From Trichosphaerium sp. ATCC 40318 (Eukaryota > Protista > Tubulinea), in contig JALMLS010000056.1 of the NCBI GenBank assembly GCA_038496445.1, positions 310,001-374,000 of the forward strand: DNA of 64,000 nucleotides. The letters are read 5' to 3'. The notes below the pieces were generated by a model. The model worked only from the letters and a program-made list of their open reading frames with translations. It ran no database searches and was not told the origin of the DNA. Both the position numbers and the translations under genes were made by a program. This document shows positions 1-64,000 of this stretch, in pieces. The first letter of the stretch is position 1; every line of letters begins with the position of its first letter.

Positions 1-2590
1 GCTCTAATTCAAACGATGTTTCTTGGGTTTTCTTACTTTTTCAGGTTGATCATATGAATGAGTATGCGAAGATACATTCAGATAAAAACAAGCAGAATAT
101 GCCTCGCGAAACGCTTCGTAATTTAGAAAAACTTGTACGCTGATTTGTTAGATTGTGTATCCTGAGTGGTTCTAACTATTTCCTTCAAAGGTTCTCGCTT
201 CATACCGCCTTGTAAAGATTCTTGTCATAGCGGATGAACGTAGTATAAACGAGGTATGTAAAGATTACTCCATCCAATCCACTTACAGTACTTTCTAGCA
301 TATCCATGCAGCAAATGATGCGTGTGATAAGTTATATGAAGATAAAGTAATTGGTCAAGTTGAGATACTTAACAAAGATAAAGACTTGCTTAAAGTATGT
401 TCTTTTGGACCCTTTTTTTGTTGTATACAAACTTATCACGTGATTTTTAGGTTTATTTTCCTGTACCCAAATCTTGTATTTATCTTGACAGAGAGTTTGG
501 AGCTCAAAAACTTCAGAGTTCTTTAGATGATGAACTTATTACGCACATTTACTCTACAAGTAACTGGTATGCTTATTATACCTAACTTATCTTGTATTTT
601 TCTTGTTTAACAGTTAATACTTTAGGCGTAATCCAGTGTCTAAATTACGAGCTTATGTCCAGTGGGCAGCTGTGCTGCTACTTAATTTAGTACGTCTTTT
701 TTATTATTATTATATTCTTGTGATTATTCTACAGGAAAATCTTCGCTTCTTTCATAAGCTGCGACTTGGAAAACTACTCAAATTCTTTGAAATACAACGT
801 ATCATAGCATTCACCATAGCGTTACTCATAAACTGTCTCTTGATTGCATTCCTGAACGAAGATAATGACTTCAGGTACCTCTTTTATTGTTGTTATCATG
901 TTGATAAATTTGTAGATATGTGGGCGTTCAGTGGGCAGTACGTATACTGGGTATAATACATATACTCAGTGCTGGTATTTTATTCCTATCATTTGTGACT
1001 CACAAAGGATTTCTGATAGTAAACAAGCGGTGAGCCACTAGGTTGTTCTTGTTTTTTTCTTACACTTCGTTTAGGTGGATGAGCGAAGTAAGAAAGGATC
1101 GATCTGTTGCTGAAAATGTACTCATGAGTTCTAAAGATAGACGAGTATGTCCACGCAAATAGCAATACAATATTATCTTTAGACCTTTTTGACCTCAGTT
1201 CTTTTTCGAAAGAATTGGCTTTTGTTTAAGCTTCCCTTTGCTTATCATTGAATAGAAATTCTTGATAGAAAATAGAGGAATCTGTTACTATATGACAAGA
1301 TCTATTGGTCATTTCTTCGTCTCTCCTTTGACTATTTACTACCTTTTGTATTTTGCGACAAGTCTACTAGGTACAGAGTTATCTTATGGCTTTTATATCA
1401 AAATCAGTTTGTACTAATGTTACTCAAAAGGTTCTGCTGTAAATCCGTTCTTCTTTGCTTTTCATTTGTTTGATATAATCAATTGGAGCGACGAACTCAA
1501 AAGGATTGTCAAAGCGCTTACGTTCAATACAAAGAAACTCTTACTACTGGTATGTTCAATAATCATTAGAGTCACTATACTCTAAGAGAGTTAGTCATAA
1601 CTGACAGTCTTTGTTCACTTTTGTTTCTCGAGTTCCATAGAGCGCTTTCTTACTTACTTTTTTTGCCTTTAGCTTATATTAATCGTATTTGTAAACTGGG
1701 CATTTGCAATTGTTGGATTTCTGTGGTTACAAGATACTTTCGATTCAGCGAATGGAGCATTTTGTGATTTTCCAGTACAATGTCTCATATCGTGCCTGCA
1801 GTATGGGTGCGTGTATTCGACTACCTCTAAATGTGTTAAAGTCTGGCTAACTGTATTGGACGTATAGAGTTGGCATGGGAGGCGCATTGATGGAATTCCA
1901 GACGCCTATCAGTTGGGGACCGAGAAGTGCTTTGTTGTTTTGGTTTAACGTGTTCTACTTTTTGACGAACGGCATGTTGCTCCTCAATGTTATTCTATCG
2001 ATTATTGTCGATCCTTTCGGGCGTACGTCATACAAATACATGAAACGACAACAAAAGTTGTTCAGCCTAAAGAGGCTAGAAAGAGTTCCTTTTGTTAGAT
2101 ACAGATCTGTTTCTTATTTTTTTCTTTCCTTTAGAACTTGAAGGAAAACAAGAGTTTCTTGAAGAAGATAAGTTTCATAGATGCTTTATATGTTCTCAAG
2201 AGCGACAAGATTTTCAAAAGAGAAGTAGACGTATGTACAAACACCGAACTCACTAAACACACCTTGATACTAACTGTCGATTATAGATGGAAAAGGAAGA
2301 GGTTTTGACAGCTTTTATCGTCATGTTAATGAAGATCATAACCACTTTCAGTACATTTACTACTTCGAGTACTTAAAGTTTGCTAAAGATGACCAACTTG
2401 ATGACGTTGACAAATATGTCATAGATCAGGTACGAACAGTTGAACACTTCGAGAAATTTTGTAAGCAACAATGGTCGTGACTTCTTTTTAGGCAAAGAGT
2501 GGCGAGTTGGTAACACGTGTGCTACCAATTGGACGTGCTTGCGCACTTGAACAACGTAGTATAGCTGTTGAAGACAATGACCAACAATAA
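1..2590 (+). CDS. ITPR: Inositol 1,4,5-trisphosphate receptor / ryanodine receptor family Ca2+ release channel, 3' part (5' end outside window), multi-exon
   Basis: Spliced translation gives a TM region, then a pore helix CLISCLQYGVGMGGALMEF, S6 LLLNVILSIIVDPFG, the C2H2 linker RCFICSQERQDF...HVNEDHNHFQYIYYFEYL and DDVDKYV. These match the IP3R C-terminus. Stop TAA at 2588-2590. Confidence 0.9.
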
Positions 2591-2800
2591 AGAGTTTTGA
2601 AAACTAAATCAGTTTATTTGAGAGTATATCAAAAGTGCCTCTATTCCTAGGTAACAGAATAGGACAGTAGCGACCACTACGCAGTCACATAACGATGTTT
2701 CACGTGATACAACGTAGTAAGCTAAATTAGGTTTGTCTAAAATAGCATTCCTTGTAACGAATGATGTATGTAGTGTTTTGTTTTGTTTATTTTTGGATCT

Positions 2801-5800
2801 TTACATTATTGAACATTTTTTGTCTACCTTGTCATTCTTCATAATACACTCTTCAATAACCTTTCCTTCATAATCCCATCTCTTATAGTCTCCCTCTCTT
2901 TTATCATTAACATAATTGCAAACAATTTCACGTTTTCCACCTCTGAAGAACACTTCATACTTGCCTAACAAAAAAAAACCACATAAGCAACTGAAGCACA
3001 CATGTGTGCTTTAAACACAAAGAAAACAAAACAAAACCAAAAAACAAAAACACCATCTCAACATCATATAGAACGCCTTTTGCGCTGGTTTGTCATACAC
3101 ATGAAGCAGACACGTGGAGTAAAACAAAAAAAACGCAAAAAAGTTTCAAGTTTCTACGTACCGTTGATCATGCCAAGTGTCTTATGACATCTTGTAAAAG
3201 GTGTACCATCTTCCCACAAGAACTCATAGTCACCATCTTCCAGATCATTAATATACTGACACTCAACCTTCTTTTGACCACCCTCATAGTAAGATACATA
3301 ATTACCATGTAGAATACCATTTTTGAAATGACAAATCTCCCTAAGGTCTCCATTTTTATACCATCGACGCCATTCACCACGTTTTCTTAATTTTCTATTA
3401 AATCGTACACTAGCCGTAGATTTACATAAAAGAGGCCAGTTCCTGTAAATATTGCTATCCCAGTCCCATATAGACCAGAAGAGCTCAGCAGGCAAAGTGA
3501 GCAACCTTAAACAGAACGTCAGTAAGTCAGGCTTTGACAGAAAAAAAGTTGATGTTGAAAGCTGACTTAAGTGGGGTTGACTTACGAAGGTGTTTTTAGC
3601 TTTAGTCTACGTGCTGAGCTAGGTGATAAAGGTTTAGCTTTAGCAGCAGTTGTTGATACGTCTTCTCCATGAGCTACAATTGTTTCAGAGTTTTCTTCAC
3701 TGAAAAATGCTTCTTCGTCTGATTCGTATACTGCTGCTGGCTTCTTGTCGGTTTTCTTTTCCTTTGTTACAACAGCGGCTTTGTCTTCATCAGCAGATTC
3801 TTGCGCTTTAGCCTCTTCCTCTTTTTTATCACCTTCTACAACAGTGCTTGATGCTACTTGTGTAGTGTCTTGTTCGCCCTGTGTGGCGTTGCTTGCAGCT
3901 ACTTGCTCTTCTGCACGTCTTGCAGCTTCCTCGGCTTCCGCCTTACGTGTGGCTTCGTCTTCCTCAATTTTACGTGCTGCTTCTTCTTCTGCCTTTCTTG
4001 AAGCTTCTTCCTTTGCAGCCTCTTCTGCTGCCAGTTTTGCAGCTGCTTCCTGTCTGCTAGCTTCCTCTTCTGCAACTCGTGCTGCTTCAGCTTCCTCTGC
4101 TTGTACTCTTGCAGCTTCTTCTGCTGCAGCTAAAGCGGCTTGTACAGCTGCCGCCTTTTCAGCTTCTTCTGCGGCCAGGTTTGCAGCTGCCTCTCTGATA
4201 GCTTCCTCTTCTGCGGCTCGTGCTGCTTCAGCTTCTTCAGCCTTTTTTGTGGCTTCTTCTTCTGCTGCAACTCGAGCAGCTTCTTCTTCAGCCTTCCTTG
4301 CAGCTTTCTCTTCTGCTACAACTCGAGCAGCTTCCTCTGCTTCTTTCGCCGCTTCTTCTGCTTCAACCTTCTTTTGTTCAAATTCCTTTTGTTCTAATGC
4401 AGAACGCCATACTGACTGAATCTCTGTAACATTCTTTTTTTGTTCTTCAAGCTTATTGGCTTCAACAGTACCTCTCCAACATGCCTTTAATACAAACAAT
4501 TAAAATCTCATACCAGACAATTAACACTAAGGTGAAGCTCTTACCTGTATTTTTACAACATCGTTCTTTGCGTTTTGGAAATCACCACGTGCTTTGAATC
4601 CACGCCACGATTTCTACAATCAAACGTCAGATTTTTTTTGTCCTTTGTGCAAGTGTAAAACGTACTTGAATGGCTACAGCAGCGTTTTCGTTCCTTTTTG
4701 AGTCTTCTTCCTCTTGTTGTGCTTTAGCTGCTTCTGCATCAGCATCTGCATCTGCTTCTGCTTCTGCTTCTTCTTCTTTAGGTAGTTCAACTGGAATGTC
4801 TTCCACAGTTGCTTGAGGTTCAATTGCGCTATCGTCAACGCGTTCTGGTGCAACTTCTTCTGGTGATTGTGTATCTTCCTTTTCATCTACCACTGCGTTT
4901 TCTTCTACAGCAATTGCTGGTTCTGTAGCAATTGCAGAGGCATCTTCTACAGCAGTAACGGAAGCTTGCATGTCAATATGATCTAGAACGCCGTCTTCGT
5001 CGTCTTCTACTTGCGGTGTATCTTTTGTGTCGGTTACTTCATCAGCGATCTGTGCCGTTTCGTTTGTGTTCACATTATCTTCTTGTGCATTATCGTCTGC
5101 TTGTTCGGCCGTTTCTGGTTCTGGTGGGTTTGATACGTCTTCAACAGCCTCATTTGCTTCTGTAGACTCTGTTGGAGAAGCAGGAGGCGCACCAAAGAAG
5201 ATATCAGTGTCTAACACCTTGGCAGTGCTAATTTGAGGTGTTCCACTTTTATTAGCATTTCCGTCCTTTGGGGAGTCAATAGAAGGCTCTTCTGTAGGTA
5301 GATCCTGTTGAAACATAAACGCGTTGGTTTTTTTTTGAGTAAACTTGAAAATGGTTGAAGAGTTTTTGACGTTAAGCTGTACTTGATAAAGTGGAAAAAG
5401 TATTAACGTACATCTTGGTCTTCTTTTACATCGTCTTGTGGCGGTTCGGGTATTTCGGAGAGGTTCATCTAAATTTGGTTCAACAAAGGTTATAAATGTT
5501 TTAGAGTGGCGTAAAAGGTAGTATACCTCTTTAAGTATGATATCTATTACTTCTTTGAAGAGAGATAAATCGTCAAGGTTCGCTTTCGCGCCAATGAGAA
5601 AATCTAGTCCTTCTTCGTATTGGTTCAACTCAACGCACGCTACACGAGATTAATTACACTTTTGATTGAAGTGTTTAAGAGAAAGGCATTGAAAAACTTT
5701 CTGTACCCTCAGCACCACGGAAGTAACCCTGAGATAGTGGTGAGAAGAGTTTTTATTAAGTTTTTGCGGTTTTACCTTTATCCACTTTTGATCGCGTTCA

Positions 5801-6144
5801 AGAGCTCTATTAGCATCTTCCTTCGCTTCCTTGTACTTTCCGCCTTTATGATACGCCAAAGAGCGATTTGTGTAAAGAGCTACAATGTCTGGTGTTTGGC
5901 CTATCGCTTTACTGTACAGCGCTGCTGCCGTAGAGTACTGACCGCTTAGAAACGCTATAACAGTACAAAATCAGAAATAGTTCTTATCGAAAAAGATCGC
6001 GGTTTTTTCTTCGCGTTGTGGGTATTCTACACGCGTAGAGTAACACGAACCTTTGTTGCCTCGGTCTCTAAATGTTGCCGGTTGGCCACTGGTTCTCTTT
6101 TTTCTCTTCTTAGAGCTGGAACGTCTTGTTCTGGTTCTTGACAT
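2801..6144 (-). CDS. Chimeric protein: TPR domain, acidic disordered linker, IQ-like motifs, Glu/Ala/Lys/Arg-rich helix, F-box-like motif and MORN-variant repeats
   Basis: ATG at 6144. TPR: RDRGNKAFLSGQYSTAAALYSKAI...LYTNRSLAYHKGGKYKEAKEDANRALERDQKWIKGYFRG. IQ-like: AAVAIQ|KSWRGFKAR and EIQSVWRS. An in-frame GT-AG intron at 3585-3506 joins ...KTPS to LLTLPAELF. An intron at 3161-2965 joins the last MORN exon, which ends at 2801. Confidence 0.75.
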
Positions 6145-6313
6145 GTTTAACTGTAATAAAAACCTTCTCGCTAGTTACGGCTTAGTCCTCAAAGCTAACT
6201 TATCAAGCTATTTTAGTATGACACGACACAATTTTATATAGTCATTGGAGCATAGATGAGTAAATCTACGGCTCGTACAAATGTTTACAAAAAAAAAATT
6301 CGTTTTTTCGGCT

Positions 6314-6885
6314 CTACTTCATAAGGCCTTGTACAAACTTGCGAATATCGCCTTCTGGTATGTTTCCTTTAAACTCAGATACAACTTTACCTTTGCCTAA
6401 GTACTCGTAAGCCAATTACTTTTAAAATGACGTACTGTATGCAAAAATGGCCGGTATAGAACTAACTTTAAGCGTACTAACGATTCCTTCGTTATCAGAG
6501 TTTGAAACATCAACTGTCAACAGTTAAATCAATTGTGAACAGTAAAATCGGTACCCTTGGCTAACTCTACTGCGCCATCTGTCTCTTGAATGACTTTCTC
6601 GAGCTTTGGAGCAAGAGCTTTGCAAGGACCACACCAACTAAAACAGTTAGCTTGTTACGCTGTCTGACCACTTTAGAAAGCTAAATCAGCGTACTCTGCC
6701 CAAGCGTCCAGTATTACAATTTTTTCGTTTGATTTTTCCACTACCTCCTTATCAAAATTGCTGGCATCAACATCTGTGCCGAAATTTCTAAAAGGACGCC
6801 TAACAGCTCTGATTTTTGTTTGTTGGTGGGATTTTGTTGCGACCCTTAGTCTAGCAGTACGAGTGGTAGCAAAACGGGCAAGCAT
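6314..6885 (-). CDS. Thioredoxin, probably mitochondrial
   Basis: Arg-rich N-terminal presequence with no acidic residues (MLARFATTRTARLR...). After splicing the active site reads DAWADWCGPCKALAPKLEK. Confidence 0.9.
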
Positions 6886-7104
6886 TGTTGTTTTTACTGT
6901 TGTAATGTGGTTTTAACTGACAAATTGCTTAACGCACAATGACTTATACGTAATGTCGCTACAGCGGACTTTTAAGCGTAGAAATTGCGTAATAAACGTG
7001 TGTAAATCTTTTTATTTTAGGAAAATTAACATCTCGCGTGGTGTTGTAGTGTATCTCCATGCTGAAATGCTAGGCACTCACCTTGTTGTTTTAATGCAAA
7101 ATAA

Positions 7105-10100
7105 TCAAATAGTAAGCGTGTCAGGCATCAACATGCTCTTCGTTCCTTTTGGAAAGAGTAAGTACTTACTAGTTCAACGTTATTTTTAACAAAGTGTTTT
7201 TACCTTGAACAGAGCTTCCTGGTACATCTGGGATATATTCTATAGATGAATGAGTTGGAGTGGTGGTTGGGATGATGTAATAAAAGAAGGTGAATACGTA
7301 CTTGGTTCAGGAAAAATTGTACCATCCGCTTTGACCTCTACAGCACGTGGTTAGCTTGGTACAGAAATTTGGGATTTTTTGTTACTAAGTGTACCTAAAG
7401 GATAGCACATGAGGTGGCTGGTCATTTCAATAACTTCGTCCTCCTCGTAAAAGAGTTTCAGATTTTTGGAAGCTGTTTCTTGGACCTTTGCTAAACAAGA
7501 ATCTCGTTCAGGTGTCAGGAACTCAGCAACTGATTCCTAAGCGGTCATTAAGTTTAAGTATCACGTCATTAGACATACACCAAGATGTTCAGCCCAGAGG
7601 CTCATTCTAAACTTGTGGATATCCCCACGTGGTGCAGATCCAAAATAATTTGGTTGCCAAGAAGCAACAGCTATTTCAGTATCCCTAAAGGGTGAGTACA
7701 ACTGAATTACAATAAAATAAGCATCAATACCTGTTTCCACCCATACTTCTTTGGTTTATGTTGGCAGATCCTTATTGGTTTGAGTACAATGAAGAAATAA
7801 CGAAATACATACCAACAGAAATAAATTCGTCATCTATTATCATCATCTTTGAATGAACATACACTTGAAATCTTCTCGATTTATGAACGTTTTTAACATA
7901 GCTTAAACCAAGTGTTACTAATTTTGTTGTACTCTAAAATAACCGTACTCTAAATCGCTTTCTAGTGCAACAGTAGAATCATCTGTTGGTTTCTCTCTAT
8001 AATGAGGTGTGAGAAGAATAAAACAAGAATGATAAAGAGCTGCAATCAATCTTACCTGTTTCCAAGGCAGTAAATTGTCAAGTAGTCTTCTGGTGTTTTG
8101 ACGGATTCTGCCTTCATCAAGGCTTTTGCTATGATATCGTACATCATTTGGAATGTGCACCACTGCCAATAAAGAATTTCTTTTATCGCCACATCTGAAG
8201 GTAGTCCTGAGTTTTGGTTAGATTTCTAGCCAACAAATGGGTTTTTGCTCACCTTCTGGATAAAGAGGTACAAGCAAGTATACTTTAAAATCTTCTCCCG
8301 TTTCAATAGAACGCACTACACGACGAGCTATTTCGATTGGGATTCTAAAGAGACCCTTAGTTATGTCAATACAAAATAAATAAGCTTACCTGTGTTTTCC
8401 TGCTTGGCTCTTATCACCTCCAATCCAATGCTGCGAGCTTCCAAGAAAGTACCTACAAGCGATTGTTAGTTTATTGAATTGCAAAAGAGTGTTCGTACTG
8501 TGTTTCAATGTAGATGAATCTCTTTGCAGCACGAATAGCAGTGACATAACCTTCTTCAATTGTTTTTTCGATACCTATAATTTTAGTACTCGAATACTTC
8601 ATTTAAATGACACTAACCTGGTACAGTTGCTGAGGTTTCGTCTATTGAACGCCTAAGTTTGAAGAGTTAAAGCAGTTCTTTAAAAAATGCACGTGCTTAC
8701 CATAGTTGACAATTATAAAGGTCTTCATTAGTGTCACTTAATAGTGCTTTCTCCTCTTTTAACGTTAAAAACATATTATCATCTTTTATATTAGCTAGAT
8801 TTTTGAGCATTGTGTTGGCTTGTTTCTCCCATCTTTGCTCAAAATTTTTTAATACATCTCTTGCAATTGGGCCGTATAGCTACACTCTCAATAAGAACAT
8901 CAAAACGAGTACACTAATCTACTGGTCAACCTTGCAGTGAATATCTTGCCAAGGTTGTCGAGGACCATCTGCCGCACACACGCTCGGCCACGTGGTATAA
9001 AAATCTTCTTTGTGTTCTTTTTGGAGGCTTCTGAATAACGATTTCCTTGGTGTATCCCACCTTGGGTAATGGTAAACAAAAACCAAAAAGGAAAAATAGA
9101 AAAAAAAACAGAAAAAAAAAACCGAACCTTCCACCCGTAAGATCAAGTCCACCAACGTATGCAACTATTCTAGAACGCTCTTTATCATCTACGATAACAG
9201 TTTCATCGGCCATAACTGTTTTTTGGTGATGGCTAAACATCAGTACACTTCCAACCTTATTTCCTGGATCAAAAATTAATGAAAAATACTTTGCTAAAAG
9301 TTTCCCGTACCCATTCTGTACGATTTTTTGGCGATTACTTTTGTACCCTTAAAATAACTTAGTACTGCTTCGTCACCTGTACTAATAACACCACTGAACT
9401 TTGTAACGCTCAAATCAACAGAAGTGAGTTCATCCCATACATGTACAAGCACAGAAACGCCCTAATGTTGTTCTTAAAATCTGGAGAAAAAAAAATACGC
9501 GTCACGTGACTTGTATACCTCTTCAGCTTTTTTAATGAGCATCTCACCCAGTGTTGGTACGTCTCCAAGCTCTTTTTCGCCTGTTTGTAGTTAAGAGCTT
9601 CAGTGGAAATAAAGGTTTTGATACCGATGCGTGGGCGCCTCAACAAGCGAATCGTTGGTTGCACAGACCATCCAGTGATGTACACGAATTTTTTCGCGTT
9701 GATAATTGTGCTAAACAAATTGTTTGTCTCACTGGCATTTGCAGTTGAATGTTGTACTTGTAAATGTCCTCATAACATCTTCCTATAAATAGTGTTAAAG
9801 TAGTCTTGTTTCTATAAGTACATACCAGGAACGTGAGGATCAGCATCAGGGTCTTGTTGATAAATTGGTTTAAGGTCATCTGTCTCGTCAACATGTGCGC
9901 TCTGATATAAGAGAACCTTGCACTTGGGAACAGTTAATTTATACTCACGCTCAGTAATTCTTGAAAGCACCTTTTTGCGCAAAGGCATCGGACATCTGAA
10001 GACCTATATATTATTTAAATAAACTGCGCTGATAAAGAAATGACGCTTATGTACCTCCCAGCCAGGGTAAACGAGTTGTACGGAGAATGTCAAATGTCCT

Positions 10101-10876
10101 CCTTTTCTTCCTTGTTTACGATGCGTGAGTGGCATACTCTCGTATGATAGCAAGTGATCGGCGTTTAATTTAGCTAGGAGATCAGTAAAATACCTAAAGA
10201 AAGAAAAAAGTGTACCTGATTGTGAGATTTTTGCAAATTCGAGCTGGAAAAGCCCCAAGTCGTCAGAAGCAGTAAAATCTTCATCACAAACTTGAAGAAT
10301 AAGGTGCTTATAGTTACCGTGGAGATCAACGATAACATCTTTAGCGTGGCTTTAAGTTAGTTTTGTTTTTTTACTTTAGGATCCCGATAGATGTGTTTTG
10401 TACCTTCCTGTCATAAAAGTGTAAGTAATTAAATAGAAAAACAATTGTTCAAGATATCTTTTTGTTGTCATTTTTTTTTGAAAAACAAATAGTACTTACG
10501 TTCCACTCCGGTGATAACTCATCTGCTATTGTCTTTGTTTTACCTAAAGGTTTGTTAATAATGTTTAATCTGTCCGTTAGTTCTTTTATTGTTGCGCTTA
10601 CCGACTAGCTTGCCGTCAACGAGTATCTGCACGTAAGGGTCACTTGCTCCGTTAAAGTCGGCATTGTGAAGGTCGTCAGCGCTTCCCACGTGAACAATTA
10701 ATTTACCAGCGAAGTACTCTGACGCAGTCTCTACAAAGGAAACGGCGTGAGTAGTAGTTTTTTGGTGAAAAAAAGTCGATAAAGCGCCGTTCTAGTCTTT
10801 GCCGTTATACAAAACTGATTTGTTTTATACCTTCACCAACTTTCTCGTAGGACCTACGCGACTGTAAGCAACCCAT
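7105..10876 (-). CDS. PLD: Phospholipase D with N-terminal C2 domain (plant PLD alpha/delta-like)
   Basis: C2: GASDPYVQILVDG...KTKTIADELSPEW. Core motifs: AKKFVYITGWSV, HKD1 SHHQKTVMAD, AYVGGLDLTGGR, GPRQPWQDIHCK and HKD2 YVHSKMMIIDDE...GSANINQRSMGG.RDTEIAV. C-terminus MPDTLTI*. N-terminus MGCLQS. Confidence 0.93.
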
Positions 10877-10997
10877 TGTTGAGTCATTCAATCTTGACTA
10901 AAAGAGACTAAGTGTCAATATCTTCGCGTTCCACTTGAACAGGAACGCATTTTTGTGGTCAACAGAATTTAGTTTTATAATATCTTGGGTTGCTACT

Positions 10998-11596
10998 ATG
11001 CGTGTCCATTGGGATGTCGCATTTCTTTTCTTGATTAGTGTTATTGTTGTTCAAGTACGTATTAAATGCTTCTTTTGCGTGTTTGCGCACAGCTGAGCGA
11101 AATTATAGGCGTTTAGCAGCGCAAAAGAAAATGGGTTCGTTTCTTCGTGCAACGAATGCGCTACCGCACCAAACACAACCAGCCTTACAGAGAATTGTTG
11201 TAAATCAGCCGATGACAAGGTTAGTAGTAAAAACAAACTACAATTGTACTAAAACTATAAGCCTTATTGCCGCTTGAATGAATTTTCAGAGTGTTGCGGA
11301 TGTGAAGGCCCCACATGCTATTTATGTGGTAGCGACGATATTTGTGTTAAATACTGGGATGGATTCTTTTGTGGGCAGTTATGGGAGATAATAGGTGCGT
11401 CAGCGTTATAGAAACAAAAAAAAAAACCTTACTTGCTGTTTCTAGTTACTGGATTGGGTTCTTTTCTATTCTTTACATTACTATGTGTTGGCCTAGTACT
11501 TATAATATGCTGTGCATACGTACGTTAACTACTTTCTTCGGTTTGTACTCTAAAAAATACAACTTGTTGACAAAAATCGTTTAGAAAAAGGATTAA
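10998..11596 (+). CDS. Small Cys-rich type I membrane protein (not visible in the ORF track)
   Basis: Five short exons: signal peptide MRVHWDVAFLFLISVIVVQA, Cys-rich CNEC...CCK...CCGCEGPTCYLCGSDDICVKYWDGFFC, TM VTGLGSFLFFTLLCVGLVLIICCAY, then KKD*. One junction near 11220-11292 is ambiguous. Confidence 0.65.
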
Positions 11597-11933
11597 TTTA
11601 CTGTCTCTTTATGAGTGCTAAAGTACTCAAACTGCCAATCGCGATTTCCCACTAAGGATGCACTTTTTACCAAAGTGCAATGTGTCGCTTATATTTAAAT
11701 GTCAAATAAAATTTTACACTTTCTTTTATAAAGCTAGTTTTGCGAGCTCGAACAAGGTGGGATGTGACATATGGGTGAACTCTGTAACTCATTTAGAAAA
11801 TCCTTTTCATCCCAGTGCCGAGATTGCTCAGATTCTTCTAACGCGGAACGAGCTTTAGTGGTTGAATAGGTACTACAGACGCGATTACAGTGCACATTGA
11901 CGTTTAAAAGACTTAGCAAGACGCCTTTGCACT

Positions 11934-14900
11934 ATGCTGATCGCATGGTGTCTACTCTTCGTTTTTGGGGTACATGGACAGGCTATTGATGATTTAGGTA
12001 CCCAACGGATTTGTTTGTACGTACAACTAGGCCTGATAGCAATAGCAAAGGTGTCTCAGCTTCAGGTTCATACTTCGGATCACGAGCACTACTCCGTTCA
12101 TTTTGAAGCGATTGGAAAATCTTGGGACATAATACTCTCAAGAAACACATATAATGTACTGTATTTGCTATATTATAAGTGTAACGAAACAACAGGTGGC
12201 TTTTCAGAATTTTAGACGCCTAACATACGAAAATAACTGTTTCCTTGGCCGCTTACAAGACGAAAACGGCTATCAAGGCCAACTAGCGGCGGTTCACGCT
12301 ACAATTGTTAAAGCACGCTATAAAAGTACTAATAACGCTTACAAATATAAGGGCATCATAGAAAACGCTTTGATATTCTATGGGGGTGGTGACTATGCGA
12401 TATCTACCAAAGGTAAGTGTTATAACATCACCACAAAAAAAAATCAAAAGAAAACTCTTAACGCGCACGTGATATTCTAGATGGTTCAATTGGTGATCCA
12501 TCTTCTCTTGTTATTTATTCGCATACACCTATAAGGACAATACAGGCAACACCATTATCTCGTCCAGGTGATTTACGAAACGCCTCTTCTCTGTTACTCA
12601 CTTGAATGATTTTAGTTACTTTGAATGGGTTTGGTTACGGGTCGAGTAAGAGACAAATACCCCAAACAGGTAATCATATATTTTGTTTTTGGAAAAATTT
12701 TAAAATAAGCCAACACCTTACAGGTGAAAGGCCTGGGATACCGTTTCCTTCTATAGATATATTCATTGATGAAGCTTTTATTATGCAACAAGGTGGAGAG
12801 CAGGTAGGAAGAAAATACTCACAACACGTGCAATAAACAAATCTGATAATTTTTTCAATGTAGAACGCTATTGATGTCGCTACTGCTGCTATTGACCAAG
12901 CTAATCTTATTTACTTGCAATCGAATTTAACAGATGTAATAGATTACCTGTTATCTAGTGAATGCTAATTTTCTGTTCCAGACTATTTTTGTTATTCGTA
13001 GCTTTAATGTTATCGACACTGGAATGTTTACTTCACCTGTGGATTCTTTAACGTTGATAAATTGGTAAGTGTCATTTTCGCGCTACTGATTTTCTTTAAT
13101 GTCTTACACCGTGTCAGGTTCGCAGATGTAAAAGAACAAGAAGTTCTGATAGATTCCTCAGATATTTGGTATCTATTTACTGGTTTAACATTAGAAGGTA
13201 TTGAGCCTACAAACTTTACGTTTTAATGATATTGGTAACAGGTACTTTTGGCCAATCTTTTATTGATCAAGCGTGTTGGATGAGCGTCCAACAAACAATC
13301 GGTTTTAGATCTAGGTGGCAGGTAAATAAAAGCAGCTTTGCTACTTTTATTAATAAGTTTAACTAGTCAAACGTTAAATTTTCAGTGGGTATTCAATCTC
13401 ATTTAGAATTTCCAATAGACAGGTACAAGTGTTTGTTACCATCTTTCATATGTGTTCTGACTTTATCGTTTTAAACCTTAGAGCTTTGATAACTGCACGT
13501 CTTTTAGGTTTCATAATGGGTGGTGATTCTACACCTGGTGATCCAATACTAGGCACAACTGTGACACTAGGTACACGTGGGTACTGGAGTTTAAAATAAC
13601 CAGGGCTTAGGTTTGCCTATTTCATCATATGTTTTCACTTGTGCTGCTAGAGAGCAAGTAAGCGTTGTTTTCTTATATTATAAACTGTTAACATGTTATA
13701 GATGCTTCGCACATGCTGCGTCTCGCTCGTTTTTATACCACCATCTTTTGTGCCAGACTTTCTTGATAGATATTCTTGTTCTGATGATAGAGACCCTTTG
13801 TAAGTTGGCAACACTATATCCTATTTCAAAACTTACCTCTGTTTAGCTGCACGCCTCCCCCATCCATTCCTCCAGTACCCTATAGTACATTAAATTATTA
13901 CGCCTAACCATTAATAGCCGGTGCTTGTTACTCCGCCACCAAGTGTACCACCAACGGATGCTCCAACTGAAGAGCCAATAGTACATATTATCCTTGTAAA
14001 TAAAATCTCACATCGACTATAGTCGCCTACGACGTTACCACCGACCACCACACCACCAACAATGGCACCAACATTGCCACCAACTACACAACCTCCAGTC
14101 ACTGCTCCCCCAACAACTGCTAGCCCAACTACTGTACCACCCTCGACGATTCCACCAGTAGTTGCGCCAACGCTAGCTCCTATAACTCAACCTCCCACTA
14201 CGACAAGTCCTACAACGGTAGCTCCAACGGCGACGCCCACTACTGCGCCACCCACGACATCAGCTCCTACAACATCTGCACCAACTGTAGCACCTACTAC
14301 AACCTCACCAACAACTCTTATACCAACTACAGCTCCACCTACAACACAGCAACCTACTACAGAATCACCTACTACGTTGCAGCCAACCACTTCAGCTCCA
14401 ACAGTTACACCTTCAACAGCGCCACCTACAACACAACAACCTACTACAGAATCACCGACTACGTTGCCACCAACTGAAGCGCCTACCATGCCACCCACTA
14501 CTCTATCACCAACTACACTTTCGCCAACAACGATGCAACCAACGACTTTAGCTCCAACAGTCGCACCTACAACGACACTACCAACTACGCTTTCGCCGAC
14601 AACGTTGCAACCAACGACTTTAGCTCCTACAATAATTCCTACAACATCACCACCCACTACAACACCACCAACGTTACAACCAACAACCCTTCCGCCAACA
14701 ACTCTGAGTCCAACAACAATTGCGCCTACTTTATCCCCTAGTACGCTACCACCAACTACAGTAGCGCCCACAGCGCCTACAACAATCGCTCCTGTACCTC
14801 TAGTTCCTTTTGCACCTACGACGGTGCCTCCCACCACAACTGTTCCTACTACGGGAGTACCTGTAGAGCCCACAGAACCTCCTGTCGTACCTACAAACGC

Positions 14901-16249
14901 TCCCACGATTTCTCCAACTACTGAGGCGCCAACAGATGCTCCAACTGAAGCACCAACAGATACTCCAACCGATGCGCCCACAAATGCACCCACAGATGCT
15001 CCAACTGAAGCACCAACAGATACTCCAACTGAAGCACCAACAAATGCACCCACAGATGCTCCAACTGAAGCACCCACAGATACTCCAACTGAAGCACCAA
15101 CAGCTGTACCTACAGGTACATACTCAACGTAGTAATCCGTCTTCTTATTATTTTCAGATGTACCAACCGAAGCACCTACTAATACACCTACACCTGAGCC
15201 TACTAACCCTCCATCAGAAGCGCCAACTCCTATGTTAGTACCTACAGAACCTCCAACAATACTAGTTACCAACGCTCCTACGACATTACCAATAACAGAA
15301 GCGCCTACATTAGAACCAACTGAAACACCAACTATAGCGCCCACAGAACAACCTACAATTGCCCCAACATTAATTCCTGTGACACTTGAACCTACGACAT
15401 CACCAACGCTTTCTCCAACGGTATCACCAACACTTACACCAACCGATGTGCCAACTTCCGTACCAACAGAGCCACCAACACTAGCACCCACAATTCCACC
15501 TACAGTCACTCCCACACAAACACCGACAGATTCACCTACGCTCGTTCCAACAATTGCTCCTACTGAAGAGCCTACGATCGCACCAACAAACGTGCCTACA
15601 GAAATACCAACAGCATCTCCAACAGACGTGCCAACTGACGCACCCACATTCGTGCCCACAGGCAAGTCACTTTAAATATCTGTGCTGTACATAACATGAC
15701 TCTAGATTCTCCAGTAATTCCATCTGCGGTACCTACAGTCGTGGCAGTGCCTTCTATTATACCTTCAACCGTTGCACCTGCAACCACAACTCCTTCTGCA
15801 GCACCAACTATTTCTCCAACTGAAGTAGTTCCAACTACAGAAGCGCCAACAATTGCGCCTCCACCTACAGTACCTCCGTTAGTGCGTGATGGGCCGGTAA
15901 GTAATTGCTAATTAACATACACGTGATTTAAATTTATGTTAGTCTACGGCTATTGTACCTGGAAGAGGCTACTCCAGTGGAGTTCACTGCACGCGACAAG
16001 ATGCAGTTAATGAAGCGCTCGTTACTGCTCTTGAGGGATGTACAACGTAAGTTCTGTGTATCCACTCTGTTCTTCTATTTTAACCTTGGCTGTAGATTAT
16101 GTTCTAGTCTGAACTTTGTACCTCCCACACCTCAAGCTTGGCGGTGCATTCCTATAAGCGGTACCAAGGTATCAACCAGCCTTCCGTTTCCATGCCCAGG
16201 AAGTGTTTTTGTATATGAAGCATTCGTTAGTTGTGTTTGCAACTGTTAA
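11934..16249 (+). CDS. Secreted reprolysin/ADAM (M12B)-like protein, probably catalytically inactive, with a long Pro/Thr mucin stalk and a Cys-rich C-terminus
   Basis: Signal peptide MLIAWCLLFVFGVHG. Prodomain-like VHFEAIGKSWDIILSRN...NCFLGRL. Dibasic site SKR. M12B-like IDIFIDEAF, DQANLIY, DIWYLFTG and GQSFIDQAC. The zinc-site position reads TARLLGFIMG. Then PT repeats, ending SCVCNC*. Confidence 0.7.
14020..15880 (+). repeat. Coding low-complexity Pro/Thr (PTEAPTDT / PTTLAPT) repeats, including near-perfect 60-bp tandem units around 14930-15110
   Basis: Repeated ccaactgaagcaccaacagatact...cccacagatgct units. The translation is a PT/mucin repeat. Confidence 0.9.
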
Positions 16250-16586
16250 ATGGTAACCAGGTAGTACCGTAACCTTATTTATTATTTTTAAACAAGCGAT
16301 GCAGCTCGGGCAAAATAGCAAAGCGTTAAAAACAGAGCATAATAGCACGTGACATCAAATAAAGCAAAAAAGCCTTAAGTTAGATAGAAAATCGGCTAAG
16401 TTAGTACAACTTATTGTCATTCTGCTCGTGTTCACTGAAATGTAGTACGATGTAAAATACCATTGTAGCATTGGTTTTATTTGTAAAGCTTTGTTTTAAA
16501 CATTCGAAAGGCGGGAAAAAAATCGAAGCGGTTAAAAACTGGTAAGGCAGTATTGGTTTACATTGATATAATAGTGGCTGTACATA

Positions 16587-18468
16587 ATGACAACCGGTTT
16601 AAATGTATACGAGGACGTATTAGGAGACACAAAGAAGAAAATTACGTTGCCAGGTACCTACTCATCGCTATCACCTATCACTAATGTTCCGTTAGCGCTT
16701 AAAGACATCAAGACACTAAAATCACCTTTGAAAGGTAGAGTGGCTCTTAAAACGCTGAAGAATGCCAACCTTAGATCTCCGCAAAGGTACCAATAGCATG
16801 AACACTCGTGTAGTAACACTATATCAAGAGTAAAAATCAAAACAGAGAAAAAATCAAAACAGGTAATGCTTTTAAAGCATCAATATACTGACAACCGTTA
16901 CTAGTCATTGGGAAGACCTGCACTGGCGGTGCTGGATCCAAACAAACCAAAAACTACACCAAAAAAAAAGAATCTAAAACGGTACGTAATAGACTTCTCG
17001 ACGCGTATAAGAGTACCGTGGCGGTATTTAATTGCTTTAAAAATTTTATTGGTCGGAAAACCAAAATCAGGCGTCTAATTTATTTTGTAGCCCGCGTGAC
17101 TCCTCCTCTACCATACTCTCACCTGTAAAAAGACGCAGAACAAGACAAGGATTTACTACACCAAAAAAAATTGTCAAAACACCTAAAAAACCACAATTCA
17201 GGCGTACGTTTTATTTGACACTTTGTTTATAAGTCATGTCTGTAAGGTATTTTTTTATTGACTTTTTTTTTCGTACAATAGGGTTTAATGGCGAGGGTAT
17301 TGAGATTCTACCACTTGACACTTCAGGTGAAGTGACTATGCATCCACTTTATTTGGGTGATATATCTGTCGCAAAAGATTTAGTATGGCTCAAAACACGC
17401 CGTATAAAGACAGTAGTAAATGCAACAAAAGTTATCAAAAATTTTTACTCTGATCCTGATTTTGGTATCACTTATAACCGGTACGTACTCGCTTAATGTC
17501 ACTAAAAAAAGCCTCAATTATACTTGCTATAGTTGCTTAATAAGATATCTTTGTATTGACGTTGTAATTAGCGTTCCTGTTGCGGATTCTGAAGAAGCAC
17601 CAATTGCTAAATATTTTGAAGACATTACTGATTTTATTCATGCTCAAAGAGCTATAGGTACCTTGCTTACTTGGTCTTTTGACCAGTTTGTTTATTGTTA
17701 GTGCGTACTTGATTATTGACTTTTCGCGAAATAGCTCCTGTACTTGTTCATTGTCGTGCTGGGCAGAGTAGATCTGTGTCTGTATTACATGCTTATTTAA
17801 TGAAATATGTTACAAAACACTTAAAGAAAACTACCGAAATATTCACTTCAAAGAACATTAAAACAAAGATTAATAATGGGTATGAATGCGTGCACATGTT
17901 GTGTATACTAATCATTATACGTAGATTCAAAAAACAGCTTATGAAGACAGAAAAGCTTTGGTTTTCTCAAAATACAATTGACTTTTTTGATCTTGGTACT
18001 CGTGTGCGTCGTACGCCAAGCAAATATATGAATGAATACAATGTATACACACCCAAGAGACCACGTACAGCAACCAAACCAAAGGTAAGCCCAAACACAG
18101 CCCTTAGTTTGTTTACCTTCCGTTTTTTTTAATTTTTTTTTTAGCGACGAACTTCGACCGCCTTGCGGCCTTCTACAACATCTAAGATCACAAAGAAACG
18201 TCGTATTTCAACAAAGAAGAAGCCTACTACGCCTTCAAGGGTAGTTAAAGTTAAAAAAGAGCCTGTCAGTCAAGCAGACGACAAAGAAAACTTACCAAAC
18301 TTATCTTGGCATCAAAACTTATCTTGGCAGTCAAGAAGGTCTTCAGTTGTTGGCACGCCAGTCACTGCTTCAGTTGCAACCAAGAAATTGCTGCCTGTTA
18401 TACAACCGCTAAAACTGAATCTTGACGACGACGCTATTGGTTCCCTTGACAGCAACTGGCACTTTTAA
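16587..18468 (+). CDS. Dual-specificity protein phosphatase (MKP-like catalytic domain with basic disordered flanks)
   Basis: LYLGDISVAKD, VVNAT, VPVADSEEAPIAKYF and the catalytic loop VLVHCRAGQSRS. Confidence 0.9.
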
Positions 18469-18890
18469 AGCGTTGCACATCATTTGTGTACTGCATGCGA
18501 TTTTTGGAGATTGTCGCTTTTAAAACGCCCTGAACACGGCTTTTTCCCTCGTGGGACGTGCAATAGTATTTCTAGCACGTCATGGGCACTGTAAATAAAG
18601 ACAAATTGTAAGTTAAAGCGCTAGTTTTTTTCGAAGTTTTTCTCTTTCTATTCTCTTTATAAATACATGAATAGTACAAAACGCATTGATACAAAGCGTT
18701 GTAGAAGGTTTTGATCGGGTTTTTTTGCTACTTGTTGCTATTGGACATTTACAAACAGCGTTGTTTCTGATGGCATGTATGATGATAACACTAGGTTAAC
18801 ACCCCACCTGTCTTTGAAGCTTATTTTGGCCGAATCAGCAACATTCAGAAGTGAGCGCAAACTGCGTAAACGTCAACAAAATAGAATTGT

Positions 18891-19650
18891 TTAAAAATAG
18901 TACCAGTAGACTATATCTGTTACAGGAGTGCGTTCATACACTTTCAATTTGAGTTCATCTCCATTACCAGTGTTAAACCGTAAAATCTTTGAACTATGCT
19001 TCTGTTGGCGCTTACTCTACAAGGGAGATGTGTTAGTAACAAAAACAATTATAACTGCACTTTTGAGATGTAGTTGTGCAGTGTTTTGTACTATTACTCA
19101 CCTTTTTAGATCCACGGCTTTTTGTATAAGGCTTTGCTACCTTTTTTGGCTTTTCATCGTCTATAGATCGACTCCTGTTAACCTTTTTTGGGTTTTAATA
19201 TTTTCTGTAATGGATATTTTCGAGGTTGAACTAAAAAATCCGTACGCGGTGATCCATTATTTTATCTAGTTGGTCCATACGTGACTTTATTAGCTCTTTC
19301 TCTTCTTTAAATAAAATTAATCAGCAAAAGCGTACAACGAAGCCAACAATGCGAATAAGAATACATAGTTTAAGTTATTTTTAGTTTTTGAAAATAATCA
19401 ATTTAAAAAAACACGTGCCTGTACCGTCATCGCTATCTACAGACTCTCCTTCACCACTTGATGTTAAAGTTTCGAAATATTTTGCAGGACAGTAGTGAGC
19501 GTCCTTATCGAACTTGGTGTCTTTAATAGAAGCGACCACGCGTGAGCTAGGTGAAGCTACTGTATTTCTACGAGAATGAACTATCTTATTTGCCATGTCC
19601 TTTATCGCTGCTTTTTTTAATGCATCTCCGGCGTTAGGGAGGGACGTCAT
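18891..19650 (-). CDS. Hypothetical basic low-complexity protein (multi-exon; frame uncertain in A-runs)
   Basis: ATG-initiated exon at 19650 ends in a GC donor, followed by exon-like segments with splice signals. No domain recognised. Confidence 0.45.
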
Positions 19651-20233
19651 GTTACAGAACTACGTATTTGTTTGCGCAGTATGGCGATAGTAACTTAAAC
19701 ACCACTAGCGGTCCGGTTGTGTATTTTTTGTGCAGCGTCAGATCACGTAGGAGCTAAGACGAAATTTCACTTGTGAGGGGCTATCTCTAATAAACCCAAA
19801 AAATCTAATTCGTCGATTTGAAACGTCGTCGAGTTTGCTATACTTTATCGCGGGATACACTCAGCCAAGTACGGATAATGAAAGAAATGTCTCATTCACA
19901 GTAGCGCTAGCTGGGAACTTCGTAATTTTGTCGCAATACAAACAAATTCCGCCAAGTGCAAAGGTTTTCCGACAACTGAAATTATCCATGTCATAAAAAA
20001 TATGCCGTACTCAAAATACTTGTCATGTGACTTTATTTTACAAACTTAGCAGCTCACGTGATCAAAACTGCATGCGGATAATCGTGGAAATAAAACTCGA
20101 TAGGTCCCGAAGCTTCCTTTTAAGCTGATTGATAACACCTTGAGCTACTACCGCCAAGTATGGATGGTCAAACTGGTTCCTGTTTTTGATAGTTCAGCTG
20201 TTTGTTTGAAAAGAGACATCATCAGAAAATTCT

Positions 20234-20689
20234 ATGGCATACAAAGTAACTCTGCGCGCTGTTGAAAACACTAAAATTGCATTTGTCGTTACTAATAACG
20301 GTATGCCTCCTCAACAAGTTCTAAAATGGGGCACACCATTCGAAGGTATCTGTGCTAATCAGTTTAACATAAAAAACGAAAAAGGTGAGCGGCTAGAATA
20401 CCAAGGACGAATGATGCGCAGAGGCACGTGATTTTTAGCAAACATCTCGTTCTTTTAGGCGCTTAGACTCATACTGGTTATAGCTCCTGATCCAGACCCA
20501 ACTGATTTTTTGATTGTACCTGGTAATAGCGAGATAGCTGTAACATTCGATTTAGCTGATAGCTATAAATTTACTGCACCTGGCAAGTTTTCTGTTGATT
20601 ATGAGATACCAGGATTTGCAACTATTAAAGAGGATCAAATAGACAAAAGCCACGTGGACATCACTGTCGATAAGGTTGGAAATTGTTAA
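20234..20689 (+). CDS. Stand-alone protein resembling the prodomain of M35 (deuterolysin / peptidyl-Lys metalloendopeptidase) proteases
   Basis: VVTNNG...VLKWGTPFEGICANQFNIKNEKGERLEYQGRMMRRA|PDPDPTDFLIVPGNSEIAVTFDLADSYKFTAPGKFSV. One GC-AG intron at 20424-20483. The stop comes before any HExxH domain. Confidence 0.7.
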
Positions 20690-20787
20690 GACAGAATAAA
20701 TGGCGACCACAAAATCAACTGACAGGGCATTTTAAAAAAATGCTGAGCACTTTATTATTTAAAAATGGCCTCTTTTTTTAAAACTTA

Positions 20788-23700
20788 CTATACACGAGGT
20801 TCACGAGGTTCTAATTTAAGGGATTGATCGTAAGCCTTGTCTACATCCCACTCTCTATTAAGAAAGAAAAATTATAAGTTGGTTTCGTTAGTGAACCAGT
20901 TGACGTACTCTTGCTTCATAATAAGATTTGTTACTGCCTCGACAGGTTGCAAGTTGTATGGCGTTTGCTGGTATAAAATAATCTTTTGTAGTATCTCCGC
21001 TTGTTTCTCACACTTCGCAAAATTGATAGCACCAGATGCAGTTACATCTGGGGCGCCGTCGTGAAGGAAAACAAGATCGGATAGGATAATACCTTGCACA
21101 GATAAGAAAAAGGAATGAAAAGTTGTGGTGTACCCAGAAATGGGATTAAAGGTGGATCTGCTGTGGCTAGCTTCCCTCTGTAGGTTTTCCAACTAGAATT
21201 TGTATCCATCAGTTCCTTGTACGTATCCAATTCGTGCATCCTAGACGTAGACACTTTCTAAGAAAGAATAAGAAAAAACAGCTGACTAATTAGGTTTACC
21301 GCCATTGTCTTTTTCAGTCTGTAAATCTCGGATAAGTTAAACAATGCCAGAACCTCGCTTACAGCTGTGAAGTTATTCAGTTTGTAAAGTTCCTATTTTA
21401 TGAAACAAATTAGTAAAAGTCACGTGATAATCGAAGCGTACGCCCATAGCAACTATCATTTTTGTTAAGAATTGTGCACGCTTTCTTATACTTTCTTCTT
21501 TGAGAACAATTGTTGCCAATGCTCTTGTCACGTATGTTGAGAAACGAATCATCTTTAGTAAGTTAGGACTCCGTTTATCCTTGTCAGACTTTGTCCAAGC
21601 CAATCCAAGGCACTCTTTTGGATGTATAGCCTAGCGTCCATTAGAAATCCAACTGATTATTTTAAGGTAAACAAAGAAAATGTACTTTGAATTTGCGGTA
21701 GTGTATAATTGTGAGCTGTCTCGCAAATTCAATAGGATGTAAATCAGATAATCCGTAGTTACTCTTCTTTGGCAAGAGGGGTCTCGCTGGTGGTCCAGAA
21801 TGCATTGCCCGTTTAGTTTCGGTGGAATCCTGAAGTAAGTGATATATTAGCATGATAGTTGAAAATATGATGACTTACAGATCTTCCTCTCTCAACACCA
21901 CGTTCAACCATGTTCGCAAGTGTCTTACCATCAAAGGATGAGATGTTTTGAATGAATATTTTCAAAGCATCAAGTTGTTCTTTATCGCTCTAATAGAACA
22001 TTAATGAAATTATAATTATCTCGATAAAAAAATACGTACTCTAAAGTCGAACTTGAAAAATTGAGTTGCCCAACGCTTCAAGAAGTTACATATTCTCAAA
22101 CGATATTGCTTGTTACTGTCAAGATTCTTATGGAACATATAACGATCAGAAAGAGTATCAATAAGCTTTTTTGGTGTCGTGAAGCTTCTATAAGTCAACA
22201 AGAACGTAGTGACATAGTTTTCTAAGAAGGAGTTATTGATTGTATTAACAAAGATTGCACTTACGATCATGGTTTCCGTTGTATAGGTTTTCAATTAACT
22301 TTTCGGCGGATCCCTCGGCAACAACACTACCTCTACTCACCACTGAAGCTGAATTCACTTCAACTGCCTTTACGAAAATTCTATTCGAGATTAAACAAGT
22401 TTGTATCTAATTTTGTTTTGCTTACTCTGGACGTGCTGTTATCATATCATCAATACTATCGTACACTTCGCCTTGGAACTCGAACTTTTCAAGGTCATCA
22501 TCATCCTTGTATAATCGCCTTATACGTTTATGTACAATATCACCCGAGGAAATCACGTGACTAGTAGGTAAATAAACAAAGTGTTTTCGTTGTAGAAGTA
22601 TATTCGTACGCTAGAGTCAAGTTACAAACTTGACTACTAAATCTAATCAAATATGTTCCCTGGGTATGTATTGAGTTTTGACCGCATACATTTAATTTAT
22701 TGTACCTCTGGCTGATCTTGCAAAAATGGCTGCTCTTCGGAGGCATCAATATCGCCAAGGAAACAGCTAACAAAATTAATACTTCCTGAACCCACTATTC
22801 GTTACCTTAGGGCTGATATTGCTGATTTGAAAGGTGTTATAAACAAGTCAGAATACGCATCAATTATTGCATGAATGGAAGGAAAGTAGTGAAACCTAAA
22901 AGTGATAAGGACAATTAATTCAGTTCATAAGAAGGTTGTACCCTTCCGTATCTGGTATTGATAAACCTTATCATACAATTAGATAAATGTATACATGATC
23001 AATGAGTAGCGTACCTTTAGGAGTATGAGATATGCGTACAGCGCCAATATGCTTCTCATTAGTGTTCTCTTTGTTGTAGACATAATCACAGGCGAAGTTT
23101 CCTGGTTTTGATCTACTGAAACGCACCAAGAAGGTTCCAACATTCTCTATAGCAAGTACTAAGTATAAAGTGGCGAAGTTGTTTACAAGTCACCTGTTTC
23201 TAGGAACCTGCATGCCTCTTGCCGAGATAAAAATCCATGAAACCATGGTTCTTGAATGGTTCTCTGAACCTAAAGTCGAAATGTCAGGAAAAAATGCAAT
23301 GTGTCATAAAAAAGTGAGAAAAAAAAAAGTACTTTATTGATGCACTCCTTAATAGGTCCAAACCCTTTCAAAAACTCGGCAAACTTGTAAATATTGACAT
23401 AACCTACACAGATGAGTACTGTAATAAATATAAAAAAAAATACCTGTATTCGAGTTGTCGAGAATGTGACGTATAGTGCGTTCTTCTTTTTCTCTTATAT
23501 AATGACGTATATTGGCATTCTCGTTCTTAGCGTTTCCATTACGTGATTCGCCTCCGTTTACTTCTGTACTGCCGTTTTTACGTTCAATTTGGTTCGGTTT
23601 TGGATATACTTCAGGCGTAGTAGCACTTGGAGTGTCTATCTTCCCGCCAACAAAAGTACATAGCTCTATGATGAAAGTAGACCATTTTACCATGAATTTC

Positions 23701-26700
23701 TATTTAAAATAAGACGAAATAGACATGGAATAATAGTTCAGATAATACCTCAATACCAAACCTCTGTTTCCAAAATTCTCTTGCTGCTGGATCAGGAAAC
23801 AAGTTTTCTAGAGTCGCAAGAAGCTCAGGGGTATTTACACTACTCTTTAGCAAATCGCTACTAGTATCCTAACCGCTTGGTTAGTTAAACCATACAATGT
23901 AAGTTGTCTCGAAAATAGCATGCCTTTTTCTGAGAATCAGCAGTTTCTTTGACAAGAATAGAGTTGAAATACCTAACATAGTTCAAGTTAGTTTTTACCT
24001 CTTTTTTGGTTTATAGCACGTGCTCTGAGAAAATGTCGAGTTCTTGTGTCAATGTTACATTCATAGCTTCAATATCACCTCTAAGGCGACTACTGGTCAA
24101 TAGTCTTATAAATTGAGCCAAACCAGCATCTTTTTTCTTTTTTGATTTGACCATGCCTTAAAGCAACGAATAAGTTAGCACTACGTAACAACACAATCCT
24201 GTGATTGATACCTTCGAACTGCGTTAACTTGAGGCCGAAAACTAGGTTTGTTAGTAAGGACAAGTTCATAAACGTTTTGAATGGGTACCTGTGAGATGAG
24301 TGAGGTCAAGCACTTCAGAGATCAATTTGGCGTCATTCTTTAAGATGTTGTTGAAAGTTATCAACATTGATTCAAAATTGGTAACAAACTCAGCAAGAGC
24401 AGAAACCTCCTTTGTATTTGATCTAACCAAGAAATTAATAAACTCTATCCTCTACTTTTTTGTCACAAACCTCGCTTTGAGATCCCTCCAAAGGCTGAGA
24501 ACACGTGACCTTGTGTTTGCGACTAGAAACAGCTACGTTTTGTTTAAGTTCGTCATGTAGGTAGTCAAGCATTCGTACAAGTTTTTTGTTAATAGACACA
24601 ACAAAATCTGGTGCTGTACAACGTTTGAAAGGCTAAATATGTATGTAAGTAAACGCCTTAAGAAACTGTTGACGTACAGCAAATATTTCTTTATGATGAC
24701 GAATAAGAGTTGACATGACTTCTTTGGCTTTCTCTGCTTGAGAAGATTTTACACACCGAATGATAATAGGTTGGAAAAGATCAACTACATACAAATGAGC
24801 AATGACACTTCAAAACAAAGAAATCTCCGTACCAATCTTAGAAAGAGACATTGGAGGCTTGTGAGAATGTTTGCTCTTCTTGAACACAGTGATACCATAC
24901 AAGCATGTGCAGACAGTACTTAGACTAGAAAATAGAACAAAGGGACTACAACATATGACACTCCTCAGATCTTGCGTTGACTCTGAGGAGGAAAGAGTTA
25001 AATCAAATATTTGATGAATTTGTTTTTGACGTACTTGCTTCAAAGATACTTGTGTGAAGTGCTGGGGGAATCAAACCATGTGGCATCTGTCTCAAGAAAG
25101 TCCAGAACAGACATGCCGCTACTTTAAGATGCTCGTGCTCAGCAAGCACCAAATCCTTGCCTGTTTTTTGTTTAGTGAAGTTTGGGTCTAACTTTTTCTT
25201 TGCGTACCTTGATTGACATCTCCTCTGACGCGCATTGCTTGCATTCTTGCGACAGTAAAGTTGAATATTTTACCGCCAGTGTATTCAGAGGATATGAACT
25301 CAGTTGTCTCTCGAAGGATTTTTGGTACAAAATCGCTCATAACGCGATCTTTGTTAAGTTCTGCAAGCTTACAGCTTTCGTCCTTTCGAACAAGGATAGA
25401 AAGAGGTATACCAAATACTCTCGTACTTTCTTGCATTGCAAAGTAACTGTAAATCTTGTGACGAAGTTTAGTCTTATATCACGTAATAGAATAAACAATG
25501 TATGTACCATTGAATCTTCGATGATTGCATTGAATCTCGCCATTTCTTGTACTGGTGTTTCTTTTGATATTGCTGTTTCTAGTTCATCCATCCAAGAGTG
25601 TTTATCAAGTAAGCTCAGAGTGTAAAATGTAAACGAGTTACGGTCTGCTTTGCTCATACACAATATTTTAAAAGGGTAGTATTTTCCTTGTTAGAATATT
25701 AGAATGTTGTTTTTAGTAAAACGTTGTCACGAAGTACCTTCCATTCTGGCGTCTAATACTAATCCATGTTTAAGTAAAAATACTTTCAAACAACCATAAG
25801 ACAAAGATTCAGTGCTGTTCACACGTTTCAGTTCTCTCGTAACAACCTAATTTGACGATGATTATAACACGGTTTGAGAAATATTGGTACCATGAGATCA
25901 TTGAATAGAAAGCAGTATCTCTCTATGTATTGACCTCCTTCTTTGACTAAAAGCTTTCCTTCACGTATATGTACCCTATTACTATTTGAGGGCGCTTTGA
26001 AGTCTTTAATAAGAGTAGATATTTGATCTGTTCTACTGAACATTTTGGATTGGAATTTTCTCGTCACTAGATTAAAGAGTTAGTAATTGCTTTACTGCTT
26101 TCACTTTAGCGTACGGGTCATAAAAAGATCTTGAATGCCTTCTCCGCTTTGAGCACTAGTATAATGGACAGTCTTAGCGTCAGAACTGAGTACAGAACGC
26201 GCAAATTCGGTAACGTCTTGTGTAAATCTTTGCACTGAACCAGCTTCGTCCACTTTCTTTGGTTTAGCTTCAAAACACGCAAAAAAAAAACTGTTCAAAC
26301 GAATACGTACTCTTTGTAGCGACAACAAGGAATATCTAAAAAAGAATATCAGTAAGATAGAAATCACGTCATCAGTGATTTTACTCTATAAAAAAGGCCT
26401 GTTTACGCACATGATCTTTTTCAGAAATAGGCGTAATGTTGTCTAGATGATTTTGTAAAGCAGGCACAGGATTCTCATCTTGTGTAGCATCATAGCAAAG
26501 TAAAATAACATCAGCCCAATTAACAATCTACAATGAGACGAACAAGTTAATGTATTAACAAGTAAAGGAAAAAAATGGCGTGAACGAACTTCGCGGCGTT
26601 TAGTGTTATAAGACCAACTGAGTCCAGGCTCTAGAACCTCCAAGCTACAGCTTACGCTGTCCACTTTAGTCTTACAGAATTGCCTCTCTTCTTGCTGCGT

Positions 26701-29278
26701 TGGTTGATAAGTCGTAGGCATATTCCTCGGAGTTGCCATTCGCGCTATCAATGTTGTCTTTCCGCATTTGACAGTACCAATGACAAGCACCTTGCATTTC
26801 AAAGCTATTGTAGTACGTTAGGATTCAGACAACTTCGATTCACGTGCCTGGAACAGAGCGACGCAAGAAGCTACGTCCTTTTGAAATAGTTGGTCTTGGA
26901 GCTGACCTCGTCCCTGCTCCTATAGTCCTGTTCGGTTTTGTCTTCTTACCACGGCTGCCTCTTCGACCTGCGCTTGATCTATTTGGGTCTTTTCTTGAAT
27001 TCGAACGTGTTATTTGTTTTTTTTTAACCGGCGTTGCTTTCCGCTTAGCCTCTTAAAACACGTGTATGTTAGAGACGAATCGTCGCGTGTATTTGCGTTA
27101 CGACTTACTTAGAATGTTACACATAGCCACTGATTTCATATGATCTGCTATGCCTAGTGGGGTGTGGCTATTGCTGTCCACAACATCTGAGGCAGCGCCA
27201 TTATCACAAAATAGTTCTGTCTAACCGTATAAACGAATTATGTGTTTTACGAGCCACGTGCCAGTATTATATTATGAAGCAGTACAGCAAGATGAAGTGG
27301 TGTTACTCCTTGCTTATCAGGCTCATGAACAGAACAATGACCTATTGTGAAAGTGAGAACACGGCTTATATTTTTCGTCGATGCTGATTAGAGCTTTTGG
27401 TGAATATTATTGTTTACCTTGCTTAATGAGGTGTTCAGCTAATCTTGTCCAACCTTTCATAGCTGCCATATGTAGTGGGTATTTAAATTTTTTGTCTACC
27501 ATAGTCGAAAGAGTCTCTGCTTGATTGTAAGAATAGTTGGTAAATATTTCAAAAAATACTACATGCCTTGTTGGTACTCTTGAAGGATACCTTCCTCAGT
27601 CAAGTCCTCTGTTACTGGAGGTCCCCGCAATGCAGCTATCGGCATACTACTCCTTTTCTTACTTGATCTGGATTCTCTGCGCTTTTTCTTACGCGAATAT
27701 AGGTCTACAAATAAGCACGAAATTTCTGTTACCAGAATAATCAACAAATTCGTACATGGGGAGTAATAATATTGTCCTTTCGCTACAACAGTCAGATCTT
27801 CTGTGGTTAGGTGGACATCGATTGAAAACGTTCGTAGAATATACACAAATTTGGCGCTTAGCAGAATTGTAGGAACTAGAAAATCAGTGAGCAACTTAAT
27901 TGTAATGCTGTATTCTCCCAACACTCTACGTACCTGGTACATCAGTCTGAAAAGCATGGCTCTCTCCAGCAAGAGGTGATATATCTGTCTCAAAATTTCC
28001 AAAGAAACACCTCGCTACATTGCTTCTATGAGAACAGTTATTTGTTATGAAAAAAAAAAAATTTCAAAAACATACGCTTTGTCGGTATCCAAGTCCGTTA
28101 TTCTTACAGATACCACTGGTGAGTATTTATAATCTGGACATGGGTGTATTGGTTTCACAACAGCATAAAATGGAGAATGGTCAGGTTGTTTAACTAGAAT
28201 TCTCATAAGTACAAAAATAAAACTTCAACAAAAAAAAGAAATAATTATCTTTCGCACATGATACATGGCTCGTCATCTCTGGTCCAACAAGGTATGCCGC
28301 CACTGGTGGTGGTAATGCAAAATCAACGTAAGTAAGTTTTGTTGAGGTCGATTGTGTAGTAGAAATGTGTAGCTAAATACGAGAAAATTATAAGCACGTG
28401 GGTACGACAAGGATGGTAAAAACCGTGGCTGTAAACTGCCAAAATACTTCGATTCAGGTGAAAAAAAACCAAAATACAAAAGATCCATAGATATCTAGTT
28501 TGTGGCCTTATTTAAAAAAATACAGTACCTGCACGCCAACGTAGTCACCGTTTTCAAATTTTTTGTAGATTTCCAGAGGAGATTTGAGTATTTTCAATTT
28601 TGTTTTTATCACGTGAAAATGAGCATCATTATGAGCTATACATCTTTCTCCAATATCTTCCTCAAATAGTTCGGACTTTTCATAATATCGTAAGAAAGAA
28701 AGACTAAGTGAAGAAAGAAAATCTTACTTGTTTCAGATTGGGTCTCATTGAACTTCCCATAGAACTGCGTACTATCGAAAAATCGATATAATACGCTGAT
28801 GGAACTTTTTTTTGTCCAGCAATTGGGGTGCCCAGCACCTCAGTACACGAATCATTGTGACCTTTTGGAATAGTCACATACAGCGTCCATTAGAGGCGTA
28901 TAGTCGTACCTTTAGGTCCCAAATCAACCGATACTTGTAGCCATTCACCTGCCCGTACACGGTGACTACTAATATCGAAGCTACAACGTATTTAGATACT
29001 GTAAAAAAAGGGAAGTAGATAAATTAAAAAGAAAAAGACAAAAAGCATAAGATTTTACCCTAGGGAAGGAGCCCGTGACATTGAACGTCTATCACGTGTT
29101 TCTAAAGTTTATTAACAGTTTATTAAATGATATAAAACATTTATCGAATGAAACGTACTCCTGATCAACTTGCTGCCTGTAGGAACGTTAGTATAACATT
29201 ACATTATATTTAGCACTTACCATTTGCATTACTATCAAAATAAAGCGTTGCTGAGTTAAAATCCTCAGACCTTGCCAT
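20788..29278 (-). CDS. Large multidomain signalling protein: Ig/IPT-like region, ankyrin repeats, degenerate small-GTPase domain, PH, degenerate RhoGAP, EF-hand/SH2, second SH2, REM and RasGEF (CDC25)
   Basis: Ankyrin: YPLHMAA, GVTPLHLAV. P-loop: GTVKCGKT. PH: HIREGKL...RYCFLFNDL. RhoGAP-like: VFGIPL...VPKIL. SH2: PWFHGFLSRQEA...GTFLVRFS and GTYLIRFSS. REM: FLLTYRSFTTP. CDC25: EFARQLT, SPNLLKMI, PPLIPFLG...SDLVFLHDG, INFAK. I found no intervening stop after splicing, but single-gene status is inferred. Confidence 0.75.
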
Positions 29279-29752
29279 ATTGATACTTTAGTACTCAGTG
29301 GCTTCGCGAGAAAAATACGGGTTATCTTGTGGTTAGCGTCATTTGATTTTGTTGACTAACTTGTCTGAAACCAAAAACATCCGAAATTTCACCTATGCAT
29401 GTATTCGTTGCTCTACACCTTTTGCAACATCCTTCGGACTCAGTCTTAAATACGACACGTAGTTAGAAATGCAGAAGTTCCGTAGTACCTACAACTTTGT
29501 AAAATGGCAAATTTCCACGTGGCTACGAAACGGTTAACCTAGTAGCAACAACAGAGTAGTGCATTATAAGTTGTTTACATTTTTCGTCAACAGTCGACTT
29601 AAAAAAACTGTCTTTTTGTAAGTATTGTGTTTAGTAATTGCGTTGTATCATGACGTCACTGAGTCAATAAAACGGGAATGCACCGGTTCTTTTATGTACA
29701 ATTTTATTCGGCGTTTTGGTACAGTATTTTACATGTTGGCTATCGCAAAGAT

Positions 29753-30484
29753 TTAAGCAGTATGAACCATTACAGGAGCCCAGGCAACTCTTTTATTGTG
29801 TCTTGGCTTTACTCTTTTTTTGAGAGCTACGCGAGGTGCGCGTTGTACGCTCTTGAACTCTTGGTTAGCGGAGCGCCTACGCTTAGATTTGAGGTGAGAG
29901 ATTTTGTCCTCGACCCTGCTATCAATGTGGCTCAGTTCATTGCGAAGCTGCTCTGTCATTGCGCTGTCTAAGTTTAAACCCTAAACGAGGTGTGAGGCGG
30001 TCATGGTTCAAACTTTAAAAAAAAAAGCGGTTAAATTAAAAACGTACAGTAAGTTGGCCAGAACTACTAGCAGCGGTCATACTGGCAACAAAATCATCCG
30101 ACCAAGCGGTCATTGTCTCGAGCTGACGATTTACAGTCTCTTTAATAGGCGTATCCTCACTAAGCGTTCGTGGAGAGTCACATGAAAAACTGGCTAACAG
30201 ATCACCGAGTAGAGTATCTACTTTAGCTTGTCGTTGCATTTTTAGAGCGTGAGCTCGCTTTTGTTTGGAGGGACTGTGATAACGTTAGATTAATCGCATC
30301 AAATTAGTCCGTGCCTGAAGATACGCCTCAATTCATGCTCCCCAGTTGTATTAGAACGCGTAGGAAGTCGCGCTTGTGATTGTGGAGCAGAAAAGTCTGC
30401 TAAACCAGCTAGATCGAGCATGTATCGACTAGGGGCTCGGCCGGTGGATTTTACAGGCGAGGTGGTAAAGAATGTCTCCAGCAT
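29753..30484 (-). CDS. Hypothetical protein, three exons, with coiled coil and basic tail ending KRVAW...
   Basis: ORF-track segments 30299-30550, 30036-30239 and 29753-29959 can be joined by short introns. No domain recognised. Confidence 0.55.
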
Positions 30485-30848
30485 GGCGTACAGCGCGGTA
30501 AATTTGAATGTTGACCAAAACTGCCACTTAAAACGCGACTTAGCTCGCACAAGTAGTAACTACGTGTTGTGGCTGTAGGCGTACTGCGTCCAAACACAGT
30601 ATTTTGCATAAAATCCGTACAACAGACATCATATTGTCATACGTTGTTTCGTCGCATAGTAACGCAACTAGCGCAGGTAAAGGCATAACACTAAGCAGAT
30701 AAAAAAGTCATTGTTTCACAAAAAAAAAAAGCTGAGAAATAACAACTGTTTGTATATTTGTTCGCGAACTTAGTAGCGACACAGGCTGGAGCACCAATAA
30801 AGGTCAACATAGGTATTTGTGGTTTTTATTGAAAATCACACAAAAAGG

Positions 30849-33475
30849 ATGGCATCCTTTCGCATGCGCACTTCGGCGGCTCCAAACAGAGCGCCACCTC
30901 AACCTAGTATGCCGTATTATACCTCAAATCAAAAGTAACAATAAAAAAGGGACTATATCGCTCGGCATACCTCGCGTTCGCCATGAAACGGATGCTGTAA
31001 CTCCAAGGACAAGATTAAAAAATACGAGACCAGCCTATTCGTCTAAAAAAGGTATAGTTGCTCAATAACAAGTAAAATATGACTACTGGTAGTATGCGAA
31101 TTGGCGGTTGGAATAATGCGCTCAATTGGCGAGCTAATCGCTTTGGTGGATAAATGCGTTATTGACGGAACTCTAGTATGGAAGTCTAAAGCTGTGGTAA
31201 GTTTTGCCATAGTTTTACTCTTTTTGATGTTTATTGCTAAAACAAACAATAAGGAAGCTGCAACTCTTAATAGGAATCTCATAACGTATGTCACAGACGA
31301 AAGTAATTTTAGTATCTATGTTGCACCGTCAAATAAGGTAATCATTAGGAAGAGCTTGTACAAATACTCACAAACATTATCTCTGTTTTATCCTAACACG
31401 TTTGACACACCATAGGGCCGTTTATTACTTTTACGTAATTTGGAGCACAAAGCACAATTCCTTGCACGCGATTTAGTACCATTAGTCCGTTCAGCTCAAG
31501 TTTTCTTGCACAGCCGTGGTCAGAATGTTAACGAACGGTAAACAATCACGTCCTAATTGTTGTAAATTATTAATTTTGTGGTTGTAATTTAGGAAGATAA
31601 TGAATGAACGTGTTCTTTGTGTGAGCCAAGATATCAAGTCTGTAATGCTTCTATCACAAAAAATCGAACCAATTACAAAGAAAGAATCGTATTCTGGTCT
31701 TCCAGAGATACCTCTACAGCGAGCACCACGGGCCCCTGAAGCACCTGTACGTTGCATAGTATAGAGTCATACACTCTATGTGCTTACTATGAGTAGCAAC
31801 CAGATGTTCCTGTAGTAGTTGTTGAAAAAACATTTGTTTGTCATTTGACACCTGAAGATTTAGAAAAACACACAAAAGCCGGCATACGCTTGTTTAATGG
31901 AAAGTTCAAAAAGGGGTACTATCTTGAATCTCATTTATTAGAATTAAAGCTAAATAATTGATGTAGTATTGCTTATTTGGTGGATAATGGTGTATTCGTA
32001 AAAGAGCCAAAACGTACGCACTATCTCTCAAAGTTTTTTTGTTGTTGGAGTTTGTCAGCTCTCCACTTACAAGTTATTGATTTAGCAATCGCGGAGTTCT
32101 TACTAAAGAATGCCGAGACGATGTCAAAGGAGGAGGTTGGCGAATACATAAGCGGTCCAGACGATTTTTCTATTTCGATTTTGAAGCATTTTACAAATCA
32201 GCTTGAATTTAATGGTATGTGGTGGATAGCTTTTTTTTTGGATTAGATTTGTATGTCTTATGTGTCACAATTAGGACTTGCGTTTGATCAAGCTTTACGT
32301 AATTATTTGCAACTGTTTATGTTGCCAGGTGAAGCACAAAAAATATCAAGGATTATGGAAGTACGTTGCCATTTTGCAGCGGCAAGGTTATGATATATTT
32401 TTTTTCTCATTTTATTCTTTCACCAGGTATTTTCAGCGCATTATGTTGAACAGAATAGTGATGTATTCCCAGATGCTGATACTGGGTTTATTATTGCATT
32501 TTCGTTGATTATGTTGAATACAGATGCTCATAATCCTTCTATTCCTGATAAGAATAAAATGACTCTAGAACAGTTTGTAAGGAATAATAGGTATGAAGTT
32601 TTGACTTGTACTTAGTTTCTTTTATCAGTTCTTTGTTCTTATTCGTTTTAAAAAAGGGGTACCTGGGCAGGAAAAGACCCTCCAATAGAGATACTTGAAG
32701 AGCTCTATGACAATATTGTCACCAACGAAATTAAGTTTGAGAAAAAGAAAGATAAGGATGCCCCTGATAAGCAGGGTTGGGTTCGCCTGAAAGTCGGTTC
32801 TGATAAATCAGGTAAGTATAAGGCTATTCTATAAACCATGTTGTTTGATATACTTATTTCTTGGCGTAGAAAAACGTTACGCTGTCATTAAGGATGACGA
32901 ACTTACATTTTACAAAAATCCAACAGAGGGTAAAGTACGTACCGTATTCTACTTGTTTGTTGCGTTTTTATATTTCTGACTATTTGCCCAAAAGGGAGAA
33001 GAACCACTTCGTGGTTACATTAAGTTAGAGAGATTGGTTTGTAAGAAGGATCCAACAGATGATAAAAAGTTCTTGATTGCATACCACCTTGGAGGAGAGT
33101 TTGAGTCTCTCATGTTTGGTACGTAGCAAGCCATGTTCGTTTGGTATATTTATGTCTTTGTGTTTTTAGACAGGTCTGAGAAGCGGGTAAAACCTAGATG
33201 GGAGAAGACTATAACCATAATGCTTGAGTCTCCTATAAAGTGTAAGCAGTGGATGGCTGAGGTCACTAGAAATGTGTCATTCCCATCTTTGAGCTCTTCT
33301 CTTACAAAACGCAATCCATCACTTGCAGCTAAACAGAAACAAAGAAGGTTGAGCTCAACTGCAGCGACTTTGAAGGAGAGACCCGAAGGATATGATACAC
33401 TCACAACAAAGTGCGCACTTGGTTTTTTTCTGGTTTTTTTTTAGGTGGTTACTAACATTTGCTAAGGAGACCTGA
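30849..33475 (+). CDS. ARF guanine-nucleotide exchange factor, Sec7 + PH (cytohesin-like)
   Basis: GIRLFNGKFKKG, MSKEEVGEY, glutamate finger LFMLPGEAQKISRIME, AFSLIMLNTDAHNP and MTLEQFVRNNRG. PH domain begins PDKQGWVR...KRYAVIKDDELTFYK. Confidence 0.9.
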
Positions 33476-33699
33476 CAGGCAAGACAACTTCCAGTTCCAT
33501 GCGGGTATACAACATAACCAGTGGATGCAATATCTTGCAAGCACTCAAAGGCAATAATGTGCTTTATGCATCAAAATTGCTATGTAAAAACTCCCTTGTT
33601 ACTTTAAAATACTTGTAAATGCTTAATTACAGCAAAACAATACCAGTTATTAACCCTTTTTTTTTTGTCATCGACAAATCGAATTTTTGACCGCCTACG

Positions 33700-34020
33700 A
33701 TTGTTTACAGCTCAAACGCCACTGGTGGAACTCGTAGTATATTACTTGCGTACCGCACTGGTCAATTAAAAAGCATTGCTACATTGGCCAACGGAAAAAA
33801 AGAAGAAAAGTTGTTTCGTGAGACAGGTCAATTAGATACACAATGTACCTTTTTCGAAGGTAGAAAACGCGCAAGGTGGTGGCATATGAATGTTTCTATG
33901 TGGCCCGTGTTCAAAGGAGAGGAAAATTGGCGGCATGATAACGACCAATTGAGAATGCAGAGGTTTTATGCTAATGGAAGCCAAGAAGGAGAGCCAAAGT
34001 GTTGGCCCACAAAACTATAA
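33700..34020 (+). pseudogene. Decayed MORN-variant repeat fragment
   Basis: Fragments TGQLKSIATLANGKKEEKLFRETGQLDTQCTFFEG and NWRHDNDQLRMQRFYANG resemble the neighbouring 34410 gene. No ATG and no F-box; repeats are irregular. Confidence 0.6.
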
Positions 34021-34409
34021 CCAATAAATAGTAAATAAATTCATTAGTCTTGTGTAAACATCGTTCATGAGCCATGGCATGAGAACAAACAGTAGAGTGA
34101 AAAAGTGCAACTCTGTTTATGACACATAGTATTAAAGGACAACAGACTACCATACACAATTCAGACTTTAAAGAAATCTTTTTCCTTAGCCGAGATTTGC
34201 TGTTTTTATGGGTTGAGGTCTGAGTGGGTCAAACAGCTTCAAGTCTGACTTTAAAGTCCTAAGCAGCAAAGAAGAAAGTCCATATTTTATACAAGTTTGC
34301 CTTTTGAACATAAATACCCATACAACGTGCAGACTTTAATGTTATATTTACCGGGCATACATTAACGAGCGTGTATTTGGTAAATATCACGTGATAATTT
34401 TATTAGTAA

Positions 34410-35096
34410 ATGGAGTGCCTAACAAGCAATGAAAAGAGAGCTACCGAAAAATCACATGTTTGCCATGTATTACTCCTTCCCTACGAGATTCAGCTTGATA
34501 TTATGGATGTAGACGCCTCAGTGTATTCAGCTTGGCCACTTCTTTCAAAACAGACGGCAACGACCACAAGGTTTGATATTGAGATGAAAAAACATGGAAA
34601 ATGGCATAAAAATGGTCAAGTGCGCTGGCAATGCCATTATGTCAATGATAAACATGAAGGAGAGTACAAGAGTTGGTATGATACTGGACACATTTTGTTG
34701 CGGTGTACTTATGTCAATGATAAACGAGCAGGCAAGTTTATGTTGTGGTATAGCAATGAGCAATTAAATATTGAATGCAATTATATCAATGGTACACGCG
34801 AAGGAGAGTACACAGTTTGGTACTTAAATGGCCAAATGAAAGAGCGCAAGTACTATATCAATGGTGAACTTGATGGGAAGTGTAATGAGTGGCATGACAA
34901 CGGCTCACTGAAAGTTCAGTGTAATTATACCAAAGGCGTTTTCACAGGAGTGTACAACAGTTGGTTTAGAAATGGACAGATGAACGCATACTACAATTAT
35001 GTCAATGGTGAATTTGAAGGAGAATACAGAGTTTGGTCTATTGACGGCACATTGGTAGAGCACTACAACTATGTCCAAGGTAAACGATGTAAATAA
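34410..35096 (+). CDS. Intronless F-box-like + MORN-variant (YwqK-like) repeat protein
   Basis: LLLPYEIQLDIM...WPLLSKQ followed by ~24-aa repeats of the form GEYxxWYxNGQLxxxCxYxNG. The 228-aa ORF is uninterrupted. Confidence 0.85.
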   Translation: MECLTSNEKRATEKSHVCHVLLLPYEIQLDIMDVDASVYSAWPLLSKQTATTTRFDIEMKKHGKWHKNGQVRWQCHYVNDKHEGEYKSWYDTGHILLRCTYVNDKRAGKFMLWYSNEQLNIECNYINGTREGEYTVWYLNGQMKERKYYINGELDGKCNEWHDNGSLKVQCNYTKGVFTGVYNSWFRNGQMNAYYNYVNGEFEGEYRVWSIDGTLVEHYNYVQGKRCK

Positions 35097-35418
35097 AACT
35101 TCAAGATCATCTTTTTTTTTTTTGTTTTTGGAAGCAACTTCTTAATTGCACCTAACAAGGCACTCACAAATTCAATGATATAATTGAGATTTAGTTTGCA
35201 ACCAAGTAAAAAAGTACTGTCGTACAAGTGCGACGTAAGAAGTTTCAGCGCATGAAAATACTTTAAGTTGAAAAGCTTCTTGCGACGCAATCACTTAATT
35301 GTATGAAAATTTACAACATCTTACTTTGTTGATTCTCTTTGAAAAATATTGACGTGCGTCCTAAAACATTAGAAATTCCAAAATCAGTTGTACCATCTTA
35401 ATAGCGTAGCTAGCCACG

Positions 35419-38173
35419 ATGATGACTGAACAAGCCGATGATAAGGTTTCTATTACTTTTAAGGACACTCAAAAGCAAGGGATCAAAGGAGAAAAAGGGT
35501 TTTACGTGGTACACTTTATTCTACACTAAAGTAGCGATAAAACGAACCCATTCGTTTTTTGTCCAAAAATTACGCTTGTTTCATGTATTTGTGCTTTACT
35601 CACGAGGGGTAGGAGTACACGTTCCAAGTGACATCACAAACAGAGACGTGCGTACAAAAAATAGACATTGAAATTTCTAATGAAGCTAGTTGGGTTCTCA
35701 CGCGTCGATACAGCGAGTTTGCGTCTCTTAAAGCCTGGGTAAAGGCGTTAAAAAAGAAATTGTAACTGTCAACCTGACACTTCTACAGATTGATGGAACA
35801 TTCCCTGGAACCATAAAACAAGCGTTAGGGACAAAACTAACATTCTGGATGAACGCAGAAAAAGTAGTTGGTTAGAGATTTTCAAAAAAACTAAAAACTC
35901 ATTGTTCAGAAAATAACTCCATCTGTCGCCTAAAATTTATCTTTAGCGCAAAGAATTACGATTCTTTCGCAATTCATGAAGGAGGTAGCAGCATCTCCAC
36001 TTGTTTTGAAGCAATACGAAGTGAGGAATTTCTTGGAGATGGATGTTAATGTAAGTGCCTACAATTACCCTTTTGAACAAAATTTGACATTTATTTAGTT
36101 GCCAGATCCTCATGCTGATAAACCTAAACAAGGTGTACTAAGCATACGCGTTCTTGAAGTCCGCAACTTGACAAAAATGGCAGGAGGTAAATACGCTAAA
36201 CGACTTTAGATTTTTGAAACAAAAAAAATTATCCATTCCAAAACGGTGTCCATTAAAAACAACTTCCCTAGGTTTATACGTAAAATTGAATGTTAGTACT
36301 GCAGTTTCTCAATGGCGTAACAACAATTTAGCAGGTACCTGTAATCCTCGCCTCGATGACATTTAGTTGTTTACTAATTTTTTTAGATCCGTTCCCTCCC
36401 GCTTCTTCAGTGTTCATGAGAACTCTTGTAATTTCAAACAAAACTAGGAATCCTAAGTGGAATGAAGAATTTACACTTGATATTGTAAACAGAAAAATGC
36501 CAGTCAGATTATGCGTTCAGGTTCGGTTATCTTTAACAAAATTCTTTCTATTTTTTGAAAAACTAAAGACATGTGTTTAAGGAAATGCGTGCAGCGTCTA
36601 TAGAGAGATTTCTTGGTGCTGCATCAATTAATCTAATGGAACTTCCAGAAGAAACAAAGATTGACACTTGGCTGCCTTTGTCAGTACGTTACTACCTCTT
36701 GATTAAAACACAAAAAGCGGATCTATTTATACCTCCTTAGAATCAAGCAAGAGGTGAAATTCATGTTGTTATGGAATTTGAACCAAAGACTGTTCATCTG
36801 CGGGCTGCTAAACAGATGTATACACGCACTGATCGCTTCAGAGTGTTCCTAGACACTGATAAATTTTATGCAGGAGAAGTGAGTTTCGAAAAGTTGTATG
36901 TGCACTAGTGTGCTGACTTTAAATTTATTGTAGAAAATCACGGGTGTAGTCAAGCTTAATTTGAATGACAACGATGCTGGAAAAATCAATGGAGTTAACT
37001 TGGAGTTTTGTGGTGAGGAAGTAACACACTGGCGCAGAGCTACGTCTCAAGGACCAGGTAGAAAAACTGAACGATTTATATCTTTTTGCTGTGAAACTAA
37101 ATTTCTTGTTCGTAGACGAACCTACAGTTGAGTCCCAATACTCTGGTTCACATGAATTTGGATTAAAGAATCAAGTAGTTGGTATTGACTCAACTCAACG
37201 ATCTGTAAGTTCTAAATTGTTAACTAAACAAAGCTTACACCTTGTATTTAGAACAAGTACCTGCCTGTTGGTTGTCATAATTGGAAGTTCTCATTTGATG
37301 CACCACTTGACGCACCACCTTCATTCAGTACTGATTTTGGAGGCATTCAATACAAGATATTATCACGTGTCAGGAAACCAGGAGTAAGAAAAAAACTTTC
37401 CAATAAAAAGGCTAAAAGGAAGGATAGATAAAAAAAGCAAAGAAAGTACTAAAGTTTGATATTGCTTCACCTATGATTGACCAAAAAGCTGGAGAAGAGG
37501 CATCAGAGACATTTGTTGATAAAAACGATGGAGGTAAAATAACTATAACGGTACGTCGATAACGGGTGTACAAAATAATACAAAAAAGAAAATACTGACA
37601 TCTTGAAGTCACATGTAGAAAATAGTCTTGTATGTGTTGGAGAATCTCAAGTTGTGCACCTGGTGCGTTGATTGAAGAGTTTACATATAGCATATGTGAC
37701 TAACTAATGTTAGACTATTGTTAATGAATCTAAAAAGCCTGTTGAGTCTATTAAAGTTATTATGACATCAAGAGCTACTTTTAAAGCGTCACATCCTGAT
37801 ACTGAAATTAAAGAACTTCAAGAAAAGAAAACAGAAGTTACAGTTGTTGAACGCACCTTAGAGGAAAAAATGCAACCGGGAGAGACGTAAGAGTTTTACA
37901 TTCAATAGATATAATGGATGTTAATGTTGTGTATAGGTTGGAAAAGTCTGTAACGTTTGATGTACCCAGAACAACTTGTCCAAACGTTAAGAGAAAATTG
38001 GTTTCGACAAATAATTTTTTGAAGATCAAGTGTTCCGTCCCAGGCACGTGTCTTTACAGTTTAGCTTTTTGTTGATAAATACTGCCTTGTGGTTGTATTG
38101 ACTGTTTTCTGTAGATTTTTTGTATGGGACTGTGATTCATAGTATGCCAGTGAAGGTTGGTACAAAGGTTTAG
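35419..38173 (+). CDS. PX-C2-arrestin domain protein
   Basis: PX: WVLTRRYSEFASL...VRNFL. C2: GVLSIRVLEVRNL...TRNPKWNEEF...FLGAASINL...DTWLPL...GEIHV. Arrestin-N: FYAGEKITGVV...GEEVTHW...LPVGCHNWKFSF...PPSF...GGIQY. Arrestin-C: IVNESKKPV. Confidence 0.82.
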
Positions 38174-38581
38174 AGAACTGAAAAGTACCTCTTTTTTTTG
38201 TACTTGCTATTTTGTATCCATAAAAACCCAAAAAAATCAAGCTTTCTTCCTCCGTAAATATATTTTTTGAGGTTTTGACAACTCGAAAAGTAGTACGATA
38301 TGTCAAATACGCGCTACCATGGCTACTAACACGCCTACAAGTCGAGCCTTGACCGCAATCCGCTGAATCACAAAAAATTGTGTTATTTTTTTTTTTGTTT
38401 TAGCCATTTATCTCTTATTATTGTCTTCTGTGTTATTTCAGAAGCTGTGTACAAGATATAGGAATTATGATGTTCTCACAATTAGTAAACGGAGAAATGA
38501 AGTTTCGATTTTCGCCGTTTCATTATTCCCTTACTTTTCTGAGTACCTTTCCCACTTTTATCAAACTTTCTTTTGTTAACA

Positions 38582-39650
38582 ATGAACGGCCACTTCTTAC
38601 TCTTTGCCATTTGTATCGCTGTAATCACTGCCGACGCGGGTGTTCGCGTTATTCACGCTTCCCCTGACGCTCCAGCAGTTGATGTTTTTGTAAATTCAAC
38701 GACTCCAGTACGTCACTACCTTCTTCCATATACCGCCGTCAACGATTAACGAACTAATGTTTGTGTTTTAGACTTTCAGTAACCTCGCTTTTACCGAGAA
38801 CACTGGCGCTTATACGCTCCTACCAGCTAACGTATACAACATAAAAGTGTCTCCAACGGGTGCTACCACTCCTGTAGTGATTAATGCCACGCACGTGATA
38901 AAATAATTCTTTTATGAAATTAACCAGAAATTCTTTTAGTTTGCCTCTAGCAGATGGCGTTTACTACACAATAGCTGCAGCTGGCTTTCTAGCAGATATT
39001 GAGGCGCTAGTATTCGTAGATGAAGTTACCACTAACTCAGTACGTGGACCACGCTGGCAAGAATGTTTGTATTAACACGTTAAAGACGTTAGCAAGTGTT
39101 AGATTCATTCATCTCGCTCCAGATGCGCCAGCAGTCGATGTTGCCGTTCAAAATAGTTCAACCCTCTTTAGTAATGTATCTTTTTCGGAATCTGGCGGTT
39201 ATGTCAGTGTTCCTGAAGGAACATACGACTTGGAAGTGCTTGGTATGTGATACACTGAAAAAAAAAGTTTCCTTCAAATTAACGGTTTTTGAACTAGCTG
39301 CTGGCACTACAACCCAAGTTCTCGCTGTACCTGGTGTGTCATTGATGGCTGGTACCGTGTACACCGTATTCGCAGAGGGAACTCTCAACCAACCAGAATA
39401 TCCTTTACAAGCGGTATTGACTGTTGATGCTGCACCTTCATCTTCTCCTGTCGAACCAGATGATGATGGTAAGAGTCTAGTTACTATTTGTTAGCAGATT
39501 TTTACGATGAACTAATTTTTCTTGTTAGACAACACCAGGCTTATTATTATCATTTGTGTTGCCGTAGGTGCTGTATTGCTCATCATTGTAACAGCTCTTG
39601 TAGCGTACTTTTGTTGTATTAGAAAACGTGGATACGAAAATGTTGCTTAA
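38582..39650 (+). CDS. Type I membrane protein with tandem DUF4397-like domains and a GYxxPhi tail
   Basis: Signal peptide, then VRVIHASPDAPAVDV and VRFIHLAPDAPAVDV repeats, GTVYTVFAEG, TM LIIIICVAVGAVLLIIVTALVAYFCCI, and tail RKRGYENVA*. Confidence 0.85.
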
Positions 39651-40421
39651 ACAAGAAACACGTCGGTTGTGTATCGAAATCATTCATTTTTTCTTTTGGA
39701 ATACACGACGTTACCGACTGTCGAAAAAAAAAGATGTGTTGACTTTTTTTCAAGTTAATGTAATAAAAAGTTTAACGAAAAGCAGACTGAGTTTTGTTGA
39801 AATCGGCAACCTTTTTGACTAGCAACATTTCGCTTTTCTCAAACAACTTATTCCATGGCTATGCTGTCAAACTGCCAGCTACTGTTGAGTTCATGGTAGA
39901 CACCACCATGTGGCTCAATAACTTGTTTTAGCACTCAGATATGCAGGTGCGAATAGGATGACGCTTGGTATTATAAAACTATAGTCAAGGTGCTAGGGAG
40001 TACAACCAACGAAAAATTAACAACGCCGCTTCCTCACTGCGAGGCTACATTTTTTTATTACTATGGCAAACGTCTAAAAGACACAGTCGTCACATTATTT
40101 GTCACGATGATGAGGTGCGAGGTACGAGTTTTAGTTAAGTATGTTTATATTAATGTTACATTGTAGTTATCGTCACATTATTAGCTATTAGTTTTCTCTG
40201 GAGATGAATTCTAGATGAGGGAATAAACAAACTTATACCTGCTTCATTCACTAGTAGTCCATGAAAGCCATCAACTTCGTAGACAGTTCAAGGCTCTATG
40301 TCTGCTGTAACTCGGATGACTATGAAGCAAAAAAATCTCATAATATGTGACTTTGGTGGAGGCGCAAGGTATTGATTGTCTGCTAATGGCTTGAAATATC
40401 GGCTTGGCTAAATGGAATAAA

Positions 40422-40466
40422 GGACATGCACGGGTTTGTTTATTTTTTTTACGAAATCTTTCGAGA
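40422..40466 (+). repeat. Left terminal inverted repeat
   Basis: GGACATGCACGGGTTTGTTTATTTTTTTTACGAAATCTTTCGAGA, 42/45 identical to the reverse complement of 47695-47739. Confidence 0.95.
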
Positions 40467-40508
40467 ATATACGTAACTATTCGAAGGTTTCCGAAAAAAC
40501 CCGAGTGT

Positions 40509-41506
40509 TTATTCATTAGCAAATACATGGCTCCATGGGCCCACAGGCAAGTACCGTACTCTTTGCTTAAGTACTATGTTTGACAGGTGTGCAGTGACAT
40601 ACAAGCAAGCTTGCAACAACTCTATTCGGCCCCGAAAGGGTGTTTGGAACATAGTGTGAGCAGTAAAGTACCCGTTGATGTGTTCAACACGACCACGATA
40701 GTGTTGCATAATCACGTTGAAGTACAGCTCATCACAGGTAAGTAGCACTCCTCTTCTACAGCGAAATGGAACAATACAGTGTCCACAGCCTTTTCCTATG
40801 TAAGCTCCATCTATTTACTATTAGTACATCCCAAGTACACCTCCCTAACCTGCTAAAAATGCTTCCCAAGGCTCCATAGGATGCAAAGTGTCTGTATCCG
40901 CCCATATCTTGTTATCTGTTTTAGTGCCAAGGTGTGGTCCTGAAAACACAATGATCCGACCAAGAAAGTCAATACCAAGTTGTACCTTTACCACACAGTT
41001 TGCGTACTTACCAGCATACACCCGTGAGCGTATGATACACTTACTTGGTTTGCGTATTATTATTGGGAACGTATCGATAATTCCCGTAACGTATTTTGGA
41101 AAATACTCGCCATGGTTAAACGGATTACTATACAAATGGTTAGCCCTTGAAGATGCTAAGCTATCGTACAGGCGAGACGACCAAGATATTTCTTTGAGCA
41201 CAAGTGATAGATAGTGCAATAACGGTATCAAACGCTCTCGCAATGAGTCTTGTGACTCTCCAAACAAAAACATTTGTCTTGTGGTTGGGTATACATGAAT
41301 GTACAATAAAGCGCTGAACAAGTCACGCTGCACGTACATTGTACCTTACAAAAGGGTTAGCGCGATGTTTTGTCGCAAACGGCGCACATACCCTTAACAT
41401 AGCGCTTCCAAACGTACTTCAGTACCCAACGTGGATACCCTGTTGCAGCGTGCGTTTTAGCATCTGAAATATCATCAAAGGTGAAACTATTGCGCGGTTT
41501 GTTCAT
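40509..41506 (-). CDS. DDE transposase (DDE_Tnp_4 / Harbinger-ISL2 family) with N-terminal HTH
   Basis: Spliced ORF (2-3 introns): AATGYP, LFSALLYIHVYPT...FG, GIIDTFPI (D), YAGKY..VVKVQ...GRIIVFSGPHLG..TD, FLA|DGAY (D) and RGRVEHING (E). No disabling stops seen. Confidence 0.92.
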
Positions 41507-41530
41507 TTTGAAGGTTAAGCGAGTGATAAA

Positions 41531-42124
41531 ATGGAACGCGAAGACGAATACTGCATACCGCCGTTTGTTCCTATAAGCAACACTGAAGTAGTTGTGCGTG
41601 CATTTTTGAATCAACAAATAGGTGGTGAAAGCATCGGGCAGCTACTGTGGAAAGGAATGGTAGAGAAATGGCGTACAATACAAAGACCGGAAGCCATCCT
41701 ACCGCTTTTTGCAGAAGTGTATGACCACTCAAAAGCAAAACCGCGTACAAAGGTGCCTACTGTGGGATCTCTTGTAAACAGGAAGAAGGTAGACGGAACA
41801 GACTTTTTGTTGCTTGTGTTGAGCAAAGATAATGTACGAAACTGATTGTAACGGCTAGTACTGACCGCTAAGGTATTTGAGCAATTGGATACAGAGCTTG
41901 CCAATCAGAAAAAAAGTGGTGTTGCTGACTCGGACATGCAATCACTGGATTACTTTGATACTGAGTTGCGTGACGTGTTGCAAAGCATCATACAGCGTGT
42001 ACAACGCTTGGAAGTGGTTCCTGAAAATGATATTGACGCCACACAAGAAGAAGAAATGCGTAAGCAATTTGTATTTCGCGATAATTTGGACACCAAACTG
42101 TTCAAGTGGAAAAAAAGATACTAA
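41531..42124 (+). CDS. Transposon-borne ORF2, unknown function (~184 aa, 2 exons)
   Basis: ORF 41531 is spliced (GTACGA...CTGAC...TAAG) in frame to VFEQLDTELANQ...KWKKRY*. AATAAA overlaps the stop. Confidence 0.75.
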
Positions 42125-42148
42125 ATAAACTGAGTTGTTGACACATCT

Positions 42149-43743
42149 TTATTGGTATTCATCCGATGCAAATGAGCCGTCAGAAAGTGGTTCATCAGAG
42201 TAATCTTCATACGATGCACTAGCACTTGAGTCATGATCAGAAGAAGGACCAATAACACTATCAATGATGGGCGTACTAACCATAGAACGAAAGTGACCTT
42301 GCTCTTGCCTTTGTTTTGGTGGTATAACAGTACCAGGAATACAAGAGCTAAGGTGACGAGCTGATCCACTCTCATTGCGGATGTGGCTTCTGGAGTCTCC
42401 AGGAGTGTTGTGAGGAAGAACTTTTCGTTTCCGCCTGTTTTTTCTTCGCTCATGTACTTCAGCTCTTATATCACGAGGCTCTTCACTCCTACTATTTTGT
42501 CTACTTGGTACATAGGATGAAAGCGTACGCGGTGGTGGTGTATATGCTGTAGAACTGTCATACGGTGCTTGTGATGGGTTCGGGTTGGGAGAAATAGGCG
42601 ATAAGGGTATATTGGCAAAGTGCATTGGAGAAGGCATTGGAGAAGGCGGTGGAGAAGGATCTAGCCCATGAAAACGCCTTCCTGATATTAGTGTACCCAT
42701 ATTAAAGTCCTTTGGTACTACTCTGGGATGTACTGGTTCCGTTGACTGTCTGGGGCGAGGTCGATTTGAACGAACTCTTGAAACTACATTTTCCACTTCA
42801 TCAATGCGAGTATTATGTGCATTTGAAGCAAGGTCGATGTTTGGGTTTCGCGTAGAAGCACCTACAAAAATATCTTGGTCACCACGCATGTGCTCTTCTG
42901 TGTTGTCACGTTGCTCATCTATCAAACTACACAATGAGAGAAATGGTACAACAGCTAGTTAAGTAAACGTACTGTAACTCTCTCACTCGTTCTCTAAGCT
43001 CCCTTCCAAGTATTATTTCATTGCAAGGGTTAAAAGCAGGTTCTATTCCTTGAGTATGAGTCTCTGCTATAAAGTGAATGAGCGTGTATGCTTTTCGTCT
43101 AGATGCCTCTTGTGACACTTGCAATGTGTCAAAAAATAATCAAGTAAATAAGCGCAAATAGCGTACATAATGGTTCAGGTCTTGGTTGTTCGCTAGCCAA
43201 GCGTTGTAATATTGCCATAAGACTAATACATTGTACGTAATTGAAGTGTCCCTCCTCTATCTTTTTTTTGGTTTCCAAAAAGTGCTGAATGTTAGTTTGC
43301 GGATCATTTGCGACATCAGGAACTTGTCTACGTAAATATTCTGCAGCAGCTCCACGCCCTTGCCTACGAGCATTTGCTATAAGCGTCTAATAACAATAAG
43401 TACGTGGACAATATTGTGTGTTTACCTGTCGCATAACGATTGTATACTCTTTGCTCAATGCGCGTGGTGGAAAGCGTTTGTACCCATTTTTATCAGCAAA
43501 TATTGGGGCTATCTTTGTCCATTGCATAGTCTTGAAGTCTCCAATGCCTTTACGACAACGTTTTTTGTTCAGTGCCTTTTGCGCTTCAGATACCCACACG
43601 CACTCTCGTTCACTCATACTTTTGAATTTAGCTCCGCTTGGGTTTTTTTCAGTCGTTTGTTTGTAAAAGTGGCCTTTGCGAATAGCGTATGCTATGTCAA
43701 TATGCATTTGTGTGTAGTAGTCATTCTGTTGCACTGCTGCCAT
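42149..43743 (-). CDS. Transposon-borne Myb/SANT(trihelix)-like DNA-binding protein with disordered Pro/Ser-rich C-terminus (4 exons)
   Basis: MSERECVWVSEAQKAL...MQWTKIAPIFADKNGYKRFPPRALSKEY fits a Myb/trihelix pattern. Three short introns join it in frame to the 42149-42934 ORF, which has an NLS-like RRKNRRKRK. A Myb partner protein is the norm for Harbinger elements. Confidence 0.7.
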
Positions 43744-43803
43744 CACTTGCACAGTACTTGCAAAGTGCTTTTTCTGCTAAAAAATATTACCATACGCAAG
43801 CGG

Positions 43804-44180
43804 GATTTTAAAAGCACTTCAAAAGCACTTTGGAAGCACTTTAAAAGCGCTTACAAAGTACTTTGCAATCACGAAGAAAAACATTTTGGTTGTGAGAGAA
43901 AAAGTTTGTCGGAGCGGAAAAAACCCAGCGAAGCAGATTTTTAAAAGCACTTTAAAAGCACTTTAAAAGCGCTTACAAAGTACTTTGCAATCACAAAGAA
44001 AAAACATTTTGGTTGTGAGAGAAAAAGTTTGTCGGAGCGGAAAAAACCCAGCGAAGCAGATTTTTAAAAGCACCGTAAAAGTGCTTTTGAAGCGCTTTAG
44101 AAGTACTTATAAAGTACTTTGCAATCACAAAGAAAAACATTTTGGTTGTGGGAGAAAAAGTTTGTCGGAGCGAAAAAAAA
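43804..44180 (+). repeat. Three tandem ~123-132 bp units, each with 4-5 copies of an 11-bp subrepeat (core AAGYRCTT) plus a conserved ~70-bp block
   Basis: Units start at 43804, 43936 and 44059. The shared block is GCAATCAC..AGAAAAACATTTTGGTTGTG.GAGAAAAAGTTTGTCGGAGCG. Confidence 0.92.
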
Positions 44181-44518
44181 GTGCTTTTATTGTACTTTAT
44201 CACCACTTCCGAAGTGCTTTGTAACCACTTTGAAAGTAGTTTTAGCGAAGAAAAACAATAAAAGTGCTTTGCAAGTGCTTGTGAAGTACAAAGAAAGTGC
44301 TTTACCGCTGAAGTGCTTTTTATTGTTTGTCGCCAACTCTGTAGTTTTAGCACGTACACCATACCTTGCAAGCGCTTTTAAGAACTTCACGGAAATAGCT
44401 ATCTACAGCACACATAAAGCATATATTACATACTGTGATCGAGAAGCTCTTTGCAAATGAAATGTCTTAGCGAAAGTGTTGTTGACGGATTTTTGTTACA
44501 ACAATACAATTTGTTTAT

Positions 44519-45620
44519 TCAACCAAAAAATCTGGCATACAGGTAGTTAAGTGGCGAGGTAAGCTGTTGTTCGTCTTCTACTGCAGTAGTATTTGGTGTA
44601 TCTGGTATTTCTTCCATACTCTCACTACGTGGGCTACCTTGTGGAATGAATAGAGAATGTTCTGACATTTCATCAGTATTTAGCGTGCTTGCATCTCTTG
44701 CTGTTTCAACGCTGTTGTTTCTACGTGAAAGAACTTCCTTCAGCTCCTCCACAAAAGATTCTATAGTTTCCTCCACAACAGGCAAGGTGTCATCCATCAC
44801 CTCCTCTACAACTGATGCGCTATCAGTGGAATCCGTCAACTCCTCAACAACTTGTGTGTTATCAACAGAATCCTTTACCTCTCTGAGTGGCTCAAAATCA
44901 ACAGAATCGCCCGACTCATTTGTAGCTGGTGAGTGTGCTTCAGCATCATCAGAATGCATCGAGTCCACTCGTTCAAGGAGGTTATCCAAAGAGTTTATTA
45001 GTTTTTCTGACGCTAAAAACAAAATAAATAATACTGTCAGTAAACGTTGTGATTTTCTTACGTGTGCTTGGAATAGGCTGTCTTCGGATACTTGAAGCAC
45101 CGCTGATAAAGCCATCTCGAGTGTTGATTAGCTCTCTAACACCATCTCCCTCGTGAGTAGCATAGTCAGATGCATGGCTTTGAACATGCCAGTTGATGTC
45201 TTGTAAGGTGATGTTGGTAAGCGGTTCTCCGTTGATAGTGTACCCTTCCTCTAGTATAGTGTAGAGCTTTTCTTGTTCCCACATAGACGCTCTAGCTTTG
45301 AACCAAGCACTTAACCTTTCCCGATCAATAGTGGCGCCAAAAATGTGCTGAACTACAATCGCAATGGCTGACCAATAATACAAGCAATCGTCCAGGTCGT
45401 AGTTTTGTAACGCAAAAAACGTAAACTCCCACAGCGTTTGTGTCATTTCACTAATAGCGGGCAGGTTTCGCAACAACAAGTGCTTGCGATTCGAGTGTAC
45501 ATCTATCCATGCTATTTGTTCTGTCACATAACGAAGTAGTAGTGGCGGATAAGGCTCGTGTATGTTCAAACCAATGAATGTCAGTCCGATACGACACTCG
45601 AAGGTTAGACTAGGCTCCAT
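44519..45620 (-). CDS. Transposon-borne ORF4, unknown function (helical N-terminal domain, acidic C-terminus; 2 exons)
   Basis: ORF 45620 (MEPSLTFEC...) is spliced via GTAAGA...CTGAC...TTTTAG to SEKLINSLD...ARFFG*. AATAAA follows the stop. Confidence 0.75.
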
Positions 45621-45673
45621 TTGTGTGTCAAAGCAAGTATTTTAGGGAAAAAAAGCTTTATTATTTATTAGCA

Positions 45674-47645
45674 ATGGAACGCACTCCACCACGCATTCCA
45701 GATGAGGTACTATTGCTGCGTTGGTGCAACTAACAATACTAGGAACCCAAGTTTTTAAACGTTCTTAGGCGTACACCAACACGCGTCAAGGGTAGCTCGC
45801 AAGCAAAACAGAGGACAAACAAGCTCATAGACCTATTCACAGTAACTCAAAAAAATTTATAATATCATCTTTACCCTACTAGGCGTCACACTCCTTGATG
45901 CCTTGTTCGGAAGTGCCCAGAGGAGCTTTTGTCATGTTTTTGGACAATGAGGACCTTTTTTATGGCTATGCATTCTTTTTTCGAAATTACTTGTACACTG
46001 TTTGTTTCCTTGACAACGGTGTGATCCAAAAAGCAGTGCCCTTACAAGTAAGTTGATAACCAACAACAATACGCTCACTAGTTTATAGATAGCGGTGTGT
46101 GTGTGCTTAGAATACCCTGTTATGACAATGCCAATGAATGCATGCTTTGAGCATTTTTCTACTATTGTTGAGCCCGAGTACACAGATTACCCAATCCCAA
46201 AGATACCTAAAGCCACGCTAGCCATGGTTTATAAGGTATTGCTACAAGTGAACAGCCAAGGGTTAAGTTATACACGTATGTTGCACTTACTTGCGTTCAG
46301 AAGCCCAGAAGATGTTAACAACTTGCTCAGTACGTACTTATAGCTCACTTACACTCACATCTTCTAGGTTCCGAAAACATACCGTTGTGTAACCCACCAA
46401 CAGAATCGCATTCAAAGGCAACAAGCTTTGTAAGGGAAAAACACAGCAATCGTACACAACGTGAACAACCACGAAAAAAGAAAAACCAAACATCAACAGC
46501 AGAAAAACGGCGTTTACGCAGAAATGAGCCTAAGGAGCCATCAAGTGACGAAAGCACAAACGACAATGCTACTTATTACCCTAACAGTGTCGATACAAGC
46601 AGTACGTTACTATTCTCCTTCATTCCGCTAAGCAGCTAAGGTGATGACTGCAGTGTATCATTTGATGAAGAGACTGACAGCGAGGGGTCAACCGATCCAA
46701 TAGAGCCACGTGCGTTCATTCATCTATTATTTTTATAACGTTGCTTTAGGCAAGTGGAACAATGAGAGTATTATTAGTTATGCAAGTGCAATTCGCTTGT
46801 TGAGGCGTGTGTGTGTTGCTGGTACTGATAGTGATGAAGCAGCACGTGTGCGAAGGATGATACAACAAGAACGTAATGCCAGAAAGAAACTCACAGCCGA
46901 AGAGTTAGTAGAGTGTTATAAGTCTGATGAAACTGATGTCAAAAAGTACGTGCTACTTGTCTCCTGTAGTACCATTAATCATTCAAAGGGTGGTCAGGGA
47001 GTGCTTTAAGCAAAGGCGAGCTCATACAAAGAAGCGCACACAACGTTCAAGGGCAAAAAAAACTCGTAGAAGGTAAAATTTTAATATCTAGTGAAGGGCT
47101 AACACTTATGAAGAAGCAGAGTAACGACACGCCAAAAGCAACAGCCTGTGACTTCACAATTGCCTGAGATACATGACTTTAGCAATCCAAAGTTTGGTAG
47201 GCAAGTTTCTTATGGGGCAATGGTTAGCCAACAAGCCTTACATCCAGAAATACGCATGGATGTAAGGTGCAGGGGCTCTAGTCACAACCTTAGTCCAGCA
47301 TCCTCGTCTAGTAGCAATAATTTGATGGTACCTGCTAACACACCGTCACCGTACTTCGACCCTTATGCCCCTGCAAACGATGAGTCCTCGTATCCAAATA
47401 ATAGTGCCATGGCGCCTATAAATCCTGGTACTTATGCTCCTGTAGCTCATAGTACACCTGCACTGACTGAACCATCTAATAATAACCGTGAACCTATTAC
47501 AAACGCTGGTCCTACACACAGTACACCAGAACAACTCAAGATTACAAACAGGAAACTAAATTTTAGTACTACTGGCAAAAAGGTATGGACAGCAGATAAC
47601 AAAAAGGGGAATGTAGCAGCTTTGCGTGATCGCTTCAATAAATAA
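45674..47645 (+). CDS. Transposon-borne ORF5, multi-exon, with a Tudor-like segment, NLS-like basic stretch and disordered tail
   Basis: ATG at 45674. Exons join in frame through GAFVMFLDNEDLFYGYAFFFRNYLYTVCFLDNGVIQKAVPLQ|IAV, PRKKK...KRRLRR and GKWNNES..., ending RDRFNK* with AATAAA. The 3' junctions are less certain. Confidence 0.7.
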
Positions 47646-47694
47646 TAATCATTACTCGTGAAATCTCGGATTTATTCGTTTTTCGTACGAAAAC

Positions 47695-47739
47695 TCTCGA
47701 AAAATTTCGTAAAAAAAAGAAACCAACCCGTGCATGTCC
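47695..47739 (-). repeat. Right terminal inverted repeat
   Basis: The reverse complement reads GGACATGCACGGGTTGGTTTCTTTTTTTTACGAAATTTTTCGAGA. Confidence 0.95.
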
Positions 47740-49684
47740 AAACAAAGTCAGCCAAAATGGCTCAAATGACTTTTTTTTCACGCGCATCACCAGATTTTTC
47801 CTTCATTTTTAAATCCCTTGCCGTTGGTAGTGTCTTCAAAGCTACCTAATACAGTCTTGCTGTTAAGACGTTTAGTAGTCATAATAGGTTTGGTAGTTGA
47901 TGCACATGCACATGGAATAAAGTTGATAAGCCAAGCCGTATGTCAAAAAAAGGTTGCTCTGAGCCACTAGAAAACAATCACTACGGATCGTCTTGCGAGT
48001 GCTTGAAAGCAGAGCACAAGATTTTGTGAATGTATGCTTTATCAAATATCTCCATTGGGACGATTTTTGTATGCAGTTCACACCTCTCATATTAATGATT
48101 TTGCGTATGTGAAGGTACTCCTAGAATGGCTAGCTCCATTGTTAAGATCTAAGTGTAAAATAAATTATTTACTATTTTACGAGTTTTTTTGTGGTTTTTG
48201 TTTTGACTTAACTAAAAAAGCACCAACTGAGCTTCACTGACCACAAACAGATGATTCAAGGCTTGTGTCACCATATAAAGTGCTTGAAATGCAATTCACG
48301 GGTTATTGGCAAAAACAGAGCATATGCTACCAAAATACGAGGGCGTTTCTATAAAGTACCTGCAAATGACGTTTATCGCACGGAAAACGCTGAAAACGTT
48401 AGTTTGAGGCATAAAGAATGAAAGAAAAGCGAGTTCCCAAAATTAACAATTACACAAGCTTTGACAAGCGTTTAAATTACAGAAGTGTCACCTAATGCTA
48501 TTTGTCATGTATTGAGATTAGTTTTAAGCTTGTCGAGCCTTGTGTAATTGATAAATTCCAATATTCTGCACTAGTGGACACTAAGCGATTTTTGGAATTA
48601 AATACCTCAAGAGCTAATTGACCATCCCACACTTTTCATAGTGATAGTCAATATGTGTGGTATTACACAGTGTAATTTATAGCAATAGTTGATGGAGTGT
48701 AGTGACACAGTTTCTTTGAACCTGTTTTTGGTAAATCCTGAAGTATCTCCATTCGAAAACTAAGTTCTGTCTCTAAAACCCCTATAATGGTAAATCATAA
48801 TTACATCAAGCTTTGTGGCTATCTGGTGCAATAAAGTACCCAAGCAAGAGTGAGTTTTTTGACATTTTCATGTAAATATTATGTTCAACAACTTCTTTGA
48901 AAAAGAAACCTCTGTATTTTGATACCAAAATTATCAAATACGCTATAACTGTGCATAAGTGCATCATGATTTATTGAGCACCTGACACCAAAAGGAAACA
49001 TTTGAAAAAGGTTTTTGTGGGTTAGAATGATTGTTCAAAAGAACCACCAATTGACAACAATCAGGTATAGAGACAGGTGACGATAGCTTTATGTGGTACA
49101 CTGAAAGTGATAAAAAATGCATTAAACGAAAGAATGTAATCCTTACTCATCATAATGTAAAAGACTTACCTGCAAAACATGGTGGTGGTAGAGGATAAGA
49201 ATATGATCCCAAGCAGAAATAACTCAGTTTTAGTTTCAATGAAATAGTTGATTGAAGCACACTATTAATTACCAGCAAGTTCTGGTTAATAAATATTATA
49301 GACACATATGCGTTCTGAAGTATACTCAAAAATTGGACATAAATAACGTTTTTGAGGTGTCCTAGAATTTTCTTGAAAGTGTGAACTGCTTACAAAAATC
49401 GTCCCTTATAATTTCTGTAAGGTACCAATCGAACGCGATGCTCTTTCGTCACGGCTTTCGTCTATCGAGTGCAGTGTGTTCTAAAAAAAGTTGTCAAAAC
49501 AAATCATACTGGTTCTGCAGTATTTTGTTACGCTGTCTATTGGAATGAGAGGTAGGAAATGCTTGCTTGTGCTCGGTATTTGTTACGTTATTACGTTGTA
49601 TGCGGTGTAAAGTGTTGAATTCGTTCCAGCTCCCTTTTGGGAAATGAAGCACAAAGAAGTAGAAAAAAGACAATTTTTTTCAAA

Positions 49685-50205
49685 TTATTTTATTACAACA
49701 TTGGTAATATTGTCTTCTTTTAGTCTAGCAGCAAATTTTTTGTTGTAGTATTCTTCCCTCTCCAGGAAATGTTTGTGGTCGTACAGAACCTTGTACACTT
49801 GACGCATTCTTGTCTTGAGTTCTTCAGCTGATGATGGGTTCTTCAAGCCGGGTATTTTAGACAACGCGGCAAAGTAGTCATAACGAGGCCTTTGTGTTAT
49901 TGTTAACCAACATTTTAAAAAAAAACGGACTCATTTTTATATGCTTCAAATCTGACGTACTCTCCTTTCTTTAGAGGTGTAATTCTTGGCATTCGAGGAG
50001 GTTTAGCACAGAAGTGTTTGTGAAACTTCCAATGCTCTTTTTGGCAATCAGTATTACAATAACGCTCTAATTTGCATTTTGAACACCTCAACAGTTTTTT
50101 ATCGCCTGTCGAAGGTTGTTTGCCACAGGTGGCGCAACTGTACCTTCGGATATCGTTTTGGTGTATGTAATCATCGTTTACTCCAGTGAGACTTTGCCTA
50201 GCCAT
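49685..50205 (-). CDS. Small MYND-type zinc finger protein (2 exons)
   Basis: CATC...LLRCSKCKLERYCNTDCQKEHWKFHKHFC. Confidence 0.88.
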
Positions 50206-50748
50206 TACAAGAGTAGTTTATAGATTGGCACGTCAGAATAAATAAAGAATGAAGATAGTCCGATCTTGACTGCAGCCACGTTTGACTAGTTTTTGCAAAA
50301 TGTTCTACAAAGGTAATTTAAAACAATTGGAACTATAGTTTACAAGTATTGAAATCTACCAAAGCAACATGTTGAATTTCTTCAATACTGAGCAACCTTC
50401 ACAAAGATGCCTGTCTACTACATTGGTTCCATATCTTTGAAGAACTTTTTCAGGTACTCGAGCTGGCAAGTAAAGTATGCTATGAAGGGTTTGGACTTGT
50501 ATAGGATGTGCAGCTTTACAGCCGTGCCAAAAGCAGTCAAGACCACTTCCTTACACCTGAACGTCGTATATTCATGAACTATCTTGCAACGCTTGCAGTT
50601 TCTAAATAAAGAGTACGATACTCCGTTTCACAAAACAATCCAGCAAAATAATACTATTGTTAACTGAAACTGCAAAAAAAAAGTAGTTTGACTTTTTCGC
50701 CTAATTTCGCGTAAAAAACTACAAACAAAACATTGATCTCAAGCTAAC

Positions 50749-51456
50749 ATGACATCACACCAGAGCGAAAGAATCAATATTAGTTCTATACCAACGGATA
50801 TGTTAGCTGTGATACTAGGTTTTTTAAAGAAAACAAGGTTTGCTGCGGCTCAGACATGTAAATCGTTTTCTCAAGTGATACATAATCGAATTGGCTATGT
50901 AAAGGTAACTGTCAACTCACGCGAAGATGTGCAGAGAATATCCAAGTGTCCAGGCATCATACACAACACGTATATTTCTACAAAAGGATACAAGACAATT
51001 ACAGATGATGAATTAGCCCTGCTACGATTTGTGAAGGACATAAACTTATGTGGTTGTAAGAACATCACAAGTAAAGGAGTACAAGCTCTTTCAAATGTAA
51101 AAAAGATAAACCTGAGCGGATGTTATCAACTGACAGATGACTGCTTAGCCAAAATGAAAGGTGTCTACTACATAAACCTATGCGGCTGTTCAAAACTAAC
51201 GGATGATGCTCTCGTTCCTTTAGCTGGCGCTCATGTAATTAATCTGGGCTGGTGCCTGAGATTGACGGACGAAGGGCTTGCCGCTATTGGGAAAGATGTT
51301 CATACCATAAACTTATCTTATTGTAAAAACATAACTGATAATGGACTCAAATCTTTGGTTAAAGCATCTCATATAACACTATTCGGGTGCCCACGTATAA
51401 CCGAGGAAGGTTTATCTCACCTCCCTAACGTGGATACAGTGCTGTGTGCCCTGTAG
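50749..51456 (+). CDS. Intronless F-box + cysteine-containing LRR protein
   Basis: F-box-like SSIPTDMLAVILGFL...AAQTCKSF, followed by repeats of the form xINLxGCxxLTDxGLxxL. Confidence 0.88.
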   Translation: MTSHQSERINISSIPTDMLAVILGFLKKTRFAAAQTCKSFSQVIHNRIGYVKVTVNSREDVQRISKCPGIIHNTYISTKGYKTITDDELALLRFVKDINLCGCKNITSKGVQALSNVKKINLSGCYQLTDDCLAKMKGVYYINLCGCSKLTDDALVPLAGAHVINLGWCLRLTDEGLAAIGKDVHTINLSYCKNITDNGLKSLVKASHITLFGCPRITEEGLSHLPNVDTVLCAL

Positions 51457-51706
51457 TCGAACAAGCCTGTAACAACTTTACATTGTTTTTGCGTCAAATT
51501 CCATAACAAGAAATCTCATGCAATAAAATGTTATTAATACAATAAAATTGAAGGTGTTTTCTCTTTCATCTACATTGCATTGGTCTGTAACAAGAAATAA
51601 AAGTAAAAACAGTGTCGTCCGCAAATGATGCACAAAGACAATGCATACTTGAGGAAACTCTTTGCTTGGCTGGTTGGTTTAATAGCGATAAACAAACTCT
51701 CACAGT

Positions 51707-52253
51707 TCATTCAGTATTTGCTACAAGTCTTGCTTTTTGAGCAAATCCACCCTACAAAGTTATCAAATACAGTACTTAATAACCAGTGCAGTCTATTGCA
51801 TGAAATGTCCAGTAAACTATATTTGTTACCTTTGGAGGAGGAGAAAACGTGTACGTCATCTCTAGAGGATCTGCTTTACTTAGATTAACTATCTTATGCT
51901 TGACATTTCTGGGCATAAATAGTGTGGAACCTGTTGTGACCTGTTTGGAGTTAGTTTACAATTTCGGTTTAGTGGTAACCTCTTGTGCATCCTTGTCCTC
52001 TATAAATACGTTTGCTCTCCCTTTTTTTATAACAATAAGCTCTTCAGAGTCTGTATGGGAGTGCCATGGAATATGTGAGCCTGCATCTACTATTTCAACA
52101 CCGTGCTCCATTGTTTTAGATTCAACTAGCGGAAATATTCTTCTTGAGGGGCCTTTCAGGACAATCAATCCAATATTGCTTATTTATGGTCAAATGCGAT
52201 TGCGTACCAGGTAATTCTATAGGATTGACATTGGCTAAGCTGTGTGCTATCAT
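51707..52253 (-). CDS. Single-domain cupin (Cupin_2) protein
   Basis: Motif 1: PWHSHTDSEELIVIKKG. Motif 2 after splicing: GSTLFMPRNVKHKIVN. Confidence 0.82.
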
Positions 52254-52487
52254 GTTCGTATTTTGTTTTGATTGTATTCGCGTGTAAACTAGTTTTTCTA
52301 TATTAGTAAGGCTTTGCCCACCAAATTCGCTAACAGCTTTTTGGATGTGTAGAAAACTTAATGCTATTCACAGAAACTAATAAGCGTACATCTGTAACGT
52401 TTAGAATAGTCTGCTGTTTCGTTATTAAACCAGTAAAAAGGTGTAATACAAGGAGCGGTTTTTGAAGTTGTTTTATTAAGTACTCCG

Positions 52488-54109
52488 TTATAAGCAGCCT
52501 TGGAAAAATTCATTTACGTTGGCTGTACCCAACTCGCTATTGACACTACGCTCTAGGAAAGCTGATACAGCTTGCCTTTGAATAGCATGATTGCTATACT
52601 CCTTGATGATCTCAATCAGCTTGTCAGCAAGTGCTTCAAGTTTTGATTTATCAATATTTTTAACAAAATAGTTCTCGGACTTAAGTGCCTTTGCACTGCA
52701 CAGTTTGCTCTCGCTCAACTAGTCTTGTGAGTGCCATGTAAAGGATATATTTGTACGTACCTTTCCAAATAGTGGGACATAGTACAACTCAGAAATTTCC
52801 TTCAAGATATTTTGTTGTACTGCTTGGCTTTTCATGCTTGCAAATTTCGTAGCGAAGATTTCAAAATATGTCTTGAGTACTATTGCAGTTTGCACAGTAG
52901 TATATTTTTTTTCGACAGGTAGTTCTGTACGACCTAGTTTCAGTCTTAAATCACCCTAGCAGTGTAAATGTGAGTATTCTTTCAGGTAATTGTTAAAATT
53001 CTAACCTCGTCGCTATTACTCCAAACGTTGACTGATATACTTGGTCCAGCTGCTATAACGCGGTGAAACCAAAATGGTGGAATGTAGAGAACTTCAGAAG
53101 GTCGTAGTACAGCATCATAACATGTGACATTCTTAAAATTTGGAAATTTATCTGGTATTTGTTATTAGATTTTTTTTAATTACTTTTTTTCTATTACGTA
53201 CCACTGTCTACTTTCTCGAAATCGACCTGTGATTGTCTTTGCATTGGGTGCAAATAAGAGTGAGGGTATAACTTGGTGTAGGTTTTTGGTGGACAAAGAA
53301 CAAATCTCTAAGAGTAGCGTTAAAAAAAAATACATAAATAAAAAAAGTAAAGTGATAAGGTACTTGCTTTGCGTCCGTAGAGTTGTGTGTAAAAGTTATG
53401 ATTTTCATCGTAATGAGTGTGTGTAGTTATATTATGTCCACCCATCCATAAAAATGCCTCAGAAGATTTATCCAAGCGCCACATGTCAGTACGTAAATCT
53501 AAAAATAGTAAGTTACTTTTTTGGATTTTTGGATTTTATTTGTTTTACCCTTTAAAAGTTCAGGCGTTTCGTCGATGTAAACAGACGCGTATAGATAACC
53601 CTTAGCGTCACTAAGTGTTTTATTCCAAAACTTGTCAACTGTAAGATCGAGGTCCTGCCCTTTTTCCGGTTCTGCAACTGATCCCATCTAAAAGCTGATC
53701 AACACTTGCCGTGGCGTTAATACTCGTGTACCTCCTTGGTTTTGTCGTAGTAGCGAAAGATATTGCTCGTTTTTTGAAACTTGGCTGAAAATGTTTGGCG
53801 CCCTACATATTATCAATTGGTGGCATTTGTGAGCGTAGAGGTTAACGTACCGAGAAGTTTCTTCATGTACGGTGGGTTCCATAATGCTAAAGCTGGCCAA
53901 TCATCTATGGCGTTCATAATGATCATTGGGCGCTTTTCTTCGATGATACGAGCCCGTGTTATGCGGTCAAAATTTTTTGTTATTGGTGCGCCCATGAACT
54001 GATGCTGAGGGATATACGATGGCTGCCCGATACCGCTGTGGTTTTGGACATAATACACAACGAAACCAACTATTGTAGCAAGAATCAAGAACGCCAAAGC
54101 TTCTTTCAT
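52488..54109 (-). CDS. JmjC-domain (Cupin_8) 2-oxoglutarate/Fe(II) hydroxylase with N-terminal signal anchor
   Basis: Hydrophobic LAFLILATIVGFVVYYV, RPMIIMNAIDDWPALALW, FLWMGGHNITTHTHYDENHNFYTQLYGRK and VLYIPPFWFHRV...SISVNVW (HxD...H triad). Confidence 0.87.
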
Positions 54110-54202
54110 TGTTATGGTACAGTTTCCCGATTTTTACAATCCAAAAAGCTGTTTGAGACCAGACTTGACATTTGGTGACGTCAACATTAAACTGAGAATG
54201 CA

Positions 54203-57200
54203 ATGAGTCGCAGGGAGAACCTAGAAGGGTTTTCTAGATCTTCCAAGTACAAAAGTAAGAACTTAGGGCAGGATGTAAGAAAAGCGACATCAGGTTCAAG
54301 AGCAACTAACTTGACAGCGTTTGGTGGTGGACCTAGCCGCAAAAAACGAGGTTCAAAACCACGCACGTTTGCTGTAAGCCACAAGATACAATTCTAGTCA
54401 TTCTAAAACGTTCTAGCAAGCGAAAAAAGAAATATCTGAGCGTAATAACGACTTGTTAAAACGTTTGGCGTTATCCAGTACGAAACATCAACCAAAGACA
54501 GCTAACTTTACACTCTACAGGTGCAAGTTACGATGAAGATGATTATGACGATGGTGAAGAACCAGAAGACGCCGAACATTGTATTATTTGCTTCAACGGT
54601 ATTAGAAAGGAACAAGGCATATGGCAATGTCCCAAGTGCTTCTGCCACTTCTTCCATCTTGCTTGTAAGGTTTATTATTATTTTTTTTATTTTCTAATCA
54701 CAGAGTGTAGGCATTCGCAAGTGGGCAGAGCGGGTACATGACATTTAACGAGTGTTCAACTTGGCACTACAAGCATCATTTGACGTCAAAGTATTGACGT
54801 TTCTAGGCACCTGATCAAGAAGCTAAGTTATCTAAAGAAGCATTTCCAGACAGGCAAAAGACATGGGCCTGGTACGTCACTAAAATCTACTACTAGTGCG
54901 TTACTGACCATCCTACCATTTAGCCCAAATTGTCGAGGCCAATTTCCTACGTCTGAGAAACCTACTAAATACATGTGCTTTTGTGGAAAAGTAGAAGATC
55001 CACCTGTAGATGCTTGGCTTAACCCGCATACTGTACGAATCTGCTCTACTATTGCGGTTGGTTTTATGGCTCAATTATGTAGTGTGGGGAAAAATGTGGA
55101 AGGCTACTTCTGCCAGAGTGTGGTCACAGTTGCGTTGAACAATGTCATGCCGGACGGTAAGGTTTTTGCTATTTGTTTTAAAGATTGTCTTACTTCTTTG
55201 TGAAGATGTCCTCCATGTCCTGCTCAAGTACGAGCGCGATGTTTTTGTAATAGAGTACAAGAGACTAGGCGTTGCTCTGAGTCACTATATTCTTGTGGTG
55301 CAGTATGTGGTAGGGTGCTTGCATGCGGAAAGCACAGATGTACACAAACCTGTCACAAAGGTATAAAGCATTTTTTTATCATCCCTCATTCGCCTAAATA
55401 GGACCTTGTCCTCCTTGCCATAAAACAAGTTTACAGCACTGTCGCTGTGGGAAAGAAGAGAGGCATGTGAATTGTACAGAAATCGATTTTTCTTGTGAAA
55501 AAGTTTGTGGAAAATCGTTCCCTTGTGGTCATCACACGTGTCAACGAGTAAGTACTCTCGTATTCGAGGACTGTTTTAACCGATTCACTTCTTAGGTTTG
55601 CCATACAGGAGCATGTGACTCTCAATGTCCTCTATCTATTGGAAGAACATGTTTTTGCACCAAACAAGGTAAACGTGTTTGGTCTAAACGTAATCTAACA
55701 CAGTGCCTTTTCAGTACTTAACATACCATGTTGGGAGGAAACTACATCATGTAATAACTCTTGTGATAAAGAACTACCTTGTGGTACGAGCTTTGATACC
55801 ACTACTGAGAATTGTAACAATGAGCTAGGACATCGATGTGTTGAACGTTGTCATCCAGGAGATTGCCCACCATGTCAACTTACGAGCGTATGTTGAAATT
55901 AAGTAATTATATACTAACAATTTGCTAGAATAGGTCATGTAGGTGTGGGTCAATGACAAAGAACAACCAAGCGTGTCAAAAGTTTTTCAGATGTAATAGA
56001 AAGTGTACAAAAAAAAAGAATTGCGGGCGTCATGAGTGTAAAACAAAATGTTGTGCAGGTACCCACAATATTACATTATCAGGAATACTCTAAATATTCT
56101 AAGGGGAATGTCCAACGTGTGATAGAAAGTGCAACCGTTGGCTCAATTGTAGAAACCATAAATGCACAATTTTATGCCATACAGGTCAGTACAGAACTCT
56201 TTGTGTTCATTTTTTCGTTTCCCAACTGATTTGAAAACTAGGAGCATGTGATCCTTGTCCCTTAGAAATACAAGTAACTTGTCCATGTAAGAAACGAAAA
56301 AAAACAAGGCCTTGCGGTCAGTACCCACCTCTCATGCATCTATTACCGTATGGTTATCCTCAACACAACATAAAACTCAGATATTTCTAAATAGGCGCAC
56401 ATGCATTGGCAGACATACACGTGCTTTTCTGCCTTGTCACTCTCCAGAGTATATACCTTGTGAAAAACCTTGCGGTAAGCTATCTTACTTTGGATATTTA
56501 CTAATAGTTCTAAAAGGAAACATGTTAAAATGTGGTAATCATACATGCGAAAAGCCATGTCATGGAGTAACACAGAGGCGTAAATTTGTCGATAATAAAG
56601 AAGTTGTAAAATATGGAACATCACCAGAGTACGTACTACAGTAAAGAGCCCACACATTAATAAAATCATAGCGGTGATGGTAAAGATACTTGTCGCCAGT
56701 GCTGGCGAACATGTGATAAGCCTTTGAAAGTATGCGCGGAAAAGTAAGTGAATGGTTTATTATTAATGTGGAACTAACAATTGTTAGTCACAAATGTGCC
56801 ATGCCGTGCCATCCATCTTGGGGTATGACTTCCTACTATCTCATTGTACAACAACTAATACTCTGTTTAAGTTGAGTGCAAGCCATGTGCGGTTGAGAAG
56901 GAATATAAGTGTCACTGTGGCGTAAGTAGTTATCTGTCTGGATTATATTGTCTCATTCTATTTTAACAGATTGATACATTGACTATTCCTTGTCATTTGA
57001 CTATTGACGCAAAAGTTCTCGAAGCTGAAAAGTCATGTGGTAACACCTGCAATAGAGATTTACCTGGCTGTACGCTCTGCCTTTGAAATTTGCGTATATT
57101 TATCTCACCATCTAGGTTCTCACTTTTGCACTGACATATGCCATCCTGGCGCATGTGGTGCTTGTAATGAAACAGTTACTCTGACTTGTAAATGTGGTAA

Positions 57201-57729
57201 TCGCAAGGAGGCAAACAATTTTCCATTTATACTTTGGTTCTCATTAAGTATTAGGAAATGCCTTGCTTAGAGCACCAAAAAGAGTGTAATAGTTCTAGTG
57301 CCAGATTAGACTCTAAGAATCGTCTTATATGCGATGAGAGTTGCGAAGTTAAGAAGCAAGAAAGAATTAAAAAACAAAAGGAAATACAGCTAAAGCGAAG
57401 CCAAGAAAAAGTATGCAGGTTTTATCTTTTTGTCCTAACATCTAACAAGGAACGTACACAAATGTTACAGATGAAAGCCAAAGAAAGAAAAGCAACAAAA
57501 CGCCGTGCAAAAGGTGGTAAGATTATGTCAGCACAACGAGAAAAGGATCGCAAAGAGGCTTTGAAACTACTCAAGAAAAAAACAAAGTAAGAAATTGAAG
57601 AAACCTGTGTTTGTTTTTTTGACTTTTCTTAGGACTCAAATCACGTCTACATGTGTAATAGGCGTGGTAGTAGCACTTATATTTTCTGTAATCATTGCTA
57701 TTGTTATTTTTAAGCCTACAGTCGTATAG
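54203..57729 (+). CDS. NFXL1: NF-X1-type zinc finger protein NFXL1-like
   Basis: RING/PHD-like CIICF...[20 protein letters not shown]...WACPNCR, then [17 protein letters not shown], many CGxHxCxxxCHxGxCxxC repeats, a coiled coil and a C-terminal TM helix. Confidence 0.9.
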
Positions 57730-58059
57730 AGGAATAAAATAACTTTTCTTTCAGTTTTATTTTTCCGTTATTGCATCAGTAGCTTGTGGCAGCGAAACCA
57801 AAGAAGGCTGACTTTAAAGTGTTTGCCTCAAATATGGTTTATCAATAACGTGAGATTATCAGGAGGCAATTGGAAGAACTATCAAAAGAAAGGTGACAGG
57901 AAGGTACGCTTTTACAAAGTCCATTATTTCTTACGTTCCTGCCATCTTTTGGCAAACAAAAGTTACAAAAGGTGATAGGTCCAACGCTAGAGCGCACACT
58001 AGCATCTTTTAAACCTTTGTACTTGAATGAATGAGTGCATGAGGAGATAAGAGTGCTAT

Positions 58060-58911
58060 CAAATAGGTGCACACTCAATCGATTATTCGAACTTGACTTT
58101 TGAAACGTACATACTCTACAGCGGAAAGAAGTTCCCTTGTCCCTCATACCTTCACAGGTACCTAGCAATATCATTAGACAAAACGAATCGCAAAAAAACC
58201 TCATACTGTGTCGCTAAATCTGTGCCGCCAAGTTGACAATAGCACTGTCAGGGCTTTCGCGGGCGTACACACAATTTCCTTGAACGGCTGCGCACTTGTG
58301 TCAGATATTAGCGCTTTAAAAGGCGTACACACTATCAGCTTAAAGGATTGTGTACGTTTGAAGAGTGTCAATATCCTTGCGGGAGTTGATACAATAAATT
58401 TAACTGGATGCATCACCATCCAAGACGATTCTATTAGCGATTAGTAGGAATTCGCTCAATCAACTTGACAGCTTGTCTCAACATCACCGACAATGGCATC
58501 ATTGCTATTGCACGCGATGTAAAACAGATAAACATGACTGGCCTTGCGAACATCACAGCTAGAGCCTTTGAAGCGCTGAAAAACGCTCTGGTAGTGTACA
58601 TGCCCTCGAGTGATAGTATTCAAGATGAGCACTTAGCATTATTGCAGAACGTTGAGAAGATAAGGCTTGAAGGACCACATATAACAGTGCAGTGTCAACA
58701 TTCCTTGCCTTATTGCACTCGCGTTGCTATATGTGAAACTGATATTCACCCTTCAAATTATTATTTGTTCCCTCTAAATGGAGAAGAGGAGGAATTTCCA
58801 CGGGGCTCATATAAGAACCTTGGCCTTATAGTGGATCAGCCAGAATTCCAGTATGATCCATATAGTACATTAACATACGAAGCACAAAGATGGAACTATA
58901 TTTTTCCATAA
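58060..58911 (+). pseudogene. Disrupted intronless LRR gene paralogous to 50749-51456
   Basis: The GVHTISLxxC repeats and INLTACLNITDNGIIAIARDVKQIN match INLGWCLRLTDEGLAAIGKDVHTIN. There is a frame break at ~58441 and a decayed 5' region with no clear start. Confidence 0.65.
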
Positions 58912-60936
58912 GGAACATTTCTCCAAGATTTACTATGTACTTGTTAGTTAATAAATAGCACCTGTGTTAAACATGAAGTCATTTCCTGCCTGTTTAGATT
59001 AAAATAACTTCGTTGCAATATATTACCTAGTTGCTCAAGCCATGTCTAACAGGTACCACAGCTGTTAACTGACTAAGTCATGTGGGTCATCATCGCTTTT
59101 AAAATCCCAGAAATGCTTGACACTAACAATTATGAACACTAGAAATGCTCAAAACGTTGGATACCAAAAAAATTAAATTGTCTGGTACCACTTTTTCTTA
59201 CCGCAACAGCCAAGTGCAGTATCTAGCGTTGTAAACGAATGCTTAACGTAATATTCAATCAACAAAATGTAAAAAGGTTATTATGGTGAAGAACTTTGTG
59301 CGTAAATAGCCAGAATTAGGGTTTTGGCACGCTCAACATTCTGATCATTCCTGGCAGTTCCAGAGGCTCAAAAGCGAAAAAACTGAAACAAAACAGTTTG
59401 AATATGAACCATGCGCTCTACTTACAAAGGGACGAATGAGTCAGCATTTATAGCATATGGCCTCTTTGTTGCTACTGATACGCTCAGAAAGCGTACCCAT
59501 CACACAATTTCATTGACCCCCCGACGGGGGCGATAACAAAGCACAAGGTCAGAAGTGCAGTGAAAAACTACGCAATCTCATATTCATTGTGATAGAAAGG
59601 TACTTTCAAAACGGTTTTATACACAATAAATCAACTAAAAAAAAAAGTGTGGTATGATACTTCCACATAAATTGGTTTACGTTCATCTACGCGTTGATTC
59701 AGGGCAATTCACTAACATTGCACGTTTTGAAAAGTTATTGAAAAGTTGATTGATTTAATACAGAATTCCACAACTTATGTCAGCCTGTACACCTACAAGT
59801 CATACTTACAAGCACATAACAACATTCAGGTATACCATTACGGTTGTTAAACCTTTGAACGTCTAACGGGCCGAATTGTCTTCGAAGCAAAATCACACGT
59901 TTCTGTTTGCAATGAAACGTTTCTTACGTCTAATCTCATATAAAGTTGATCACATTGAACCAACATAACGTCGTTTTATTCATTACAATTACGAAGTCCA
60001 TTCACTCATTGTAGGGGCAGCATCGCTTTTGAGACAGTTTCGAACAATAGAGACTTGTGATTTTTGACAGCAACGGAAAATTAGAGAATCTTTGAGAAGT
60101 ACTTACCCACCACCTCAGAACCTTTTTTCGGATTTTCTAACGCCACTCCCTTAGTTTGGATTATTTGGATCGTTTATGGCCCGAGCTTTGCTACAGTACT
60201 ATTTTAGTACTTTATTTGCGGACGACTAGTAGCTGTTGCCAAATCTCATGGACCATTTCTGTACCTTGTGCTGTTTAATGCGTTGATCTTTGAGGCAGTT
60301 TCATGTTTGGAGTGAGAGGTCATTGGTGCATATCATCCAGCCACCTCGGCAATAACCCAACTTTGGCAACTTACCTTTAGTGCAAAGATTAAAGACCATA
60401 CCAAAACCGAGTGCAAGCAACCACCTTTTGTTGTATAAGCGTTTATTTTAGGGCTGCACTTTCGTTTAGAAAAAAACCAATCTGCACGTAGCAAATGCTG
60501 TTGCAATAATAGTGGTTGTTTGTGTTTTGCTTGTTCAAGTTATTGATGCAGAAAAAGATGTCAAGAAAATACAAACTTAACAAATGGAGCCTTAAACTAA
60601 AAATATAGTTTTAGGCGCGAAAATACAATTCTGCATTCTTGCGATCTAGTGAGTACCTTGCAAGACAATGGACAGATGAGCGGTACTATATCGTAAAGCA
60701 AGGTAAGGAAACGAGCTACATTTATTTACAACGTTTGTAGGTAATACGCGTTCGCAAGAACAGGCGCAAGAGCACCAGAACAGGCGATAACGCTCAACAA
60801 CTTTAAGCTGGCTTTACTTTATACCAGGCACGTACCGTCCTCCAAAAACTCCAAAACGCGGTGCCCTTTACAGTTTTCATTTTGTACAAATGCATTTGTT
60901 GCCAAACGTTGCTAGCCTTCACCGGCACGCGGATTG

Positions 60937-61101
60937 TAGCGATGTGTCGCCGTGAAGCCGATCACTTAGCAAAATAGAGTTGGAAATTGTATTGCGCCCA
61001 GGCTAGTTGGTTATTTGCTGTGTACGCGACCTTAGAGTAACCCAGATGTTTAACAATCATTGGGGTGCTAGCGATGTTTCGCCGTGAAGCCGACACTTAG
61101 C
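60937..61101 (+). repeat. Pair of ~33-bp direct repeats
   Basis: TAGCGATGTGTCGCCGTGAAGCCGATCACTTAGC (60937-60970) and TAGCGATGTTTCGCCGTGAAGCCGACACTTAGC (61069-61101). Confidence 0.8.
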
Positions 61102-61950
61102 TCAGTAACGCAATATATCATCTGGCCTGAATCAGTCAGGGAAACCGACCGATTTACGTTTTTTAGTTTTTAGAGCAAACAACACAAATAAAACACCTAA
61201 AACGACGTATTTGTAGCGCGCCAAATGCTGTCGTTTTGGGGGTTTTTTCCGTCTCGTGCTTTCCTGCTTACCGTTGGTTCTAGTAACTATCTCGTGCAAA
61301 GGGTAAAACACTTGAAGCAAAAATTGTAGACCAAGATGTCAAAATTACAACAAAGGACGAAGAAATGGGATTCAAGAGAAGAAAGTGTCCAAACTCAAAT
61401 AGTTTGTATTTCCGCTTCCTCTTTGAGTTTCCATTGACACATTGAGCTGCTTTTGCCCAGAGAAATGGTCATGAGGCGAAGATATCGGCAGCCGTTTGCA
61501 AATTTCGATGTAGGTAATTCTCCGTCTTTTGACCATCATTGTTCCTTTCTAGGTTCCGTTTCAGCCATTTTTGTACGTCAGCTTCCGCCGCCGCAGCTTT
61601 GAGCTCAGCTGACAGGTGACGGATTTGTTGGGCGTCTTACGCTTCTGTCAATGTTTGGTTTTCTTGTTGGGATTCTTCAAGAGCGACTGTGGTCAGTTCG
61701 AGCTCACTCTCCAATGCTTGGTACGCTTGCACCTGTTCTTAATTAAAGCTTGTAAAAATACCAATCGTTCTTTCTTGTTTGGCTGCTAGTCAAGTTTATT
61801 GTAATGTACTAATAAACAAAATTTAAGAATAGTTGTAAAAAACTAATCCGGATTGACCTTTATTTACGGTAAACTTTTTTGGTGGTAGTTTTCTGAAAAA
61901 CAGTTACCATAAATCTATCAAATTCCACAAATTCGAGTGACACTTGTAAT

Positions 61951-64000
61951 ATGTCAGTTCAAGATCCTCTCCTAACCGAAGACTATGAGAAGGAGAGTTC
62001 AAAAAGAGGTGGTAGACAGGTACACGCATGGATTGTTAATTTCTCATTTACCATAGTGCCTATGTGTTGTTATAACCATTGTTTCAACAGTTTTTGTAGT
62101 ATTATTGTGTCTCGTAGCGATATTGGGATTGGTACACGAAATAAATGTAAAGTTGCTTTAGACTAACCTACGTAGACCATACAGTTCTATGCCGGTCCCA
62201 AGATGGCAAATGACGCATTACATCACGCTACACTCGAATTTACGAGAATCGAACTCGCAAACCCAACAGAGACCAGTATTGATATCTGCGCATCGTTATC
62301 TATTCTCAATGGAGGTAGTTTCGCCGCGAGCATCGACCAGGTTCGGACCAACTTTCCTACGCGTGTGTAAACGTTGTAGGCTACATTGCAAGTGTCACAT
62401 GGAGGAATAGTATTTGGGTCAATGAATTTGCCTGCAACAACCCTAAACGCGTACGAAACTTGTTGATAGGCGTAATAATCACAACATAATAGATACGTAC
62501 CGACAACAGTAAAGGTGAACGACACTCTTCAAATATCCCATGCTGAAGGATTCAGCGCCATGGCGAAAGAGCTTATAGCAGGTAAAACTGTAGTTTGGCA
62601 CGTGAAGGCACGATAAAATGGACGCAATGGCGTGCTATATTTACTAACATTACCTTAGGCTGAGAAAGTGCCTGTCAAAGCTTTCTTTTTTAAACTGAAA
62701 GTAAGCATTGAAAAGGACATTGCTATAAGGAGCGCACCCATATCAAACTTTAGAGGATTTAATATTTCAACTTACAAGGCCGACAAAGGCACGTGATATC
62801 CAAATTTATTTTCGACTTGAAAAACACGCTGCATTTTTTGCTTATTATGACGCTAGACAAGGCTTATGGACGCATGACTGTTGCTTTTGATAATCCTGGT
62901 ATTATTGCACTTAGGAACATTGGTCCTGCTTCCTTTGGTATAAAATACAAAGGGCAAATCATTGGTTAGTTCGATTGTCGTTATTAAAGCCATTAACAAC
63001 GAATACAGGTGAAGCACATTTGGACAACTTTAGTGTTGGATTTGGCAACAATAGCATCCTTGGATCTGCTATCATCTCAAAATCCCCGTCAAATGAATCA
63101 GACCCATTAATTGATGATTTCTTCTCACACTGGGTGGTAAGAAAGAAAACAAACTACTATTTTAATGAAACTTACTGACAACTGAAAGATCGGTGAAACT
63201 CTCACTGCTGGTTTTGAAGGCCCTACAAATGCATCAGCATCTTATTTGATAAATCTTGTATCACAACAGGCAACTATTATTGGATACACAGGAGCTCCAT
63301 TTGTATCTGGAGCATTATTTAACGACAGCAATTTTCTTACTGGAGGTAAACTATTTATTCACTTCTAACCTCTACTAAACACCATTTGTAGTTTTTGTAG
63401 ATATCTATAACCCTTTCGCTGTCTCTTTGGATGTAGATAAAGTTTCATTTGCAGCAGGCATTGACGGCAGTTTTATAGCCGCTGGTAGCTACCTGGACAA
63501 CAAGTGTTTATCAAGTACCCACTTAGTTTGTTTTTTCTGGCTAAACCAAGTTAGGTGATTCATTTGGTGTAATTGGATCACAACAGAAAATACATGTTTC
63601 TGGAACGGTACTAAGTTGTATTACAGAGCGCTTGATTTTTCTGAGACAGATGCTTAGAGTCATACACTAATTAGAGCGCTTCCATTGTCTTTTCCAAAGC
63701 CATGTAATGGTAACAGGCTTTGGGGAATGTATTGTTTAGCATTAGATGCAAACAACCGAAATAAAACAGGACTGGCATCTGTGTTAAAGATAAACGGCAC
63801 AATGGACGCCAGATTAGATGGTAAATTCCCTGTGTCATTACTATACTCTCAAGTACAGCACCAAACTTCATAATCAATAAGTATTAACCTAGTTTAGAAC
63901 GCTATTCGACTTGGCTTGGATTGGCCCGTAGAAGAGGATAATTTAAGGTGTAATCATGACTTGAATATGTCGTATTATCCAATGTGCCACACTCAAACAG
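61951..64000 (+). CDS. Type II membrane protein with DUF3712/LEA_2-like repeats (3' end beyond or near window edge)
   Basis: Short cytosolic N-terminus and TM, then YAGPKMANDALHHATLEF, FGSMNLP, TLQISHAEGFSAMAKELI, FDNPGIIALRNIG and VDIYNPFAVSLDV. Confidence 0.65.

Follow-up and report, generated by a model that had tools for sequence, protein, structure and literature searches.

The transposition of PIF/Harbinger elements involves two proteins, a transposase and a Myb-like protein, ORF1, which binds an element's terminal inverted repeats (TIRs) and also imports the transposase (PMC2836001), and this two-protein requirement has also been described in a second account (PMC4482050). Target sites differ among the groups of the PIF/Harbinger superfamily (PHIS), with TWA used by PIF/Harbinger and ANT, CWG or TNA by other groups (PMC4482050). 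Pangu/Harbinger2 elements produce an ANT duplication, average ~3.5 kb and hold two ORFs, of which one encodes a transposase with a DDE domain only and the other is motif-less, and their TIRs begin with AG or GG (PMC4482050). The ISL2EU elements carry a YqaJ exonuclease gene and are flanked by 2-bp AT duplications (PMC4482050). Three-gene Harbingers have been published as well, namely HarbingerS of oomycetes, which carries a SET methyltransferase, and PHISTA of rust fungi, which carries a TET/JBP gene and a third, non-Myb protein (PMC12730594). Given these cases, the view of the initial annotation that Harbingers encode just two proteins is incomplete.

Structure of the element

The transposon considered here spans 7.3 kb (40422-47739) of a 64-kb stretch of DNA from Trichosphaerium sp. 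ATCC 40318, termed the window, and is read from its sequence as a structurally intact copy. Its features are as follows, those without a strand being unstranded.

40419-40421: left flanking AAA, putative 3-bp target-site duplication, identical in sequence to 47740-47742
40422-40475, + strand: left TIR, beginning GGACATGCACGGG, paired as an inverted repeat with the right end
40509-41506, - strand: transposase gene, spliced model of 3 exons (41506-41392, 41344-40850, 40810-40509), 303 aa
41531-42124, + strand: ORF2, spliced model of 2 exons (41531-41833, 41873-42124), 184 aa, orphan
42149-43743, - strand: putative Myb/SANT-like gene, spliced model of 4 exons (43743-43426, 43386-43167, 43117-42973, 42926-42149), 486 aa
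43745-44380: internal repeat array, with periods of 123 and 11 in tandem-repeat analysis
44519-45620, - strand: ORF4, spliced model of 2 exons (45620-45062, 45012-44519), 350 aa, orphan
45674-47645, + strand: ORF5, spliced model of 9 exons, 550 aa, orphan
47686-47739, - strand: right TIR, paired as an inverted repeat with the left end
47740-47742: right flanking AAA, putative target-site duplication, from sequence reading

The TIR arms are 54 nt each and 89% complementary, and 3 mismatches fall in the first 45 nt, which reproduces the 45-bp repeats of 42/45 identity first reported and lengthens them. Beyond the arms, a degenerate likeness of the two ends, in the form of similar subterminal motifs, runs to ~80 nt. 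Across the whole window, the terminal 20-nt pattern is found at these two ends only, where 0.01 occurrences would be expected by chance. The shared part of the flanks is AAA, with t as the fourth base in one flank and c in the other; an AT dinucleotide duplication is absent. The AAA had been annotated as a 3-bp duplication, and its presence on both sides stands; its interpretation as a target-site duplication is plausible but statistically weak, because it rests on one copy and the flanks are A-rich. Taken as the target, AAA would depart from the TWA of canonical PIF/Harbinger elements and equally from the ANT, CWG or TNA of the other PHIS groups (PMC4482050), a point against the assignment.

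Between the TIRs lie five complete reading frames, which are open once 15 GT-AG introns of 36-49 nt, chosen in all five gene models so that the frames stay open, are removed. Most of these introns contain branch sites of the CTAAC/CTGAC type. From left to right, the transposase gene (leftward) and ORF2 (rightward) form one head-to-head pair with their ATGs 24 bp apart, followed by the leftward Myb-like gene, the array, and a second head-to-head pair of ORF4 (leftward) and ORF5 (rightward), whose ATGs are 53 bp apart. This is the order originally described, and 77% of the element is coding. Intergenic and gene-to-TIR gaps are 24-53 bp, the exception being the 775-bp region with the array, and the outermost genes stop 33 bp and, for ORF5, 40 bp short of the TIRs. 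AATAAA overlaps or abuts the stop codon in all five genes (offsets -9 to -1), as had been noticed, versus 10 of 285 ORFs (3.5%) with AATAAA within -9..+12 of the stop in the background outside the element, which speaks for five separate transcription units.

The transposase and its clade

By sequence, the transposase is a DDE_Tnp_4 (PIF/Harbinger/IS5-type) enzyme. The Pfam family DDE_Tnp_4 matches exon 3 at E 0.011 and exon 2 at E 6e-6, the latter exceeding the gathering score. The catalytic triad, D129/D204/E246, is complete only after splicing, with intron 2 splitting the D204 codon. Residues 22-298 align with the full-length relatives P0005 and P0006 at 39-42% identity, and comparison with intronless relatives confirms both introns, one such relative (L002) aligning colinearly over both splice junctions. 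Exon 2 retains all 20 residues that are invariant across nine clade members. With its TIRs, DDE_Tnp_4 matches, triad and five open frames, the locus bears out the annotation of an apparently intact Harbinger-type TIR transposon.

The transposase falls in a clade of small enzymes of about 280-345 aa (P0002-P0024), found only in metagenome or SRA contigs (JGI/Logan, from soil and other sources, with two NCBI contigs) and in a single transcript of Physarum polycephalum (P0021), at 36-47% identity. This identity extends over the full 280-300 aa, and an N-terminal TGYP..VL..W..Y motif and a DFLGRIIxFSGPHLG core are common to the relatives and the element's enzyme. The relatives P0005, P0008 and P0004 match DDE_Tnp_4 at E 1e-16 to 1e-11, and weak NCBIfam IS5 matches also occur among the clade members. 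Several relatives have intronless transposase genes, whereas that of the element has two introns.

A partner gene appears to be usual in this clade, as judged from the three contigs with usable upstream DNA (L004, L005 and L006), in each of which one partner ORF lies head-to-head with the transposase. The N-terminal regions of these partners are helix-turn-helix-like by eye and Trp-rich in L004 and L005; Pfam names no family for any of the three, and they differ from the proteins of this element in lacking detectable sequence similarity to them. In the present element, it is ORF2, a gene devoid of recognisable features, that occupies the position taken in the relatives by the putative DNA-binding partner.

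Among described groups, the canonical PIF/Harbinger elements (Ping/Pong, Harbinger3_DR) resemble this one in their DDE_Tnp_4-type transposase, TIRs starting with GG, 3-bp flanking repeat and additional gene that encodes a DNA-binding partner, putatively Myb/SANT-like. They differ in having two genes in about 3-5 kb, as opposed to five in 7.3 kb here, and in their TWA target, where this single copy with A-rich flanks reads AAA; the transposase here is also short (303 aa), and the Myb domain of its partner is undetectable by Pfam. Pangu/Harbinger2, to which the element is likened by description, shares a transposase with no domain besides DDE, an accompanying ORF free of known motifs and TIRs beginning with AG or GG, but its ANT duplication differs from the AAA flank of this single copy, as do its smaller average size and its two ORFs from the 7.3 kb and five genes here. 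HarbingerS and PHISTA likewise carry genes beyond transposase and partner, although the additional genes here number three or four and are without a recognisable domain, SET and TET/JBP giving no Pfam match on any element exon scanned, and PHISTA duplicates TA. ISL2EU elements also belong to the PHIS superfamily and have a DDE transposase related to the one here. The ISL2EU-type identity initially assigned is not supported, because YqaJ has no Pfam match on any element exon scanned (E up to 1-5) and the repeat at the flanks measures 3 bp instead of 2 bp.

Remaining genes and the repeat array

The Myb-like protein consists of an N-terminal domain and, after it, a long tail rich in Pro and Ser. 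In a protein-language-model atlas, Myb/SANT-like families make up nearly all of the named neighbours of its exon 1 (scores <=0.81), including Myb_DNA-bind_3/4/5 and MADF clusters (scores <=0.76), and the aromatic residues W50, W75 and Y100 lie ~25 residues apart, a spacing that fits a Myb-like repeat. No Pfam Myb family matches any of its four exons at E<=1 to 5, a phmmer search of the PDB with exon 1 returned no match, and single-sequence AlphaFold, unreliable here at pLDDT 54, gave no three-helix bundle. The "Myb" label given earlier is thus weakly supported, with the low-scoring neighbours and the aromatic spacing in its favour and the Pfam, PDB and fold results adding nothing.

ORF2 has nothing significant in Pfam and no meaningful neighbour in the protein atlas, the best score being 0.46. 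The ORF4 protein comprises a helical N-terminal region of ~186 aa and an acidic tail (63 D/E), is modelled by AlphaFold at pLDDT 44, and has no match in Pfam or the PDB. In protein databases that do not contain the proteins of this genome, no ORF4 homologue was found among 5.8 billion clustered proteins within the allowed length range, and a search of 1.84 billion representative proteins gave no relative for its N-terminal domain. The only match of ORF4 among these representatives, a bacterial repeat protein, was rejected as spurious. The ORF5 protein has a basic N-terminus, K/R-rich and disordered stretches, and a hydrophobic segment (exons 3-4) that is probably folded; Pfam gave no match on exons 3, 4, 5, 7 or most of exon 9, nor did the PDB on exons 3 and 4.

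The array, which lies between the ORF4 stop and the Myb-like ATG, downstream of the former and upstream of the latter, holds ~2.8 copies of a 123-bp unit with 89% matches, and each unit carries runs of palindromic AAGYRCTT motifs, mostly 11 bp apart. Of the 33 such motifs in the window, 21 fall in 43745-44380, and their density outside the element is 0.18 per kb. Because AAGYRCTT is absent from the element termini, the array would not be a transposition site.

Origin and possible roles of the gene set

We judge, with slightly better than even confidence, that the element is an intact copy of a PIF/Harbinger-superfamily cut-and-paste transposon in which ORF2, ORF4 and ORF5 travel as accessory genes. 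The transposase would excise the element and insert it at a 3-bp target and, by analogy with other PIF/Harbinger elements, would probably need an element-encoded DNA-binding partner for end recognition and nuclear entry, a part for which the Myb-like protein of 486 aa is the leading candidate. The three genes ORF2, ORF4 and ORF5 may be fast-evolving ones carried along outside the catalytic machinery. The predicted make-up of each, in which a short N-terminal fold precedes a long tail that is acidic, basic or of low complexity, would be more in keeping with adaptors for protein-protein contacts or chromatin than with enzymes. For the array with its palindromes phased at 11 bp, the most likely role is that of a binding platform, predicted to regulate the Myb-like gene.

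Alternatively, the family may be a two-gene Harbinger-like one in which two or three host-derived or new genes ride along without serving the element, an account that we regard as possible but on the unlikely side. The related contigs look simpler, with a transposase and one divergent partner, although further genes could well lie outside contigs of such limited length, and no homologue of ORF2, the Myb-like gene, ORF4 or ORF5 was detected in the seven related loci examined, all of them under 4 kb. Moreover, L004, at ~3 kb and with inverted repeats of ~80 nt, may be an entire element with two genes, in which case the extra genes would be a late addition, and since ORF2, ORF4 and ORF5 are without detectable relatives or domains, nothing ties them to transposition. 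Captured genes in pack-type elements, however, are usually fragments, whereas the extra genes here are all complete, each with a start, canonical introns, a stop and a polyadenylation signal. They are packed flush with each other and with the TIR, GC content is even across the element at 0.41, and the remaining 57 kb of the window contains no host paralogue of any element ORF. Furthermore, in the related contig SRR26457796, ORFs that share one strand and diverge from the transposase take up 2.5 kb, so that larger gene loads may be frequent among clade members.

It is improbable that the right half of the element, comprising the array, ORF4 and ORF5, is another mobile element or host DNA trapped between Harbinger ends, even though the sole long non-coding stretch, the 775 bp with the array, divides the transposase-ORF2-Myb block from an ORF4-ORF5 block with which it shares no sequence similarity. 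An inverted-repeat search of the element found no second internal TIR pair except the array itself, and no duplication surrounds 43.7-47.7 kb. The ORF5 stop lies so near the right TIR that there is no space for the terminus of another element, while the TIRs match over at least 54 nt with similar motifs to ~80 nt, and the style of introns and of stop/AATAAA is alike in all five genes. Finally, that the extra ORFs are chance open frames joined through intron choice is very hard to credit, for although the introns were selected to keep frames open, homologues were not found and protein-language-model recognition scores are low, the 8 introns of ORF5 are all GT-AG and 36-43 nt long and join nine exons into 550 stop-free codons, introns of the same type have been verified in the transposase through homology, AATAAA stands at every stop as against the 3.5% background, and GC1 is higher than GC2 in each of the five genes.

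Beyond the reading of an intact transposon with travelling accessory genes, it may tentatively be suggested that it stands for a multi-gene Harbinger-superfamily lineage of a protist that is as yet undescribed. In such a lineage a minimal transposase, a fixed set of four fast-evolving proteins and the array would form a copy-conserved, self-contained module; the window itself holds no further copy. If this proves true, the module would serve regulation, targeting or anti-silencing, and its set would comprise a DNA-binding partner, a chromatin-reader-like candidate in ORF5, an acidic adaptor in ORF4 and a small coiled-coil protein in ORF2.

Ends, gene models and compaction of the element

The ~7.3-kb element (40422-47739) is bounded by terminal inverted repeats (TIRs), between which five genes are predicted.

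Terminal repeats and predicted genes of the element
40422-40475: left TIR, 54 nt, 89% complementary to the right TIR
47686-47739: right TIR, 54 nt, 89% complementary to the left TIR
minus strand: transposase (Tnp), 303 aa, 3 exons
+ strand: ORF2, 184 aa, 2 exons
minus strand: "Myb" (putative Myb/SANT-like partner gene), 486 aa, 4 exons
minus strand: ORF4, 350 aa, 2 exons
+ strand: ORF5, 550 aa, 9 exons

The TIRs had been described in the initial annotation as 45 bp long with 42/45 identity, and a count of three mismatched positions in the first 45 nt agrees with this. Beyond the TIRs, a degenerate similarity between the ends extends to ~80 nt, with CGAA/TTCG and CCGAG motifs in common. Within the 64-kb window, a 20-nt terminal pattern (≤3 mismatches) is found at both element ends only, against 0.01 occurrences expected by chance. 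The trinucleotide AAA lies at either flank, while the bases further outward are not the same; these flanks fit a 3-bp target-site duplication, for which a single copy in A-rich surroundings is weak evidence. When the element and the proteins of its five genes were compared by BLAST with the remaining window, neither a further copy or fragment nor a MITE or host paralogue came up. GC content inside the element is uniform at 0.41, and neighbouring bins range from 0.35 to 0.39. Elsewhere in the window, the bin at 14001-16000 has a GC content of 0.49 and a strong GC skew of -0.46, clearly unlike the remaining window, and both of its strands hold long open frames (14023-15672).

Six-frame translation of the element yields open reading frames in pieces, and it is the removal of 15 GT-AG introns (36-49 nt) that produces five complete frames; five intron-containing ORFs with AATAAA at or next to their stops had been proposed from the sequence. 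The introns were chosen so as to keep the frames open, and independent checks are therefore needed. Most of the 15 share a GTA(A/C/T)G donor and a CTAAC/CTGAC/CTAAT-like branch site, and both transposase introns are verified by an intronless relative, locus L002, that is colinear over each junction, including the splice-created FLADGAY motif. GC1 exceeds GC2 in five of five genes; this pattern alone was taken from the codon-usage score, which is confounded by off-frame stop codons. An AATAAA hexamer overlaps or touches the stop codon of all five genes (offsets -9 to -1). Outside the element, the hexamer lies within -9 to +12 of the stop in just 10 of 285 ORFs, and a naive estimate of the chance of its occurrence at 5/5 stops is ~5e-8. 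A 228-codon host ORF with its stop at 35096 is likewise overlapped by AATAAA (35091-35096), and the arrangement may be a general trait of a compact Trichosphaerium genome.

Of the element's length, 77% is coding. Only 24 bp (41507-41530) separate the start codons in the divergent Tnp/ORF2 pair and 53 bp (45621-45673) those in the ORF4/ORF5 pair; gaps so small imply that the 5' UTRs overlap or that the bidirectional promoters are extremely short. Another 24 bp separate the stops of ORF2 and Myb, and the gaps between the outermost genes and the TIRs are 33 and 40 bp.

The transposase and its relatives

Two Tnp exons match Pfam DDE_Tnp_4, with E 6e-6 for exon 2 and E 0.011 for exon 3. The codon of the second catalytic aspartate, D204, is interrupted by intron 2 (40809-40850); thus, the DDE triad exists in the spliced mRNA only, and the predicted transposase would be active only after splicing. 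All 20 invariant columns of a nine-member alignment are retained in exon 2. With this conservation, its homology and the DDE_Tnp_4 matches, the transposase gene looks functional at the sequence level.

A word-indexed search with Tnp exon 2 recovered one relative, P0002, and a two-sequence profile built from the pair extended the set to 23 proteins in total, P0002 included. These derive from JGI metagenomes, Logan SRA assemblies, NCBI contigs and one EukProt transcript of Physarum polycephalum (P0021). They are 36-47% identical to the element transposase, and the full-length members (281-344 aa) align to residues 22-298 of the 303-aa model, with DDE_Tnp_4 matches of E 1e-11 to 1e-16 and faint matches to NCBIfam IS5 models. 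Scans of viral contigs and of prokaryotic genomes gave no match, and a PDB sequence search with the relative P0005 returned none. One further locus from the metagenome scan, L001, is a chance match on a high-GC bacterial contig. Judged by sequence, the transposase is a member of a distinct clade of short enzymes of the PHIS type, the superfamily that joins PIF/Harbinger with related groups. This clade, found only in the Physarum transcript and environmental contigs, appears poorly described.

The contigs bearing these relatives are short (0.6-4 kb), which limits what their gene content can show. In loci L004, L005 and L006, an ORF lies head-to-head with the transposase, ~50-150 bp from its start, and in L002 a divergent gene starts 80 bp upstream. 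The N-terminal region of the partner ORFs in L004, L005 and L006 is helix-turn-helix-like by eye, and in the first two of these loci it is rich in Trp; the tail behind it is acidic or SAM-like. Pfam recognised no domain in these three partners save a sub-threshold SAM_2 in L004, and the L004 partner has no significant similarity to element Myb exon 1 or ORF2 exon 1. L004 (JGI 3300071644) also carries inverted repeats of ~80 nt near both contig ends (L004:46-125 and 2990-3069), between which the Trp-rich/SAM-like ORF and the related transposase are the sole genes, together with a nested insert. L004 may therefore be a complete two-gene element, with no clean duplication seen at its ends. The insert itself (L004:2186-2970) is MITE-like, ~785 bp long, with 63-nt TIRs built of CGCGTAATGCGCG-type repeats. 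In L002, a soil metagenome locus, the intronless transposase frame is broken at a nine-T run (L002:812-824), which is explained either by pseudogene status or by a sequencing error in the homopolymer.

A TBLASTN search of ORF2, Myb, ORF4 and ORF5 against seven related loci, all on short contigs, found nothing at E<0.5, and comparison of the element TIRs with related loci gave no credible match. Larger gene loads may exist elsewhere in the clade, since on a contig from SRR26457796 a related transposase stands divergent from 2.5 kb of DNA with seven ORFs, all on one strand and together 623 aa long. Directly after the stop of the related transposase in L008 stand two tandem arrays of ~15-bp and ~21-bp units (L008:1093-1487), which recall the internal array of the element.

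Non-transposase genes and the internal array

Across nearly all element exons, Pfam detected DDE_Tnp_4 alone, and the scanned exons of the four non-transposase genes gave no match to YqaJ, SET, TET/JBP or any other enzymatic domain. The Pfam, structure and homology searches used single exons, by which intron-split domains (e.g. in ORF5 exons 3-4) could be missed, and the databases searched for homologues contain none of this genome's own proteins. Comparison of the five element proteins among themselves revealed no paralogy. Each non-transposase protein joins a less polar N-terminal part to a long tail that is acidic, basic or rich in Pro/Ser.

For the 486-aa protein, Pfam on all four exons and a PDB sequence search with exon 1 gave no match, and a single-sequence AlphaFold model of exon 1 is unreliable (pLDDT 54). 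Nearly all named neighbours that the protein atlas gave for exon 1 are Myb/SANT-like (Myb_DNA-bind_3/4/5, MADF), at scores ≤0.76 that the atlas grades as leads only, and residues W50, W75 and Y100 have a Myb-like aromatic spacing. The Myb label is accordingly plausible but unproven. ORF4 found no relative in a word-indexed search of 5.8 billion clusters, and a full HMMER scan against 1.84 billion representatives gave a single match, a spurious one, to a repeat protein of Cna-B-like type from a bacterium. Its atlas neighbours are weak and mixed, DUF6818 and Myb-type clusters among them, while its N-terminal region was modelled too poorly for a fold search (single-sequence AlphaFold pLDDT 44) and had no PDB sequence match. 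ORF2 has no meaningful atlas neighbour (best score 0.46). ORF5 gave no Pfam match on exons 3, 4, 5, 7 and 9 and no PDB match on exons 3 and 4; the "Tudor-like" domain suggested earlier for exon 3 likewise went unmatched, the candidate being split by an intron and searched in pieces.

Long non-coding sequence is confined to a single gap, which lies downstream of the ORF4 stop and upstream of where the Myb-like frame starts. This gap contains an array (43745-44380) in which a 123-bp unit recurs ~2.8 times, and every unit holds four or five AAGYRCTT palindromes at 11-bp intervals. This phasing would place the sites on one helix face and suit cooperative binding by a dimeric protein. Of 33 such motifs in the window, 21 fall in the array and none at the termini. 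Owing to this absence from the ends, a putative regulatory role for the adjacent gene seems likelier than one in the transposition complex.

Two proteins are needed for transposition in this superfamily, the DDE transposase and, apart from it, the Myb-like product of ORF1, which binds to the TIRs and associates with the transposase, whose nuclear import it mediates (PMC2836001). By this scheme, the 303-aa transposase would be the catalyst and the 486-aa Myb-like protein its partner, with ORF2, ORF4 and ORF5 as presumptive accessory genes. The latter three may be integral to the element, serving it through regulation, chromatin targeting or anti-silencing, or may simply ride along.

Placement among Harbinger-type transposons

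The element fits the PHIS superfamily in its DDE_Tnp_4 transposase, GG-starting TIRs, 3-bp flank and separate putative partner gene. Its AAA flank, read in a single copy, departs from the duplications of the described groups, which are TWA in PIF/Harbinger, ANT in Pangu, CWG and TNA in Nuwa and AT in ISL2EU (PMC4482050). Of the initial designation as Harbinger/ISL2EU-type, the first half is supported at the superfamily level, but membership in ISL2EU fails on both the YqaJ exonuclease and the 2-bp duplication. In its domain-poor transposase, motif-less partner and GG termini the element resembles Pangu/Harbinger2, a likeness of features. Extra genes in Harbinger-superfamily elements have precedent (PMC12730594): a SET methyltransferase is encoded by HarbingerS, and TET/JBP by PHISTA, whose third protein is likewise of a non-Myb kind. 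Five genes, four of them orphan, would be the largest load among the described Harbinger-superfamily elements found.

Eukaryotic cut-and-paste transposons carry one or two genes as a rule. The few with extra genes, such as the anti-silencing factors of VANDAL elements, SET in HarbingerS and TET/JBP in several fungal families, have revealed ways in which transposons manipulate host chromatin. Were the extra genes passengers of a single copy, the element would represent ordinary gene capture, though unusually tidy. If it does combine four intact, separately transcribed accessory genes with a phased binding-site array, it would widen the picture drawn from these few elements and offer a compact system for testing what a transposon needs besides its transposase. 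The small-transposase clade, in turn, could aid the annotation of protist genomes.
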